Source: a virus. From it: a stretch of DNA of 40,564 bases. The position numbers were made by a program, and so were the translations under genes. How positions within the stretch are numbered: position 1 is the stretch's first letter; each line of letters starts with the position of its first letter. Below the pieces are notes generated by a model that made no database searches, was not told the DNA's origin, and saw only the letters and a program-made list of their open reading frames with translations. The stretch lies in IMG/VR virus record IMGVR_UViG_3300033128_000024, positions 1 through 40,564 of that record; one strand, given 5' to 3'. This document shows, piece after piece, positions 1-40,564 of this stretch.

Positions 1-29
1 ATTTTGCCTTCTTAAAGGAGGTGATTAAC
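1..29. repeat. Terminal direct repeat, copy 1 (identical to 40536-40564)
   Basis: attttgccttcttaaaggaggtgattaac occurs at both ends of the window. It contains the holin RBS AAAGGAGGTG. Confidence 0.95.
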
Positions 30-32
30 GAA

Positions 33-452
33 ATGGAGGAAACGATAGTGTTTATTAACTTTGAAACTTTGGATCTTGCACGAACATATCTATTTGGCGG
101 AGTGAAATTTCTGGATTTACTCTTGCTGCTAAGTGTTATTGATGTTCTGACGGGTATCATTAAAGCATGGAAGGTCGGTAAGCTGCGAAGCCGAACAGCA
201 TGGTTCGGTTACGTGCGTAAAATGCTTAGTTTTGTTGTTGTGATTGTGGCTAACATTATTGATCAGATCATGGGCTTAAATGGAGTGCTGACCTTCGGGA
301 CAGTATTGTTTTACATCGCCAACGAAGGGCTTTCTATCACAGAAAACCTTGCACAGATCGGTGTTAAAATTCCAGCTTCCATCACAGATCGACTTCACGT
401 CATCGAGTCTGACAGCCAAAAAGAAGAAGAGGAAAAGAAAGCTGCTGAGTAG
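33..452 (+). CDS. Holin (phage_holin_4_1 / toxin-secretion-phage-lysis holin family)
   Basis: RBS AAAGGAGGTG lies 11 nt upstream of ATG 33 (the track start at 21 is an in-frame GTG inside the RBS). Motifs VIDVLTGIIKAWK and FYIANEGLSITENLAQIGVKIP are typical of this holin family. There are three hydrophobic helices and an acidic/basic tail. The gene lies directly upstream of the endolysin. Confidence 0.85.
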   Translation: MEETIVFINFETLDLARTYLFGGVKFLDLLLLLSVIDVLTGIIKAWKVGKLRSRTAWFGYVRKMLSFVVVIVANIIDQIMGLNGVLTFGTVLFYIANEGLSITENLAQIGVKIPASITDRLHVIESDSQKEEEEKKAAE

Positions 453-497
453 TCGGCGGCTTTTTTCTATATAAAAAAATGAATGGAGAGATTGAAT

Positions 498-1313
498 ATG
501 ACAAAGAAAATTATGCTTGATCCCGGACACGGCGGGCACGATCCCGGAGCAGTAGCAAACGGGATGAAAGAAAAAGATCTTGTACTAACTATCGCAAAGA
601 AAACTAAAGCGATTCTTGAAAAGGTGTACGGGGCAACGGTCAAACTCACGCGTTCAACTGACGTTTATATTGATCTTTCTCAAAGAGCTAGACTAGCAAA
701 TAATTGGGGCGCTGATTATTTTGCATCCATCCATATCAATGCAGCTGGTGGAACAGGCTTTGAGACGTTTCGTTACGACAAATTATCTGCAATATCAAGC
801 ACAGGAAAGCAGCAAACAATTGTACACAATGCAATCTATAACAAAATCAAAGAAAAAATAGGAGACCGAGACCGTGGGACCAAGTCTAAAAACCTGGCTG
901 TTTTAAGAGAAACAAAAATGCCAGCGATTCTGACAGAGAACCTTTTCATAGACCGCAAAGAAGATGCTGTGCTGCTCAAACAAGAATCTTTCCTTGATTT
1001 GTTGGCCGATGGACACGCAGAAGGAATCGCGGCAGCCGTCGGTTTAAAAAAGGTGTCATCGTCATCTAAAACAAGCCCTAAAAAAGAAACGTCACCAAAG
1101 GGCGTTAAAATGGTCGTAGTGAAGCCGAATGCTGACGGGTGGTTATGGGTCTATGATAAGCCGGACTGGAAAGCAAAGTACAAAAAGGTGAAACCTGGCG
1201 AAGCATTTACGATTGATAAGACTGTGACGGTTAATGGATCGAAAATGCATAAGCTTAAATCAGGATTGTATATCACAGCTGCCACGAAATATGTTCAGGT
1301 AAAACAAAAGTAA
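498..1313 (+). CDS. Endolysin: N-acetylmuramoyl-L-alanine amidase (Amidase_3) with C-terminal SH3-like wall-binding domain
   Basis: IMLDPGHGGHDPGA, ADYFASIHINA and PAILTENLFIDR are Amidase_3 (CwlA/CwlC-type) motifs. A Ser/Lys linker precedes the C-terminal region WLWVYDKPDW...GEAFTI. ATG 498 is preferred over 483 (GGAGAG RBS). Confidence 0.9.
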   Translation: MTKKIMLDPGHGGHDPGAVANGMKEKDLVLTIAKKTKAILEKVYGATVKLTRSTDVYIDLSQRARLANNWGADYFASIHINAAGGTGFETFRYDKLSAISSTGKQQTIVHNAIYNKIKEKIGDRDRGTKSKNLAVLRETKMPAILTENLFIDRKEDAVLLKQESFLDLLADGHAEGIAAAVGLKKVSSSSKTSPKKETSPKGVKMVVVKPNADGWLWVYDKPDWKAKYKKVKPGEAFTIDKTVTVNGSKMHKLKSGLYITAATKYVQVKQK

Positions 1314-1318
1314 AATGA

Positions 1319-1350
1319 AAAGCCCTTCCGTATTGGAGGGGCTTTTTTTG
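1319..1350 (+). terminator. Intrinsic terminator after the lysis cassette
   Basis: The arms agcccttcc and ggaggggct form a stem that is followed by a T7 run. Confidence 0.8.
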
Positions 1351-1470
1351 TTTGTCATAATTTCCATACTTTATTACTAATCCACCTTCACTATTCGGTT
1401 ATTTGTAACTATGGAAATTACTGTATATTTTAAGTTATGCTTGATGGGATTAAAAAGGGGAGGGTTTGAT

Positions 1471-1944
1471 TTGAATAAAAAATGGATAACAAGAATTTCC
1501 TTATCCATTGTAGCTGCGTTGGGTATCTCCTGTACGCTTGGAGAGTTTGCAGATGCAAAAGAGAACAACAACACAACTAATCAGATAATACATAATACGA
1601 CATCAGGTTCATTTACTATGAAAGATCCTGAATTATACCAAGACGCTTTAGAGCTTGGACTCAATGACAGTGATATCTTTACACTAGATAGCCTTTTGAA
1701 CAGGGAAGATAAAGCCACAGTACATAATCCATTTCTCGTAGCTGTGGGGATAATTACGGGCATGGCTGCCGTTGTTGGTACCGGTTATGGTGCTGGTAAG
1801 TATATAGCAAAGCAGCTGTATAAACGTAAACAGCTTTCAAAGGCATATTATAAAAAACATAGATGGAAATTCAGAGCTGCATTAGTACCAGTCATCGGTA
1901 TTCCTGGAACGTTTGGCTTTGATGACTACTACATGGACATATGA
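1471..1944 (+). CDS. Hypothetical exported/membrane protein (N-terminal signal peptide, C-terminal Gly-zipper TM helix)
   Basis: Strong RBS GGGGAGGG lies 7 nt before TTG 1471. The signal-like N-terminus is NKKWITRISLSIVAALGISCTLGEFADA. The C-terminal hydrophobic segment is FLVAVGIITGMAAVVGTGYGAG. No family was recognised. Confidence 0.55.
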   Translation: MNKKWITRISLSIVAALGISCTLGEFADAKENNNTTNQIIHNTTSGSFTMKDPELYQDALELGLNDSDIFTLDSLLNREDKATVHNPFLVAVGIITGMAAVVGTGYGAGKYIAKQLYKRKQLSKAYYKKHRWKFRAALVPVIGIPGTFGFDDYYMDI

Positions 1945-2081
1945 TTATGTTTGAATATATTTTGATTTTACTTATAGTTGCAACTTTGTTACTGACAGTC
2001 GTAGAGGTTTCTAAGATCAAACGAGAAAACAAATCCCTTAGAAACGAGATAGAAGAAATAAAGAAAAACATTAAGAAATGA
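1941..2081 (+). CDS. Small single-pass membrane protein (46 aa), translationally coupled (ATGA overlap); not in the ORF track
   Basis: ATG 1941 overlaps the upstream stop TGA 1942-1944. The translation is MIMFEYILILLIVATLLLTVVEVSKIKRENKSLRNEIEEIKKNIKK. A hairpin follows at about 2090-2117. Confidence 0.45.
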   Translation: MIMFEYILILLIVATLLLTVVEVSKIKRENKSLRNEIEEIKKNIKK

Positions 2082-2117
2082 AACTTGATGGCTGTCCATT
2101 TGGGCAGCTTTTTTACT

Positions 2118-2309
2118 TTACTTAAACCGCCATTCCTTCTTCTCTTTATCCCATTCAAGTTCATTTCTTGATATAAGGTTCTTAACCGCCTTACGGATTG
2201 CTGGCTCATCCTTCCCCGTTTTCCTTTTAAGGTCATCAATCGAAGGGTTCTTGCGAAATCGGCTCATATTATAAATGATTCGGTATAACTTCCTTTCAAG
2301 ATCCGTCAC
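2118..2309 (-). CDS. Small putative winged-helix DNA-binding protein (63 aa)
   Basis: GTG start follows RBS AGGAGGG (minus strand), with TATAAT upstream. The basic, helical sequence LYRIIYNMSRFRKNPSIDDLKRKTGKDEPAIRKAVKNLISRNELE resembles a wHTH. The function is not established. Confidence 0.45.
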   Translation of the reverse strand: MTDLERKLYRIIYNMSRFRKNPSIDDLKRKTGKDEPAIRKAVKNLISRNELEWDKEKKEWRFK

Positions 2310-2382
2310 GGCATACCCTCCTGCAAAAATAGAATATACGTTCGATTATAAAGGTAAATAAATAGCCCTTCAAGTCGAAGGA

Positions 2383-3312
2383 CTATTTCAAAATAGTTGA
2401 TTTACTTTTAATTATCATGTTATCCCCTGATCGTTCGTAGGAGAATTTGGCTGCGCTCTTATCACTTATGTATGGCACTTTCCAAAATACAGATAACTGT
2501 GAAATCGATTCATTATCCGAACCTATACTAGCTGCTAAATCATCACTAAACATTTCCACCATGTTATAAGAAGTTTGAGCAGAATTTTTAAAATCAAACG
2601 ACAGGTAAACAAGAGCGATTAGTTTGTTATCTTGGTCAGTACTCATATCTTGATTAATTTCGATCTTTTCAATTGAGGCAGCCTTATAATTTTCCTCTAC
2701 AATAGATTCAATTCCATATTCCGCCTCACTTTTCAAAGTAGATAGTTCTTCATCCTTCTTTTTAGTAACTTCTGCAGCATTGTCTTTCTTACTTTTTTGT
2801 TTAACTTTTGAGGAATTCTTAATTTTAAAATTAATTTCAGCAGTAGCTACTCGACCATTCTCACCGCTAACATTAGAACCCGCAAGATTAGCCCCATCTT
2901 CTCCAAAAATCTCTTTAACATGGTCAGTTTGCAGATTTTCGGGTAACGTTTCTACATAAGCAATATACTTCCCCCCGTCATAATCCTCGCCTTCTTCATT
3001 AGAAAATTCATAATCAAACATTCCACCTTCTTTAACTATTCCCTTAGCTAGCTCGCTTTGATCAGAATTTGGTGCATCTAAGTAAATGTTTATTTTTGTC
3101 TCTTTAGGTAAGTTGCTTTTTCCGATAATGAGAATCTTTTTATTGTCTTTAATTTTTTTATTCAAGGTGATCTTTACGTTTAATTTTTCTTTAGTTTCAA
3201 TGCTTTCTTCTTTTTTATTAGAGTTACTTGTGGATGTGTTATCTGCTTTGCCACAAGCAGATATGAATAAGGCGGACAAAATTAAAAAGAGAAAGAAATT
3301 AATGCGATTCAA
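2383..3312 (-). CDS. Prophage lipoprotein (hypothetical)
   Basis: An internal GGAGGG RBS lies 6 nt before TTG at 3312. The signal and lipobox read NRINFFLFLILSALFISAC-GK. The mature part is Lys/Glu/Ser-rich. A hairpin terminator lies on the minus strand at about 2355-2378. Confidence 0.7.
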   Translation of the reverse strand: MNRINFFLFLILSALFISACGKADNTSTSNSNKKEESIETKEKLNVKITLNKKIKDNKKILIIGKSNLPKETKINIYLDAPNSDQSELAKGIVKEGGMFDYEFSNEEGEDYDGGKYIAYVETLPENLQTDHVKEIFGEDGANLAGSNVSGENGRVATAEINFKIKNSSKVKQKSKKDNAAEVTKKKDEELSTLKSEAEYGIESIVEENYKAASIEKIEINQDMSTDQDNKLIALVYLSFDFKNSAQTSYNMVEMFSDDLAASIGSDNESISQLSVFWKVPYISDKSAAKFSYERSGDNMIIKSKSTILK

Positions 3313-3470
3313 TGCAAACCCTCCAGACCAAATATTTTCCAATTAAGTCTAACACAAATTTTTATTGGAAAGAGGGGAAATAATGTATTTTCTCATATTA
3401 AGAATATAACGAAATCGACAATCAAGATGTTATAATTTAGTAAGAACAATTAACAATTGGGGTGTGTTAT

Positions 3471-4994
3471 ATGTATTTCAAAAAATCATCAGTTGAAGAA
3501 ATCATCAAATATGACGACTACCCTTATAAAATTTATACAAGGGTTTCAACGGACAGAGATGAACAAATAAGTTCTAAAGAAAACCAGATCGACGTTTGCA
3601 GGTACTGGATCGAGCAACATAATTATGAATGGGATGACCGTTCTGTTTTGTTAGATGATGGTATCAGCGGAACCGTCCTTGAAGATAGGGCAGCCATGAA
3701 ATACATTTTTTCATTGGCGGAAAAGAAAGAAATAAAGATGGTGATTTTTAAATCTATCACACGTCTTGCTCGGGATCTGAAAGACGCTTTATATATCAGA
3801 GAAATTTTGGTTTCTAATGGGGTTCGAGTAGTGACTCTTGAAGAGGACTATGACTCCCTTTACGAGAGTAAAGCGTCAATGAAATTTGAAATGTCTGCTC
3901 TGTTTGCGGAGCAGTTACCTAAGTCTATGTCAGTCAATATAAGTGGTGTACTTGCAGCAAAAGCAAGGCGGGGTGAACATTCTGGTCGAGTGCCCTACGG
4001 TTATATGAAAGAGGGTAAACACCTTGTAATTAACGAAAATGAAGCTCAAGTTATTAGATTAATTTTTCACCTTTATAATAACGAGGGCTTGGGCCATAAA
4101 AGGGTTACATACGCTTTGCAAGAAAAATGTAAGCTAGGTGAAATACCACCTCCAAAAAAACGTAGTAATTGGCAGCTCACAACAGTTCAAACCATTTTAA
4201 GAAACCCTATATATTGCGGTGTGCATATAGCTAATAGGCATACTACAATAAAAGTTGATGGTCGAAAAAAATTCATTCGGAATCCACCCGAAAAATGGAC
4301 CGTTTACGAAGACTTTTGCCCGCCGATTGTCTCAAGAGAGGATTGGGAAAAAGCAAATAATAAACTGACTGTCAATAAAAAAACTAAATTCACACCGTGG
4401 AATGAGTTGAGACAATTACTTATTTGTGGTAAATGTGGTTCTAATATGGTGATTATCCAAACAAGCAGAGCCAAACAAAATGGTGAAAAAACGTATTGGA
4501 AGTACGTTAAATGCAGTAATTACAGAAGAGCTGGTCAAGAAGGTTGTGTTAACCATGTTCCAATTACTTATGAAGAGGTCAGGGACTTAGTCATTGAAAA
4601 TCTAATCGAATTCTCCAAGGATATATCACATGATTACAGAAAAAATGCAATTGAACAAAAAGAAAAACAAATGAAGTCTGTTAAAGTAGAGTTGAAATCT
4701 TTAGAAACACAGAATAAAAGATTGCTGGAACTTTACTTAGAAGATCAGATTATTTCAAAAGCCGAGTTCCAAACAAAGCGCAATGAAATTCAATCTAATA
4801 TAATTAAACTTGAACAGAGTTTATTTTCCTTACAGCAGGTGCATGATGAGAAAAGTTCAATGATGGAAATGCAAGCGGTTCTTCGAGAGCTTGAAGACAA
4901 AGAAAAAGATTTAAAGCATGTGTTTGATAAGCTCATTGATCATATTGTGATCCACCCAAACGGGAAAATGAATTTTCATTATAGATTTAAATGA
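3471..4994 (+). CDS. int: Large serine recombinase (phage integrase)
   Basis: The N-terminal resolvase catalytic motif is YTRVSTDRDEQ. The recombinase domain follows. The zinc-ribbon is CGKCGSNM...CSNYRRAGQEGCVNH. The C-terminus is a coiled coil. This architecture is typical of phiC31/A118/SprA-type integrases. Confidence 0.9.
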   Translation: MYFKKSSVEEIIKYDDYPYKIYTRVSTDRDEQISSKENQIDVCRYWIEQHNYEWDDRSVLLDDGISGTVLEDRAAMKYIFSLAEKKEIKMVIFKSITRLARDLKDALYIREILVSNGVRVVTLEEDYDSLYESKASMKFEMSALFAEQLPKSMSVNISGVLAAKARRGEHSGRVPYGYMKEGKHLVINENEAQVIRLIFHLYNNEGLGHKRVTYALQEKCKLGEIPPPKKRSNWQLTTVQTILRNPIYCGVHIANRHTTIKVDGRKKFIRNPPEKWTVYEDFCPPIVSREDWEKANNKLTVNKKTKFTPWNELRQLLICGKCGSNMVIIQTSRAKQNGEKTYWKYVKCSNYRRAGQEGCVNHVPITYEEVRDLVIENLIEFSKDISHDYRKNAIEQKEKQMKSVKVELKSLETQNKRLLELYLEDQIISKAEFQTKRNEIQSNIIKLEQSLFSLQQVHDEKSSMMEMQAVLRELEDKEKDLKHVFDKLIDHIVIHPNGKMNFHYRFK

Positions 4995-5011
4995 TGCTGT
5001 AAGTTATACTC

Positions 5012-5059
5012 ATTTGTAAAAGGTATGCATAACAAATGCTAAGCATACCTTTTACAAAT
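5012..5059. repeat. Perfect 17-bp inverted repeat with a 14-nt spacer, directly 3' of int (candidate attP or protein-binding site; atypical terminator)
   Basis: atttgtaaaaggtatgc (5012-5028) is the exact reverse complement of gcataccttttacaaat (5043-5059). There is no U-tract on either strand. Confidence 0.6.
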
Positions 5060-5244
5060 TAATTCCTCGAATAAACAAAATAACTCCGAAAGTCATATGT
5101 TAATAAGTTGAACAAAAGGATTATAATTGAATTACAAGAAGTAATTACTTGTGTATTAGAGCAAAAATTCATACTTCTGCGACAATTTCCGACAACATTT
5201 TTTTGTACTTCATGATAAATTTAACAATGGTAAGGTGATCATAT

Positions 5245-6348
5245 ATGACAAGTACAATCGCGAAAGACTTACGGACACATTTAAGAAACTCAATTGAAAT
5301 GTCTAAAGAAAGTCAAAAACAAGTTGCAGCAAAGCTGGGTATAAGCAGTAGTTATTTAAGTAAATTTTTAAATGGCAAGGATGTCTCGTTCTGGATTGTT
5401 CATAAGATCATTAATCACATCGACAAAGAGAACGAAATCGAACTTATTTTGAATTATTTTAAAGAAGGCATTAGTTCTAAAAATATTCCTGCTGCTTTAG
5501 AATATTGTTATTCCAAGCAATTGTACGATTATACAAGTGTTCTTGCACAGGAGTACAAAAATAAAAGAAATTCAAAAACTCAGGAATTATGTTCTTTATA
5601 TTCGTTAATGTTAGAGTCAAGATTTATATTCGAAAGTAATACTTTTTTAGATAACCTGAGAAATTTTAAAAACACCTTTTTGGAAACTGAAATTATGGTG
5701 AAGGTCTTACAAGTCTATTACTATTATTTGAACGGCCATTATGATTTAACTATTTATACGATTGATCAAATAAATGACTTGTTGTTTCAGGTTAATGATC
5801 CGTTTCTAAAAATGGCATACGGTGCTAGGGTAGATGAAATTCAAGTCAATATTTACTTGAAGCAAAAAACAGAATTAATACAATCACGAAAAATCGCTAA
5901 CAGAATTTTGGATAGGAATTTCAGCACAGCTCACAACATTACTGCTTATCATATTTTAGGTCTTTCCTATTTTCCAGAATCCTATGAACAGTCAATTTCT
6001 TATTATCTTAAATGTATTGAACTTTATTCGAAATTTCCTGATAGACAGGCCGAAATTCTGGAAAATAAAGAAGAAATATCGTTCCTTCAAAAGTACTGGA
6101 ATAAAAGTATTCATGACGAATTCGCAGTAAGTGAATTCTCCTTGTTATTAAAACAAGATGGGGATTTAAGCAAATATTATAAAGATGAGAGATATCATAA
6201 ATATGCGCTTCTTTTTGATGGAATAAAAGAATCTTCATCAGAAAAATTGTTATTATCACATCATTATTTTTCAAAAAGCAAAGATTATTTCAGGGCAAGT
6301 TTCCCAAAAAATGAATTGAATAGAATTGGATTTAGGTATACACTCTAA
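5245..6348 (+). CDS. aimR: RRNPP-family peptide receptor, AimR-like (N-terminal XRE-type HTH plus TPR-like helical repeats)
   Basis: HTH: SQKQVAAKLGISSSYLSKFLNGK. TPR-like segments include AYHILGLSYFPESYEQSISYYLKCIELY. The gene is 367 aa and lies directly upstream of a short secreted-peptide gene, between the integrase and the CI-like repressor. This is arbitrium-type synteny. Confidence 0.65.
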   Translation: MTSTIAKDLRTHLRNSIEMSKESQKQVAAKLGISSSYLSKFLNGKDVSFWIVHKIINHIDKENEIELILNYFKEGISSKNIPAALEYCYSKQLYDYTSVLAQEYKNKRNSKTQELCSLYSLMLESRFIFESNTFLDNLRNFKNTFLETEIMVKVLQVYYYYLNGHYDLTIYTIDQINDLLFQVNDPFLKMAYGARVDEIQVNIYLKQKTELIQSRKIANRILDRNFSTAHNITAYHILGLSYFPESYEQSISYYLKCIELYSKFPDRQAEILENKEEISFLQKYWNKSIHDEFAVSEFSLLLKQDGDLSKYYKDERYHKYALLFDGIKESSSEKLLLSHHYFSKSKDYFRASFPKNELNRIGFRYTL

Positions 6349-6367
6349 GAGTTAGGGGGTGCTATAC

Positions 6368-6502
6368 ATGACTAAACGTTTCAATGTAATTGTTTTAACA
6401 GTTACACTAGGAGCAACAATAGTTGTTTCGGAAATTCACTCACTTATCACTAACAACCCAGAAACAATATATGAAACAAAAGATGTAAGACCGGGAATGT
6501 AA
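6368..6502 (+). CDS. aimP: AimP-like signalling pre-pro-peptide (44 aa); not in the ORF track
   Basis: The RBS TAGGGGG lies 7 nt before ATG 6368. The translation is MTKRFNVIVLTVTLGATIVVSEIHSLITNNPETIYETKDVRPGM. It has a basic N-terminus, a hydrophobic signal-like core and a polar C-terminal tail ending in DVRPGM. Confidence 0.6.
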   Translation: MTKRFNVIVLTVTLGATIVVSEIHSLITNNPETIYETKDVRPGM

Positions 6503-6516
6503 ATATAAGATGTTAA

Positions 6517-6556
6517 AAAGACGCTACCATAATCAGGTATCGTCTTTCGTGTTTTC
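6517..6556. terminator. Bidirectional intrinsic terminator between aimP-like and the convergent repressor gene
   Basis: The arms are aaagacgctacc and ggtatcgtcttt (12 bp, 1 mismatch, 7-nt loop). The hairpin is flanked by an A5 run upstream (T-run on the - strand) and by cgtgttttc downstream. Confidence 0.7.
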
Positions 6557-6564
6557 TGGGGAAG

Positions 6565-6597
6565 TTTCCTGTTTTCAAAAAAAACGAAAACAGGAAA
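6565..6597. promoter_or_regulatory. Perfect 12-bp inverted repeat: second hairpin, or a dimer-binding site in the arbitrium output region
   Basis: The arms are tttcctgttttc and gaaaacaggaaa, with a 9-nt loop aaaaaaaac. ttctttt follows on the + strand. Confidence 0.5.
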
Positions 6598-6664
6598 TTC
6601 TTTTAAATATTTCTAATATGGATTAAAATATAAACAGAACAAATGTTCCTTGGAGGGAAGAGAA

Positions 6665-6781
6665 ATGGCTATAAAATATGAAGAATTAATGGAAATCTTA
6701 GAAGCAACAAAAAAAGAAGATCAAAATCAATCCTCTTCAGGTGAATCGTCTTCTAAAAATTTAGCCTTAGAAGCTCTGTAA
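6665..6781 (+). CDS. Candidate arbitrium output gene (AimX-position small ORF, 38 aa), or the 5' part of a non-coding antisense transcript
   Basis: The RBS GGAGGG lies 8 nt before ATG 6665. The translation is MAIKYEELMEILEATKKEDQNQSSSGESSSKNLALEAL. The last 55 nt overlap the 3' end of the convergent repressor gene. Coding status is uncertain. Confidence 0.3.
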   Translation: MAIKYEELMEILEATKKEDQNQSSSGESSSKNLALEAL

Positions 6782-7155
6782 TTTTTAAGGGCATCTAACA
6801 TGAAATTACGTTCATCATCTGTTATTTGTTTGCCATCTGCATCTATAATGTTTGCATTTTTGATATTCTCAAGAGTTAGTTCTTTCGCGAAAACTACTTT
6901 TTCAGCTTCTTTACCCATTTTTTCAAGGTCACTTGGATCAGTCACAAAGTAAGTGGGGTCAACATTGAAAAAATCTGCAAGTTTGGTCAAAGCCTCCAAA
7001 GAGGGACTTTTGATTTTGCCCGTTTCGAGTTTTGATAAATAGCCGTTACTTAAACCAACTTCTTGAGCGAGCTTTCTAATAGATAGTTTGGGTTTTTGCT
7101 CTTGTCTTAGTCTTTTTAAGTTTATTCCGATTAACTCATTTTTCTTGTTATCCAT
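6727..7155 (-). CDS. XRE-family HTH repressor (CI-like lysogeny maintenance repressor)
   Basis: HTH: LSIRKLAQEVGLSNGYLSKLETGK. The gene is divergent from a Cro-like gene. No S24 peptidase domain is visible. Confidence 0.85.
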   Translation of the reverse strand: MDNKKNELIGINLKRLRQEQKPKLSIRKLAQEVGLSNGYLSKLETGKIKSPSLEALTKLADFFNVDPTYFVTDPSDLEKMGKEAEKVVFAKELTLENIKNANIIDADGKQITDDERNFMLDALKNYRASKAKFLEDDSPEED

Positions 7156-7205
7156 AAAATAAAGTCACCTCGATTTAACGCCACTGATTAGTAACAACAA
7201 TATTA

Positions 7206-7234
7206 ATTATACCATGTTTAAGATTCCTATAAGA
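7206..7234 (-). promoter_or_regulatory. Putative repressor promoter (extended -10)
   Basis: The minus strand reads TGgTATAAT (reverse complement of 7206-7214). The -35 is weak, TCTTAT, at 17-nt spacing. Confidence 0.4.
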
Positions 7235-7254
7235 AACATTTATGAAATTTATGG

Positions 7255-7283
7255 TTGCACTTAAATCAGAAGGATGGTATATT
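7255..7283 (+). promoter_or_regulatory. Putative early lytic promoter (sigma-A type)
   Basis: TTGCAC (7255-7260), a 17-nt spacer, then TATATT (7278-7283). The palindrome gcttcc-ttta-ggaagc (7292-7307) lies in the leader. Confidence 0.55.
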
Positions 7284-7326
7284 TTACTTGTGCTTCCTTT
7301 AGGAAGCGTATGAGGGGGTGAAAACG

Positions 7327-7530
7327 GTGGGCCAAGAAACTGATTCTTTTGCAGAAAAGATTAAAAAACTAAGGTCAGATAGAAACGAAACTCAACGTCA
7401 ATTTGGCTTAGTTACAGGGTTTTCTAGCTCTTATATATGTAAGTTGGAAAAAGGAAAAGCAAACCCTTCGCACTCTTCTTTAGTTCAACTAAGTGAAAAA
7501 TTAAATTTGCCACCGGCTTATTTTTTTTAA
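7327..7530 (+). CDS. XRE-family HTH protein (Cro-like)
   Basis: HTH: TQRQFGLVTGFSSSYICKLEKGK. RBS GAGGGGG lies 9 nt before GTG 7327 (the track start 7318 abuts the RBS). Confidence 0.8.
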   Translation: MGQETDSFAEKIKKLRSDRNETQRQFGLVTGFSSSYICKLEKGKANPSHSSLVQLSEKLNLPPAYFF

Positions 7531-7610
7531 CCTGAGTGCTTCCTATAGTGATCAAAATTCTTAGGGTAGTCCCATTGTCCAAATTGCATATTATGTTTCG
7601 AGGTGATCTT

Positions 7611-7763
7611 ATGACTCAAAGAAAGAAAAAGAAAAAAAGCAACCTGTTCGTGGGGGAAATTTTCTTTGGAACAGAAGACAGAGAAAAGCTTTTTACTGAG
7701 GCTGTGGCACCTTATTACACACCAGTAAAAAAAGAGAAGAACAAAAAAATTAAAGAGGCTTGA
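7611..7763 (+). CDS. Small basic hypothetical protein (50 aa)
   Basis: RBS GAGGTGA lies before ATG 7611. The translation begins MTQRKKKKKSNLFVGE. The upstream part of track ORF 7536 has no RBS. Confidence 0.4.
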   Translation: MTQRKKKKKSNLFVGEIFFGTEDREKLFTEAVAPYYTPVKKEKNKKIKEA

Positions 7764-7820
7764 AACTTTTGTTTCACCTTTTTTTAAAGGACAAGCTAAA
7801 CACAAAGAGGTGATTAAAAC

Positions 7821-8669
7821 ATGGCTAAGTATAGACATGTTCACACGACTTTTTGGCAAGATCCAAAAGTCACAGAAGAACTGACACCAGAAGATAGATA
7901 CTTTTATTTGTACCTTATTACAAACCCAAACACCACTCAAATAGGAATATACCCAATTACCAAGAAACAAATGGCTTTTGATTTAGGGTACTCGATTGAG
8001 TCGGTCAATAGCTTGATGGATCGCTTCGTAAATCATCACAAACTGATACTTTACAACAATGACACAAGGGAAATGGCAATAAAGAATTGGCCTAAATACA
8101 ACTTGAATAAAGGTGGAAAGCCAATATTAGACTGTGTCACTAAAGAATTGAGAGAGGTTAAAGATAAATCTCTCATGAATGTACTTTATCCAAAAATCGA
8201 GAATACCAGCATTAGAGAAGTGTTTGAACGATACGCCGACGATACGTTGCACGATACGTCGACGACAAGCGGACAAAAAGAAAAAGAAAAAGAAAAAGAA
8301 AAAGAAAAAAAAGATATATTGTCGGGAAACCCGACTGCTGATGAATCAGAAATACCATTCAAACTCATAACGGATCTTCTCAATCAAATGTCAGAGAAAA
8401 ATTACCGTCACACCACACCAAAGACACAGCAACTAATAAAAGCAAGATGGAACGAGGGGTTTAGATTTGATGATTTTAAAAAGGTCATCTTAGCAAAATG
8501 CTTTGAATGGCGTGATAACCCTGACATGAGTAAATTCCTTCGTCCCGAAACACTTTTCGGAACAAAATTCGAAGGCTACTTAAACAACAGTGATGAGGTG
8601 ATAAAGCGTGCACAGCATAAAGGTGGCGGCAGCCGAAGTCATAACCGACAAAATGACCTTCCATTCTGA
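7821..8669 (+). CDS. Phage replisome organiser / DnaD-like replication initiator (N-terminal rep_org domain plus Phg_2220_C-type C-terminal domain)
   Basis: The N-terminus HVHTTFWQDPKV...EDRYFYLYLITNPNTTQIGIY and the C-terminus ARWNEGFRFDDFKKVI...FLRPETLFGTKFEGYLN are typical of this family. The (EK)n linker is encoded by the A-tract repeat. Confidence 0.8.
   Translation: MAKYRHVHTTFWQDPKVTEELTPEDRYFYLYLITNPNTTQIGIYPITKKQMAFDLGYSIESVNSLMDRFVNHHKLILYNNDTREMAIKNWPKYNLNKGGKPILDCVTKELREVKDKSLMNVLYPKIENTSIREVFERYADDTLHDTSTTSGQKEKEKEKEKEKKDILSGNPTADESEIPFKLITDLLNQMSEKNYRHTTPKTQQLIKARWNEGFRFDDFKKVILAKCFEWRDNPDMSKFLRPETLFGTKFEGYLNNSDEVIKRAQHKGGGSRSHNRQNDLPF
8228..8313. repeat. Three phased ACGATACG iterons followed by an (AAAAAG)n tract: candidate replication origin inside the initiator gene
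   Basis: ACGATACG occurs at 8228, 8239 and 8251 (11- and 12-bp spacing). AAAAAG occurs five times plus AAAAAAAAG, at 8275-8313. Confidence 0.5.
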
Positions 8670-9474
8670 TTACTGTGAAAAGCACACATACACCCGTGGC
8701 GGTGAAGATGTTGTAAAACCTGTCCGAATGATGGTGATGAATGGGAAAGTTATTTGCCCTCGATGTGAACTGGAAGAAGAGTCAAAGAAATTGCAAAAAG
8801 ACTTAGAAAGTCAAATTGAATATAGCCAGCGACAGAAAAAATTTAACACGTTGGAAAAACGCAGCATGTTCAGGGATCGAACTGTCTCACAAGCAACATT
8901 TGAAAATTACAATGTTGCTGAGCCAGAAGAGACCAAGAATAAAAAACGAATGATGGATTTTGTTAAACACTTGCAACAAGGTGAAGTGTTCAACATATTT
9001 TTGCAGGGCCATCCGGGAGTGGGGAAGAGTCACCTTGCATATGCAGCACTTAGAGAACTTAATGTGCCTCCTGATCCCGACAACCCTAAAGACAAAGGTC
9101 GATCATGCTTGTTTATCAATATGGAAGATGCTGCTACGGCAATTAAAGATTCATTCAGCAACAAAGAGAGCAAGTACACAGAAGCGTATGTGACTCAGTT
9201 GATGGGTGAGGCCGATTATCTCGTGATAGATGACATCGGCGCAGAAACAGGGTCAGAGCATTCGGATAGTAAAGCCAGTGATTTCATTCATCGTCTCATC
9301 TACAAAGTAACATCTGCTCGGCAGGATAAAGTGACGATTTATACAACAAACCTTACTAGCGAAAAGCTGTATCAAATGTATGACAGCAAGCTAGTATCAC
9401 GCATCACCCAAAAGCAGCAGTACATCATTTTTAAAGACACATCGGACAAGCGTAAAGAAGTATTGCCGTTCTAA
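8608..9474 (+). CDS. DnaC/IstB-like AAA+ helicase loader
   Basis: Walker A is GHPGVGKSHLA and Walker B is YLVIDDIG. The N-terminal Cys pair is CPRCE. The GTG start follows RBS GAGGTGA and overlaps the upstream gene. Confidence 0.85.
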   Translation: MHSIKVAAAEVITDKMTFHSDYCEKHTYTRGGEDVVKPVRMMVMNGKVICPRCELEEESKKLQKDLESQIEYSQRQKKFNTLEKRSMFRDRTVSQATFENYNVAEPEETKNKKRMMDFVKHLQQGEVFNIFLQGHPGVGKSHLAYAALRELNVPPDPDNPKDKGRSCLFINMEDAATAIKDSFSNKESKYTEAYVTQLMGEADYLVIDDIGAETGSEHSDSKASDFIHRLIYKVTSARQDKVTIYTTNLTSEKLYQMYDSKLVSRITQKQQYIIFKDTSDKRKEVLPF

Positions 9475-9558
9475 GGGAGTGTAAATGCGAAGGTTGATAG
9501 TTTAATAGATCAGCTGGCAGTAAGTCTGAGTGACTGAAAAACACAAGGAGGAACCATC

Positions 9559-9714
9559 ATGAAAAAAGGCGGTAGAAAGCCCACGAGAGCCGAAAGGAAG
9601 ATTTTATTAGTAAATGGATTGAATCCACTTTATTGGTTCGTAGAAAAGAATCTGACGACATCTGTGCATGTTGCACACAAAGAGGTCGGTCGCAGAAAGG
9701 AAATTACGAAATGA
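9559..9714 (+). CDS. Small basic hypothetical protein (51 aa); not in the ORF track
   Basis: Strong RBS AAGGAGG lies 8 nt before ATG 9559. The translation begins MKKGGRKPTRAERKILLVNGLNPLYWF. There is an ATGA overlap with the next gene. Confidence 0.5.
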   Translation: MKKGGRKPTRAERKILLVNGLNPLYWFVEKNLTTSVHVAHKEVGRRKEITK

Positions 9715-10238
9715 GTGTCACTAGAATCATTTTGGATCATGTCAATTTTGAATGGACGATTGTTGGCCTTAAACGTTTTCTTGATTACTGGTACGAAGGC
9801 AGGTCGATTGAAGAGATGGCGGAGTTATTTAACCGACCATCAGAAGAAGTGTTAATACTGATGATTGATTTTAGCAAGCGTGGAAAGATCAAGGAGCGAC
9901 CGAACGGTGTCGGAGCAAACGAGCCTATGTATATCAAAAAATGCACAATGAGCTACAAAAAAAGAGATTTGCGAAAGCTGTTTGAACAACAACCGGTTTA
10001 CTACGCTTGCCCGCAAAACGATTTTATATGGTGTGAAAGGGACATCGTAGCTTTTCGTAAGATGTGGAAGGACCATGAACCGGTCAGACACATAGCGAAC
10101 CGTTTAGCACGCAAGGTTGATGACATCCTGTTGCTTATTATAGATCAGGCTGAGTTAGGCAAGATCGAACCACGTAAAGGCGGCGCGCTTGGAAAGGAGT
10201 ACAAGCATGAAAAGAAAAATCATCCTGTTGCGATTTGA
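9711..10238 (+). CDS. Hypothetical protein with two tandem HTH-like repeats
   Basis: ATG 9711 is coupled to the upstream stop. There is an internal duplication: FEWTIVGLKRFLDYWYEGRSIEEMAELFNR...GKIKERPNG versus FIWCERDIVAFRKMWKDHEPVRHIANRLAR...GKIEPRKGG. Confidence 0.55.
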   Translation: MSVTRIILDHVNFEWTIVGLKRFLDYWYEGRSIEEMAELFNRPSEEVLILMIDFSKRGKIKERPNGVGANEPMYIKKCTMSYKKRDLRKLFEQQPVYYACPQNDFIWCERDIVAFRKMWKDHEPVRHIANRLARKVDDILLLIIDQAELGKIEPRKGGALGKEYKHEKKNHPVAI

Positions 10239-10347
10239 GAAAGCGACAGCACGCCAGCTGGAAGTCATTGCGAGATATGAAGATTGTCCGAAACGGCTAA
10301 AGACAGCAGCCATGCGCCACCTCAAGAAGAGGGGAGGCATCAAGTGA
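10207..10347 (+). CDS. Small basic hypothetical protein (46 aa); not in the ORF track
   Basis: RBS GGAAAGGAG lies before ATG 10207. The gene overlaps the previous gene by 32 nt and has a TGATG overlap with the next gene. Confidence 0.4.
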   Translation: MKRKIILLRFEKATARQLEVIARYEDCPKRLKTAAMRHLKKRGGIK

Positions 10348-10487
10348 TGACAACATCAGAAAGAGAATTTTTGATTGAGTGGTTGAGTCTTAAAAATGGG
10401 GCTTATGGGCGGGAGCATTGCGAGAAACTGACTGACGAAGAACTCGAAAGAATCTTTAATCTCAACGTTCCGCAGCGTGACGAATGA
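10347..10487 (+). CDS. Small hypothetical protein (46 aa)
   Basis: ATG 10347 is coupled to the upstream stop. The translation begins MTTSEREFLIEWLSLKNG. Confidence 0.5.
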   Translation: MTTSEREFLIEWLSLKNGAYGREHCEKLTDEELERIFNLNVPQRDE

Positions 10488-10502
10488 GAGGAGGTGAGCA
10501 TA

Positions 10503-10676
10503 TTGGAGACTGTTAACAATCCATACAAAGCAGGTCCAGTGAAAGCGTGGGTTATGTCAGAGGATGAGCTTGCAGCTTATAGGCAGCAACATCCACCTAA
10601 GCCATATAAAAAGAGACTCAAACGTAAAGACTGGCGTTGGCAGCGCACAGATCAATCCGTCGAGTCTCAGCGGTAA
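10503..10676 (+). CDS. Small hypothetical protein
   Basis: RBS GAGGAGG ends at 10493. TTG 10503 is better spaced than the track GTG 10494. Confidence 0.45.
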   Translation: METVNNPYKAGPVKAWVMSEDELAAYRQQHPPKPYKKRLKRKDWRWQRTDQSVESQR

Positions 10677-10746
10677 GAATTCACATCAGTTCAATGTGAG
10701 TAATTAAGCTTAGGAACCTTAATTATATCACATTGGAGTGAAGATT

Positions 10747-10956
10747 GTGAATAGACCGCAGACTATCTCATTAACAAAAAACGAGCCTTTCACAACATTA
10801 GTTGAACAAGGCAAGGTAAAAGTGATCGTGCTGGACGGGATCAACAACACTGCGCATTACATAGAAGCTCCCGAACATGGTCACACAATCATCGAAACGA
10901 TTAAAGGAAGTTTTGACCGAGTTAGATTTGATTTCAGTTATAAAACTAAACCATAG
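10747..10956 (+). CDS. Small hypothetical protein
   Basis: GGAG lies before GTG 10747. The hairpin caggggtttatcccctg follows. Confidence 0.45.
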   Translation: MNRPQTISLTKNEPFTTLVEQGKVKVIVLDGINNTAHYIEAPEHGHTIIETIKGSFDRVRFDFSYKTKP

Positions 10957-10989
10957 CAGGGGTTTATCCCCTGTGGGGGAGGATATACC

Positions 10990-11238
10990 ATGAATTTACC
11001 TAAACATATCGAACTGTCGCAAGCCGTCAAAGCCTGCAAAAACCAAGCGATGACGATTGATGATGCAGCTGCATATATAGGCGTGCCGAAATTTTTCGTA
11101 CCGGTGCTTGCTGATTATTGTCCTGATCTGATCATAGAGGGGAATGTCGTCATGGCAAAGCGTGAGTCAAACGGGCCTGTCATTCTCACGGTGCTTGGTT
11201 TTATGGCAATTATCGTGATCGCTGGGTTGATGCAATGA
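10990..11238 (+). CDS. Hypothetical protein with C-terminal TM helix
   Basis: RBS GGGGGAGG precedes the start. The C-terminus is PVILTVLGFMAIIVIAGLM. Confidence 0.55.
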   Translation: MNLPKHIELSQAVKACKNQAMTIDDAAAYIGVPKFFVPVLADYCPDLIIEGNVVMAKRESNGPVILTVLGFMAIIVIAGLMQ

Positions 11239-12074
11239 TTCAACAACAATACGATGACGACAAAAAACATATACACGTCTTATCATACGGCGGCGGCACT
11301 CAATCAACTGCATTACTCTTGATGGCTCTAAAGGGTGAGATTAATGGAGTAATACCGGACTACATCATCTTTTCTGATACAGGATGGGAGCCGAAGCACG
11401 TTTACAACTGGATCGAGAAAATAAACAAGCATATCAAGGCTACTTACGGCAGGGAAATCATCTTCTGTGATAACGGAAATCTTCGGGATGACATTGTAGA
11501 AGGATCTGAGACAGGAAATAGATTCGCAAGCATTCCCTTCTTCACAAAAGATAAGAATGGAGAAATCGGCATCGCCCGCCGCCAGTGTACAAACGAATAC
11601 AAGATATTACCTGTTAATCGTAAGATCCGTTCTTTGCTTGGGTATAAGCCGAGACAAAGGATTAAAGAAGTTGTCCACCTATGGAAAGGCATAAGCACCG
11701 ATGAAATACAAAGGGTTAAGCCAAGTCGGGAAAGCTGGCAAGTGGCAGAGCACCCTTTGGTTGATGTGGCTTTTATCGATCGGTCACGCTGCATAACTTA
11801 CGTTGAGCGAGAAGGACTTGGTACACCTGCGAAATCTAGCTGTATCGGCTGCCCTTTCCATGACTTTAATGCGTGGCGTGATATGAAAATGAAAGATCAA
11901 GAGTCATGGCAAGATGCGGTGGAAATTGACCGCCTTATAAGGAAACTACCACGATTTAAAAATAATGCTTTCCTGCATAAGTCAGGTAAACCTTTGGAAG
12001 AAGTTGATTTCAATGAGGATCAGCTTGATATAGACCACTTTTTGAACGAATGCGAAGGAATGTGCGGAGTATAA
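11235..12074 (+). CDS. PAPS reductase-like (PP-loop) family protein
   Basis: The N-terminal PP-loop-like motif is HVLSYGGGTQSTALLLMAL. Cys motifs are SSCIGCPFH and the C-terminal NECEGMCG, which resembles the CysH-type ECG motif. Confidence 0.7.
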   Translation: MIQQQYDDDKKHIHVLSYGGGTQSTALLLMALKGEINGVIPDYIIFSDTGWEPKHVYNWIEKINKHIKATYGREIIFCDNGNLRDDIVEGSETGNRFASIPFFTKDKNGEIGIARRQCTNEYKILPVNRKIRSLLGYKPRQRIKEVVHLWKGISTDEIQRVKPSRESWQVAEHPLVDVAFIDRSRCITYVEREGLGTPAKSSCIGCPFHDFNAWRDMKMKDQESWQDAVEIDRLIRKLPRFKNNAFLHKSGKPLEEVDFNEDQLDIDHFLNECEGMCGV

Positions 12075-12105
12075 AACAGCCTAGCGGCTTAGGAGGAAAC
12101 GGAAA

Positions 12106-12525
12106 ATGCCAAAACCTGAACAGCTAAAAAGAATAATTGACATAAACGAGCTGATCCAGCTCATAGCAAGCATTGATCGAAAGCTATTCTATTGTAAATC
12201 AAAAGATTCGGTTGCCTGCTTTATATTTGGAAAACGAGGAAAATTATTCTTCGTAGACGATTACACAGGGGAATGGGTCTATCCATATGAACTAGGGCAC
12301 GGTCGAGCAAACGGATTCTCACACGGAGGTAACATGTGGCAACTGGTCAACAGTTTTCGTGAATTTATCATTACTGGTCGATATGGCGATCTCAGAGACT
12401 ATAAAGAAATTTGGGCTTATAGTCGTGAAGGCTGTCAAAAGATTCGCCAAAAGGCAAAGGAAATCGGATTTATTGAAACGGTTGATTATCCATACAGTTT
12501 CAGAGAATGGGAGGAAGCGAAATGA
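12106..12525 (+). CDS. Hypothetical protein
   Basis: ORF with RBS AGGAGGAAACGGAAA before the ATG. No family was recognised. Confidence 0.6.
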   Translation: MPKPEQLKRIIDINELIQLIASIDRKLFYCKSKDSVACFIFGKRGKLFFVDDYTGEWVYPYELGHGRANGFSHGGNMWQLVNSFREFIITGRYGDLRDYKEIWAYSREGCQKIRQKAKEIGFIETVDYPYSFREWEEAK

Positions 12526-13115
12526 ACCTAGAAAAAATGTTTGAAATGCAGGCGGAGTTAGAACGCCGCATCATCCGAGAAAAAGGGCTGCAAGGTCAAG
12601 ACTTGCTGCCTAACACATATGTAGCACTTATCACCGAACTAGGCGAGTTTGCAAATGAAGGGCGCTGGTTCAAGCATTGGAGTAATAATCAAGAGCCGGA
12701 ACAACCTAAATACAATTGGATGATGAATAAGGATGATCTTGAATGGAAGCCTGAATACGGTTATAAATCCTATCCGTTGCTAGAAGAATATGCGGACTGC
12801 ATTCACTTCTTCTTATCAATTGCGATTAGAAAGGGCTGGAAAGAAGATATGCACATTCCTGAAGAATCACTATTTAATTTCAAAAAGGAAAATTTTGAAG
12901 GCGGTCTTTCAGGAGTGTACTTAGAAATGCAATGGCACTTATTAAATTCGAGGTTGTTCAAAAAGGAAGACGTGAAATATTTGCACTTCCAATCAGCTTG
13001 GGACTTGTTCTTGGCAATTGGAATCGTTGGCTTTGGCTTCACTTTTGATCAAATCGAAGAAGCGTATATGAACAAAAACGCCGTCAATCATAAGCGGCAG
13101 CAGGAGGGGTATTGA
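12522..13115 (+). CDS. Dimeric (all-alpha, dUTPase_2/MazG-like) dUTP pyrophosphatase
   Basis: The motifs MFEMQAELERRI, ALITELGEFANE, EEYADCIHFFLSIA and the C-terminal IEEAYMNKNAVNHKRQQEGY match the dimeric dUTPase pattern known from Firmicutes phages. There is an ATGA overlap with the upstream gene. Confidence 0.7.
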   Translation: MNLEKMFEMQAELERRIIREKGLQGQDLLPNTYVALITELGEFANEGRWFKHWSNNQEPEQPKYNWMMNKDDLEWKPEYGYKSYPLLEEYADCIHFFLSIAIRKGWKEDMHIPEESLFNFKKENFEGGLSGVYLEMQWHLLNSRLFKKEDVKYLHFQSAWDLFLAIGIVGFGFTFDQIEEAYMNKNAVNHKRQQEGY

Positions 13116-13495
13116 TGAACTACTCACTATATTTGATTGACGACAGACTCGTTATTGATCTTGGAGCGGGCGAAAAGAGTCAGCATAAAGCGTTTAGCGG
13201 GGTTCCTGAATTAGTAGAAACGCATATCTTTTGTCAGGAACCAATAGGACAAGTTGAAATAACGGATGATCAGCTAAAAAAGATTAAAGTTTCTTTTCAT
13301 AATGGCGGCTTGTGTGATTACTGCGATGAACTATCAAACAAAGTACGGCCTTCACCTTTCATGGGTGACACAGGAAGCATGTGTAAAGACTGCTGGGATA
13401 TGACAAAACGGGAGTATGCAGCATCACATGATGAGCATATTCCTCAGTTTGAAGATTACCCTCACTGGAAGGGGAACACCGATGAAGCTCAATAA
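13112..13495 (+). CDS. Hypothetical Cys-rich (zinc-finger-like) protein
   Basis: Cys motifs: CDYCDE...CKDCWD. Confidence 0.55.
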   Translation: MMNYSLYLIDDRLVIDLGAGEKSQHKAFSGVPELVETHIFCQEPIGQVEITDDQLKKIKVSFHNGGLCDYCDELSNKVRPSPFMGDTGSMCKDCWDMTKREYAASHDEHIPQFEDYPHWKGNTDEAQ

Positions 13496-13658
13496 AAAGC
13501 AACAAAATCAAATAATTGAGCGAATGAACGACTTTGGAGAAAGAGGAGTTCTTTCGAAAGGAGCGGATAAAGAAGCTGTTGCCGGAATGGCTACTCTTCT
13601 TTGGATGCTACAGGTCTTAAACGTTGATATGGAATCACTAAAGGAGGAAGCACGATGA
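13482..13658 (+). CDS. Small hypothetical protein (58 aa)
   Basis: ATG 13482 follows GGAAGGGGA. The upstream track extension overlaps the previous gene. Confidence 0.5.
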   Translation: MKLNKKQQNQIIERMNDFGERGVLSKGADKEAVAGMATLLWMLQVLNVDMESLKEEAR

Positions 13659-14134
13659 ACGAAAATAACCCGATTATCTATTCAGTCATAGAGAAATTGC
13701 ATAAGCAGCAGGAAAAAGGACTGCAAAAGTACGGGGTTGAGGTTGAAACATCTTCCCACGACTTAAAAGGATGGTTGCGACATGCGCAGGAAGAAGCAAT
13801 TGATTTTGCGACATATCTTGAAACGGCCATTCAAAAATTAGAAGAACAAGTTAAAAGCAAAGAGGAATTGAAGTTTTATGAGGTAAACGAGCCGTATTAC
13901 GCACTGATCAAAGCGAAAAACGAAGAAAATGCTATGACAATCTATACTGATGTTGTCGCTGATGATGCTGGCGGATTAATAGAAGAAATAACAGAAGTTA
14001 CGGAAACATATGCGGCAATCAGATACAGCCGAGTAAATGGCTATGACAACAAAATGATTCCGGTCGAAGAAGTCCTTGAGGATTTAAAGAATGAAATACA
14101 AATGGTTCTAATCATTGACGGTAGCTTGGTATAA
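13655..14134 (+). CDS. Hypothetical protein (N-terminal half possibly an all-alpha NTP-PPase-like fold)
   Basis: QEKGLQKYG...WLRHAQEEAIDFATYLE resembles small MazG-like phage proteins. This is a weak call. Confidence 0.5.
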   Translation: MNENNPIIYSVIEKLHKQQEKGLQKYGVEVETSSHDLKGWLRHAQEEAIDFATYLETAIQKLEEQVKSKEELKFYEVNEPYYALIKAKNEENAMTIYTDVVADDAGGLIEEITEVTETYAAIRYSRVNGYDNKMIPVEEVLEDLKNEIQMVLIIDGSLV

Positions 14135-14143
14135 GAAAGGGGA

Positions 14144-14422
14144 ATGAAGATGAAAACTAAAAAAATCAAACTAGAAATTGAAGAGACACTAAAATACCAC
14201 CGTAGCGTGCTTATTGAGGTCCCAGAAGATATACCAGAAGGTGCACTTAATGATGTTCTTGATGATGCTGAAAAGACTTCATCGAGCGGACAAGATGTGT
14301 CTTATGTTCTTGAAAAGACGAAATGGTTAAAAGTTTTGGAGCGTTCAGATGACGATTATCGAAGTCCGTATAGCACGGAAGTAGAGATTCATGATATGAG
14401 CGAAGTGAGGGATGACAAATGA
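14144..14422 (+). CDS. Acidic hypothetical protein
   Basis: ORF with RBS AAAGGGGA. Confidence 0.55.
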   Translation: MKMKTKKIKLEIEETLKYHRSVLIEVPEDIPEGALNDVLDDAEKTSSSGQDVSYVLEKTKWLKVLERSDDDYRSPYSTEVEIHDMSEVRDDK

Positions 14423-14844
14423 AAAAACTACTAATCACACTAACTATTTTTGCGGCTGCGGTGCTTTATGTGCCGTCTGCTCAAGCAGTATGGTCAAACT
14501 GGCAAACCGAGGGATACGGGCATCAAGCGAGAGTCTTTACGGATGACACCAATTACTATGCAGGCGCCAAGACAATCGACTGGAGAGCGGAAAAGAAAGG
14601 ATCGGGAACACTTTACTACACCGCTGGCGTTTACAAAAAGAGAAGCGGCGGCGGTTTAACAGATACTAAACTTGTACAAAGGGGCAGCTTCAAAGCGGCC
14701 ACGCCTCTAAAGTCGTTTAGCGTGAGTGAAATCCGCAAGCGTACCGGTAAAGGAACATACGTGATCCAGCTGGACTGCTACACGGATTCCAAGAAACGAA
14801 ACTACATCGGAACCTTTGAATCCGTTAAATTCAATATTCGATAG
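14419..14844 (+). CDS. Secreted hypothetical protein
   Basis: Signal peptide: MKKLLITLTIFAAAVLYVPSAQA-VW. Confidence 0.6.
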   Translation: MKKLLITLTIFAAAVLYVPSAQAVWSNWQTEGYGHQARVFTDDTNYYAGAKTIDWRAEKKGSGTLYYTAGVYKKRSGGGLTDTKLVQRGSFKAATPLKSFSVSEIRKRTGKGTYVIQLDCYTDSKKRNYIGTFESVKFNIR

Positions 14845-14855
14845 GCGGTGGAGAA

Positions 14856-15104
14856 ATGACAAATAAAATTGTATGCCCTCATTGCAAGAGTGACAAAGGA
14901 TTCTTTACTAAGCAGAGAATAACTGGAACGGCTCACATCTACTACAATTCAGCCGGAGATTTAGAAGAAGAACAAGGCGCTATGTATGACGGCCTGTCGC
15001 ACCACGGAGGAACAAAAGCCTATTGTAAGCAGTGCTATAAACTGATGGGGAAAACAGAAGATTTAGCATCGGGAAATAACGAGGAAGATACAAGATGGAG
15101 GTAG
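14856..15104 (+). CDS. Zinc-ribbon hypothetical protein
   Basis: Cys motifs: CPHCKS...CKQC. Confidence 0.55.
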   Translation: MTNKIVCPHCKSDKGFFTKQRITGTAHIYYNSAGDLEEEQGAMYDGLSHHGGTKAYCKQCYKLMGKTEDLASGNNEEDTRWR

Positions 15105-15108
15105 CGGA

Positions 15109-15285
15109 ATGAAAGCAGAAGACTTGCACAGCTACTACTGTGAAGATTGTGAAGAATGGACATATATTGATGAGCTTAATCATCCGGGAAATATCTATTG
15201 TGCTCACTGTGGTGAAGCAAATGTGAATATCAGCGCAAAGGATTACGAATTATTGAAATATGCAAGGTCGAAGGTCTTCGAATGA
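15109..15285 (+). CDS. Small zinc-ribbon protein (58 aa); not in the ORF track
   Basis: RBS GGAGGT lies before ATG 15109. Cys motifs: CEDCEE...CAHCG. Confidence 0.5.
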   Translation: MKAEDLHSYYCEDCEEWTYIDELNHPGNIYCAHCGEANVNISAKDYELLKYARSKVFE

Positions 15286-15323
15286 CTATAAAAAGCGGCA
15301 CGAGCCAAAAAGGAGAATAAAGT

Positions 15324-15530
15324 ATGAATCCAAGAGAAGCATTTAGGACTTTCTTTAAATTCCAGTTAGAGAATGGAGAAGGTTTATCAGAATTAGAGCT
15401 TAATGAAAAAGACATAGAGAGATTCATAAACGGTGTGGAAGATGACATGCTTTTCCACTCTAAGTTAGATGATTTTCTGAAAGAGTACATTGAAGATCAT
15501 GGTGATGAATACGGAATGGAATTTAATTAA
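15324..15530 (+). CDS. Acidic hypothetical protein
   Basis: RBS AAAGGAGAA lies before ATG 15324. Confidence 0.5.
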   Translation: MNPREAFRTFFKFQLENGEGLSELELNEKDIERFINGVEDDMLFHSKLDDFLKEYIEDHGDEYGMEFN

Positions 15531-15565
15531 TAAATCAACTAAATAAGTCCAAGACGGAGAGCCTG

Positions 15566-15618
15566 CGGACACTGATCAACACCTTTTACGGGTGCTGGTT
15601 GGTGTCCGTTTTCTTTTT
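15566..15618 (+). terminator. Intrinsic terminator at the end of the early operon
   Basis: cggacac...cacc pairs with ggtg...gtgtccg, followed by ttttcttttt. Confidence 0.7.
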
Positions 15619-15637
15619 GTCTGAACGGAGGATGAAC

Positions 15638-15760
15638 ATGAAGAAGGAGAAACCCAAAAAACAGCCGCAGAAGCTCACTGACAGAGATTTAAGAGAGTTG
15701 ATGGGGCAAAATATGCAAAGACTGAGAAGAGCCAAAGGCGGAGCGTATAAACGCAAATAG
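15638..15760 (+). CDS. Small very basic protein (40 aa); not in the ORF track
   Basis: RBS ACGGAGGA lies before ATG 15638. The translation is MKKEKPKKQPQKLTDRDLRELMGQNMQRLRRAKGGAYKRK. Confidence 0.4.
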   Translation: MKKEKPKKQPQKLTDRDLRELMGQNMQRLRRAKGGAYKRK

Positions 15761-15769
15761 GAGGAAACG

Positions 15770-16258
15770 ATGAACGAATTGATTCTTGAGTATAAACGAG
15801 CGTTGAAAGATACAAAAAGAAGTTATGAGCAGCTTGACGAAACAGATCCAAGCCGCAAGATTTTCAGTGCAATAATAAATGATCTCGAGTATGTGGTGAA
15901 ATGGTTGTCCACTGGTAGGCAGCCGGAAGCAAAACGAGCGGCTGACCGAAGATCCGTTTATCAACGTACTGTGTTTGCTTCACCAGAAGTGCTTGAGGCT
16001 TTAGCAAATCAACACAACTTCCCGAAAGAGTCACCCCGTACAGTGAGTGAAGAAGATAAAAGACTGATCGAGTACGCCTTATCTACTCTTACACAAAAGC
16101 AAAAAGAATTGTATCTCTCACATGTTGCTGACGGCAATTCACTAGATAAGATCGCAAGTCTCATGGGAGTTAGCAAAGGAACGGTTCAAAAAACTGTAGA
16201 TAGAGCAAAGAAAAAGATTGCTATTCAAGTAAATTTGCTGGAATCAAAGGGGGCTTGA
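15770..16258 (+). CDS. Sigma-70 region-4-like HTH protein (putative late-gene regulator)
   Basis: The sequence LTQKQKELYLSHVADGNSLDKIASLMGVSKGTVQKTVDRAKKKI resembles region 4 of ECF/LuxR-type sigma factors. Confidence 0.6.
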   Translation: MNELILEYKRALKDTKRSYEQLDETDPSRKIFSAIINDLEYVVKWLSTGRQPEAKRAADRRSVYQRTVFASPEVLEALANQHNFPKESPRTVSEEDKRLIEYALSTLTQKQKELYLSHVADGNSLDKIASLMGVSKGTVQKTVDRAKKKIAIQVNLLESKGA

Positions 16259-16710
16259 CTATGAATCAAATGAATTTAGATATCCCTCAAATTGACGAAG
16301 AAAAAACAAGATTCAAAATAGAAAAAATGATGGAAAAATATAAAATGCTTAGGTTGCAAACGCCAGAGGACTTTCTTCCAAAGATCACAACAACATACAC
16401 CATTACACCGCCGAGTTTTTCAAATCAGTTCCACTCAACCACAGAAGAAGCAGCGCTTAAAAAAATGGATTGGGAGATTGAGCGGGAAAAATACATGAAG
16501 CGAATCGAAAGGGGCATTAATCGTCTTACGCAAAAAGAGCGCCGCATCTTGGTAATGCTCTATATGCAGGATGAAGAAATGTTTGATTATGAAATCTATG
16601 CAGAAATGGGTCTAAGCCAGCGGAATTACTATCGTGTTAAAAACAAAGCATACTATCGACTGGCCTTTGCACTTAGAGAAGAAGTGTATAAGCAGGGGGA
16701 TAAATCATGA
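16255..16710 (+). CDS. ArpU-family-like phage transcriptional regulator
   Basis: RLTQKERRILVMLYMQD...GLSQRNYYRVKNKAYYRLAFAL. The size and position, upstream of the packaging genes, fit ArpU-type late activators. Confidence 0.55.
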   Translation: MTMNQMNLDIPQIDEEKTRFKIEKMMEKYKMLRLQTPEDFLPKITTTYTITPPSFSNQFHSTTEEAALKKMDWEIEREKYMKRIERGINRLTQKERRILVMLYMQDEEMFDYEIYAEMGLSQRNYYRVKNKAYYRLAFALREEVYKQGDKS

Positions 16711-17249
16711 ATTTTGTTCAGCCAATAAGGGACCTTGATCAGATCCATTATATAAAGAAATATCTTGGAGAGCGAAACAAAAGGAACTTGTTGCTTTTTG
16801 TGGCCGGAATCAATCTAGGTTTGCGTATATCCGATCTGCTAGAATTGAGAGTGAAGGATGTAAGGAAGCAATATGTATCTCTAAGAGAACAAAAAACAGG
16901 TAAAGAAAAAAGAATCAAAATAAACAAAACGCTTCGAAAAGCGATAGATCAATATATCAAGGACAAAGATGATCAAGAATACCTTTTTAAAAGCAGAGAA
17001 GGACTTAACAAATCAATCAGCCGCAGCAGTGCATACAATATATTGAGAGAGGCAGCGGAGTATGTTGGCCTCGATAGCATAGGGACACATACACTAAGGA
17101 AAACGTTTGGTTACTGGCATTATAAGAAATTCAAGGATGTGGCTTTGCTGCAAGAAATATTCAACCACTCAAGCCCAGATATTACATTGAGATATATTGG
17201 GATCACACAAGACACAATGGATAGAACAATGGACGACTTTGGCTTATAG
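16707..17249 (+). CDS. Tyrosine recombinase-like protein, catalytic domain only (180 aa)
   Basis: Box I is GLRISDLLELRVKDV. Then come KTGKEKRIKI and THTLRKTFGYWHY (HxxR). Box II is FNHSSPDITLRYIG (H...Y). The full R-K-HxxR-H-Y set is present. There is no N-terminal core-binding domain. Confidence 0.75.
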   Translation: MNFVQPIRDLDQIHYIKKYLGERNKRNLLLFVAGINLGLRISDLLELRVKDVRKQYVSLREQKTGKEKRIKINKTLRKAIDQYIKDKDDQEYLFKSREGLNKSISRSSAYNILREAAEYVGLDSIGTHTLRKTFGYWHYKKFKDVALLQEIFNHSSPDITLRYIGITQDTMDRTMDDFGL

Positions 17250-17284
17250 ACTCATCTGTTCAAATGGCAGGTGGGTCTTTTTTT
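17249..17284 (+). terminator. Intrinsic terminator after the recombinase-like gene
   Basis: The stem arms are gactcatctg and caggtgggtc, followed by T7. The hairpin contains AATGGCA (17263-17269). Confidence 0.7.
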
Positions 17285-17392
17285 GTGCTCTTTTTCACCA
17301 GCTAACCATAACGAGAAAATGTCCAACTCATTTTAGGGAAATGGCTGAAAAGCAAGAGGGACAAAGGATTCAGCGATTCCCTGAGTTAGACA

Positions 17393-17431
17393 CAATAATA
17401 GATATGGTGAATTGGTGGATTGTGTGGATAA
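17393..17431 (+). repeat. Upstream cassette repeat, copy 1 (contains the Trp-rich mini-ORF start MVNWWIVWI)
   Basis: 36/39 identity to 18441-18479; the core atatggtgaa[t/a]tggtggattgtgtggataa is 29/30. TTGAAA-17-TAAATT follows at 17435-17463. Confidence 0.8.
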
Positions 17432-17493
17432 TGGTTGAAATTAGAAAATTAATAATGTAAATTACATTCATAAAGTCAATTTAGGAGGATACA

Positions 17494-18306
17494 ATGACAA
17501 GTAGAGATTGGAAATGGACAGTAAGTGTCTTGATAGGTTTGATAGTCTTATTATTAACCTATAATTTATGGGGTAAACAAGACTCCATTATAGATGTTAT
17601 TTCTATAGGAAGCGGCATAACATCAATTGTATTAGCAATTCTAGCAATTATTATGTCTTTGTTCGAAGGCTTTAAAACTCACTTTAGAGAAGAGAAGTTA
17701 GATGCGAATATTAGTAAATTAGAAAAAAATCTTATAAGTATGGAAAATATCATAGTGGAAGGAAATAATTCTACACATAACAAAATAGAGGACATGGTTA
17801 AAATGTATAAGGATTTTGAGGGAAGTCCTGATTCGAAGGCAATTTACAATGAGCAATTAAAAGATGAAGAGAAACAAGATGTTAATAATAAGAGTGAAGA
17901 GGGGAAAGGAGGTACAACTTCAATCAAACAAGCAAAGAAGAAAGTTAGAAATAAAGTATTTGAGCCTGAAATTAGACAAGGAGGTATTTACCAAGTGGAC
18001 TCTAGAGTTAGTGACGATGGAAACTCGTACTATTTGGTAATTAGCAATGATACCTCAAATAAATATTCTCGTTCAGTAGGGGTAGTAAAGTTAACAAATC
18101 GAATTAAAGAGGGTTCATTGCCAACTCATGTTCTTATAGAAAAGTCGATATTAAAGACGGAAATGGACTATTTTGCTGCATGTGAAATTATTCGCACAAT
18201 CTCCAGAAGGAGGTTGGTAAATAAAGTTGCCGATTTAGACAAATTTAAAATGAAACAAATAATGATTGCTTTGAAAGTTTATTTAGGTTTTTTTAAAACT
18301 TCGTGA
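17494..18306 (+). CDS. Membrane-anchored MazF/PemK-like toxin-domain protein (2 TM, charged linker, C-terminal MazF-like domain)
   Basis: RBS TAGGAGGA precedes the start. The TM helices are VSVLIGLIVLLLTYNLW and IGSGITSIVLAILAIIMSLF. The C-terminus is GGIYQVD...YYLVISND...LPTHVLIE...CEIIRTISRRRLVNKVADLDKFKMKQIMIALKVYLGF, which parallels the MazF/EndoA motifs LPTHVEI and [11 protein letters not shown]. Confidence 0.7.
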   Translation: MTSRDWKWTVSVLIGLIVLLLTYNLWGKQDSIIDVISIGSGITSIVLAILAIIMSLFEGFKTHFREEKLDANISKLEKNLISMENIIVEGNNSTHNKIEDMVKMYKDFEGSPDSKAIYNEQLKDEEKQDVNNKSEEGKGGTTSIKQAKKKVRNKVFEPEIRQGGIYQVDSRVSDDGNSYYLVISNDTSNKYSRSVGVVKLTNRIKEGSLPTHVLIEKSILKTEMDYFAACEIIRTISRRRLVNKVADLDKFKMKQIMIALKVYLGFFKTS

Positions 18307-18314
18307 GTTATAAA

Positions 18315-18382
18315 AATGGCACATTTTTGGCACTATCTTGGCAAAGCATTTTGTCTCAGAGCGGTTATGATGGTATTAGGTG
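18315..18382 (+). repeat. Downstream cassette repeat, copy 1 (68 nt)
   Basis: 60/68 identity to 19244-19311. It starts with AATGGCA, 9 nt after the stop codon. Confidence 0.85.
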
Positions 18383-18394
18383 ATAAGTTGAAGA

Positions 18395-18422
18395 GCGGCT
18401 TCCATTGTGGAACCGCTTTTTT
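18395..18422 (+). terminator. Intrinsic terminator of cassette 1
   Basis: The stem arms are gcggcttcca and tggaaccgc, followed by T6. Confidence 0.8.
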
Positions 18423-18440
18423 ATTGGCAAGTGAATGGAG

Positions 18441-18479
18441 CATTAATATATATGGTGAAATGGTGGATTGTGTGGATAA
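18441..18479 (+). repeat. Upstream cassette repeat, copy 2 (mini-ORF MVKWWIVWITKSV)
   Basis: See 17393-17431. TATAAT lies at 18489-18494, just downstream. Confidence 0.8.
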
Positions 18480-18514
18480 CTAAAAGTGTATAATAATAGT
18501 TAAGGAGGAATAAA

Positions 18515-19243
18515 ATGAGTGATCTTGTTGGAAATTTAAAAACAATATTAGAGAAATTAAAAAATCACAATAGGAGTTATTCACAATTAAAAAGCGATAT
18601 TTTTGATAATGACAATGTTCAATTAATAGTAGAGACTTCTGGAATTGCAAAGACTTTATATAAATCATATAAGTTTGGCAGCATGTTAAAATTTAGAGCA
18701 TTTTTAAATGGATTTAGCATGAACGAAGATCCTACACAAGCTCAACTAGAAAAATTAGAAAAATATATTTCTGTCGATGATGAGAAAGTCGAATTTATAA
18801 GTAATTTTTTTTCAAATATATTGTTATCTAATTCAAGTAAAGCATGTGTCATAATGGGGACCATTTTAAAAGATATTGTAGATAAGGAAAGTGTTGTTAA
18901 ACATGAAGATTTAATTGCGATCAATGCATTAAAAGAATTTTATGATGTGGATATTGTAAATTTTAATATTATAGAATCAGTATTTATTGACAAGTCAGAA
19001 GAGAAAATAGGTTTGACAGACATTCTTTTTAAGATAAAACATAATGACTTAGATGATTTAAGTGTTCTAATGACCTTAGATAAAGCTGCAGCAACTCAAT
19101 TATTATTTGTAACTACATCGGTTGACATGTCTACAGAGGTAAACAAATTTGAGAATAGAAGAAAAGAAGCAGATAATTTTTATGTAATGACGTCTGGAGG
19201 AAAGGTATTAACGAAGTACATTAACAGAATTTCAGAACTCTAG
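18515..19243 (+). CDS. Hypothetical cytoplasmic protein (242 aa), cassette 2 cargo
   Basis: RBS TAAGGAGGA precedes the start. The gene is AT-rich and no family was recognised. Confidence 0.6.
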   Translation: MSDLVGNLKTILEKLKNHNRSYSQLKSDIFDNDNVQLIVETSGIAKTLYKSYKFGSMLKFRAFLNGFSMNEDPTQAQLEKLEKYISVDDEKVEFISNFFSNILLSNSSKACVIMGTILKDIVDKESVVKHEDLIAINALKEFYDVDIVNFNIIESVFIDKSEEKIGLTDILFKIKHNDLDDLSVLMTLDKAAATQLLFVTTSVDMSTEVNKFENRRKEADNFYVMTSGGKVLTKYINRISEL

Positions 19244-19311
19244 AATGGCATAATTTTAGCACGATCTTGGCAAAACGTTTTGTCTGAGAGAGGTTATGAT
19301 GGTATTAGGTG
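19244..19311 (+). repeat. Downstream cassette repeat, copy 2 (68 nt)
   Basis: It starts with AATGGCA immediately after stop codon 19241-19243. Confidence 0.85.
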
Positions 19312-19327
19312 TAAATTAAGATTTAGA

Positions 19328-19361
19328 ACGTCGTCTCCTTTAAGTAAGGGGACGTTTTTTT
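19328..19361 (+). terminator. Intrinsic terminator of cassette 2
   Basis: acgtc..cc pairs with ggggacgt, followed by T7. The sequence is unrelated to the cassette 1 terminator. Confidence 0.7.
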
Positions 19362-19410
19362 ATTCGGATTTTCTAATTCCTGTCGATATAAAGACAGGAG
19401 GTTTTTAGAA

Positions 19411-20034
19411 ATGAAAAAGTCGAATATGTATTCAAATACTGTTTTCTTTATTATTATTATTTCTTTACTATTAGGTGACCTTATTATTTACACAGGATTA
19501 TTGAATTTGTTTTTTGAAGAGAAGGAAACAATGTGGGCTGGAATAATAGGTTTCACTGGTGCGGTTTTAGGTGGGGGAATAACTTATTATGGTATTAGAA
19601 TGCAATTAAAACATAGAGATAGGGAATTATTTTTGCAAACGGTACACATTAAAATGGAGACTTGTCAAGAATTTATAAGGAAATATTTTAATTATCAAAC
19701 CTTGGCATATGGCGGATTGGAGATTTCAAGAAATTTAGATAATGAAAAACGCGGAAAATTTTTAAGTAATCAATCTTATTTAATTCCAGAATTTACAGAG
19801 CTTATATTTCAAGATAGGGCCGCTTACATGAGTGTTCTCGATTATGAATCTGCTGAAAAGGCAAAAGAAATTCGTACCTCATTAAATAAAAAAGTGACAA
19901 CATTGGGTAAGGTAAAAAAACACATAGACTACGTTGAAGCTTTTGAGGAGATTGAGCAGTTTTGTCTTATATTTCATAAAACTTTTGAGCAACTTGAAAA
20001 CAAGTATATTGAACTTAAAAAATTCAATAAATAA
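19411..20034 (+). CDS. Hypothetical membrane protein (2 N-terminal TM helices plus a helical cytoplasmic domain)
   Basis: RBS GACAGGAGG precedes the start. The TM helices are VFFIIIISLLLGDLIIYTGLL and WAGIIGFTGAVLGGGITYYGI. Confidence 0.6.
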   Translation: MKKSNMYSNTVFFIIIISLLLGDLIIYTGLLNLFFEEKETMWAGIIGFTGAVLGGGITYYGIRMQLKHRDRELFLQTVHIKMETCQEFIRKYFNYQTLAYGGLEISRNLDNEKRGKFLSNQSYLIPEFTELIFQDRAAYMSVLDYESAEKAKEIRTSLNKKVTTLGKVKKHIDYVEAFEEIEQFCLIFHKTFEQLENKYIELKKFNK

Positions 20035-20052
20035 AAAGTTTGAATACTAATG

Positions 20053-20073
20053 GCATCCTTCGGGGTGCTTTTT
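20053..20073 (+). terminator. Intrinsic terminator closing the accessory island
   Basis: Stem-loop gcatcc-ttcg-gggtgc followed by T5. AATGGCA lies at 20049-20055. Confidence 0.7.
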
Positions 20074-20093
20074 ATTTTGGGGAGGGACACAAC

Positions 20094-20450
20094 GTGGACA
20101 ACTCACTCAGGGAACTAATCATTAACACAGCAATTGGACACGCAATAAGGACAGACCAATTGTATAACGGACTTAAAGCCCTTAATAAAAGGGGATGCAT
20201 ATGGGCAGATGGGGAGATCATCAGGGGATTAGGAATGCTTGGGTCTTATGGTGTGAGGGATAGGCAAGCTATAGACAGCATCCTGCATGTCAGCAAGATT
20301 CTATCCTATGAAACAGCTCGATCCTATCTATCATCATATCAAAGGCAGTACAGGGAGTTTTATGCTGTACAGAAAGTAGGGCACCTTCATGCCTTTGTTT
20401 TGTTTGCGATGATAGATGAGAGGAAAGCTGGTGAATCCAATGCCACCTAA
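20094..20450 (+). CDS. Hypothetical protein
   Basis: GTG 20094 follows RBS GGGGAGGGA. The track start at 20040 lies inside the terminator. Confidence 0.5.
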   Translation: MDNSLRELIINTAIGHAIRTDQLYNGLKALNKRGCIWADGEIIRGLGMLGSYGVRDRQAIDSILHVSKILSYETARSYLSSYQRQYREFYAVQKVGHLHAFVLFAMIDERKAGESNAT

Positions 20451-20805
20451 ACCGTTGAGGGAGTGTAAGGTGCGAGGGTGCAGAGAGTTAACAAGGGATG
20501 GTTATTGTCCTACTCATGCTGATGGTAAGCAGCAGGAAGCGAAGTATTACAACAAACATGTTCGAGATAAACAATCAACAAGTTTTTATAAATCAAGAGA
20601 ATGGAAACAGACAAGACAACTTGTTCTATTGCGAGACAATTACCTTTGTCAAAGCTGTTTAAAACAAGATCGTGTCGTTCCTGCTGTTATGGTTCATCAC
20701 ATAGTGGAGCTAAAGCAGGATTGGAACAAACGATTAGATTTAAATAACCTCGAAAGCATGTGTAATAGCTGTCACAACAAGGTTCATGGCAAGCGTGGGT
20801 CATAG
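20440..20805 (+). CDS. HNH endonuclease (packaging-associated)
   Basis: Motifs: CKVRGC...CPTH; WKQTRQLVLLRDNYLCQSC; VHHIVEL; CNSCHNKVHG. The gene lies directly upstream of terS and terL, as in HNH-dependent cos phages. Confidence 0.85.
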   Translation: MPPKPLRECKVRGCRELTRDGYCPTHADGKQQEAKYYNKHVRDKQSTSFYKSREWKQTRQLVLLRDNYLCQSCLKQDRVVPAVMVHHIVELKQDWNKRLDLNNLESMCNSCHNKVHGKRGS

Positions 20806-21008
20806 TACCCCCCGGCATTAAATCCCTAGGAAACGGCTTCGTGAAGATCGGTGAGCCGTCGTCTGCAAACAAACACCGCTTTTCAAAGTTTCCGAAAAAC
20901 AGAAAAACCCCCTCGGCGAAAATGCCGAGAGGGCTTGGTACGACTGGTTTTGTTGTTAATTCGATCATAGCATGATTTCGCTCAAAAACAAGCATAAATT
21001 TCAAAAAT
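20806..21008. other. Non-coding HNH-terS spacer: probable cos/packaging recognition region
   Basis: 203 nt without a credible ORF. It is locally GC-rich (tagtaccccccggc) and contains several hairpins, plus the palindrome tttcaaa-aa-tttgaaa (20999-21014). The position is typical for cos in HNH/P27-terS phages. Confidence 0.4.
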
Positions 21009-21032
21009 TTGAAACGGAATGAGGTGAAAAAT

Positions 21033-21548
21033 ATGCCGAGACCTGCAAAATCCGCAACGCTTCAATTAATACAAGGCAATCCAAATAAGAAAAACACAGA
21101 TGAACTAGCGATGCGTGCTGAACAAGAACAGAAAATGAAAATGCGATCAAATAACATTAAACCTCCTTCATGGTTGGATAAGGTTGCTAAAAAGGAATTC
21201 AAACGGATTGCCGAGCTATTAAAGGAAGTGGACATTATAACGGAGGCAGATATCAGCATGTTGGCCGCCTATTGTAATGCCTATTCACAATACATTTCAA
21301 TAACTAAAGTGATAGAAGCAGATGGACTCATGGTTCATAAAGATGGATTTGATGAGGACGGAAATCCAATTGAATTGATTGGAGAAGAACACCCATTATT
21401 GAAAAGACAAAAGAACTTCTTTGATCAAATGAAGTCAGCTGCAAATGATTTTGGTCTTACTCCATCAGCCCGTGCAAAACTGGCGATCACCAAAACGCAG
21501 GAAATTCGAGAAAAGACGGCTGCTGAGAAGGAGTTTGATAACGTGTGA
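21033..21548 (+). CDS. terS: Terminase small subunit (P27 family)
   Basis: RBS GAGGTGA lies before ATG 21033. The motif PPSWLDKVAKKEFKRIAELLKEVDIITEADISMLAAYCNAYSQY is typical of the P27 family. Confidence 0.8.
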   Translation: MPRPAKSATLQLIQGNPNKKNTDELAMRAEQEQKMKMRSNNIKPPSWLDKVAKKEFKRIAELLKEVDIITEADISMLAAYCNAYSQYISITKVIEADGLMVHKDGFDEDGNPIELIGEEHPLLKRQKNFFDQMKSAANDFGLTPSARAKLAITKTQEIREKTAAEKEFDNV

Positions 21549-23254
21549 CAATTAAGCAGTTTATGATTGATTACTCAAATGATGTTCTACAAGGGGAAAT
21601 TGTAGCTTGTCAAAAACACATTTGGGCCTGTCAGCGTTTTTTGAATGATGTTGAACGAGAAGGAAAAGAAGAGTTTCCATATGTATTCGATGAAGAAAAG
21701 GCCCGCAGATTTCTTTTTTGGATGACTCAATTTAAACATACCAAAGGACCATTAGCAGGTGAAAATATTGATCCTGATCCTATTCAGATTTTCATTTTTG
21801 GCAATGTCTATGGATGGGTCCACAAAGATACCGATATTCGCCGTTTTACAACTGTGTATTGGCAAGTTGGCCGTAAAAATGCAAAGACTCAAAGCTTAGC
21901 AACTGTTGGGTCATATGAAGCAATGGCGCTTGGAGAAAGTATGTCGGAGGTTTATATAGGTGCAACCAAAAAAGAGCAGGCTAAGATTTGCTGGAAAGAA
22001 ATAAATGCTCAAATTGAGGGTAGCGACCTTCTCAATAAACCATCAAAAAAATATAAGGTAGCATATGGGACAATTGAACATATTAAAACAAAATCAATTA
22101 TCACACCACTTGCAAAAGATGCCGGGAAAACCGGAGATGGATTTAATCCTCAATGTGGAATTATTGATGAATATCATGCTCATCCAACATCAGAAATATA
22201 TGATGTTATTGAATCGGGTATGGGAGCAAGATCACAACCGTTAATGGTAATTATCACAACTGCTGGACCTGAATTGAATAATCCTGCTTACCGTGTCGAG
22301 TACAATTTTGCTTCTCGTCTTTTAGATCCAAATATGGTAGAGAAAAATGACCATTACTTTGCAATGATTAATGAGTTAGATGCAGATGATGATATTAAAG
22401 ACGAGAGTAAATGGGAAAAAGCAAATCCGATACTTGCAAAACACGAGTTTGGCATAAATTATTTAAGACGGCGTTTGGAAATGGCTTTGAATGTACCGGA
22501 AAAAATGCGAGATTTCCTCACCAAAAATATGGATATTTGGGTGAACATGCGATCAAACGGATATATGGATATGCAGGCATGGTCTGATTGCGGGGTGAGT
22601 GAAGGTCTACCAGATTTAAAAGGTAAGGAATGTTATGCAGGGATTGACCTATCAAAACGTATTGATTTAACAGCTGCCAGTTTTGAATTTCCACTCGAAA
22701 ATGGGATGTATTATGTTACAGCGCATGGCTTTATGCCAGAAGATACTTTTCATGAAAGGATGAAAACTGACAAGGTACCGTATGATTTGTGGGTCAAAAA
22801 AGGTTGGTTAACTCTTACTGATGGTGCTGTCGTTGACTATGATTATATTCGTGCGTACATCAAGAAAATGGAAAAGGATAAAGGATGGAAAATCAAAGAG
22901 ATTGGATATGATCCATATAACGCAACGCAGTTTGCACAGCAGATGGAAGCTGATGGATATGTCATGATCGAGATCAGGCAAGGGGTGCAAACCTTATCTG
23001 AGCCGACCAAAGATTTACGTGAGAAAGCTAAAGCGCGAAAATTAATCCATGACAACAATGATCTATTGACGTGGGCGATGGGGAATGCCGTCACAAAGAT
23101 TGACGCGCAGGAGAATATCATGCTTGATAAATCAAAGTCGTCACAACGTATTGATCCAGCAGCTGCACTTATAAACGCTCATGTGAGAGCTAGTCAAAAT
23201 GATGATCATTTAGATTTGAATGAGTATATTTTGTCAGGAGGCTTTTCATTCTAA
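21545..23254 (+). CDS. terL: Terminase large subunit
   Basis: 569 aa. The ATPase region is VGRKNAKTQ (Walker A-like) with IIDEYH (Walker B). A C-terminal nuclease region follows. The GTGA start overlaps terS. Confidence 0.9.
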   Translation: MTIKQFMIDYSNDVLQGEIVACQKHIWACQRFLNDVEREGKEEFPYVFDEEKARRFLFWMTQFKHTKGPLAGENIDPDPIQIFIFGNVYGWVHKDTDIRRFTTVYWQVGRKNAKTQSLATVGSYEAMALGESMSEVYIGATKKEQAKICWKEINAQIEGSDLLNKPSKKYKVAYGTIEHIKTKSIITPLAKDAGKTGDGFNPQCGIIDEYHAHPTSEIYDVIESGMGARSQPLMVIITTAGPELNNPAYRVEYNFASRLLDPNMVEKNDHYFAMINELDADDDIKDESKWEKANPILAKHEFGINYLRRRLEMALNVPEKMRDFLTKNMDIWVNMRSNGYMDMQAWSDCGVSEGLPDLKGKECYAGIDLSKRIDLTAASFEFPLENGMYYVTAHGFMPEDTFHERMKTDKVPYDLWVKKGWLTLTDGAVVDYDYIRAYIKKMEKDKGWKIKEIGYDPYNATQFAQQMEADGYVMIEIRQGVQTLSEPTKDLREKAKARKLIHDNNDLLTWAMGNAVTKIDAQENIMLDKSKSSQRIDPAAALINAHVRASQNDDHLDLNEYILSGGFSF

Positions 23255-23433
23255 TGAAAAATATCATTAAGCAAGTTATGATTTTTCTGTACTCAATATT
23301 AAATGACCTAGTATTTTTTGCCGGGGCAATCTTTATTACTATAGCAGCTTATAAAATACATGAAATCATCGGTCTTTTAGTGACTGGTGGTTTTTTTATA
23401 TTTACAGCAATTTTAATGAGCCGAAGGAGGTGA
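23254..23433 (+). CDS. Small membrane protein (59 aa) between terL and portal; not in the ORF track
   Basis: TAATG overlap with terL. There are two hydrophobic helices. The translation begins MKNIIKQVMIFLYSILNDLVFFAGAIFITIAAYK. Confidence 0.45.
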   Translation: MKNIIKQVMIFLYSILNDLVFFAGAIFITIAAYKIHEIIGLLVTGGFFIFTAILMSRRR

Positions 23434-23437
23434 TTAA

Positions 23438-24718
23438 TTGTTATTAGAAGGTATGTTTTCTAAGAGATCAGCAGATTCAGACAGTGGCTGGGGCATGTCA
23501 CAAGTCCCGCAATGGGTGTTTGATATTTTCGGTGGTGGTAAAACGGCAAGCGGGGAGAAAGTGAGTGAATCGACCTCGTTAAAACATCCTGATGTTTTTT
23601 CTTGTATCAATGTTTTGTCAGATGATATAGCAAAACTATCTGTCCATATGTTTAGGAGGCTGGGAGAGAATATTTCAGGAGAGCGTGACCATCCTGTTTT
23701 TAAATTGCTCTATTTAAAGCCCAATCAATATATGACAGCTTTTACTTGGAAAAAATTAATGATGACGCATGTTTGTATGTGGGGAAATGCATATTCTTTG
23801 ATTCTTTCAGATAAAACGGGTGATATCAAAACATTAATCCCTCTTAATCCAGCGAATACACATCCTTATCTTGATCCAAAAACAGGGGAGTTGTGGTACG
23901 AAACAATAATCAATAACAAACGAGCTGAATTACATGCGGAGGAAGTTCTGCACTTTAAAGGAATGACGGAAGATGGGATAGTAGGTCTCAGTCCAATTCG
24001 GGTTGCAAGAGAAAATATTGGTGCTCAATCTGCCGCAACAAAGTTTAACGCGAAATTGTATAAAAATGATGCAACACCAAGAGGTATTTTGAAAATCCCA
24101 ACCCTGTTACAACCAGAGGCAAAAGAGGTTGCAAGAAAAGAATGGATGAGAGTAAATGCGGGAGAAAGCATTGCGATTGTCGATGCTGGTCTCGACTATC
24201 AATCTATATCAATGCCTCTAAAAGATGCCGAATTTGTAGAGTCTATGAAATTCAATAAGGCTCAAATTGCTTCCATATTCAAAGTTCCCCTTCATAAAAT
24301 AAACGAATTGGATCGCGCTACATTTAGTAATATCGAACATCAATCTATAGAATATGTGAAGAACACTTTACAGCCGTGGATCGTTTCCTTTGAACAAGAA
24401 ATCAATACAAAGCTGTTTACTGATGCTGAAATAAGGCAAGGGCTATATGTTCAATTTAATGTTAATAGTGAATTGCGCGGTGATTCAAAATCAAGAGCTG
24501 AATTCTATGAAATTATGGAACGAATTGGAGCTATGAATATAAATGAAATTCGTGCCCTTGAGTCAAAGAATGCTATTCCTGATGGGGACAGACACCTAGT
24601 TTCACTGAATTACACTTTCTTAGATATGTTAGATCAATATCAGATGGCTAAAGCTGGCCATAAAGGAGGTGATCCGAATAATGCCGAAGGAAATCAGACA
24701 GCTAACGACGGAAATTGA
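23438..24718 (+). CDS. Portal protein (HK97 family)
   Basis: RBS AAGGAGGTGA lies before TTG 23438. The size, position and motifs (HPVFKLL..PN, WGNAY) fit HK97-type portals. Confidence 0.85.
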   Translation: MLLEGMFSKRSADSDSGWGMSQVPQWVFDIFGGGKTASGEKVSESTSLKHPDVFSCINVLSDDIAKLSVHMFRRLGENISGERDHPVFKLLYLKPNQYMTAFTWKKLMMTHVCMWGNAYSLILSDKTGDIKTLIPLNPANTHPYLDPKTGELWYETIINNKRAELHAEEVLHFKGMTEDGIVGLSPIRVARENIGAQSAATKFNAKLYKNDATPRGILKIPTLLQPEAKEVARKEWMRVNAGESIAIVDAGLDYQSISMPLKDAEFVESMKFNKAQIASIFKVPLHKINELDRATFSNIEHQSIEYVKNTLQPWIVSFEQEINTKLFTDAEIRQGLYVQFNVNSELRGDSKSRAEFYEIMERIGAMNINEIRALESKNAIPDGDRHLVSLNYTFLDMLDQYQMAKAGHKGGDPNNAEGNQTANDGN

Positions 24719-25304
24719 AGTTAGGTCACTTGATGATGAAAGCAAAAGTGAATATGTAGAGGGTTATGCCCTTAAATTTGAAAAATGGTCTGAGCGTCTT
24801 GGGTGGTTTAAGGAAATCATCAGCCGTGGAGCGTTGGACGAAGCAGATATGTCCAATGTAATTGCTTTATTTAATCATAAAATTGATTATCCATTAGCAA
24901 GAAACACTGTTTCAACGGGAGCTGGTAGTCTCCAATTAACTGTTGATGCAATAGGGCTGAAATTTAGATTTGAGCCAACAGACACCACTTATGGACAAGA
25001 TTTGATGAAGAATTTGAGAGCAGGCGTCATCAATCAATGTTCTTTTTCGTTTTCTCTTGATCATTCAGGTGATGAAGAACCTGATGAATGGACAAGAAAT
25101 GAAGAAGAAAAGTTATATGAGCGCCGAATTAATCGAATCAATCGCATTTTTGACATTTCACTTGTGACAACTCCTGCATATAGCGATACGGAAGCTGTTG
25201 TAGGAGAAAGAAGTCTAGAAAAAGTAGAAGTTTTAAAAAAACAAAAAAACACATCAAATAAGAGGATTGAGCTGGAACTAGACTTATTAGACCTGAATAT
25301 ATAG
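24681..25304 (+). CDS. Prohead maturation protease (HK97 family)
   Basis: RBS AAAGGAGGTGA lies before ATG 24681. Motifs are GYALKF, ALFNHK and CSFSF. The gene lies between the portal and capsid genes. Confidence 0.8.
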   Translation: MPKEIRQLTTEIEVRSLDDESKSEYVEGYALKFEKWSERLGWFKEIISRGALDEADMSNVIALFNHKIDYPLARNTVSTGAGSLQLTVDAIGLKFRFEPTDTTYGQDLMKNLRAGVINQCSFSFSLDHSGDEEPDEWTRNEEEKLYERRINRINRIFDISLVTTPAYSDTEAVVGERSLEKVEVLKKQKNTSNKRIELELDLLDLNI

Positions 25305-25343
25305 TGGGTCTTTTTTTATGCTCAAAATCAAGGAGGAAAATCT

Positions 25344-26639
25344 ATGCCAGTAACGATGAGTAAAGAGGAACGTCAATTGCGCCAGCAGTTCACGCAGAAA
25401 AAGCAAGAAGCTAGGAATTTAATAAGTGAAGGAAAAGATGAAGAAGCACGCTCTATGCTTGATGAAGCAAAGGCTCTGCAAAAAAGAATTGAAATGATGT
25501 CTGAGGAAAGAGAACTCGATGCACCAGAAATTGAAGACCGACATCATGTCCCGGAACAGAAAAGAGATCCTGAATCTGGTTCTTCTGATGAAGAACGCAG
25601 CTTAACAGGAACGCAAGAATATAGAAATGCATGGTTCAAGGTATTGACTGGACGTGATGATGAATTAGGTAACGAAGAAAGAAAAATGCTGCAGGAAGTC
25701 TTAAAAGAAAATAGACAGCTTTCATCTAGCAGTGATAAGGATGGTGGATACACAGTACCGGATGACATTTCGAAACAGATTATTAAGTCCATTCAAGAAT
25801 TAAATTCTGTTCGTAATCTAGTTCGCATTGTGCCAAAAAAATCACCATCTGGCACTTATCCAGTAAGAAAAGGTACTGCTGGAAAGCTATATAACATTGG
25901 GGAAAAAGAGGCAATTAAAGAGCTCAAAAGTATGGAGTTTGAAGAAATCCAATACAACGTTAAGAAATTCGCTGGATTTTTACCTATTTCAGCTGAATTG
26001 CTTGATGATTCTTTTCTTAATTTCACAAGAGAAATTGTAGAATGGCTTTCTGAATGCGCAACTGTAACTGAAAATGAGGAAGTCTTCTATGGAAAAGGTG
26101 GAGACAAAAACATAGAAGGAATTATCTCAAGCAAAAAATATAAAACTCTCAAGGCACCTTCACTTATCACTATTAAATTTTTGCGGAAAGTCAAAAATCA
26201 ACTTAAAAAGGGTTACCGAAGAAATGCTAAGTGGGTTATGAATACAGAAGCATTTGAAACGCTTGCAAACATTGAAGATAAAAACGGCCGCGGAATCTTA
26301 GCAGAGGATCCACGCAATGAGGACAGCTTTCTTTTATTCGGAAGACCTGTTGAAGTGTATGACGAGATTGTCACAGACGATAAACAAAAAACTCATATTC
26401 TATTCGGTGATTTTAAAAATGCATACTTTATGTTTGATCGCCAAAAATTCGAGATCAAATCAACTGATATCGGTGCAGATGCATATCTAACTGATCAAAC
26501 ATATTTCCGAGGTATTGAACGATTTGACGGAAAAGTTATTGATCCAGAAGCCGCAGTTATTGTTACTGATTTAGTTGTTGGTGAAGAAGCAGAAGTTGAA
26601 ACACCTTCTGAAGATAAGTCCGTAGACGCTGGAAAATAA
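25344..26639 (+). CDS. Major capsid protein (HK97 fold) with N-terminal scaffolding-like delta domain
   Basis: 431 aa. A charged coiled-coil N-terminus is followed by the capsid domain. The position after the protease fits. Confidence 0.85.
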   Translation: MPVTMSKEERQLRQQFTQKKQEARNLISEGKDEEARSMLDEAKALQKRIEMMSEERELDAPEIEDRHHVPEQKRDPESGSSDEERSLTGTQEYRNAWFKVLTGRDDELGNEERKMLQEVLKENRQLSSSSDKDGGYTVPDDISKQIIKSIQELNSVRNLVRIVPKKSPSGTYPVRKGTAGKLYNIGEKEAIKELKSMEFEEIQYNVKKFAGFLPISAELLDDSFLNFTREIVEWLSECATVTENEEVFYGKGGDKNIEGIISSKKYKTLKAPSLITIKFLRKVKNQLKKGYRRNAKWVMNTEAFETLANIEDKNGRGILAEDPRNEDSFLLFGRPVEVYDEIVTDDKQKTHILFGDFKNAYFMFDRQKFEIKSTDIGADAYLTDQTYFRGIERFDGKVIDPEAAVIVTDLVVGEEAEVETPSEDKSVDAGK

Positions 26640-26665
26640 GAAAAATTGAAAGGAATTGATCTATC

Positions 26666-27055
26666 ATGGCTAAAGATTTTTTAAATGAAAGTAACGGAGT
26701 ATTCACATCTGCAGAGGCTGGGCCTGACGGTAAACCTATCACGCCTGTTTCTATCAGAGACAACAGCGAAGAAAACCCTCTTATTGTTAAGGGATTGAAA
26801 GGTGATCCTGGTGAACAAGGTCCTCAAGGTCCAAAAGGGGATCAAGGAGAGCAGGGGCCGAAAGGTGATAAGGGTGATGCTGCAGTAATTGAGGCTGGCT
26901 CAATTAAAAATGAACATTTAGGTGATGGTTCAGTTAATTCCCGGACAATCGGTAAAGGGAGTGTCAAGTGGGACAATATCAATTCAGAAGTACAGAAAAT
27001 GATCACTGACCTTCAAGAAAAAGTCGAAGCAATAGAAAACCCAAAATCTGAATAA
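26666..27055 (+). CDS. Collagen-like repeat protein (possible head fibre or decoration protein)
   Basis: G-X-Y run: GLKGDPGEQGPQGPKGDQGEQGPKGDKGD. The gene lies between the capsid and head-tail connector genes. Confidence 0.6.
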   Translation: MAKDFLNESNGVFTSAEAGPDGKPITPVSIRDNSEENPLIVKGLKGDPGEQGPQGPKGDQGEQGPKGDKGDAAVIEAGSIKNEHLGDGSVNSRTIGKGSVKWDNINSEVQKMITDLQEKVEAIENPKSE

Positions 27056-27067
27056 AGGTGATGCCGG

Positions 27068-27376
27068 ATGACTGAGGCAGAGCAAAAAGAAAAAGAGCTT
27101 GAAAAAGCAAAAAAATACCTCCGCATTGATGGTGATGCGGAGGATGATTTGATTTTACATTTCATTGCTGCAGCAAAGGAGTACATCACGAATGCAACGG
27201 GTCTAAAATTTCCTAACAATTTAGCGCAAGCAGAGCTGGCGGTCATGTCATTTACAACTCATTGGTATGAGAATAGGCAAATATCAGGCACGACATCAAA
27301 TCTTGACGGGGTGCTGACAACAATGGTCAATCAACTTAAATACTTGGTTGTGGACGGTGAAAAAGATGTTGAATGA
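27068..27376 (+). CDS. Head-tail connector (gp6-like)
   Basis: The motif YLRIDGDAEDDLILHFIAAAKEYI is typical of the gp6-like DNA-packaging/head-tail connector family. Confidence 0.7.
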   Translation: MTEAEQKEKELEKAKKYLRIDGDAEDDLILHFIAAAKEYITNATGLKFPNNLAQAELAVMSFTTHWYENRQISGTTSNLDGVLTTMVNQLKYLVVDGEKDVE

Positions 27377-27680
27377 TATGCGGCACCGCATTCAGTTCCA
27401 AAAGAAGAAAGAAAAGAGTCGTTTGCCTGTCGATGGTGACAACGGATGGGAAACTGTAGTTGAGTGTTGGGCCAAAGCAGAGGTTTTAAAAGGCGCTGAA
27501 TATTATGCAGCAGCCGCCATTCAAAAAGAACATACAATCAAATTCACCATTCGCCACAGGGAAGATATTGATGATCATATGAGGCTTATTTTCAGAAAGA
27601 AAATATACGAGATTGAATCAATATTACCTCATTATTCAAGACTTAACTTTCTTACGGTTAGGGCAAAGGCGGTGACGTGA
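27366..27680 (+). CDS. Head closure / head-tail adaptor protein
   Basis: The MRHRIQFQ start motif, the size and the position fit the head-tail joining family. Confidence 0.6.
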   Translation: MLNDMRHRIQFQKKKEKSRLPVDGDNGWETVVECWAKAEVLKGAEYYAAAAIQKEHTIKFTIRHREDIDDHMRLIFRKKIYEIESILPHYSRLNFLTVRAKAVT

Positions 27681-28084
27681 TGTTTAACCTGCAAATTGAC
27701 GGCTTAGAGGAATTAGAAAACGCCATTGGAAACATGCAAAGAAAGGTCAGCAAGATGCATAAAGAAGCTCTTACAGCTGGTGCAACAGTCATAAAAGATG
27801 AACTTCACCCAAACACACCAAGGTCCGACAAAGCCCAGAAACACATGCAAGATGATCTTGATATTACGCGGCTTCGTACTGATGGAGACGGGATGAAGTA
27901 CGTGGCGGTTGGTTGGCCGAAATCTAAGTCGAGGAAGGATACTCATTGGAGAATTCATTTCCCTGAATTCGGTACATTACATCAGCCTGCGCAAAAATTC
28001 TTTACAAGAACTGTTGATGCAAAATGGGATGAGGCCATACGAAGAGTAGCAGAAAAATATCGACAGGCGCTGAGTAAACTATGA
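27677..28084 (+). CDS. HK97 gp10-like tail-neck protein
   Basis: Assigned from position and size. The N-terminal pattern LEELENAIGNM...ALTAGATVIKDE is typical of the gp10 family. Confidence 0.6.
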   Translation: MMFNLQIDGLEELENAIGNMQRKVSKMHKEALTAGATVIKDELHPNTPRSDKAQKHMQDDLDITRLRTDGDGMKYVAVGWPKSKSRKDTHWRIHFPEFGTLHQPAQKFFTRTVDAKWDEAIRRVAEKYRQALSKL

Positions 28085-28479
28085 TCAATCAAAATTTAAT
28101 AAGGCGTGCAGATACTTGCAAGAATGCCATTTTTGAAGCGTTGGAGAATGATCCAGCGCTTTTGTCTTTAATAGACAAAGCTGACATCTATGAGCTTGCG
28201 GTCCCAGAGGGTACAAAGTCGAGTCCGCCGTATGTTGTGCTGCAAGAAATCAACTACAAACCAATCAAATGGGCTGATAACAGGCCCATACAAGATAGTG
28301 CAACCTATCAAATAGATGTTTATCACAATGCCGATCCGCAACCTATCATGGCTGCAATCGGGGATGTGATGGAACGTTTAGATTTTGCGCCCACTATACC
28401 CATCAATGACTTTTTAGAGAAAGAGAGATTGATAAGAAAAGGGTATCGCTTTGAAAAAAATATAATACTAGGAGGCTAA
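28081..28479 (+). CDS. Tail completion / tail terminator-like protein
   Basis: Assigned from its position directly before the major tail protein. There is no strong motif. Confidence 0.45.
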   Translation: MINQNLIRRADTCKNAIFEALENDPALLSLIDKADIYELAVPEGTKSSPPYVVLQEINYKPIKWADNRPIQDSATYQIDVYHNADPQPIMAAIGDVMERLDFAPTIPINDFLEKERLIRKGYRFEKNIILGG

Positions 28480-28481
28480 CT

Positions 28482-29096
28482 ATGACTGAGTACAGTTCAG
28501 TAACTGGTCTAAAAAATGCTCGTTTTGCACCTTTGCAAAAACAAGGTAAATTCTATGTGCCAACCGAGGTTTTAAAATACGAATATGCAATGAATATGAA
28601 AGTGGAAACTGAAACATCAACTGAAAAGCAGTATGCGGATGACAAACTTGTTGATTTGGTTGTTTCAACAGGTTCAACAAAACTAGAAATTGAAATGCGG
28701 GATCTCCCTATGGAAATTCTTGCGAAGCTGTTAGGCATTGAACAGGACAAAAACGGATTGTACTTGTTCAAAAAGAACATTATTCCTCCATGGGTCGCAA
28801 TGACGTTTGAAGGTCCAAAGGCAAACGGTAAATCTCGACATGTTGGTTTAGTAAAAGGTCGTTTTTCTTTACCGGGTGATGAGTGGAAGACAAAAGAAGA
28901 AAAGACAGACTTCCAAACGGTTAAATTATCTGCTGAATTTGTTGATCGTGAGCAGGATGACGTTTTCAAGGTTTTTACTGATGAAGATGCTGAAAACTTT
29001 AATCTTGATGCTTTTTACAAATCAGTTTTTGGTGATGCATACAAAGATGACAAAACAGAAAACAGCAGCAGTGTTGATATTGGAAAAGGTGCTTAG
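28482..29096 (+). CDS. Major tail protein (phi13 family-like)
   Basis: Assigned from position and size, and from the terminator after the gene (agagggc/gctctct plus T6 at about 29097-29120). Confidence 0.7.
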   Translation: MTEYSSVTGLKNARFAPLQKQGKFYVPTEVLKYEYAMNMKVETETSTEKQYADDKLVDLVVSTGSTKLEIEMRDLPMEILAKLLGIEQDKNGLYLFKKNIIPPWVAMTFEGPKANGKSRHVGLVKGRFSLPGDEWKTKEEKTDFQTVKLSAEFVDREQDDVFKVFTDEDAENFNLDAFYKSVFGDAYKDDKTENSSSVDIGKGA

Positions 29097-29151
29097 AGGG
29101 CTGAAAAGCTCTCTTTTTTAATTGGAAAATAAAACATAAGGGGGAGTCACT

Positions 29152-29496
29152 ATGACTCAAAAACAAATTTCTATCTCTATTTGGTTCGAAGAAGAGAAAA
29201 AACATAAAACATTTATTGCGCCACGAACAAACGCAAAAACACTCTATGAGGCTTTTGAGTTAGATGAAAAAGCAACAGAGGCGGAGAATGCAAAGGAACT
29301 TGTCAAAAGTATGGATGAGCGAATTAAATTCATTGTGCGTGTATTTCAAAATCAATTTACTTTTGACCAATTTCGAGAAGGCTTCCAATCCTTTGAAGTT
29401 GCGGATGCAGTCAGAAAAGTCATGTTGGAAATCATGGGAATTAAAGTGGCGGAAACGCAGGAAGAAAAAGATTTTTTGCCCGACATGAAGGCGTAA
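29152..29496 (+). CDS. Tail assembly chaperone (G-like, zero-frame product)
   Basis: The acidic 114-aa protein lies directly upstream of the tape measure. There is a slippery site near its 3' end. Confidence 0.75.
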   Translation: MTQKQISISIWFEEEKKHKTFIAPRTNAKTLYEAFELDEKATEAENAKELVKSMDERIKFIVRVFQNQFTFDQFREGFQSFEVADAVRKVMLEIMGIKVAETQEEKDFLPDMKA

Positions 29497-29663
29497 ATGA
29501 GCCATTAAAAAACGGCAAAGATCAATTAAATAAAATCTATACCACTTTACTTGAGCAAGGCTGGAAGATGCATGAGATTGATCAAATGGATATTTATCAT
29601 TTCTTAGAATTGAATGCTGAATCAAGCAAAACAAAAGAAGTTACGATTGATCAAATATTCTAA
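29152..29663 (+). CDS. Tail assembly chaperone frameshift product (GT-like; -1 shift at 29472-29478)
   Basis: The -1 frame is open from the slippery site to TAA 29661-29663. It encodes ...FFARHEGVNEPLKNGKDQLNKIYTTLLEQGWKMHEIDQMDIYHFLELN..., the conserved T-extension type. Confidence 0.65.
29472..29478 (+). promoter_or_regulatory. Programmed -1 ribosomal frameshift slippery heptamer T_TTT_TTG
   Basis: ga-T TTT TTG in the zero frame, 18 nt before the zero-frame stop. Confidence 0.65.
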
Positions 29664-29702
29664 GTCTTGAAATCTTCGTCAGGAAAGCGGGGTGGTACAT
29701 AA

Positions 29703-32700
29703 ATGACTCAAGCAATCGGCAATATGGTCGCCAAAGTCAATCTGGATGACTCAGGTTTTAACAGAGGTATAACAGGACTTCAAAGGCAATTGAGATTAAC
29801 CAACTCTGAAATGAAGGCATCTGCGGCCATATATAAAAATACTGGTGATAGATCAAAACAGTTACAATCACAAGTAGAGGGCCTTAACAACAAATATCGT
29901 CTTCAAGGGCGAATTGTTCAAGAACACCGAAAACGATATGAACAGCTTGTCAGGGAAAAGGGACGTGATGCGCGAGAAACACAAATGCACGCCCGCAAAC
30001 TCAATGACTCCATCGCGGTTCATCAAAAGTTAGAAAAAGAATTACGAGATGTATCTAAAGAATTTGAGCATTTGCAAAGCACCGGCAATAAAGCAGCTGG
30101 TGTTTTTTCTGTTTTTAAGAAGAACGCCGGAGAAGTATCAGAAGAGTTGCAATCTGTCTACTCTGCTGCGGGAATGGCAGGGAAGGCATTAACAGGTATC
30201 GGTGTAGCAGGTACCGTCGCAATAGGCGGAGCTGTCAAAGTGGCCGCAGACTTTGAAAAGGCTATGAGCAGGGTCGGTGCTGTGGCGAATGCATCGAATG
30301 ACGAGATGGGCCGTCTCACGGAAACGGCGCGTCATTTGGGGGCTACGACACAATTTACAGACGGACAGGTTGCCGAAGGAATGCAATACCTTGCAATGGC
30401 TGGTTATAAGACAAATAACATTATCGGTGCCATGCCGGGCTTGCTTGCTACTGCGGCAGCAGGGCAAACAGATTTAGGTGTAACAGCAGATATTGTATCT
30501 GACATCTTAACGGAATTTCATATTGCTGCAGAAGATACAAACCGGGTTGCCGATGCAATGACCTACACGTTCACGAACTCAAATGCGACATTGCAGCAGA
30601 TTGGTCAAACGATGAAGTACGCGGGACCAGCTGCAAAAACAGCGGGCGTGAGCATGGAAGAGTTAGCGGCGGCAACTGGAATTATGGCGAACAGCGGAAT
30701 CAAGGCAGATATGGCAGGTACCGCATTACGATCCACATTAACAAGGCTTGCGGCACCACCAAAGCCAGCTGGTAACGCAATTCACGAGCTTGGCCTTAGT
30801 ATTACTGACGCAAATGGCCGCATGAAACCTTTATCAAACATCATAGATCAGATAAACGAAAAGACGAAAAACTATACGGAAACTGAAAAAATTCGTATTG
30901 CAAAGCAATTGGCTGGTCAGCATGCTTTGTCTGGTTTTATTACCCTGCTTCATGCGGGCGGTGATAAGATCGACAAATTCACCAAACAGATAGAAAACAG
31001 TGGCGGTGTCGCTGAAAAAGTGGCAAAAGGTCAAATGGACAACCTTGCTGGGTCAATGGAATACCTCAAATCCGCAGCAAATAACGCAGTCATTTCATTA
31101 GGGAATCAATTTATTCCAGTGATTCGATCCACAACAGATGTGTTAACAAAAGTTGTGAATTGGTTTGATCACCTGCCTCCTTCTGTTATGCAAACAATTG
31201 CCGTTACTGGTGCTGCCGTTACAGCTTTCAGCCTTTTAGGAGGGGCTTCATTATTGTTGTTGAGTGCCATTCCTAGAATGGCCGAGGGATGGAGAGTGCT
31301 TAGAACTGCTGGCACGTATCTAACAGGCACTGTCAGAGGATCATCAGCAAGTCTAGGAGTATACACGACACAAGTTACAGCTGCGGGTATCGCTTCAAGA
31401 ACTGCGGCGACAGGCATTAATACAGCTGCATCCTCAACGGCCGTTATGTCTACTCGTATGGGTCGTTTACAACAAAACACTGGTTTAGCAACTACACGCA
31501 TGGGCCGTCTAAATCAAACGGCCACAAGAACATCAAGGACAATGCGTGGTCTTGGCGGCGCATCTCGAATTGCTGGCGGCGGTTTAATGATGTTTGGTGG
31601 GCCAATGGGTATGATTGGCGGTCTTGCGCTCTCTTTTCTTCCTGAAATACTCAAATTTGGTAAAGGTATAGTCGTGGCGGGGGTAAACGCCGTGAAAAGC
31701 GCAGGCGGTTTTATGAAACTTGCAAAGGGCGGTTTTGGCCTGTTTAACATCCTTAAAAAAGGTGCAGGTGTTGTGAGTTTGCTTAGAGGCGGCTTATCTG
31801 TGCTTGGTGGTCCTGTAGGTATGTTAATAACGGGTGTCACGCTTCTAGGTGAAGCAGGGTTTAAATATTATGACAACCTGCAAAAACGTGTCTTACCAGC
31901 AACAATAGATTTTGGCGATAAAGTTTCTGAATCGACTTCGAAAGCTGTAAATGCTTATTCGGATATGGAGACAAAAGCCAATGCGAAATTAAATAGCCTT
32001 TATCTCAATCAAACGAAGATAACGGATAAGATAGCTGACAACATGAATAAGCGATTTTCAAAAATGGCTGACACCATAAAAAAAGGCTATCAAGATAGTG
32101 CTGACAAGTCTCTTGACGTTTTAGGAGATTTCTATTCAAAGAATAATTCACTTAAAAAGAAAGATGAGGAAAACATCCTCAATAAAATCAAAACAGGCAA
32201 TGAAAAGAAGCAGAAGCAAATAGAAAAGTACGAGAGCCGAGTCAAAAAAATATATGACAAAGCAGCAAAAGAACATCGCTCGCTCACCCAAAAAGAATGG
32301 GATGAAGTCAAGGGCATTACTCAAAAGATGAGTAAAGAAGTCGAAACGGCTCTGACAAAAAGCAAAGATGAGCAAACACTCATTTCTAAAAAGTTAAAAG
32401 AAGAATCGTCTAATTTATCTGCAAAGCAAGCTGCCGCAACGGTGAAAAATAGTAAATCAGCAAAAGACAAAGTCATCAGCAATGCTAAAAAACAGTACAA
32501 TGCAGTTGTGAAAGCCGCAGACGATCAATATTACGTCAAAGGTACTATTACTAAAAAGGAACATGATGCAACAGTTAAAGCTGCCAAAAATCAACGAGAC
32601 AAAACAATCAATGAAGCTGAAAAAAGTCATAAGGGTGTTGTAAAAGAAGCCAAGAAACAAGCAGAGGGCCATATCGAACAAGTTAATTGGGAGACTGGCG

Positions 32701-34148
32701 AAGTGCTAGATGGATGGAATACATTCCTTGTTGATTTAGCTGGTGTCGTCAATACCATTACTGGTGGTATCAATAAGGTTTTAGAATTTATGAATATACC
32801 GACAATCCCTGAGTGGAAACCAAGCGGACACAACGGGAAGAAAAAGGCGAAGAATGTTGCACCCGGCAAGGCATATGCCAAAGGTACTGACTACCATCCG
32901 GGCGGTCGTGCATTGGTCGGTGAGGAAGGATATGAGCTTGCTCATACTCCGGGTATTGGAACATACATGGTCGGTGTAGGAGGACCTCAAATTTGGGATC
33001 TGCCGCGCGGAACATCGGTACTGCCTCATGATCAGACCAAGAAAATCACTTCACAGGGCTTACCAGGTTATGCTGGCGGTGTTGGCGATTTCTTTAAAAA
33101 AGGCGTTAAAAAAGCTGGTGAAGTAGTCGGCAAGGTGAAAGATTTCGGATCAGATATTTTTGACCTTGTGATGGCAGGCCCAAAGAAAATTATCAGCAAT
33201 ATATTTGGCGGTCTTATTCCGTTTAAAACTGGTAAAGGGATAGACGGACTTGGAACAGGTATTTTAAAGACAATTCAAAAAGGTGCTTTAGGATTTCTAA
33301 CAGAATCGTTAGGTGATTTTGGAGGAGAAGGAGGATCATTCAAAGGTGTAGGGGGTAGTGTTGCGGTCAAAAAGTGGGTTGCGCAGGCTATCGGCATCAC
33401 TGGAATTTCTCCATCCTATGCAAAAGCATTAGAAACCATTGCTATGAAGGAATCAAGTGGAAACCCGACCTTAGTTAACCGGTGGGATAGCAACGCCAGA
33501 GCGGGGCACCCATCACAAGGACTCATGCAATTTATACCAAGCACATTTGCTGCCTATAAAAAGCCCGGATATGGAAACATCAAACATCCAGTTCATCAAA
33601 TTGTTGCTGCAATTAACTATCTTAACAAGCGTTATGGCGGTATCTATAACCATCCGGGATTAAAGTCTATGGCGCGCGGTGGCCCTTACATCGGTTATGC
33701 ATCTGGTGGTGTGATTGACAATCATCAGATCGCTCAATTAGGGGAAAATGGCTGGCGAGAATATGCTATCACGACTGAGCCAAAGTACCGTAAGCGCTCT
33801 TTACAGCTGTATTCTAATCTCGGCAAAGAGCTTGGAGTGCCTAGTTTTGGGGATGGCATGATCTCCACGGCTTTACAAATGCTTGATCGCATCAGTAATA
33901 AAGGAGACAAGTCTCAGAGCAGGCAGCAAGATAACTCCGATATGAGACAGATGATTGAGAATCAAAGCAAACAAATTGGTCTCATGGCTCAACAAATAGA
34001 CCTGCTGTCTCAAGGTTTAATGATGATGCAAAAAGGCTTTGAACAATTAGTCTCTAAAGATACCAACAACTACATGGATGGTCGAAAGCTAGATCAAACG
34101 ACAGGTGAACGTTTTAGAAAAGAAGCATTTATGAGTGGGGTGAGGTAA
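29703..34148 (+). CDS. Tape measure protein with C-terminal lytic transglycosylase (SLT) domain
   Basis: 1481 aa. It has a TMP core (the region AMSRVGAVANASNDEM...TQFT), Gly/Ala-rich TM segments and coiled coils. The SLT motif is AMKESSGNPTLVNRWDSNARAGHPSQGLMQFIPSTF. Confidence 0.9.
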   Translation: MTQAIGNMVAKVNLDDSGFNRGITGLQRQLRLTNSEMKASAAIYKNTGDRSKQLQSQVEGLNNKYRLQGRIVQEHRKRYEQLVREKGRDARETQMHARKLNDSIAVHQKLEKELRDVSKEFEHLQSTGNKAAGVFSVFKKNAGEVSEELQSVYSAAGMAGKALTGIGVAGTVAIGGAVKVAADFEKAMSRVGAVANASNDEMGRLTETARHLGATTQFTDGQVAEGMQYLAMAGYKTNNIIGAMPGLLATAAAGQTDLGVTADIVSDILTEFHIAAEDTNRVADAMTYTFTNSNATLQQIGQTMKYAGPAAKTAGVSMEELAAATGIMANSGIKADMAGTALRSTLTRLAAPPKPAGNAIHELGLSITDANGRMKPLSNIIDQINEKTKNYTETEKIRIAKQLAGQHALSGFITLLHAGGDKIDKFTKQIENSGGVAEKVAKGQMDNLAGSMEYLKSAANNAVISLGNQFIPVIRSTTDVLTKVVNWFDHLPPSVMQTIAVTGAAVTAFSLLGGASLLLLSAIPRMAEGWRVLRTAGTYLTGTVRGSSASLGVYTTQVTAAGIASRTAATGINTAASSTAVMSTRMGRLQQNTGLATTRMGRLNQTATRTSRTMRGLGGASRIAGGGLMMFGGPMGMIGGLALSFLPEILKFGKGIVVAGVNAVKSAGGFMKLAKGGFGLFNILKKGAGVVSLLRGGLSVLGGPVGMLITGVTLLGEAGFKYYDNLQKRVLPATIDFGDKVSESTSKAVNAYSDMETKANAKLNSLYLNQTKITDKIADNMNKRFSKMADTIKKGYQDSADKSLDVLGDFYSKNNSLKKKDEENILNKIKTGNEKKQKQIEKYESRVKKIYDKAAKEHRSLTQKEWDEVKGITQKMSKEVETALTKSKDEQTLISKKLKEESSNLSAKQAAATVKNSKSAKDKVISNAKKQYNAVVKAADDQYYVKGTITKKEHDATVKAAKNQRDKTINEAEKSHKGVVKEAKKQAEGHIEQVNWETGEVLDGWNTFLVDLAGVVNTITGGINKVLEFMNIPTIPEWKPSGHNGKKKAKNVAPGKAYAKGTDYHPGGRALVGEEGYELAHTPGIGTYMVGVGGPQIWDLPRGTSVLPHDQTKKITSQGLPGYAGGVGDFFKKGVKKAGEVVGKVKDFGSDIFDLVMAGPKKIISNIFGGLIPFKTGKGIDGLGTGILKTIQKGALGFLTESLGDFGGEGGSFKGVGGSVAVKKWVAQAIGITGISPSYAKALETIAMKESSGNPTLVNRWDSNARAGHPSQGLMQFIPSTFAAYKKPGYGNIKHPVHQIVAAINYLNKRYGGIYNHPGLKSMARGGPYIGYASGGVIDNHQIAQLGENGWREYAITTEPKYRKRSLQLYSNLGKELGVPSFGDGMISTALQMLDRISNKGDKSQSRQQDNSDMRQMIENQSKQIGLMAQQIDLLSQGLMMMQKGFEQLVSKDTNNYMDGRKLDQTTGERFRKEAFMSGVR

Positions 34149-34984
34149 TGGAGTTATATATTGATTTTAACAATGGATTAGGTGAGCAAAGTCTAAATGA
34201 CTTGCTTCCTCATTTCCATCCGTTAAGCCTGACACCTGCCTCACCAATCGTAGAATTTGAGACGGTGTCATTACAACGAATTAACGGTATTGTATTGCCA
34301 CAACATCCGCGGGATGTGAAGTACAAAGAAAGACAGATTCAGCTTGAAATATATATGAACTCAATCATTGCTGAAAATTTCTACAGTTATAGAAGTGAAC
34401 TATATGCTTTATTAGTTAAACCTTTTCCATACTACATCTCATGTGACCTGCTTCCGAACAGAAGATTTTTAGTGACGTGTGAGGGGAATTTCACTACTCC
34501 GAAGGAAAAAGAAAAGAACCATGTTGTTTTTAGCGTTGAATTCACCGATGTTTTGGGTGCTGCTGAATCGAAAAGTACATCGCTTAATCCTCAAACATTT
34601 GAGGGTGAACGATGGAGTCCCGGAATGAATATCGAGATGCGTGACGATCTAGAGTATTCATTTAAAAACAAAAAAACGTTCAGCATCTACAACATCGGAG
34701 ATTTTAGAATCAATCCTTTGAGGCATGATTATCAAGTGACGTTGAGAGCAAAAGGAAAAGGTGTAACAATCATCAATCATACAACAGGTGAACGTTTGAA
34801 AATTGAAGATGAAATATCCAAATCAAGAGAGGTTTCTTTTATTAAACAGTACACCGTCGCTAACAAGAAACGGCTCAAGACATCTGGTAGACTTCCATCA
34901 CTCGATATCGGCAGAAACAACTTTGAAATTCAAAACGCAAGTGACATTGAAATTGTGTTTGACACAAGATTCTATTATGCATAA
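34148..34984 (+). CDS. Distal tail protein (Dit)
   Basis: Assigned from its position immediately after the TMP (ATG overlaps the stop) and its size of 278 aa. Confidence 0.7.
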   Translation: MELYIDFNNGLGEQSLNDLLPHFHPLSLTPASPIVEFETVSLQRINGIVLPQHPRDVKYKERQIQLEIYMNSIIAENFYSYRSELYALLVKPFPYYISCDLLPNRRFLVTCEGNFTTPKEKEKNHVVFSVEFTDVLGAAESKSTSLNPQTFEGERWSPGMNIEMRDDLEYSFKNKKTFSIYNIGDFRINPLRHDYQVTLRAKGKGVTIINHTTGERLKIEDEISKSREVSFIKQYTVANKKRLKTSGRLPSLDIGRNNFEIQNASDIEIVFDTRFYYA

Positions 34985-34995
34985 GGAGGGGTGAC

Positions 34996-36744
34996 ATGGC
35001 TGCGGTTGACTTTATCAAGAAATTAGCGCCGGGAGCGCAAAAGGTCCAAAAAAAATACAAGGTGCTTGCAAGCCTTGTCATCGCTCAAGGTTGCCTTGAG
35101 AGTGGTTTCGGATCGAGTGATCTATCTAAACAAGCCTACAACCTCTTTGGAGTCAAAGGGACTTATAACGGCAAATATGTATTAATGTGGACCAAAGAAC
35201 AGGACAAGCACGGCAATGAAACTAGAGTACAAGCGCGCTTTAGAAAGTATCCATCATATGCAGAGAGCCTTGCTGATCTAGGAAGTCTATACACTAGGCT
35301 TAGTCGCTATAAAGATGTGGTGGGTGAAAAAGACTACCAAAAAGCTACTGCTGCTGTTGCAAAGGGTGGTTATGCGACTGATATCAATTATGCTACAAAA
35401 TTAAACAGCATCATCTTTACTTACAAGCTCACACAATATGATAATTTGGATGATCTACCAGAAGAACCGAGTGAACCAGAAACACCAACGGGCTCTGAGT
35501 TTCCAAGTAAGGAATACGATGGGATAGACATGCCACTCAATCAAAATTTGCCGTCTGATGTGGATTTTCCACAGCTTCACGTATCAAGTAAGGATGGAAA
35601 GGATGTCATAGAGATCACGGGCGTGTCTGTTGATTTTACAGCCGATCCAACAGGTAAAAAATCGTTTAGTTTTACACTGCCACGCACACAGGAAAATGGT
35701 GCAGAGTTTGAGCTATTAATTGTTGATAATGTTTTATATCTTGATGAAAAGAAATATAATCATCAAAAATACTACATTACGAATGTAAGTTTGCATCAGG
35801 AAAATGGAGTGCTAACAAAAACGGTTACAGCTGCGCATATTTTCTCCGTTCTGTTAATTAATAACAGAATTGAAAAAACAGTTTCTAAGAAATTAAGCAT
35901 AAAAGAAGCGCTTGATATTGCTCTTAAAGGAACTGATTTCAAGTATGTCATACATGCAAAAGCGGGTGAAATTCCTTCCGCAGAACAAGAAAACTTCGGT
36001 GAAAAGAATTCCACAGAATTGATGGATGAAATCATTGAAGATTATGGCATAGAGTTAGACGTGGATAATTACAAAATCCATGTTTACAAAAAAATGGGTC
36101 AAGTAATAGACTTTGTGCTTGATAGTCGTTATAACATGCCAGGCATTACTATTACGACAGATTCTCAGAATTGTACCACTCGTGCGTGGGGATACGGCGC
36201 ACAAAAAGAAACAGATTCCGTCTTTGAATCAAAAGGTGATGGCAAAACTACAGAAGATGGTAAAGAAGAGTCAAAAGAAGAGAAAGAGCCTGAGTATGTA
36301 TTTGAACCAGTTCTATATATTCATCCTGATGAAGACAAATTTTTGATCGAAGGTAAACCACGCTGGGCGGAGCCGATAAAAGATGAGAGATACAAAAAAT
36401 CTAGCAGTATCATTTCTGCGTTAAAGAAACATGTTAATCCTTACCCGGAAATGACTGTGGAAGTAGAATTCCAAAAAATCTATGAACCGAAATTGCTTGA
36501 AATTGAACAAGATTTTTGGCTAGGTGACACGATTCACGTCATCGCTGACACAGCAGACGGAATAACCTTTGAGGACGATTTGAGAGTTGTCTCAATTCAG
36601 CATAACCCTCTCAATCCGTATAGCAGCCCAACGATAACATTTGCGAACTTCCGCAAGGACATTCAGCGTATTAATGTAGATCAAGTAAAGAAAATGAAAA
36701 ATTTACAACGATATATAAACGACATGCTCAAGACGCTTAGATAG
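34996..36744 (+). CDS. Tail-associated lysin (Tal-like) with N-terminal glucosaminidase domain
   Basis: The N-terminus LVIAQGCLESGFGSSDLSKQAYNLFGVKG...GGYATDINYATKLNSII matches the mannosyl-glycoprotein endo-beta-N-acetylglucosaminidase family. The remainder is prophage-tail/Tal-like, judged by position. Confidence 0.75.
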   Translation: MAAVDFIKKLAPGAQKVQKKYKVLASLVIAQGCLESGFGSSDLSKQAYNLFGVKGTYNGKYVLMWTKEQDKHGNETRVQARFRKYPSYAESLADLGSLYTRLSRYKDVVGEKDYQKATAAVAKGGYATDINYATKLNSIIFTYKLTQYDNLDDLPEEPSEPETPTGSEFPSKEYDGIDMPLNQNLPSDVDFPQLHVSSKDGKDVIEITGVSVDFTADPTGKKSFSFTLPRTQENGAEFELLIVDNVLYLDEKKYNHQKYYITNVSLHQENGVLTKTVTAAHIFSVLLINNRIEKTVSKKLSIKEALDIALKGTDFKYVIHAKAGEIPSAEQENFGEKNSTELMDEIIEDYGIELDVDNYKIHVYKKMGQVIDFVLDSRYNMPGITITTDSQNCTTRAWGYGAQKETDSVFESKGDGKTTEDGKEESKEEKEPEYVFEPVLYIHPDEDKFLIEGKPRWAEPIKDERYKKSSSIISALKKHVNPYPEMTVEVEFQKIYEPKLLEIEQDFWLGDTIHVIADTADGITFEDDLRVVSIQHNPLNPYSSPTITFANFRKDIQRINVDQVKKMKNLQRYINDMLKTLR

Positions 36745-36781
36745 GGTCTTTTTATTTTTGCCAAAAAAGGAGAGTGAGAAC

Positions 36782-38656
36782 ATGGTAAGGCTTAGAAAGG
36801 ACTATGACACTAGACGAAACTCGAAATACGCAGAGCAGCTTCGAGAAGATATGCAGTCTATAGAAAATCATTTGAATCAGAATGAAGATGATTTGAAACG
36901 ACATAAAACAAGCGATATTGCTCATACGTCAAATCAAATCAAACACGGTTTGTATTCAGTTGCGAATCGTATAGACAACTTATGGTCTAGGATTATCAAT
37001 CTTGTATTGAATCATGATGGCAAAGACGTAAAGGAAGTCGTAGATATTCGTGTCGCTAGGGATGCATCCATTCATCCCACCGCAAAAGACAGATTGGACT
37101 ATGACTTTCAAATACTTGAGCAGGAAATAGAAGATGCTGCGGTTTCTCTTAATCTCAAAAAATTCATCAAGAAATACGGGAGTTTTACATCTGGATTTAA
37201 GGCTGCACTAAGTCTTGCGAAATTATATCCTGTGCATATTGTCGTGCCTCCCGGTAATTACAAGCTGATGGAGACAGCCCGCATCTATAAAAATACTCAT
37301 TTGACCTTACAGGCTGGCGCAGTTATACGGCGCGGCTTTGTAGGGTCAATGCTTGTAAATGGTGACAAAGATGATCAAACCAAAGGCTATGAGGGGCATG
37401 GGAATTTGCTGATTGACGGTCAGGGAATGTTTGATAGCGCAGGCGATGAATATAAGGAACAGTGTTCTGTTATAGGATTTGCTCACGCAGATGGAATAGT
37501 TATCAAAGGTATTCACATACGTGATGTTTGTGGAGGGCACGGTTTAGATTGTGCTGGCAACAAAAACGTATTGATAGATGATGTCAAATTCTCAGGATTT
37601 GCAGATTATAAGGGCGACAGGTGGTTTTCTGCAGCTATTCAATTGGACCTTATGAGATCATCTGAAAACTTTGGGGCATTTGGTAGCTATGACAATACCC
37701 CTTCTGAAAATATAATCGTTCAAAGGTGCCATTTCAGTAAATCAGATAAGCTAGGCGGCTATGCACGAGCAATGGACTCGCATACTAGCACAGATGGTTT
37801 TTGGTATAAAAATATCAAGTTTTTATTCAACGTTGTGGAAGATACAACTGAATGGGCTGTTTCAGGAAACAAGTGGGAAGATGTCTTGATTGAAGGGAAT
37901 ACATTTTTAAATTGTGCATCTGGTGTAAGGCTGCTACTTCCGGCCGTTACATCAAAATATACGCAAGATAAGAATGGGAATCCTACAAATCGAGTCAATA
38001 AAGTGAGAAGGCACATTGTTTCAAAAAATACTTTTATTAACGTAAAAGACCGCCATGCCGTACAAGTTTATGGACGTAAAGGTTATCAAACAATCGAGGA
38101 TGTAAAAATTAATGGAAACTTTATAGATGGCGTTAAAGTAAAGCATGCTATTCATCTATCTGACGTAGTTGGCTTCACTGTTTCAGACAATGAGTTTAAT
38201 AATGTAGGACATCATGGAGTTTTATTGACTCGTTGTAAGAATGGACAAGTTGATCTAAGCATTGGAAAAAATATTGAAGGAAATGGTATACGAGTGGAGT
38301 TTGGATGTGAAAACGTCAGCATCAACCGAACTCGACTAGATGAAGTGGGGTATTCAGGAATATCAGTTTCTGGAGACTCAAAAAACATTGATGTTGATGG
38401 AGCTAATATCAACAATGCGGGAAAGCGCACTTCCTCTTCAAATCCATATTATGGGGTCATCTTTATGGATGGTGTAGAAGATTCTTCGGTTAAATTTGTG
38501 ACTGTCAAAGGAAAGAAGTGTAGATACGCGATGTATTTGACTAGCAAGTGTTCAAGGATTCAGCATTTTGGTAACAGGCTTAAAGGAGCTGGCGCAGAAG
38601 GCAGCTTGAAAGATAACAGTGTCGATCCAATTAAATCATTTGAAAATGTAATTTGA
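36782..38656 (+). CDS. Right-handed beta-helix (pectate-lyase-like) tail spike / putative depolymerase
   Basis: RBS AAAGGAGAG lies before ATG 36782. The central part has repetitive beta-helix-type turns (N-x-x-I/V-x-G-x motifs, e.g. NVLIDDVKFSG, NIIVQRCHFS, DVLIEGNTFLN, DVKINGNFIDG). Confidence 0.65.
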   Translation: MVRLRKDYDTRRNSKYAEQLREDMQSIENHLNQNEDDLKRHKTSDIAHTSNQIKHGLYSVANRIDNLWSRIINLVLNHDGKDVKEVVDIRVARDASIHPTAKDRLDYDFQILEQEIEDAAVSLNLKKFIKKYGSFTSGFKAALSLAKLYPVHIVVPPGNYKLMETARIYKNTHLTLQAGAVIRRGFVGSMLVNGDKDDQTKGYEGHGNLLIDGQGMFDSAGDEYKEQCSVIGFAHADGIVIKGIHIRDVCGGHGLDCAGNKNVLIDDVKFSGFADYKGDRWFSAAIQLDLMRSSENFGAFGSYDNTPSENIIVQRCHFSKSDKLGGYARAMDSHTSTDGFWYKNIKFLFNVVEDTTEWAVSGNKWEDVLIEGNTFLNCASGVRLLLPAVTSKYTQDKNGNPTNRVNKVRRHIVSKNTFINVKDRHAVQVYGRKGYQTIEDVKINGNFIDGVKVKHAIHLSDVVGFTVSDNEFNNVGHHGVLLTRCKNGQVDLSIGKNIEGNGIRVEFGCENVSINRTRLDEVGYSGISVSGDSKNIDVDGANINNAGKRTSSSNPYYGVIFMDGVEDSSVKFVTVKGKKCRYAMYLTSKCSRIQHFGNRLKGAGAEGSLKDNSVDPIKSFENVI

Positions 38657-38671
38657 GTGAGGTGATAACAA

Positions 38672-40030
38672 ATGATTCATAAGAATGGACAAATTGATTT
38701 TGATGTAAACGCATATACCAGTTCAAGCGTATCAACCAGCATAAATTTTTGGACGCAGGACCGTCAGACAGCAAGGCTCATATTCAAACTCACGAAAGAT
38801 GGAGTACCACTGCCTTTAGCAGCTGTCACGGGAAAACTTGTATTAGTTATGTCAGATGGCAGCCGATTCATTCGAGACGTAACGATAGTTGATAGAGTGA
38901 ACGGTCACGCCGAGTATATCTTGTCAGACAAAGAGATTAAGCACTACGGCATAGTACAAGCTGAGCTGAATTTGTACTATACAAACGATCAATCTATGTC
39001 CGTGCATCAGTTCTCTTTTAACATTTCAAAGTCCCTCATTGATCATGATATTGTCCCAATCACAGAATATTACGTGGACGAGTTCGAGGCTTTAAGAGCA
39101 AAGATAAATGAGCTGTACGAAGAGTCTATACAAACCATTGATGATCTGAGGGCCAAGTTTGAGGACTTGGAGAAAATCGAGACAAAGGAAGGCGCGCAGT
39201 TCAAAGCAGATGCAGCACTTGCGGCAGCTAAGAAATATACGAATGAATATGCAGAGACACCCGACGGCGCTCAAGATAAAGCAAATGCAGCCTTGAAAAA
39301 GTCGCAAGAATATGTCGATCCACACCTTGAAAACAAAAAGATTCACGTAACAGAATCAGAGAAAAGCAACTGGAACAAGAGCCAGCTTTATAAACTCACG
39401 CCTAACGATGGAAAAGTCGCAAGGTTGCCAAACGGTACTGATATTTTCTCGCTACCTACGGGGTTTTATATGGGGGCGAACCTTGTAAATACGCCAATAT
39501 CAAACGATGGAAGTTTTTATTACGTCGAAGTTTTAGAAACCGCATATAGTCAAGATGATGTAAATTACAAAAGAATCATTGTCACACGCTCATTTGACAA
39601 TTTAACATGGATTGGCACGTTCCATGCACAAGGCTTTCGAGGTTGGAAACGTCTCATAACAGACGGAGATGCCGTAGTCACTTGGAAAACACCATCATTG
39701 TCAAAAGGATGGAAGCAATATGTATCATCAGACGGCTTTCCGCACACGTTACGCTACACAAAAGATGCTTTTGGCGTGGTGGAGATCATTGGATCTATTA
39801 CTGGTGGGGTGATAGGTAATGATGTCGAGGCATTTACATTGCTTGATGGATATTTACCATTGCAATCCATGCACTTTATTGGAGTAGCATCAAGCGTAGG
39901 AACACCAGGAGTACCGCAATATCACCGAACCTATATAGGCACTGACGGTCGGGTTTGCGTTCAATCTTGTTCTAATACGGTAAATCCCAATGAATTTATT
40001 ACGTTTGGTTTCCGTTTTAAAGCAAAGTAA
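38672..40030 (+). CDS. BppU-like baseplate/tail-fibre protein (receptor-binding candidate)
   Basis: The N-terminal Ig-like segment FWTQDRQTARLIFKLTKDGVPLPL...GHAEYILSDKEIKHYGIVQAEL is typical of the BppU_N/DUF2479 family. A coiled coil and a distinct C-terminal domain follow. Confidence 0.6.
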   Translation: MIHKNGQIDFDVNAYTSSSVSTSINFWTQDRQTARLIFKLTKDGVPLPLAAVTGKLVLVMSDGSRFIRDVTIVDRVNGHAEYILSDKEIKHYGIVQAELNLYYTNDQSMSVHQFSFNISKSLIDHDIVPITEYYVDEFEALRAKINELYEESIQTIDDLRAKFEDLEKIETKEGAQFKADAALAAAKKYTNEYAETPDGAQDKANAALKKSQEYVDPHLENKKIHVTESEKSNWNKSQLYKLTPNDGKVARLPNGTDIFSLPTGFYMGANLVNTPISNDGSFYYVEVLETAYSQDDVNYKRIIVTRSFDNLTWIGTFHAQGFRGWKRLITDGDAVVTWKTPSLSKGWKQYVSSDGFPHTLRYTKDAFGVVEIIGSITGGVIGNDVEAFTLLDGYLPLQSMHFIGVASSVGTPGVPQYHRTYIGTDGRVCVQSCSNTVNPNEFITFGFRFKAK

Positions 40031-40047
40031 GCATGGGAGGTGCGAAT

Positions 40048-40347
40048 ATGATCTGGGTTTATAAATATGATGAAAATTACATTTGGCAAGCAGGCAAAGA
40101 TGTTTTAATAGATGTAGATAACGGAGAAGCAATACCTAAAGGCTATACGGATAAACAACCGCCAGATGGGCTATTTATTGCAAAGTATGACCCTCAAAAA
40201 GAAGAATGGTTTGAGGCAGCAACTAAAGAATACATTGATAGTTTGCAGCCTGATCCACCGCCACCAGATGATGTAATGATGCTAAAAAAACAAGTCGCTC
40301 TCCTTACATTGCAGTTTTCGCAGTTGCAGAAAGGCGGGGCATCATGA
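40048..40347 (+). CDS. XkdW-like small tail-region protein
   Basis: RBS GGGAGGTG lies before ATG 40048. Assigned from size and position, next to an XkdX-like gene and the holin. Confidence 0.45.
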   Translation: MIWVYKYDENYIWQAGKDVLIDVDNGEAIPKGYTDKQPPDGLFIAKYDPQKEEWFEAATKEYIDSLQPDPPPPDDVMMLKKQVALLTLQFSQLQKGGAS

Positions 40348-40523
40348 TTTATCCAACGGCGGCCGACATTAAAGTATTTTGGGATTGGGGTGTGTATACT
40401 CTTGAGATCATGCGGGAGTATGTCGCATTAGAAGTAATAACAAAAGAAGAGTTCGAGCAGATCACTGGCGTTTCATTCGAGAAGCCAGCTGCTTCTGTAG
40501 ATTTAGGAACAACAGCATCTTAA
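40344..40523 (+). CDS. XkdX-family small protein (59 aa); not in the ORF track
   Basis: There is an ATGA overlap with the upstream gene. The segment EVITKEEFEQITG resembles the XkdX signature (I/V-T-x-E-E/Q-Y/F-x-x-I-T-G). Confidence 0.55.
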   Translation: MIYPTAADIKVFWDWGVYTLEIMREYVALEVITKEEFEQITGVSFEKPAASVDLGTTAS

Positions 40524-40535
40524 CAGGTGCTTTTT

Positions 40536-40564
40536 ATTTTGCCTTCTTAAAGGAGGTGATTAAC
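40536..40564. repeat. Terminal direct repeat, copy 2 (identical to 1-29)
   Basis: Exact 29-nt match to the window start. Confidence 0.95.

What the first reader, a model, noticed from the sequence alone, without database searches (positions are those of the whole stretch)
5245..6502. Arbitrium-like receptor and peptide pair with a non-canonical peptide C-terminus (DVRPGM)
A 367-aa protein with an HTH and TPR-like repeats is followed after 19 nt by a 44-aa ORF that has its own RBS. The small ORF has a basic N-terminus, a hydrophobic export segment and a polar tail. Both lie between the integrase and the CI/Cro switch. This is the architecture and context of AimR/AimP, in which the secreted pro-peptide is trimmed to its C-terminal hexapeptide. 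Known Bacillus arbitrium peptides end in RGA, GG or GA (SAIRGA in phi3T, GMPRGA in SPbeta). This one ends ...ETKDVRPGM, so the mature signal and receptor specificity would be of a different type. The locus also coexists with a classical XRE repressor/Cro pair, which is not the SPbeta-type lysogeny circuitry. The small gene is below the ORF-track cutoff and is easy to miss.
Basis: partly seen in the sequence, partly recalled or inferred. Interest (0 to 1): 0.75.

Follow-up and report, generated by a model that had tools for sequence, protein, structure and literature searches.

The report
Known-type phage arbitrium module, new peptide
This is a genuine phage "arbitrium" peptide-signalling module that helps decide between killing the host and going dormant, but it belongs to an already described type (phi106-like, clade 1), and only the exact peptide, DVRPGM, looks new.

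Summary
A 367-aa HTH/TPR receptor gene (5245-6348) is followed after 19 nt by a 44-aa secreted-peptide gene (6368-6502) with its own RBS.

The receptor is an AimR:
- NCBIfam lysogeny_AimR scores 233 bits (cutoff 70) and Pfam AimR 113 bits (cutoff 26.7).
- An AlphaFold model matches 16 solved AimR chains (TM 0.66-0.81). PlcR, Rap and ComR reach only 0.34-0.46.
- Proteins 83-96% identical are already named AimR in Bacillus pumilus genomes.

The novelty claims do not hold. A C-terminus ending in GM is typical of this AimR lineage. Eighteen related loci end in [DE][VI][RKI]VG[MA], and the tested phi106 peptide is DPPVGM and the phiW23 peptide EIIVGA. Only Pro at position 4 is particular. It is fixed in a B. 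pumilus-group sub-clade.

The XRE/Cro pair is not an oddity. It is AimC/AimL of the "extended arbitrium" architecture, reported for about 75% of systems.

- the aimP terminator;
- a conserved TTTCC-N23-GGAAA inverted repeat, the likely AimR operator;
- the window's only LexA box;
- a 38-aa aimX antirepressor ORF that overlaps aimC.

Verdict: a new member of a known kind, of low interest.

The parts
3462..4994 (+). Large serine recombinase (phage integrase); context, not part of the signalling module
   Evidence: Pfam Resolvase, Recombinase and Zn_ribbon_recom domains; PHROG 95 integrase, E 4e-104
5035..5103 (+). attP-proximal stretch that supplies the replacement 3' end of gerE in integrated prophages
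   Evidence: Homology to the B. pumilus prophage junction L014 starts here. The translation ...NAKHTFYKLIPRINKITPKVIC* matches the C-terminus of the L014 'gerE' ORF.
5100..5127 (+). Promoter-like site upstream of aimR (TTAATA-16-TATAAT)
   Evidence: Best consensus match in 5000-7600, 10 of 12 positions. The number of promoter-like sites in the region is no higher than in shuffles, so this is weak evidence.
5245..6348 (+). aimR, the arbitrium peptide receptor and transcription activator (367 aa)
   Evidence: NCBIfam NF038310 233 bits (cutoff 70), full length. Pfam PF22871 113 bits (cutoff 26.7). AlphaFold model with pLDDT 91.7. Top 16 PDB fold hits are all AimR.
6368..6502 (+). aimP, the pre-pro-peptide (44 aa)
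   Evidence: RBS AGGGGG 8 nt upstream and signal-peptide-like N-terminus. A matching short ORF lies just after aimR in all 19 loci (overlapping it in L020).
6482..6499 (+). Codons for the predicted mature hexapeptide DVRPGM
   Evidence: C-terminal 6 residues. Invariant in five loci with AimR 83-100% identical. The length is assumed from the active 6-mers of phi106 and phiW23.
6517..6556 (+). aimRP intrinsic terminator: hairpin AAAGACGCTACC/GGTATCGTCTTT followed by CGTGTTTTC
   Evidence: Inverted repeat I3. RNA fold -12.2 kcal/mol, z -3.0. Near-invariant in 19 loci, with one compensatory pair TACC/GGTA to TGCC/GGCA. Kabel et al. draw an 'aimP terminator region' at this place in phi106.
6565..6597 (.). 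Perfect inverted repeat TTTCCTGTTTTC-N9-GAAAACAGGAAA, the inferred AimR operator
   Evidence: 100% complementary arms. The outer boxes TTTCC and GGAAA are 23 nt apart in 17 of 19 loci (22 or 24 in the other two) while the centre varies. It always lies 9 nt after the terminator. The layout resembles the SPbeta operator of 6-bp boxes with a 25-bp spacer (PMC6458997). Binding was not tested.
6602..6634 (+). aimX promoter-like region (TTTAAA-16-TAAAAT, or the overlapping TATAAA)
   Evidence: Promoter scan. A -10 TATAAT aligns at this position in related loci.
6636..6649 (.). LexA (SOS) box AGAACAAATGTTCC
   Evidence: The only GAAC-N4-GTTC in the 40.5-kb window. Such a box lies just before the aimX RBS in 8 of the 18 related loci, or 11 if near-matches are counted. 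The equivalent phi106 site was shown to mediate LexA control of aimX.
6665..6781 (+). aimX candidate, a small antirepressor ORF (38 aa, MAIKYEELMEILEATKKEDQNQSSSGESSSKNLALEAL)
   Evidence: RBS GGAGGG 7 nt upstream. A short ORF at the same place in related loci has a similar N-terminal helix pattern. It overlaps the aimC 3' end by 55 nt. It matches the description of AimX in Kabel et al..
6727..7155 (-). aimC, a short XRE-type phage repressor (142 aa) with no autocleavage domain
   Evidence: Pfam reports only HTH families. 42% identical to the AimC of the phi106-like locus L020. PDB 9sf2_A matches at E 7e-25.
7205..7284 (.). Imperfect inverted repeat (…TATACCAT… / …ATGGTATA…) in the aimC-aimL intergenic region, a possible AimC operator
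   Evidence: Weak evidence, not followed up.
7318..7530 (+). aimL, a Cro-like HTH protein (70 aa) heading the early lytic and replication operon
   Evidence: Pfam HTH_19 and HTH_3. Followed by genes with Phg_2220_C and IstB-like ATPase domains.

Best explanation
The locus is a complete 'extended' arbitrium lysis-lysogeny module of the phi106/phiW23 type (AimR clade 1). It sits in a Bacillus pumilus-group siphovirus that integrates with a serine recombinase into gerE.

**Proposed mechanism**
1. AimR (5245-6348) and the pre-pro-peptide AimP (6368-6502) are co-transcribed, and transcription stops at the hairpin at 6517-6556.
2. AimP is secreted and trimmed, most likely to its C-terminal hexapeptide DVRPGM. 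The peptide is re-imported.
3. Peptide-free AimR dimers bind the inverted repeat TTTCC-N23-GGAAA (6565-6597) and activate the weak promoter just downstream.
4. That promoter is also repressed by host LexA at the box at 6636-6649.
5. It drives aimX (6665-6781), a 38-aa antirepressor. AimX binds the short XRE repressor AimC (6727-7155, minus strand), stops it oligomerising, and so releases the aimL (Cro-like) early lytic and replication operon.
6. High peptide concentration, meaning many previous infections or many lysogens, inactivates AimR, keeps aimX off and favours lysogeny. DNA damage removes LexA and favours lysis.

**Shown here:** gene identities, order, conservation, the motifs and the structural class.

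**Inferred by homology to phi106, phiW23 and SPbeta:** peptide processing and length, AimR binding to the repeat, LexA binding, and AimX-AimC antagonism.
For: **AimR membership**
- NCBIfam and Pfam scores lie above the curated cutoffs.
- A family profile hits solved AimRs at E 3e-25 to 2e-15.
- The fold search gives 16 AimR chains at TM 0.66-0.81, then a gap to PlcR, ComR and Rap at TM 0.34-0.46.
- Homologues 83-96% identical are already named AimR in B. pumilus, B. australimaris and unnamed Bacillus sp. isolates.

**Lineage**
- The AimR is 36% identical (E 1e-76) to the AimR of locus L020. L020 carries DPPVGM and a 29-aa ORF right after a LexA box, as described for phi106.
- It is 41-43% identical to the B. 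inaquosorum AimR whose AimP ends in EIIVGA, the phiW23 peptide.

**Peptide motif**
- All 19 loci carry [DE][VIP][RKIP][VP]G[MA].

**Cis elements**
- The terminator, the repeat with constant spacing, the -10 and the LexA box are conserved in the same order.
- The window has only one LexA box, and it lies exactly here.

**AimX, AimC and AimL**
- Their layout fits the published extended architecture and mechanism.
- AimC is 42% identical to the phi106-like AimC.

**Phage context**
- The window contains a holin, an amidase, replication genes and tail genes.
Against: - Nothing here is experimental for this phage.
- The mature peptide length is assumed. Residues -10 to -7 ([YFI][QEK][TV][KTAS]) are about as conserved as the hexapeptide. 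Clade-dependent lengths of 6-10 aa have been proposed.
- The inverted repeat also folds as an RNA hairpin (-16.4 kcal/mol, z -4.2) followed by a U-rich tail, so it could be a second terminator.
- In L025 the two arms have changed together. That fits either a hairpin or a dimer binding site.
- The LexA box is degenerate or absent in some close relatives (L002, L022, L023), so SOS input may not be universal.
- Clade 1 placement rests on bracketing by phi106-like and phiW23-like loci identified through their peptides. The reference tree of Stokar-Avihail et al. 2019 could not be obtained.
Confidence: 0.85

Rival explanations
1. The module is a new class of arbitrium signal. The ...RPGM C-terminus would define a receptor-peptide type outside the known clades, wired into a CI/Cro switch in an undescribed way.
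For: - The peptide does not end in RGA, GG or GA, and DVRPGM or VRPGM does not occur in the searchable literature.
- The DVRPGM receptors form a long-branched sub-clade, at most 48% identical to any other AimR found.
Against: - The GM ending, Gly at -2, an acidic residue at -6, the regulatory cassette and the aimX/aimC/aimL layout are all shared with phi106-like and phiW23-like loci.
- The peptides of phi106 and phiW23 are published and active.
- The CI/Cro-like pair is the majority architecture.
- The peptide differs from its neighbours DVKVGM and EVRVGM at only two positions.
Confidence: 0.07
2. The receptor is a host-type RRNPP regulator (Rap, NprR or PlcR) with a Phr-like peptide. It would be carried as a phage moron controlling host sporulation or competence rather than the phage switch.
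For: - Some Bacillus phages carry Rap-Phr systems (PDB 8rtc and 8rsu are phi3T Rap, seen).
- The prophage sits in the sporulation gene gerE.
Against: - No Rap, NprR or PlcR family appeared in the Pfam or NCBIfam results.
- Fold matches to Rap, PlcR, ComR and PrgX have TM 0.30-0.46 and E above 9e-3. AimR matches have TM up to 0.81 and E 5.6e-10.
- The position, between the integrase and the repressor with aimX aimed at aimC, is that of a switch component.
Confidence: 0.02
3. The arbitrium genes are real, but aimX acts mainly as an antisense RNA against aimC, and the 38-aa ORF is incidental.
For: - The aimX transcript would overlap at least 55 nt of the aimC 3' end.
- Cis-antisense control was the earlier published proposal.
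Against: - In phi106 a recoded aimX still works in trans, and an aimX stop mutant loses regulation.
- A short ORF with an RBS and a similar N-terminal helix pattern is present in related loci whether or not it overlaps aimC.
Confidence: 0.06

Closest known systems
phi106 / phiW23 extended arbitrium systems (AimR clade 1; Aframian et al. bioRxiv 10.1101/2021.09.20.460909; Kabel et al. bioRxiv 10.1101/2025.11.23.689978)
   Same: - Gene order aimR-aimP-terminator-LexA box-aimX, with convergent aimC, divergent aimL and then replication genes.
- The peptide ends in xVG[M/A]-like residues (DPPVGM, EIIVGA).
- A short AimC with no autocleavage domain (42% identical to the phi106-like AimC).
- aimX overlaps the aimC 3' end.
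- Near-identical terminator and inverted-repeat cassette.
   Different: - AimR is only 36-43% identical.
- The peptide has Pro instead of Val at position 4 and Arg at position 3.
- AimX is 38 aa rather than 29-30 aa, and the overlap with aimC is longer (55 nt against 30 nt).
- The host is the B. pumilus group.
- The phage uses a large serine recombinase targeting gerE. The related B. subtilis-group loci use a tyrosine integrase next to smpB or the PRK (uridine-kinase-family) gene.
SPbeta / phi3T / Katmira arbitrium (AimR clade 2)
   Same: - The same receptor fold (TM 0.66-0.81).
- aimP lies directly downstream.
- The operator lies downstream of aimP and consists of two short inverted boxes with a long AT-rich spacer.
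- The logic is that the peptide inactivates the activator of aimX.
   Different: - About 19-21% sequence identity.
- Peptides are xxxRGA.
- The operator is ATCACT-N25-AGTGAT.
- aimX acts through different targets (an RNA, or MazF/YosL).
- The master repressor is SroF within sroDEF, not an XRE/Cro pair.
- DNA damage is integrated downstream of aimX, not at its promoter.
SinR/SinI repressor-antirepressor pair of B. subtilis
   Same: A small helical protein blocks oligomerisation of a short XRE-type repressor. Kabel et al. draw this analogy. SinR appears among the PDB sequence hits of the window's AimC.
   Different: SinR/SinI is a host biofilm circuit. It has no peptide receptor and no LexA input, and the match covers only the HTH domain.

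Membership tests
AimR family (NCBIfam NF038310, Pfam PF22871) | Full-length match above the curated thresholds | tested here: met
   NF038310: 233.4 bits against a cutoff of 70, residues 13-358 on profile positions 1-365. PF22871: 113.2 bits against a cutoff of 26.7.
AimR family (NCBIfam NF038310, Pfam PF22871) | N-terminal HTH followed by an all-helical TPR-like domain, closer in structure to solved AimRs than to other RRNPP receptors | tested here: met
   Model pLDDT 91.7, 19 helices. Foldseek ranks 1-16 are all AimR (E 5.6e-10 to 4.4e-7, TM 0.66-0.81). Next is PlcR at E 9e-3, TM 0.39, and Rap at TM 0.34-0.46.
Arbitrium system (AimR-AimP-AimX) | A short gene directly downstream of aimR on the same strand, encoding a signal-peptide-bearing pro-peptide with the signal at its C-terminus | tested here: met
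   19-nt gap, RBS, 44 aa, basic N-terminus then a hydrophobic segment. Conserved in 19 of 19 loci. No signal-peptide predictor was available.
Arbitrium system (AimR-AimP-AimX) | The mature peptide is secreted, processed, imported by Opp, and binds AimR | not testable with these tools
   Needs mass spectrometry, ITC or reporter assays.
Arbitrium system (AimR-AimP-AimX) | AimR operator downstream of aimP: two inverted boxes with a long spacer, upstream of aimX | tested here: inconclusive
   A perfect repeat at 6565-6597, with constant TTTCC-N23-GGAAA spacing in 17 of 19 loci and a variable centre, fits the SPbeta layout. Binding is untested, and an RNA hairpin is also possible.
Extended arbitrium architecture (aimX/aimC/aimL; Kabel et al. 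2025) | A small single-HTH gene (80-140 aa, no autocleavage domain) immediately downstream and convergent (aimC), with a divergent small HTH gene (aimL) followed by replication genes | tested here: met
   aimC is 142 aa, 2 aa over the quoted range, with HTH families only. aimL is 70 aa with an HTH. Phg_2220_C and IstB-like ATPase genes follow.
Extended arbitrium architecture (aimX/aimC/aimL; Kabel et al. 2025) | A short ORF (29-80 aa) between aimP and aimC in the aimP direction (the AimX antirepressor) | tested here: met
   A 38-aa ORF at 6665-6781 with RBS GGAGGG. Equivalent ORFs occur in related loci. The AimX-AimC interaction itself was not tested.
phi106-family (clade 1) systems | A LexA box upstream of aimX that integrates the SOS signal | tested here: met
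   AGAACAAATGTTCC at 6636-6649, the only GAAC-N4-GTTC in the window. The same position is occupied in the phi106-like L020 and in several other loci.
phi106-family (clade 1) systems | AimR falls in clade 1 of the Stokar-Avihail 2019 tree | tested here: inconclusive
   The reference tree and sequences were not obtainable. In an NJ tree the window group branches among loci that carry the phiW23 peptide, with the phi106-peptide locus as the outermost branch.
SPbeta-type (clade 2) arbitrium | An xxxRGA peptide and an SPbeta-type neighbourhood instead of an XRE/Cro pair | tested here: not met
   The peptide ends in RPGM and the neighbours are aimC and aimL. A tblastn search of the phage collection at E 1e-5 returned no SPbeta or phi3T record.
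Rap-Phr / NprR / PlcR host quorum-sensing receptors | A family-level sequence or fold match | tested here: not met
   No such Pfam or NCBIfam hit at E up to 1. Fold matches have TM of 0.46 or less.

The most novel reading that the evidence does not exclude
DVRPGM may be an insulated 'dialect' within clade 1.

- The Val-to-Pro change at position 4 is fixed in a long-branched AimR sub-clade of gerE-integrating B. pumilus-group phages.
- It could block cross-talk with the DVKVGM and EVRVGM phages that circulate in the same species group. This would parallel the way Pro3 separates the SPbeta and Katmira signals.
- All these AimRs nevertheless keep the same operator, so co-resident phages could still cross-activate each other's aimX at the DNA level.
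- Combined with the LexA box and the insertion in gerE, one phage would integrate a peptide signal, the SOS response and sporulation.
Probability: 0.35. Interest if true: 0.35.

Novelty: new member of a known kind. Interest (0 to 1): 0.2.

Why it matters
For a specialist this is a routine annotation. The receptor family, the peptide motif class, the AimX/AimC/AimL circuit and the LexA input have all been published, and close homologues are already named AimR in GenBank.

The modest value lies in three points:
- A compact, fully annotated example from the B. pumilus group with a peptide allele (DVRPGM) that I could not find in the literature.
- A comparative definition of a likely clade 1 AimR operator, TTTCC-N23-GGAAA placed 9 nt after the aimP terminator. 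It is conserved across receptors only 35-48% identical and is directly testable.
- A natural Pro/Val difference at peptide position 4 that could be used to study specificity and cross-talk in clade 1, for which no receptor-peptide structure turned up in the PDB searches.

Tried and rejected
- **Megablast against phages.** Window 3400-8700 gave no match, so no near-identical sequenced phage exists in that collection.
- **Single-sequence phmmer against the PDB.** The receptor found only designed TPR proteins. A family profile was needed to reach solved AimRs.
- **Stokar-Avihail et al. 2019.** I could not obtain it by PMC id or DOI, so clade assignment is indirect.
- **Kabel et al. supplements.** They are not held, so I could not check whether DVRPGM is already in their database of 9300 AimR loci.
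- **Other papers checked.** Neither the cross-communication preprint nor the 2025 review gives clade 1 peptides.
- **Pfam, NCBIfam and PHROGs on AimP and AimX.** Nothing significant, as expected for peptides this short.
- **ORF 6510-6626 (38 aa).** Rejected as a gene. It spans the terminator and the inverted repeat, and its apparent conservation (the L006 ORF) reflects conserved DNA, not a maintained frame.
- **The TTG start at 6650 for aimX.** Rejected in favour of ATG 6665, which has the RBS.
- **Specificity residues.** I listed AimR positions specific to the DVRPGM group, for example N229A, L200Q, Q273E, I280F and L339H. Without a receptor-peptide structure for this clade they cannot be assigned to the pocket. 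The clade 2 contact residue N206 aligns to a Lys here, so I make no claim.
- **The 7205-7284 imperfect repeat.** Noted as a possible AimC operator but not pursued.
Full report
**1. The observation**

The ORF list and the sequence show a 367-aa ORF at 5245-6348 (+).
- Its stop codon is followed by 19 nt containing AGGGGG, then an ATG at 6368.
- That ATG opens a 44-aa ORF ending at 6502: MTKRFNVIVLTVTLGATIVVSEIHSLITNNPETIYETKDVRPGM.
- The peptide has a basic N-terminus, a 16-residue uncharged and mostly hydrophobic stretch, and a polar tail.
- Upstream lies a large serine recombinase (3462-4994). Downstream lie a convergent XRE repressor (6727-7155, minus strand) and a divergent Cro-like gene (7318-7530).

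**2. The receptor is an AimR**

- NCBIfam NF038310 'lysogeny_AimR' (equivalog) matches end to end at 233 bits, against a cutoff of 70.
- Pfam PF22871 AimR scores 113 bits against a cutoff of 26.7, and an HTH_3 match covers residues 23-46.
- PHROG 1728 matches at E 1e-46.
- The large protein database holds proteins 83-96% identical, already named 'AimR family lysis-lysogeny pheromone receptor'. They come from Bacillus pumilus, B. australimaris and unnamed Bacillus sp. isolates.
- A profile of 24 relatives reaches the solved AimRs of Katmira, SPbeta and phi3T at E 3e-25 to 2e-15.
- An AlphaFold2 model has mean pLDDT 91.7 and pTM 0.87. Its 16 best PDB matches are all AimR structures (E 5.6e-10 to 4.4e-7, TM 0.66-0.81).
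- The next matches are PlcR (E 9e-3, TM 0.39), ComR, Rap (TM 0.34-0.46) and PrgX.

**3. The small ORF is a real aimP, and its C-terminus is typical of the lineage**

I collected 18 related loci. They came from a genome scan, from contigs encoding database homologues, and from one GenBank phage record.

In each of them a short ORF with a basic-then-hydrophobic N-terminus starts just after aimR (overlapping aimR in L020). The motifs found are:

| Peptide | Where |
|---|---|
| DVRPGM | window plus four loci whose AimR is 83-96% identical |
| DVKVGM | L005, L006, L009 |
| EVRVGM | L001, L007 and the identical L008, L010, L018, L024 |
| EIRVGM | L003 |
| EIRVGA | L011, with identical aimP in L012 and L013 |
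| EIKVGA | L004, L025 |
| EIIVGA | L015, L016 |
| DPPVGM (followed by 17 more residues) | L020 |

- EIIVGA is the synthetic peptide used for phage phiW23, and DPPVGM the one used for phi106. Both are described as clade 1 systems, and both peptides were active in reporter or induction assays.
- L020 also has a 29-aa ORF immediately after a LexA box, as described for phi106 aimX.
- The window's AimR is 36% identical to the L020 AimR (E 1e-76) and 41-43% identical to the EIIVGA-associated AimR.
- In a neighbour-joining tree the five DVRPGM receptors form one tight, long-branched group. It sits among these loci, with the DPPVGM locus outermost.

So 'ends in GM, not RGA/GG/GA' is a property of a known lineage and not a new signal type. 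What is particular is Pro instead of Val at position 4.
- I found no occurrence of DVRPGM or VRPGM in the searchable literature.
- I could not check the large supplementary tables of the survey papers.

**4.

The 160 nt between aimP and the next ORF are far better conserved than the proteins. They are near 90% identical across loci whose AimRs share 35-48%. In order, the region contains the following.

*(a) A terminator.*
- A hairpin AAAGACGCTACC/GGTATCGTCTTT is followed by CGTGTTTTC (6517-6556).
- It folds at -12.2 kcal/mol with z -3.0.
- It shows one compensatory change, TACC/GGTA to TGCC/GGCA, among the loci.
- This is the aimRP terminator, drawn at the same place for phi106.

*(b) An inverted repeat, exactly 9 nt further on in every locus where both elements were matched.*
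- The window carries the perfect repeat TTTCCTGTTTTC-N9-GAAAACAGGAAA (6565-6597).
- The outer boxes TTTCC and GGAAA are 23 nt apart in 17 of 19 loci, and 22 or 24 nt apart in the other two. The centre varies freely.
- Short inverted boxes with a long AT-rich spacer downstream of aimP is the known AimR operator layout. SPbeta has ATCACT-N25-AGTGAT and phi3T has ATGTTC-N25-GAACAT (PMC6458997).
- The HTH region (residues 20-50) is among the most densely invariant parts of the AimR alignment.
- I therefore infer that this is the AimR operator.
- The stretch can also fold as an RNA hairpin (-16.4 kcal/mol), so a second terminator is not excluded.

*(c) A weak promoter-like site at 6602-6634.*

*(d) A LexA box.*
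- AGAACAAATGTTCC lies at 6636-6649. It is the only GAAC-N4-GTTC in the 40.5-kb window.
- The shuffle control shows that one such site somewhere in the window is not improbable (34 of 100 shuffles). The argument rests on its position.
- Eight of the 18 related loci have such a box just before the aimX RBS, or eleven if near-matches are counted.
- In phi106, mutating the equivalent site or expressing non-cleavable LexA showed that LexA represses aimX.

*(e) aimX.*
- An RBS GGAGGG precedes an ATG at 6665, which opens a 38-aa ORF: MAIKYEELMEILEATKKEDQNQSSSGESSSKNLALEAL (6665-6781).
- It overlaps the aimC 3' end by 55 nt.
- Short ORFs with a similar N-terminal amphipathic pattern occupy this place in related loci.
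- This fits the AimX antirepressor of Kabel et al. It is 29-80 aa, sometimes overlaps aimC, binds AimC, blocks its oligomerisation and DNA binding, and releases the aimL promoter.

*(f) aimC and aimL.*
- The window's AimC is 142 aa, has HTH families only and no peptidase domain.
- It is 42% identical to the AimC of the phi106-like locus and matches PDB 9sf2_A at E 7e-25.
- aimL is followed by replication genes.

Kabel et al. report this aimR-aimP-aimX/aimC/aimL arrangement for about 75% of 9300 AimR loci, against about 4% for the SPbeta type. The coexisting XRE/Cro pair is therefore the rule, not an anomaly.

**5. Mechanism**

Steps 1-6 are given under the best explanation.
- Shown here: gene identities, order, conserved motifs and spacing, and the structural class.
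- Inferred from phi106, phiW23 and SPbeta: secretion and processing to a hexapeptide, AimR binding to the repeat, LexA binding, and the AimX-AimC interaction.

The main uncertainty is the mature peptide length.
- The four residues before the hexapeptide ([YFI][QEK][TV][KTAS]) are about as conserved as the hexapeptide itself. They could be a processing signal or part of the signal.
- Lengths of 6-10 aa have been proposed for different clades.

**6. What might be mildly new**

- In clade 2, Pro against Val at peptide position 3 is the main determinant separating the SPbeta and Katmira signals.
- By analogy, Pro4 could insulate the DVRPGM phages from the DVKVGM and EVRVGM phages found in the same species group. 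L024 is from B. pumilus, and L005-L009 are from B. altitudinis, B. stratosphericus, B. safensis and B. zhangzhouensis.
- Sixteen AimR positions are fixed differently in the DVRPGM group. They cannot be mapped to a pocket without a clade 1 complex structure, and none turned up in the PDB searches.
- This is a testable detail and not a new kind of system.

**7. Context**

- The window begins with a holin and an amidase and ends in tail genes. The integrase and aimR are adjacent.
- In B. pumilus chromosomes, the homologous prophage starts inside gerE. Window 5035-5103 supplies a replacement gerE 3' end.
- The window therefore looks like the unintegrated, circularly permuted phage genome of a gerE-targeting phage.

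**8. Verdict**

The interpretation as AimR/AimP is supported, but the claims of a non-canonical signal type and unusual circuitry are not. This is a new member, with a new peptide allele, of a known kind. Interest is low.

Noticed in passing
window 1-5103; L014 5647-5859: The window looks like an unintegrated or circularly permuted phage genome. It runs holin 21-452, amidase 483-1313, serine recombinase 3462-4994, then a 23-codon stretch (5035-5103) that forms the 3' end of the 'gerE' ORF at prophage junctions in B. pumilus (L014 and L023). There the prophage replaces the GerE C-terminus (…RNHISNA|KHTFYKLIPRSIKITPKVIC). This phage group therefore splits the sporulation regulator gene gerE, as SPbeta does with spsM. 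gerE-intervening elements are known (PMC5595907), but that paper does not mention B. pumilus.
   Followed up: partly
L020 3633-3848 (also L021): In the phi106-like locus the aimP ORF reads …HQLADPPVGMSYKLESHVEKTEKQTFY*. The active peptide DPPVGM is internal and followed by 17 residues, unlike the C-terminal position in every other locus examined. The AimR ORF there is also longer (397 aa) and overlaps aimP.
   Followed up: no
window 6517-6597 and the aligned regions of L001-L025 (alignment A4): The aimP terminator and the adjacent inverted repeat are near 90% conserved in DNA among phages whose AimR proteins are only 35-48% identical. The terminator stem keeps one position mismatched in every locus (C/T opposite A/T/C). 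A terminator would not normally need this degree of sequence conservation, so it may hide a further binding site. TTTCGTGTTTTC at 6545-6556 is a third, 1-mismatch copy of the operator half-site.
   Followed up: partly
L010 versus L001, L007, L018 and L024: The identical predicted peptide EVRVGM is paired with AimR receptors that are only 45-47% identical to each other. Receptor divergence and signal identity are decoupled in this lineage, so cross-talk between unrelated prophages is likely.
   Followed up: no
L004 and L006 (both from Bacillus stratosphericus KcN0-8): One genome carries two clade-1-type arbitrium modules with different peptides (EIKVGA and DVKVGM). The inner operator sequence also differs slightly (TTTCCTTTTTG against TTTCCTGTTTT).
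   Followed up: no
L001 (GenBank KY197768.1, labelled Bacillus phage phi105): This record carries a full aimR-aimP(EVRVGM)-aimX-aimC-aimL module and has no gene annotation there. Phage phi105 is described in the literature as lacking arbitrium. The record is therefore probably a phi106-type relative and not phi105 proper.
   Followed up: no
window 2383-3342 (-) and 1411-1944 (+): Between the lysis genes and the integrase lie a 319-aa ORF with a lipoprotein-like N-terminus (…LSALFISAC GK…) on the opposite strand and a 177-aa ORF. Neither has a Pfam match. They are possible lysogenic-conversion (moron) genes.
   Followed up: no
L007/L008 2255-2781 versus window 6692-7218: An aimC-like sequence 76% identical in DNA to the window's aimC lies upstream of aimR in the B. 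zhangzhouensis-type loci, not downstream of aimX. This suggests modular shuffling of repressor cassettes among these prophages.
   Followed up: no

What the first reader, a model, noticed from the sequence alone, without database searches (positions are those of the whole stretch)
18315..18382. Conserved 68-nt element immediately 3' of two unrelated cargo genes (second copy 19244-19311): candidate small RNA or cis-acting site
The two copies are 88% identical (60/68), although the ORFs before them and the terminator hairpins after them are unrelated. The conservation is therefore in the element itself, not a by-product of gene duplication. Each copy starts 0-9 nt after a stop codon and ends 12-16 nt before an independent intrinsic terminator. 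It would therefore be transcribed as a 3' UTR, or as a short stand-alone RNA of about 80-110 nt. It contains three TGGCA/AGCA motifs at roughly helical spacing and an invariant 3' half, GGTTATGATGGTATTAGGTG. In copy 1, gcggtt (18361-18366) duplicates part of the terminator's left arm and could pair with aaccgc (18411-18416). That allows an alternative, anti-terminator-like fold. Possible roles are an RNA antitoxin or regulator for the toxin-like cargo, a protein-binding site, or a recombination target defining cassette ends.
Basis: seen in the sequence. Interest (0 to 1): 0.7.

Follow-up and report, generated by a model that had tools for sequence, protein, structure and literature searches.

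The report
Duplicated ArpU-controlled phage late promoter
The repeated 68-base element does not belong to the cargo genes before it: it is the DNA control region (three binding repeats plus a promoter) through which the prophage's ArpU-type regulator switches on DNA-packaging and virion genes, present twice here because accessory genes were inserted around it.

Summary
In detail: 18315-18382 and 19244-19311 are 60/68 identical, and each follows an unrelated ORF and precedes its own terminator.

The small-RNA/3'-UTR reading is not supported. RNAalifold finds no conserved pair across 30 diverged copies, and Rfam has no hit.

The element travels with the ArpU-family late regulator gene (window 16255-16710). 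An iterated profile finds about 50 copies in Bacillota prophages. All are on the arpU strand, between arpU and HNH/terS/terL. In many loci no ORF separates the upstream recombinase-like gene (int180) from the element.

The conserved columns are three heptamers (TGGCAC/G) at an 11-nt period, then 18 nt, then an extended -10 (G-n-TAnnnT), then TAnTA. The heptamers change with the regulator lineage; the -10 does not.

The element aligns without gaps to two experimentally defined boxes of this late-regulator ('Ltr') superfamily: the ArpU repeats of Enterococcus phiFL2A and the 59-nt RinA block of Staphylococcus 80alpha.

Verdict: it is an ArpU-type late promoter/operator, duplicated around moron-like cargo, and a new member of a known kind.

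One open point is more interesting. An intrinsic terminator follows the predicted start by 15-50 nt in most loci, sometimes with no room for another promoter before the first late gene. This hints at obligatory read-through.

The parts
15770..16258 (+). Sigma-like positive control factor gene (context; not found by tblastn near int180 in 80 related genome loci)
   Evidence: NCBIfam PRK06930 at 150.9 bits (cut-off 136) and Pfam Sigma70_r4_2. tblastn found no homologue near int180 in L025-L104.
16255..16710 (+). ArpU-family late transcriptional regulator (Ltr superfamily); proposed cognate binder of the repeats
   Evidence: NCBIfam TIGR01637 phage_arpU at 143 bits (cut-off 43.1), PHROG 248 'transcriptional activator', Pfam DUF1492. 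Its presence co-occurs with the element in 31/34 loci, against 1/46 without it.
16707..17249 (+). Small (180 aa) tyrosine-recombinase-like gene ('int180'), catalytic domain only; not required for presence of the element
   Evidence: Pfam Phage_integrase 2e-23. 579 related loci were found. GBSV1 has arpU and the element but no int180.
17248..17278 (+). Intrinsic terminator of the regulator/recombinase operon
   Evidence: 13-bp stem plus T-run.
17303..17431 (+). 'Module A': conserved non-coding block with 11-nt inverted arms (17320-17330 / 17382-17392). Its 3' end is copy 1 of the 39-nt repeat (17393-17431).
   Evidence: Alignment of 14 loci from different genera; 74.5% identity to KY197768; repeat family D4.
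17494..18306 (+). Cargo ORF 1: transmembrane N-terminus plus PemK/MazF-like domain
   Evidence: Pfam PemK_toxin 1.4e-13; PHROG 1936.
18315..18382 (+). ArpU box copy 1. Repeats at 18317-18323, 18328-18334 and 18339-18345; -10 TATGAT at 18366-18371; second motif TATTAG at 18374-18379; predicted start about 18378.
18390..18423 (+). Intrinsic terminator 1, starting about +13 from the predicted start. This is the type common to most phi105-like relatives, and its stem shows compensatory changes.
18441..18479 (+). Partial second copy of the 3' end of module A (39-nt repeat). The same terminator-to-repeat junction is present in L010, L014 and L015.
18515..19243 (+). Cargo ORF 2, no family hit
19244..19311 (+). 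ArpU box copy 2. Repeats at 19246-19252, 19257-19263 (TAGCAC, with G>A at a 92-96% conserved G) and 19268-19274; -10 TATGAT at 19295-19300; predicted start about 19307.
19332..19361 (+). Intrinsic terminator 2 (different sequence from terminator 1)
19411..20450 (+). Cargo ORFs 3 and 4 (207 aa and 136 aa), no family hit
20416..23254 (+). Start of the late/packaging operon: HNH endonuclease (20416-20805), small terminase (21009-21548), large terminase (21545-23254)
   Evidence: Pfam HNH; tblastn mapping in related loci; terS/terL assigned from ORF order, size and homology to terminase loci in relatives; the window's own terS/terL ORFs were not scanned against Pfam.

Best explanation
The 68-nt element is the operator-promoter ('Ltr box') of the prophage's ArpU-family late regulator.

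**Proposed mechanism**
- After induction, ArpU (16255-16710) binds as a multimer to three 7-nt direct repeats. Their 11-nt spacing puts them on one face of the DNA, at about -61 to -35.
- It then recruits host sigma-A RNA polymerase to an activator-dependent promoter that has a conserved (extended) -10 and no -35.
- Transcription starts near 18378 and 19307 and runs rightwards towards HNH-terS-terL.

**Why it looks attached to cargo genes**
- The ancestral layout is arpU-(int180)-module A-box-terminator-packaging genes.
- In this phage lineage, moron-like cargo ORFs have been inserted between module A and the box. A second cassette was added, which duplicated the box. Each copy therefore appears to sit 'at the 3' end' of an unrelated ORF.

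**The terminator**
- The hairpin after each box ends transcripts of the upstream cargo. Late transcripts must also pass it.

**Shown versus inferred**
- Shown here: homology and architecture, genomic linkage, conservation pattern, and absence of RNA structure.
- Inferred: ArpU binding, the exact start site, and how the terminator is passed.
For: 1. The 151-aa ORF upstream is a bona fide ArpU family member.
2. An iterated nhmmer profile finds about 50 copies. All are on the arpU strand and all but one weak hit lie between arpU and HNH/terS/terL. In 'simple' loci the box lies 170-240 nt after int180 and directly precedes HNH/terS/terL.
3. Among 80 loci fetched through int180, 31 of 34 with an ArpU homologue have the box, against 1 of 46 without (Fisher p about 1e-17). 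GBSV1 has arpU and the box but no int180. Phi105-like loci whose int180 is only 58% identical keep near-identical boxes and ArpU at 89-94% identity.
4. After removing near-duplicates (25 sequences), the invariant or near-invariant columns are G/C of the heptamers at an 11-nt period, then G(-14), T(-12), A(-11), T(-7), then TA.TA. The heptamers differ by lineage (TGGCAC/G, TGACCG, GCGAAC, TGACAG, TTGGCGG) while the -10 and the spacing stay fixed.
5. The element aligns without gaps to the phiFL2A region holding the three 7-nt repeats that are required for ArpU-dependent terS activation and were used in gel-shift assays (PMC3753634). The profile's best hit in that genome is there. It also aligns to the 59-nt RinA block of 80alpha (E=3e-6, same 21-nt distance from last repeat to -10).
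6. In published chimeras, the repeat block fused to unrelated intergenic DNA still gives regulator-specific expression. This fits a block that carries its own promoter.
7. There is no conserved RNA structure and no Rfam family.
Against: - No transcript or binding data exist for this phage.
- In the window the TG of the extended -10 reads GG.
- Ferrer et al. 2011 mapped the phi11/80alpha late 5' end 23 bp upstream of terS. That is downstream of the intergenic terminator and more than 155 bp from the RinA site. The start may therefore not lie next to the repeats.
- A terminator 15-50 nt after the predicted start is awkward for a simple activator model.
- The co-occurrence statistic is not corrected for phylogeny. 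Distant ArpU homologues missed by tblastn could have boxes that the profile also misses.
Confidence: 0.85

Rival explanations
1. 3'-UTR element or stand-alone small RNA (RNA antitoxin or regulator) belonging to the upstream cargo genes.
For: - Each copy lies 0-8 nt after a stop codon and before a terminator, so cargo transcripts would include it.
- Cargo ORF 1 has a PemK/MazF-like domain.
Against: - The element occurs in many loci without any ORF between int180 and the element.
- RNAalifold finds 0 pairs over 30 diverged copies, fold z-scores are +0.37 and -1.45, and Rfam has no hit.
- The conserved columns are a -10 hexamer and periodic heptamers, not stems.
- The upstream ORFs are of many unrelated kinds.
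Confidence: 0.03
2. RNA-level protein-binding site: three UGGCA repeats in the nascent RNA that control the terminator just downstream (HutP/TRAP-like attenuation).
For: Periodic short repeats lie upstream of a terminator.
Against: - The invariant TAnnnT with G at -14, at a fixed distance, is a DNA promoter signature.
- The homologous phiFL2A and 80alpha repeats act as DNA sites, as shown by gel shifts on DNA probes.
- The distance from the box to the terminator varies from about 15 to about 165 nt or more, and some loci have no terminator.
Confidence: 0.04
3. Site-specific recombination target (attC-like cassette end) for the adjacent small tyrosine recombinase, defining mobile cargo cassettes.
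For: - A conserved recombinase-like gene lies nearby.
- Unrelated cargo ORFs end 0-35 nt before the element in many lineages.
- The window holds two tandem cassettes of the form [39-nt repeat-ORF-68-nt repeat-terminator].
Against: - The element has no inverted-repeat core.
- It is present without the recombinase in GBSV1, and there too cargo lies between arpU and the box.
- It is absent from 45 of 46 int180 loci that lack ArpU.
- It is present where there is no cargo.
- Homologous recombination between conserved regulatory flanks explains the cassette exchange.
Confidence: 0.04
4. Operator only: ArpU binds here, but the late promoter proper lies downstream of the terminator, close to the first late gene, as mapped for phi11/80alpha.
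For: The phi11/80alpha 5' end lies 23 bp upstream of terS, and the RNA was treated to remove 5'-monophosphate ends.
Against: - The -10-like hexamer is strictly conserved at a fixed 21 nt from the last repeat, from Bacillus to Enterococcus and Staphylococcus.
- In L050 and L025, fewer than 30 nt separate the terminator T-run from the first late gene's start codon.
- Published chimeras work with unrelated downstream DNA of about 730 nt.
- The only sigma-70-like site in the whole phiFL2A arpU-terS spacer overlaps the box.
Confidence: 0.12

Closest known systems
ArpU-responsive terS promoter region of Enterococcus phage phiFL2A (Quiles-Puchalt et al. 2013, PMC3753634)
   Same: - Three 7-nt direct repeats at an 11-nt period (TTGGCGG there, TGGCAC/A here).
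- The same 18 nt to TG/GG-n-TAnnnT, followed by 2 nt and TAnTA.
- It lies downstream of an ArpU-family gene and upstream of the packaging genes.
- Gapless alignment, and the profile's best hit in that genome.
   Different: - In phiFL2A the box starts about 8 nt after the arpU stop codon. Here it is 1.6 kb and 2.5 kb away, behind int180, module A and cargo ORFs, and it is duplicated.
- The heptamer sequence differs.
- The phiFL2A leader is about 730 nt and carries a tRNA-Arg gene. Here the terminator follows within about 15 nt.
59-nt RinA-binding block of Staphylococcus phages 80alpha/phi29 (Ferrer 2011, PMC3152322; Quiles-Puchalt 2013)
   Same: - Identical heptamer core TGGCAG.
- The same 21-nt distance to the TAnnnT hexamer, followed by GA-TAGTGT.
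- A terminator lies between the block and terS.
   Different: - Two repeats rather than three.
- The regulator belongs to the RinA family rather than the ArpU family.
- The mapped 5' end in 80alpha/phi11 lies downstream of the terminator.
Alt-dependent late promoter of Lactococcus phage TP901-1
   Same: An activator binds imperfect direct repeats at -76 to -32, upstream of the late start (as cited). The geometry predicted here is similar, at -61 to -35.
   Different: The regulator family is different, there are four repeats, and no sequence comparison was made here.
Lambda PR'-qut-tR' late switch (Q antitermination)
   Same: A late promoter is followed closely by an intrinsic terminator that must be passed to reach the late genes, and accessory cargo sits next to it.
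   Different: - No Q homologue is present.
- The regulator site lies upstream of the promoter rather than between -35 and -10.
- Antitermination has not been demonstrated here.

Membership tests
Ltr box (ArpU/RinA/LtrC-dependent late promoter region) | Lies downstream of, and on the same strand as, an Ltr-superfamily regulator gene | tested here: met
   TIGR01637 phage_arpU at 143 bits for 16255-16710. The orientation is the same in all ~50 copies.
Ltr box (ArpU/RinA/LtrC-dependent late promoter region) | Lies upstream of the packaging/late module (terS, often preceded by HNH) | tested here: met
   Window order: box, cargo, HNH 20416, terS 21009, terL 21545. In simple loci the box directly precedes HNH/terS/terL.
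Ltr box (ArpU/RinA/LtrC-dependent late promoter region) | Two to four short (7-nt) direct repeats | tested here: met
   Three heptamers at an 11-nt period in both copies. They are the most conserved columns.
Ltr box (ArpU/RinA/LtrC-dependent late promoter region) | Repeats immediately distal to the ltr coding sequence | tested here: not met
   In the window the boxes lie 1.6 kb and 2.5 kb after the arpU stop codon, behind int180, module A and cargo. In simple loci they lie 170-240 nt after int180. This is a positional difference, not a sequence difference.
Ltr box (ArpU/RinA/LtrC-dependent late promoter region) | Sequence and architecture match experimentally defined boxes | tested here: met
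   Gapless alignments to phiFL2A and 80alpha. nhmmer E=0.004 (over 36 kb) and 3e-6 (over 2 kb), at exactly the published sites.
Ltr box (ArpU/RinA/LtrC-dependent late promoter region) | Specificity: the repeats co-vary or co-occur with the cognate regulator | tested here: met
   31/34 against 1/46. Heptamer variants follow ArpU divergence. Caveat: the test is not corrected for phylogeny.
Ltr box (ArpU/RinA/LtrC-dependent late promoter region) | The regulator binds the repeats, and the repeats are required for late-gene activation | not testable with these tools
   Needs a gel shift or footprint and reporter mutagenesis.
Sigma-A extended -10 promoter | TGnTATAAT-like element with T-12, A-11 and T-7 | tested here: met
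   T 96%, A 100%, T 100% and G(-14) 92% across 25 non-redundant copies. The window reads GGtTATGAT, so the T of the TG is missing.
Sigma-A extended -10 promoter | Primary transcript 5' end about 7 nt downstream | not testable with these tools
   No transcript data are available. Published 80alpha data place a 5' end elsewhere.
Structured small RNA / cis-regulatory RNA | Conserved secondary structure with covariation, or membership of a curated RNA family | tested here: not met
   RNAalifold finds 0 pairs, z-scores are insignificant, and no Rfam hit comes near any gathering score.
Lambda-Q-type late antitermination module | Late promoter followed by an intrinsic terminator upstream of the late genes | tested here: met
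   A terminator lies within 160 nt of the -10 in 32 of 50 loci, most within about 70 nt. In L050 and L025 there is no room for another promoter.
Lambda-Q-type late antitermination module | Regulator-dependent read-through of that terminator; a sigma-dependent pause element | not testable with these tools
   The second conserved motif TAnTA overlaps the predicted start and could be such an element, but this is speculation.
Integron-like attC cassette site | Imperfect inverted repeats forming a recombination hairpin; dependence on the adjacent tyrosine recombinase | tested here: not met
   No inverted repeat lies within the element. The element is present without the recombinase in GBSV1 and absent from 45/46 recombinase loci that lack ArpU.
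Sigma-54 (-24/-12) promoter | GG-N10-GC conserved as TGGCAC-N5-TTGCW | tested here: not met
   Copy 1 fits the GG/GC spacing. But homologues replace the motif by TGACCG, GCGAAC or TGACAG, and there are three tandem units rather than one pair.
cos/pac terminase recognition site | Coincides with the genome end or packaging site | tested here: not met
   In canonical phi105 the annotated cos (GCGCTCC) lies after HNH/ORF20 at 39319-39325. That phage lacks the element.

The most novel reading that the evidence does not exclude
The Ltr box is a self-contained promoter whose transcripts must pass an intrinsic terminator placed 15-130 nt downstream. On this reading ArpU/RinA-type regulators, which resemble sigma region 4, do more than activate initiation: they make RNA polymerase terminator-resistant, a Q-like switch loaded at the promoter in phages of Gram-positive bacteria.

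This would explain three things:
- the long-standing puzzle that RinA binds more than 155 bp upstream of the mapped terS 5' end, with a terminator in between;
- why repeat blocks work when fused to unrelated long leaders;
- why box-plus-terminator units can bracket moron cassettes, as in this window, without silencing the late genes.
Probability: 0.3. Interest if true: 0.7.

Novelty: new member of a known kind. Interest (0 to 1): 0.33.

Why it matters
- **Annotation.** The result turns a 'mystery conserved element' into a recognisable regulatory part. ArpU-type late promoters can be found by a simple profile across Bacillus, Geobacillus, Enterococcus and Staphylococcus phages. They mark the true start of the late region and an insertion hotspot for accessory genes, possibly defence genes.
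- **Mechanism.** The comparison shows that the experimentally defined 'repeat blocks' of phiFL2A and 80alpha contain a strictly conserved -10-like hexamer and are usually followed by a terminator. This gives a directly testable hypothesis: promoter in the block, with obligatory terminator read-through. It addresses how this large regulator superfamily works at a distance.

Tried and rejected
- **cos/pac site with TerS-binding repeats.** Rejected: canonical phi105 has cos elsewhere and lacks the element.
- **Sigma-54 promoter.** Rejected because the motif varies in homologues.
- **Structured RNA.** Single-sequence folds, RNAalifold on 30 diverged copies and Rfam at gathering and E-value thresholds (and 53 for a B. 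cereus-group leader) gave nothing meaningful.
- **Anti-terminator alternative pairing.** Present only in copy 1 and its close relatives.
- **attC-like cassette site for int180.** Rejected.
- **BLAST of the element plus terminator against the phage collection.** No match; the query is too short and diverged. The pattern scan and the profile search were needed instead.
- **The search for related loci with the ArpU protein in viral contigs.** Returned only close relatives, so it did not separate ArpU from int180. GBSV1, found by tblastn, did.
- **PADLOC on the four cargo proteins.** No hits.
- **The simple sigma-70 scanner.** It does not flag the box in the window because the box has no -35.

Full report
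**Observation**

The window carries a 68-nt direct repeat, 18315-18382 and 19244-19311, 60/68 identical with no gaps. Its invariant 3' 20-mer occurs exactly twice, against 0.01 expected by chance. Copy 1 starts 8 nt after the stop of ORF 17494-18306, a protein with a transmembrane N-terminus and a PemK/MazF-like domain. Copy 2 starts directly after the stop of ORF 18515-19243. The two ORFs are unrelated. Each copy is followed by a different hairpin plus T-run.

It missed a second repeat of 39 nt (92% identical), at 17393-17431 and 18441-18479, which lies 5' of each of the two ORFs.

**Context**

The window is a phi105-like Bacillus prophage. Upstream of the cargo genes lie three genes:
- a sigma-like positive control factor (15770-16258);
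- an ArpU-family regulator (16255-16710; TIGR01637 at 143 bits against a cut-off of 43);
- a 180-aa tyrosine-recombinase-like protein, 'int180' (16707-17249).

Downstream lie HNH, small terminase and large terminase.

**The element is not tied to the cargo genes**

A pattern scan of viral contigs found 13 phi105-like loci, and it is also present in GenBank KY197768 (L001, fetched). In all of them homology begins sharply at (A/T)TGGCA, the upstream sequence is unrelated, and the element always lies between arpU-int180 and HNH-terS-terL.

An nhmmer profile was iterated over 80 loci fetched through int180 from one genome per species. It converged on about 50 copies, all on the arpU strand.

In 'simple' loci (L025, L030, L050, L040, L041, L042, L056, L060) the element lies only 170-240 nt after int180 with no ORF in between. 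In several of these loci (L025, L030, L041, L050) it directly precedes HNH, terS and terL, confirmed by Pfam; in L040, L042 and L056 the first downstream ORFs are other genes. The cargo ORFs of the window are thus insertions upstream of a pre-existing regulatory element.

**It is tied to ArpU, not to the recombinase**

- Of the 80 int180 loci, 31 of 34 with a detectable ArpU homologue have the element, against 1 of 46 without (Fisher p about 1e-17; not corrected for phylogeny).
- Geobacillus phage GBSV1 has ArpU (49% identity) and the element, with five TGACAG-type repeats, but no int180.
- Phi105-like loci whose int180 is only 58% identical keep ArpU at 89-94% identity and near-identical elements.

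**What is conserved**

After removing near-duplicates (25 sequences), the informative columns fall into four groups:
- the heptamers, at an exact 11-nt period, with invariant G and C;
- T36/T37;
- G(-14), T(-12), A(-11) and T(-7) of an extended -10;
- TA.TA two bases later.

The spacing from the last repeat to the hexamer is fixed at 21 nt. The heptamer sequence changes by lineage: TGGCAC/G, TGACCG, GCGAAC in B. anthracis phage A16R4, TGACAG in GBSV1, and TTGGCGG in phiFL2A. The -10 region does not change. This is the signature of a promoter that depends on an activator and carries a specificity-determining operator. It is not the signature of an RNA.

RNAalifold predicts no pair at all across 30 diverged copies. 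Single-sequence z-scores are +0.37 and -1.45. Rfam gives nothing near threshold.

**Link to experiment**

Quiles-Puchalt et al. 2013 (PMC3753634) showed three things:
- ArpU, RinA, LtrC and related 'Ltr' proteins activate the late (terS) operon.
- Activation requires 7-nt direct repeats located just after the regulator gene: three repeats in phiFL2A (ArpU).
- The repeat block confers specificity even when fused to unrelated downstream DNA.

I fetched phiFL2A. Directly after arpU it reads TTGGCGG-tttt-TTGGCGG-aaag-TTGGCGG, then 18 nt, then TGcTAATAT-ag-TAATAT. This aligns without gaps to both window copies and is the profile's best hit in that genome.

The 59-nt RinA block of 80alpha reads TTGGCAG-taaa-GTGGCAG, then 21 nt, then TATTAT-ga-TAGTGT. 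It too matches the profile (E=3e-6).

The window element is therefore a homologue of experimentally defined Ltr boxes.

**Mechanism proposed**

ArpU made after induction binds the three heptamers, at about -61 to -35 and on one helical face. It recruits sigma-A RNA polymerase to the -10 (TATGAT, 18366-18371 and 19295-19300). Transcription starts near 18378 and 19307 and runs towards the packaging genes.

Shown here: homology, linkage, conservation pattern and lack of RNA structure. Inferred: binding, start site and direction of control.

**Why it appears twice, behind unrelated ORFs**

The intergenic region after int180 has two conserved parts:
- 'module A' (17303-17431 in the window), an approximately 110-nt block conserved across genera, whose 3' end is the 39-nt repeat;
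- the ArpU box with its terminator.

In simple loci the two parts are adjacent. In the window and in many relatives, unrelated ORFs sit between them and end 0-35 nt before the box.

The window has a second cassette, made of a partial module A, ORF 2, box 2 and terminator 2. The same terminator-to-module-A junction is found in L010, L014 and L015. So the duplication is old, and the cargo has since been exchanged, most simply by homologous recombination between the conserved flanks.

Copy 2 of the window carries a G>A change in repeat 2 that its close relative L015 lacks. This change may weaken copy 2.

**Open point**

By a simple hairpin-plus-T-run detector, 32 of 50 loci have an intrinsic terminator within 160 nt of the -10; in most it starts about 15-50 nt after the predicted start. 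The simple scan of shuffled window sequence gives about 3 per 6 kb on both strands.

This includes simple loci where no upstream cargo needs terminating. In L050 and L025, fewer than 30 nt separate the T-run from the first late gene's start codon. B. cereus-group phages instead have a conserved leader of about 170 nt that ends in a weak terminator. phiFL2A has a terminator-like site and a tRNA-Arg gene in its 730-nt leader.

If the start is next to the box, late transcripts must read through these terminators. That would imply antitermination or strong leakiness.

Against this, Ferrer et al. 2011 mapped the phi11/80alpha 5' end 23 bp before terS, downstream of the terminator, and noted the puzzling distance of more than 155 bp to the RinA site.

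Two observations make me favour a promoter inside the box: the strictly conserved -10 inside the box, and the published chimeras that work with unrelated leaders. Only 5'-end mapping can settle the question.

**Rejected alternatives**

- cos site: canonical phi105 has cos elsewhere and lacks the element.
- Sigma-54 promoter: the motif is not conserved in homologues.
- attC-like site: there is no inverted repeat, and the element is independent of the recombinase.

**Verdict**

This is a real feature and a known kind of element (an ArpU/Ltr late promoter-operator). It is newly recognised in phi105-like Bacillus prophages, and duplicated here by insertion of accessory genes. Interest is modest. 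The promoter-proximal terminator is the part worth an experiment.

Noticed in passing
window 17303-17431 (arms 17320-17330 / 17382-17392); also L025, L030, L041, L050, L056, L060 just after int180: 'Module A' is a non-coding block of about 110 nt, conserved across genera. Its consensus is TAACCATA..TGTGTAACTCA..(about 55 nt with a small hairpin)..AGTTACACAcAATATAAGATATGGGTAACT. The two arms are inverted repeats; in the window they read TGTCCAACTCA / TGAGTTAGACA, with a G:C to C:G double change. Its function is unknown (structured RNA, a second promoter, or a recombinase site). Cargo ORFs insert between it and the ArpU box.
   Followed up: partly
window 16707-17249; L025-L104: A 180-aa tyrosine-recombinase-like protein (catalytic domain only, with all the catalytic residues R, H-x-x-R, H and Y present) sits just upstream of the packaging genes. 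At least 579 loci from many Bacillota encode it, at 52-68% identity among the 80 retrieved. Many of those loci have no detectable ArpU homologue. Its role there is unknown.
   Followed up: partly
L056 6821-7000; L060, L036-L039, L043, L055, L064, L070; L123 4805 onwards: B. cereus-group phages have a conserved leader of about 170 nt after the ArpU box. It starts with the hairpin TTGTGAG...CTCACAA and ends with a weak terminator, GGAGAGCTTTTGCTCTTCTT. No Rfam family matches it.
   Followed up: partly
L124 (phiFL2A) 14629-14703 and 14202-14216: The 730-nt spacer between the ArpU box and terS in phiFL2A holds a tRNA-Arg(ACG) gene and a terminator-like hairpin. The only sigma-70-like site in the whole spacer overlaps the ArpU box.
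   Followed up: partly
L001 (KY197768) compared with L024 (NC_004167): GenBank KY197768, labelled 'phi105', differs from canonical phi105 in the late regulatory region. It has arpU, int180 and the box. Canonical phi105 has a different activator (ORF16), HicB-like ORF17 (the 'toxin-antitoxin system HicB-like' gene) and no box.
   Followed up: yes
window 19258: Repeat 2 of box copy 2 reads TAGCAC where the near-identical relative L015 reads TGGCAC. This G is 92-96% conserved across the family, so copy 2 may be a weakened promoter.
   Followed up: no
window 17494-18306: Cargo ORF 1 fuses an N-terminal transmembrane segment and a coiled-coil-like middle to a PemK/MazF-like domain. There is no adjacent antitoxin gene and no PADLOC hit. 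It may be an abortive-infection or exclusion gene.
   Followed up: partly
window 19377-19400: A hairpin, TTCCTGTCGATATAAAGACAGGAG, overlaps the ribosome-binding site of ORF 19411-20034, just after terminator 2. It could occlude translation initiation.
   Followed up: no
L003, L011, L012, L013, L017, L020 just after the box terminator; L024 about 2193 and about 3398: The motif TTCGACAAA(T/A)T(C/T)TGCA recurs immediately after terminators, in phi105-like loci and in canonical phi105 (upstream of ORF18). It is probably the -35 region of a promoter for the next accessory gene.
   Followed up: no
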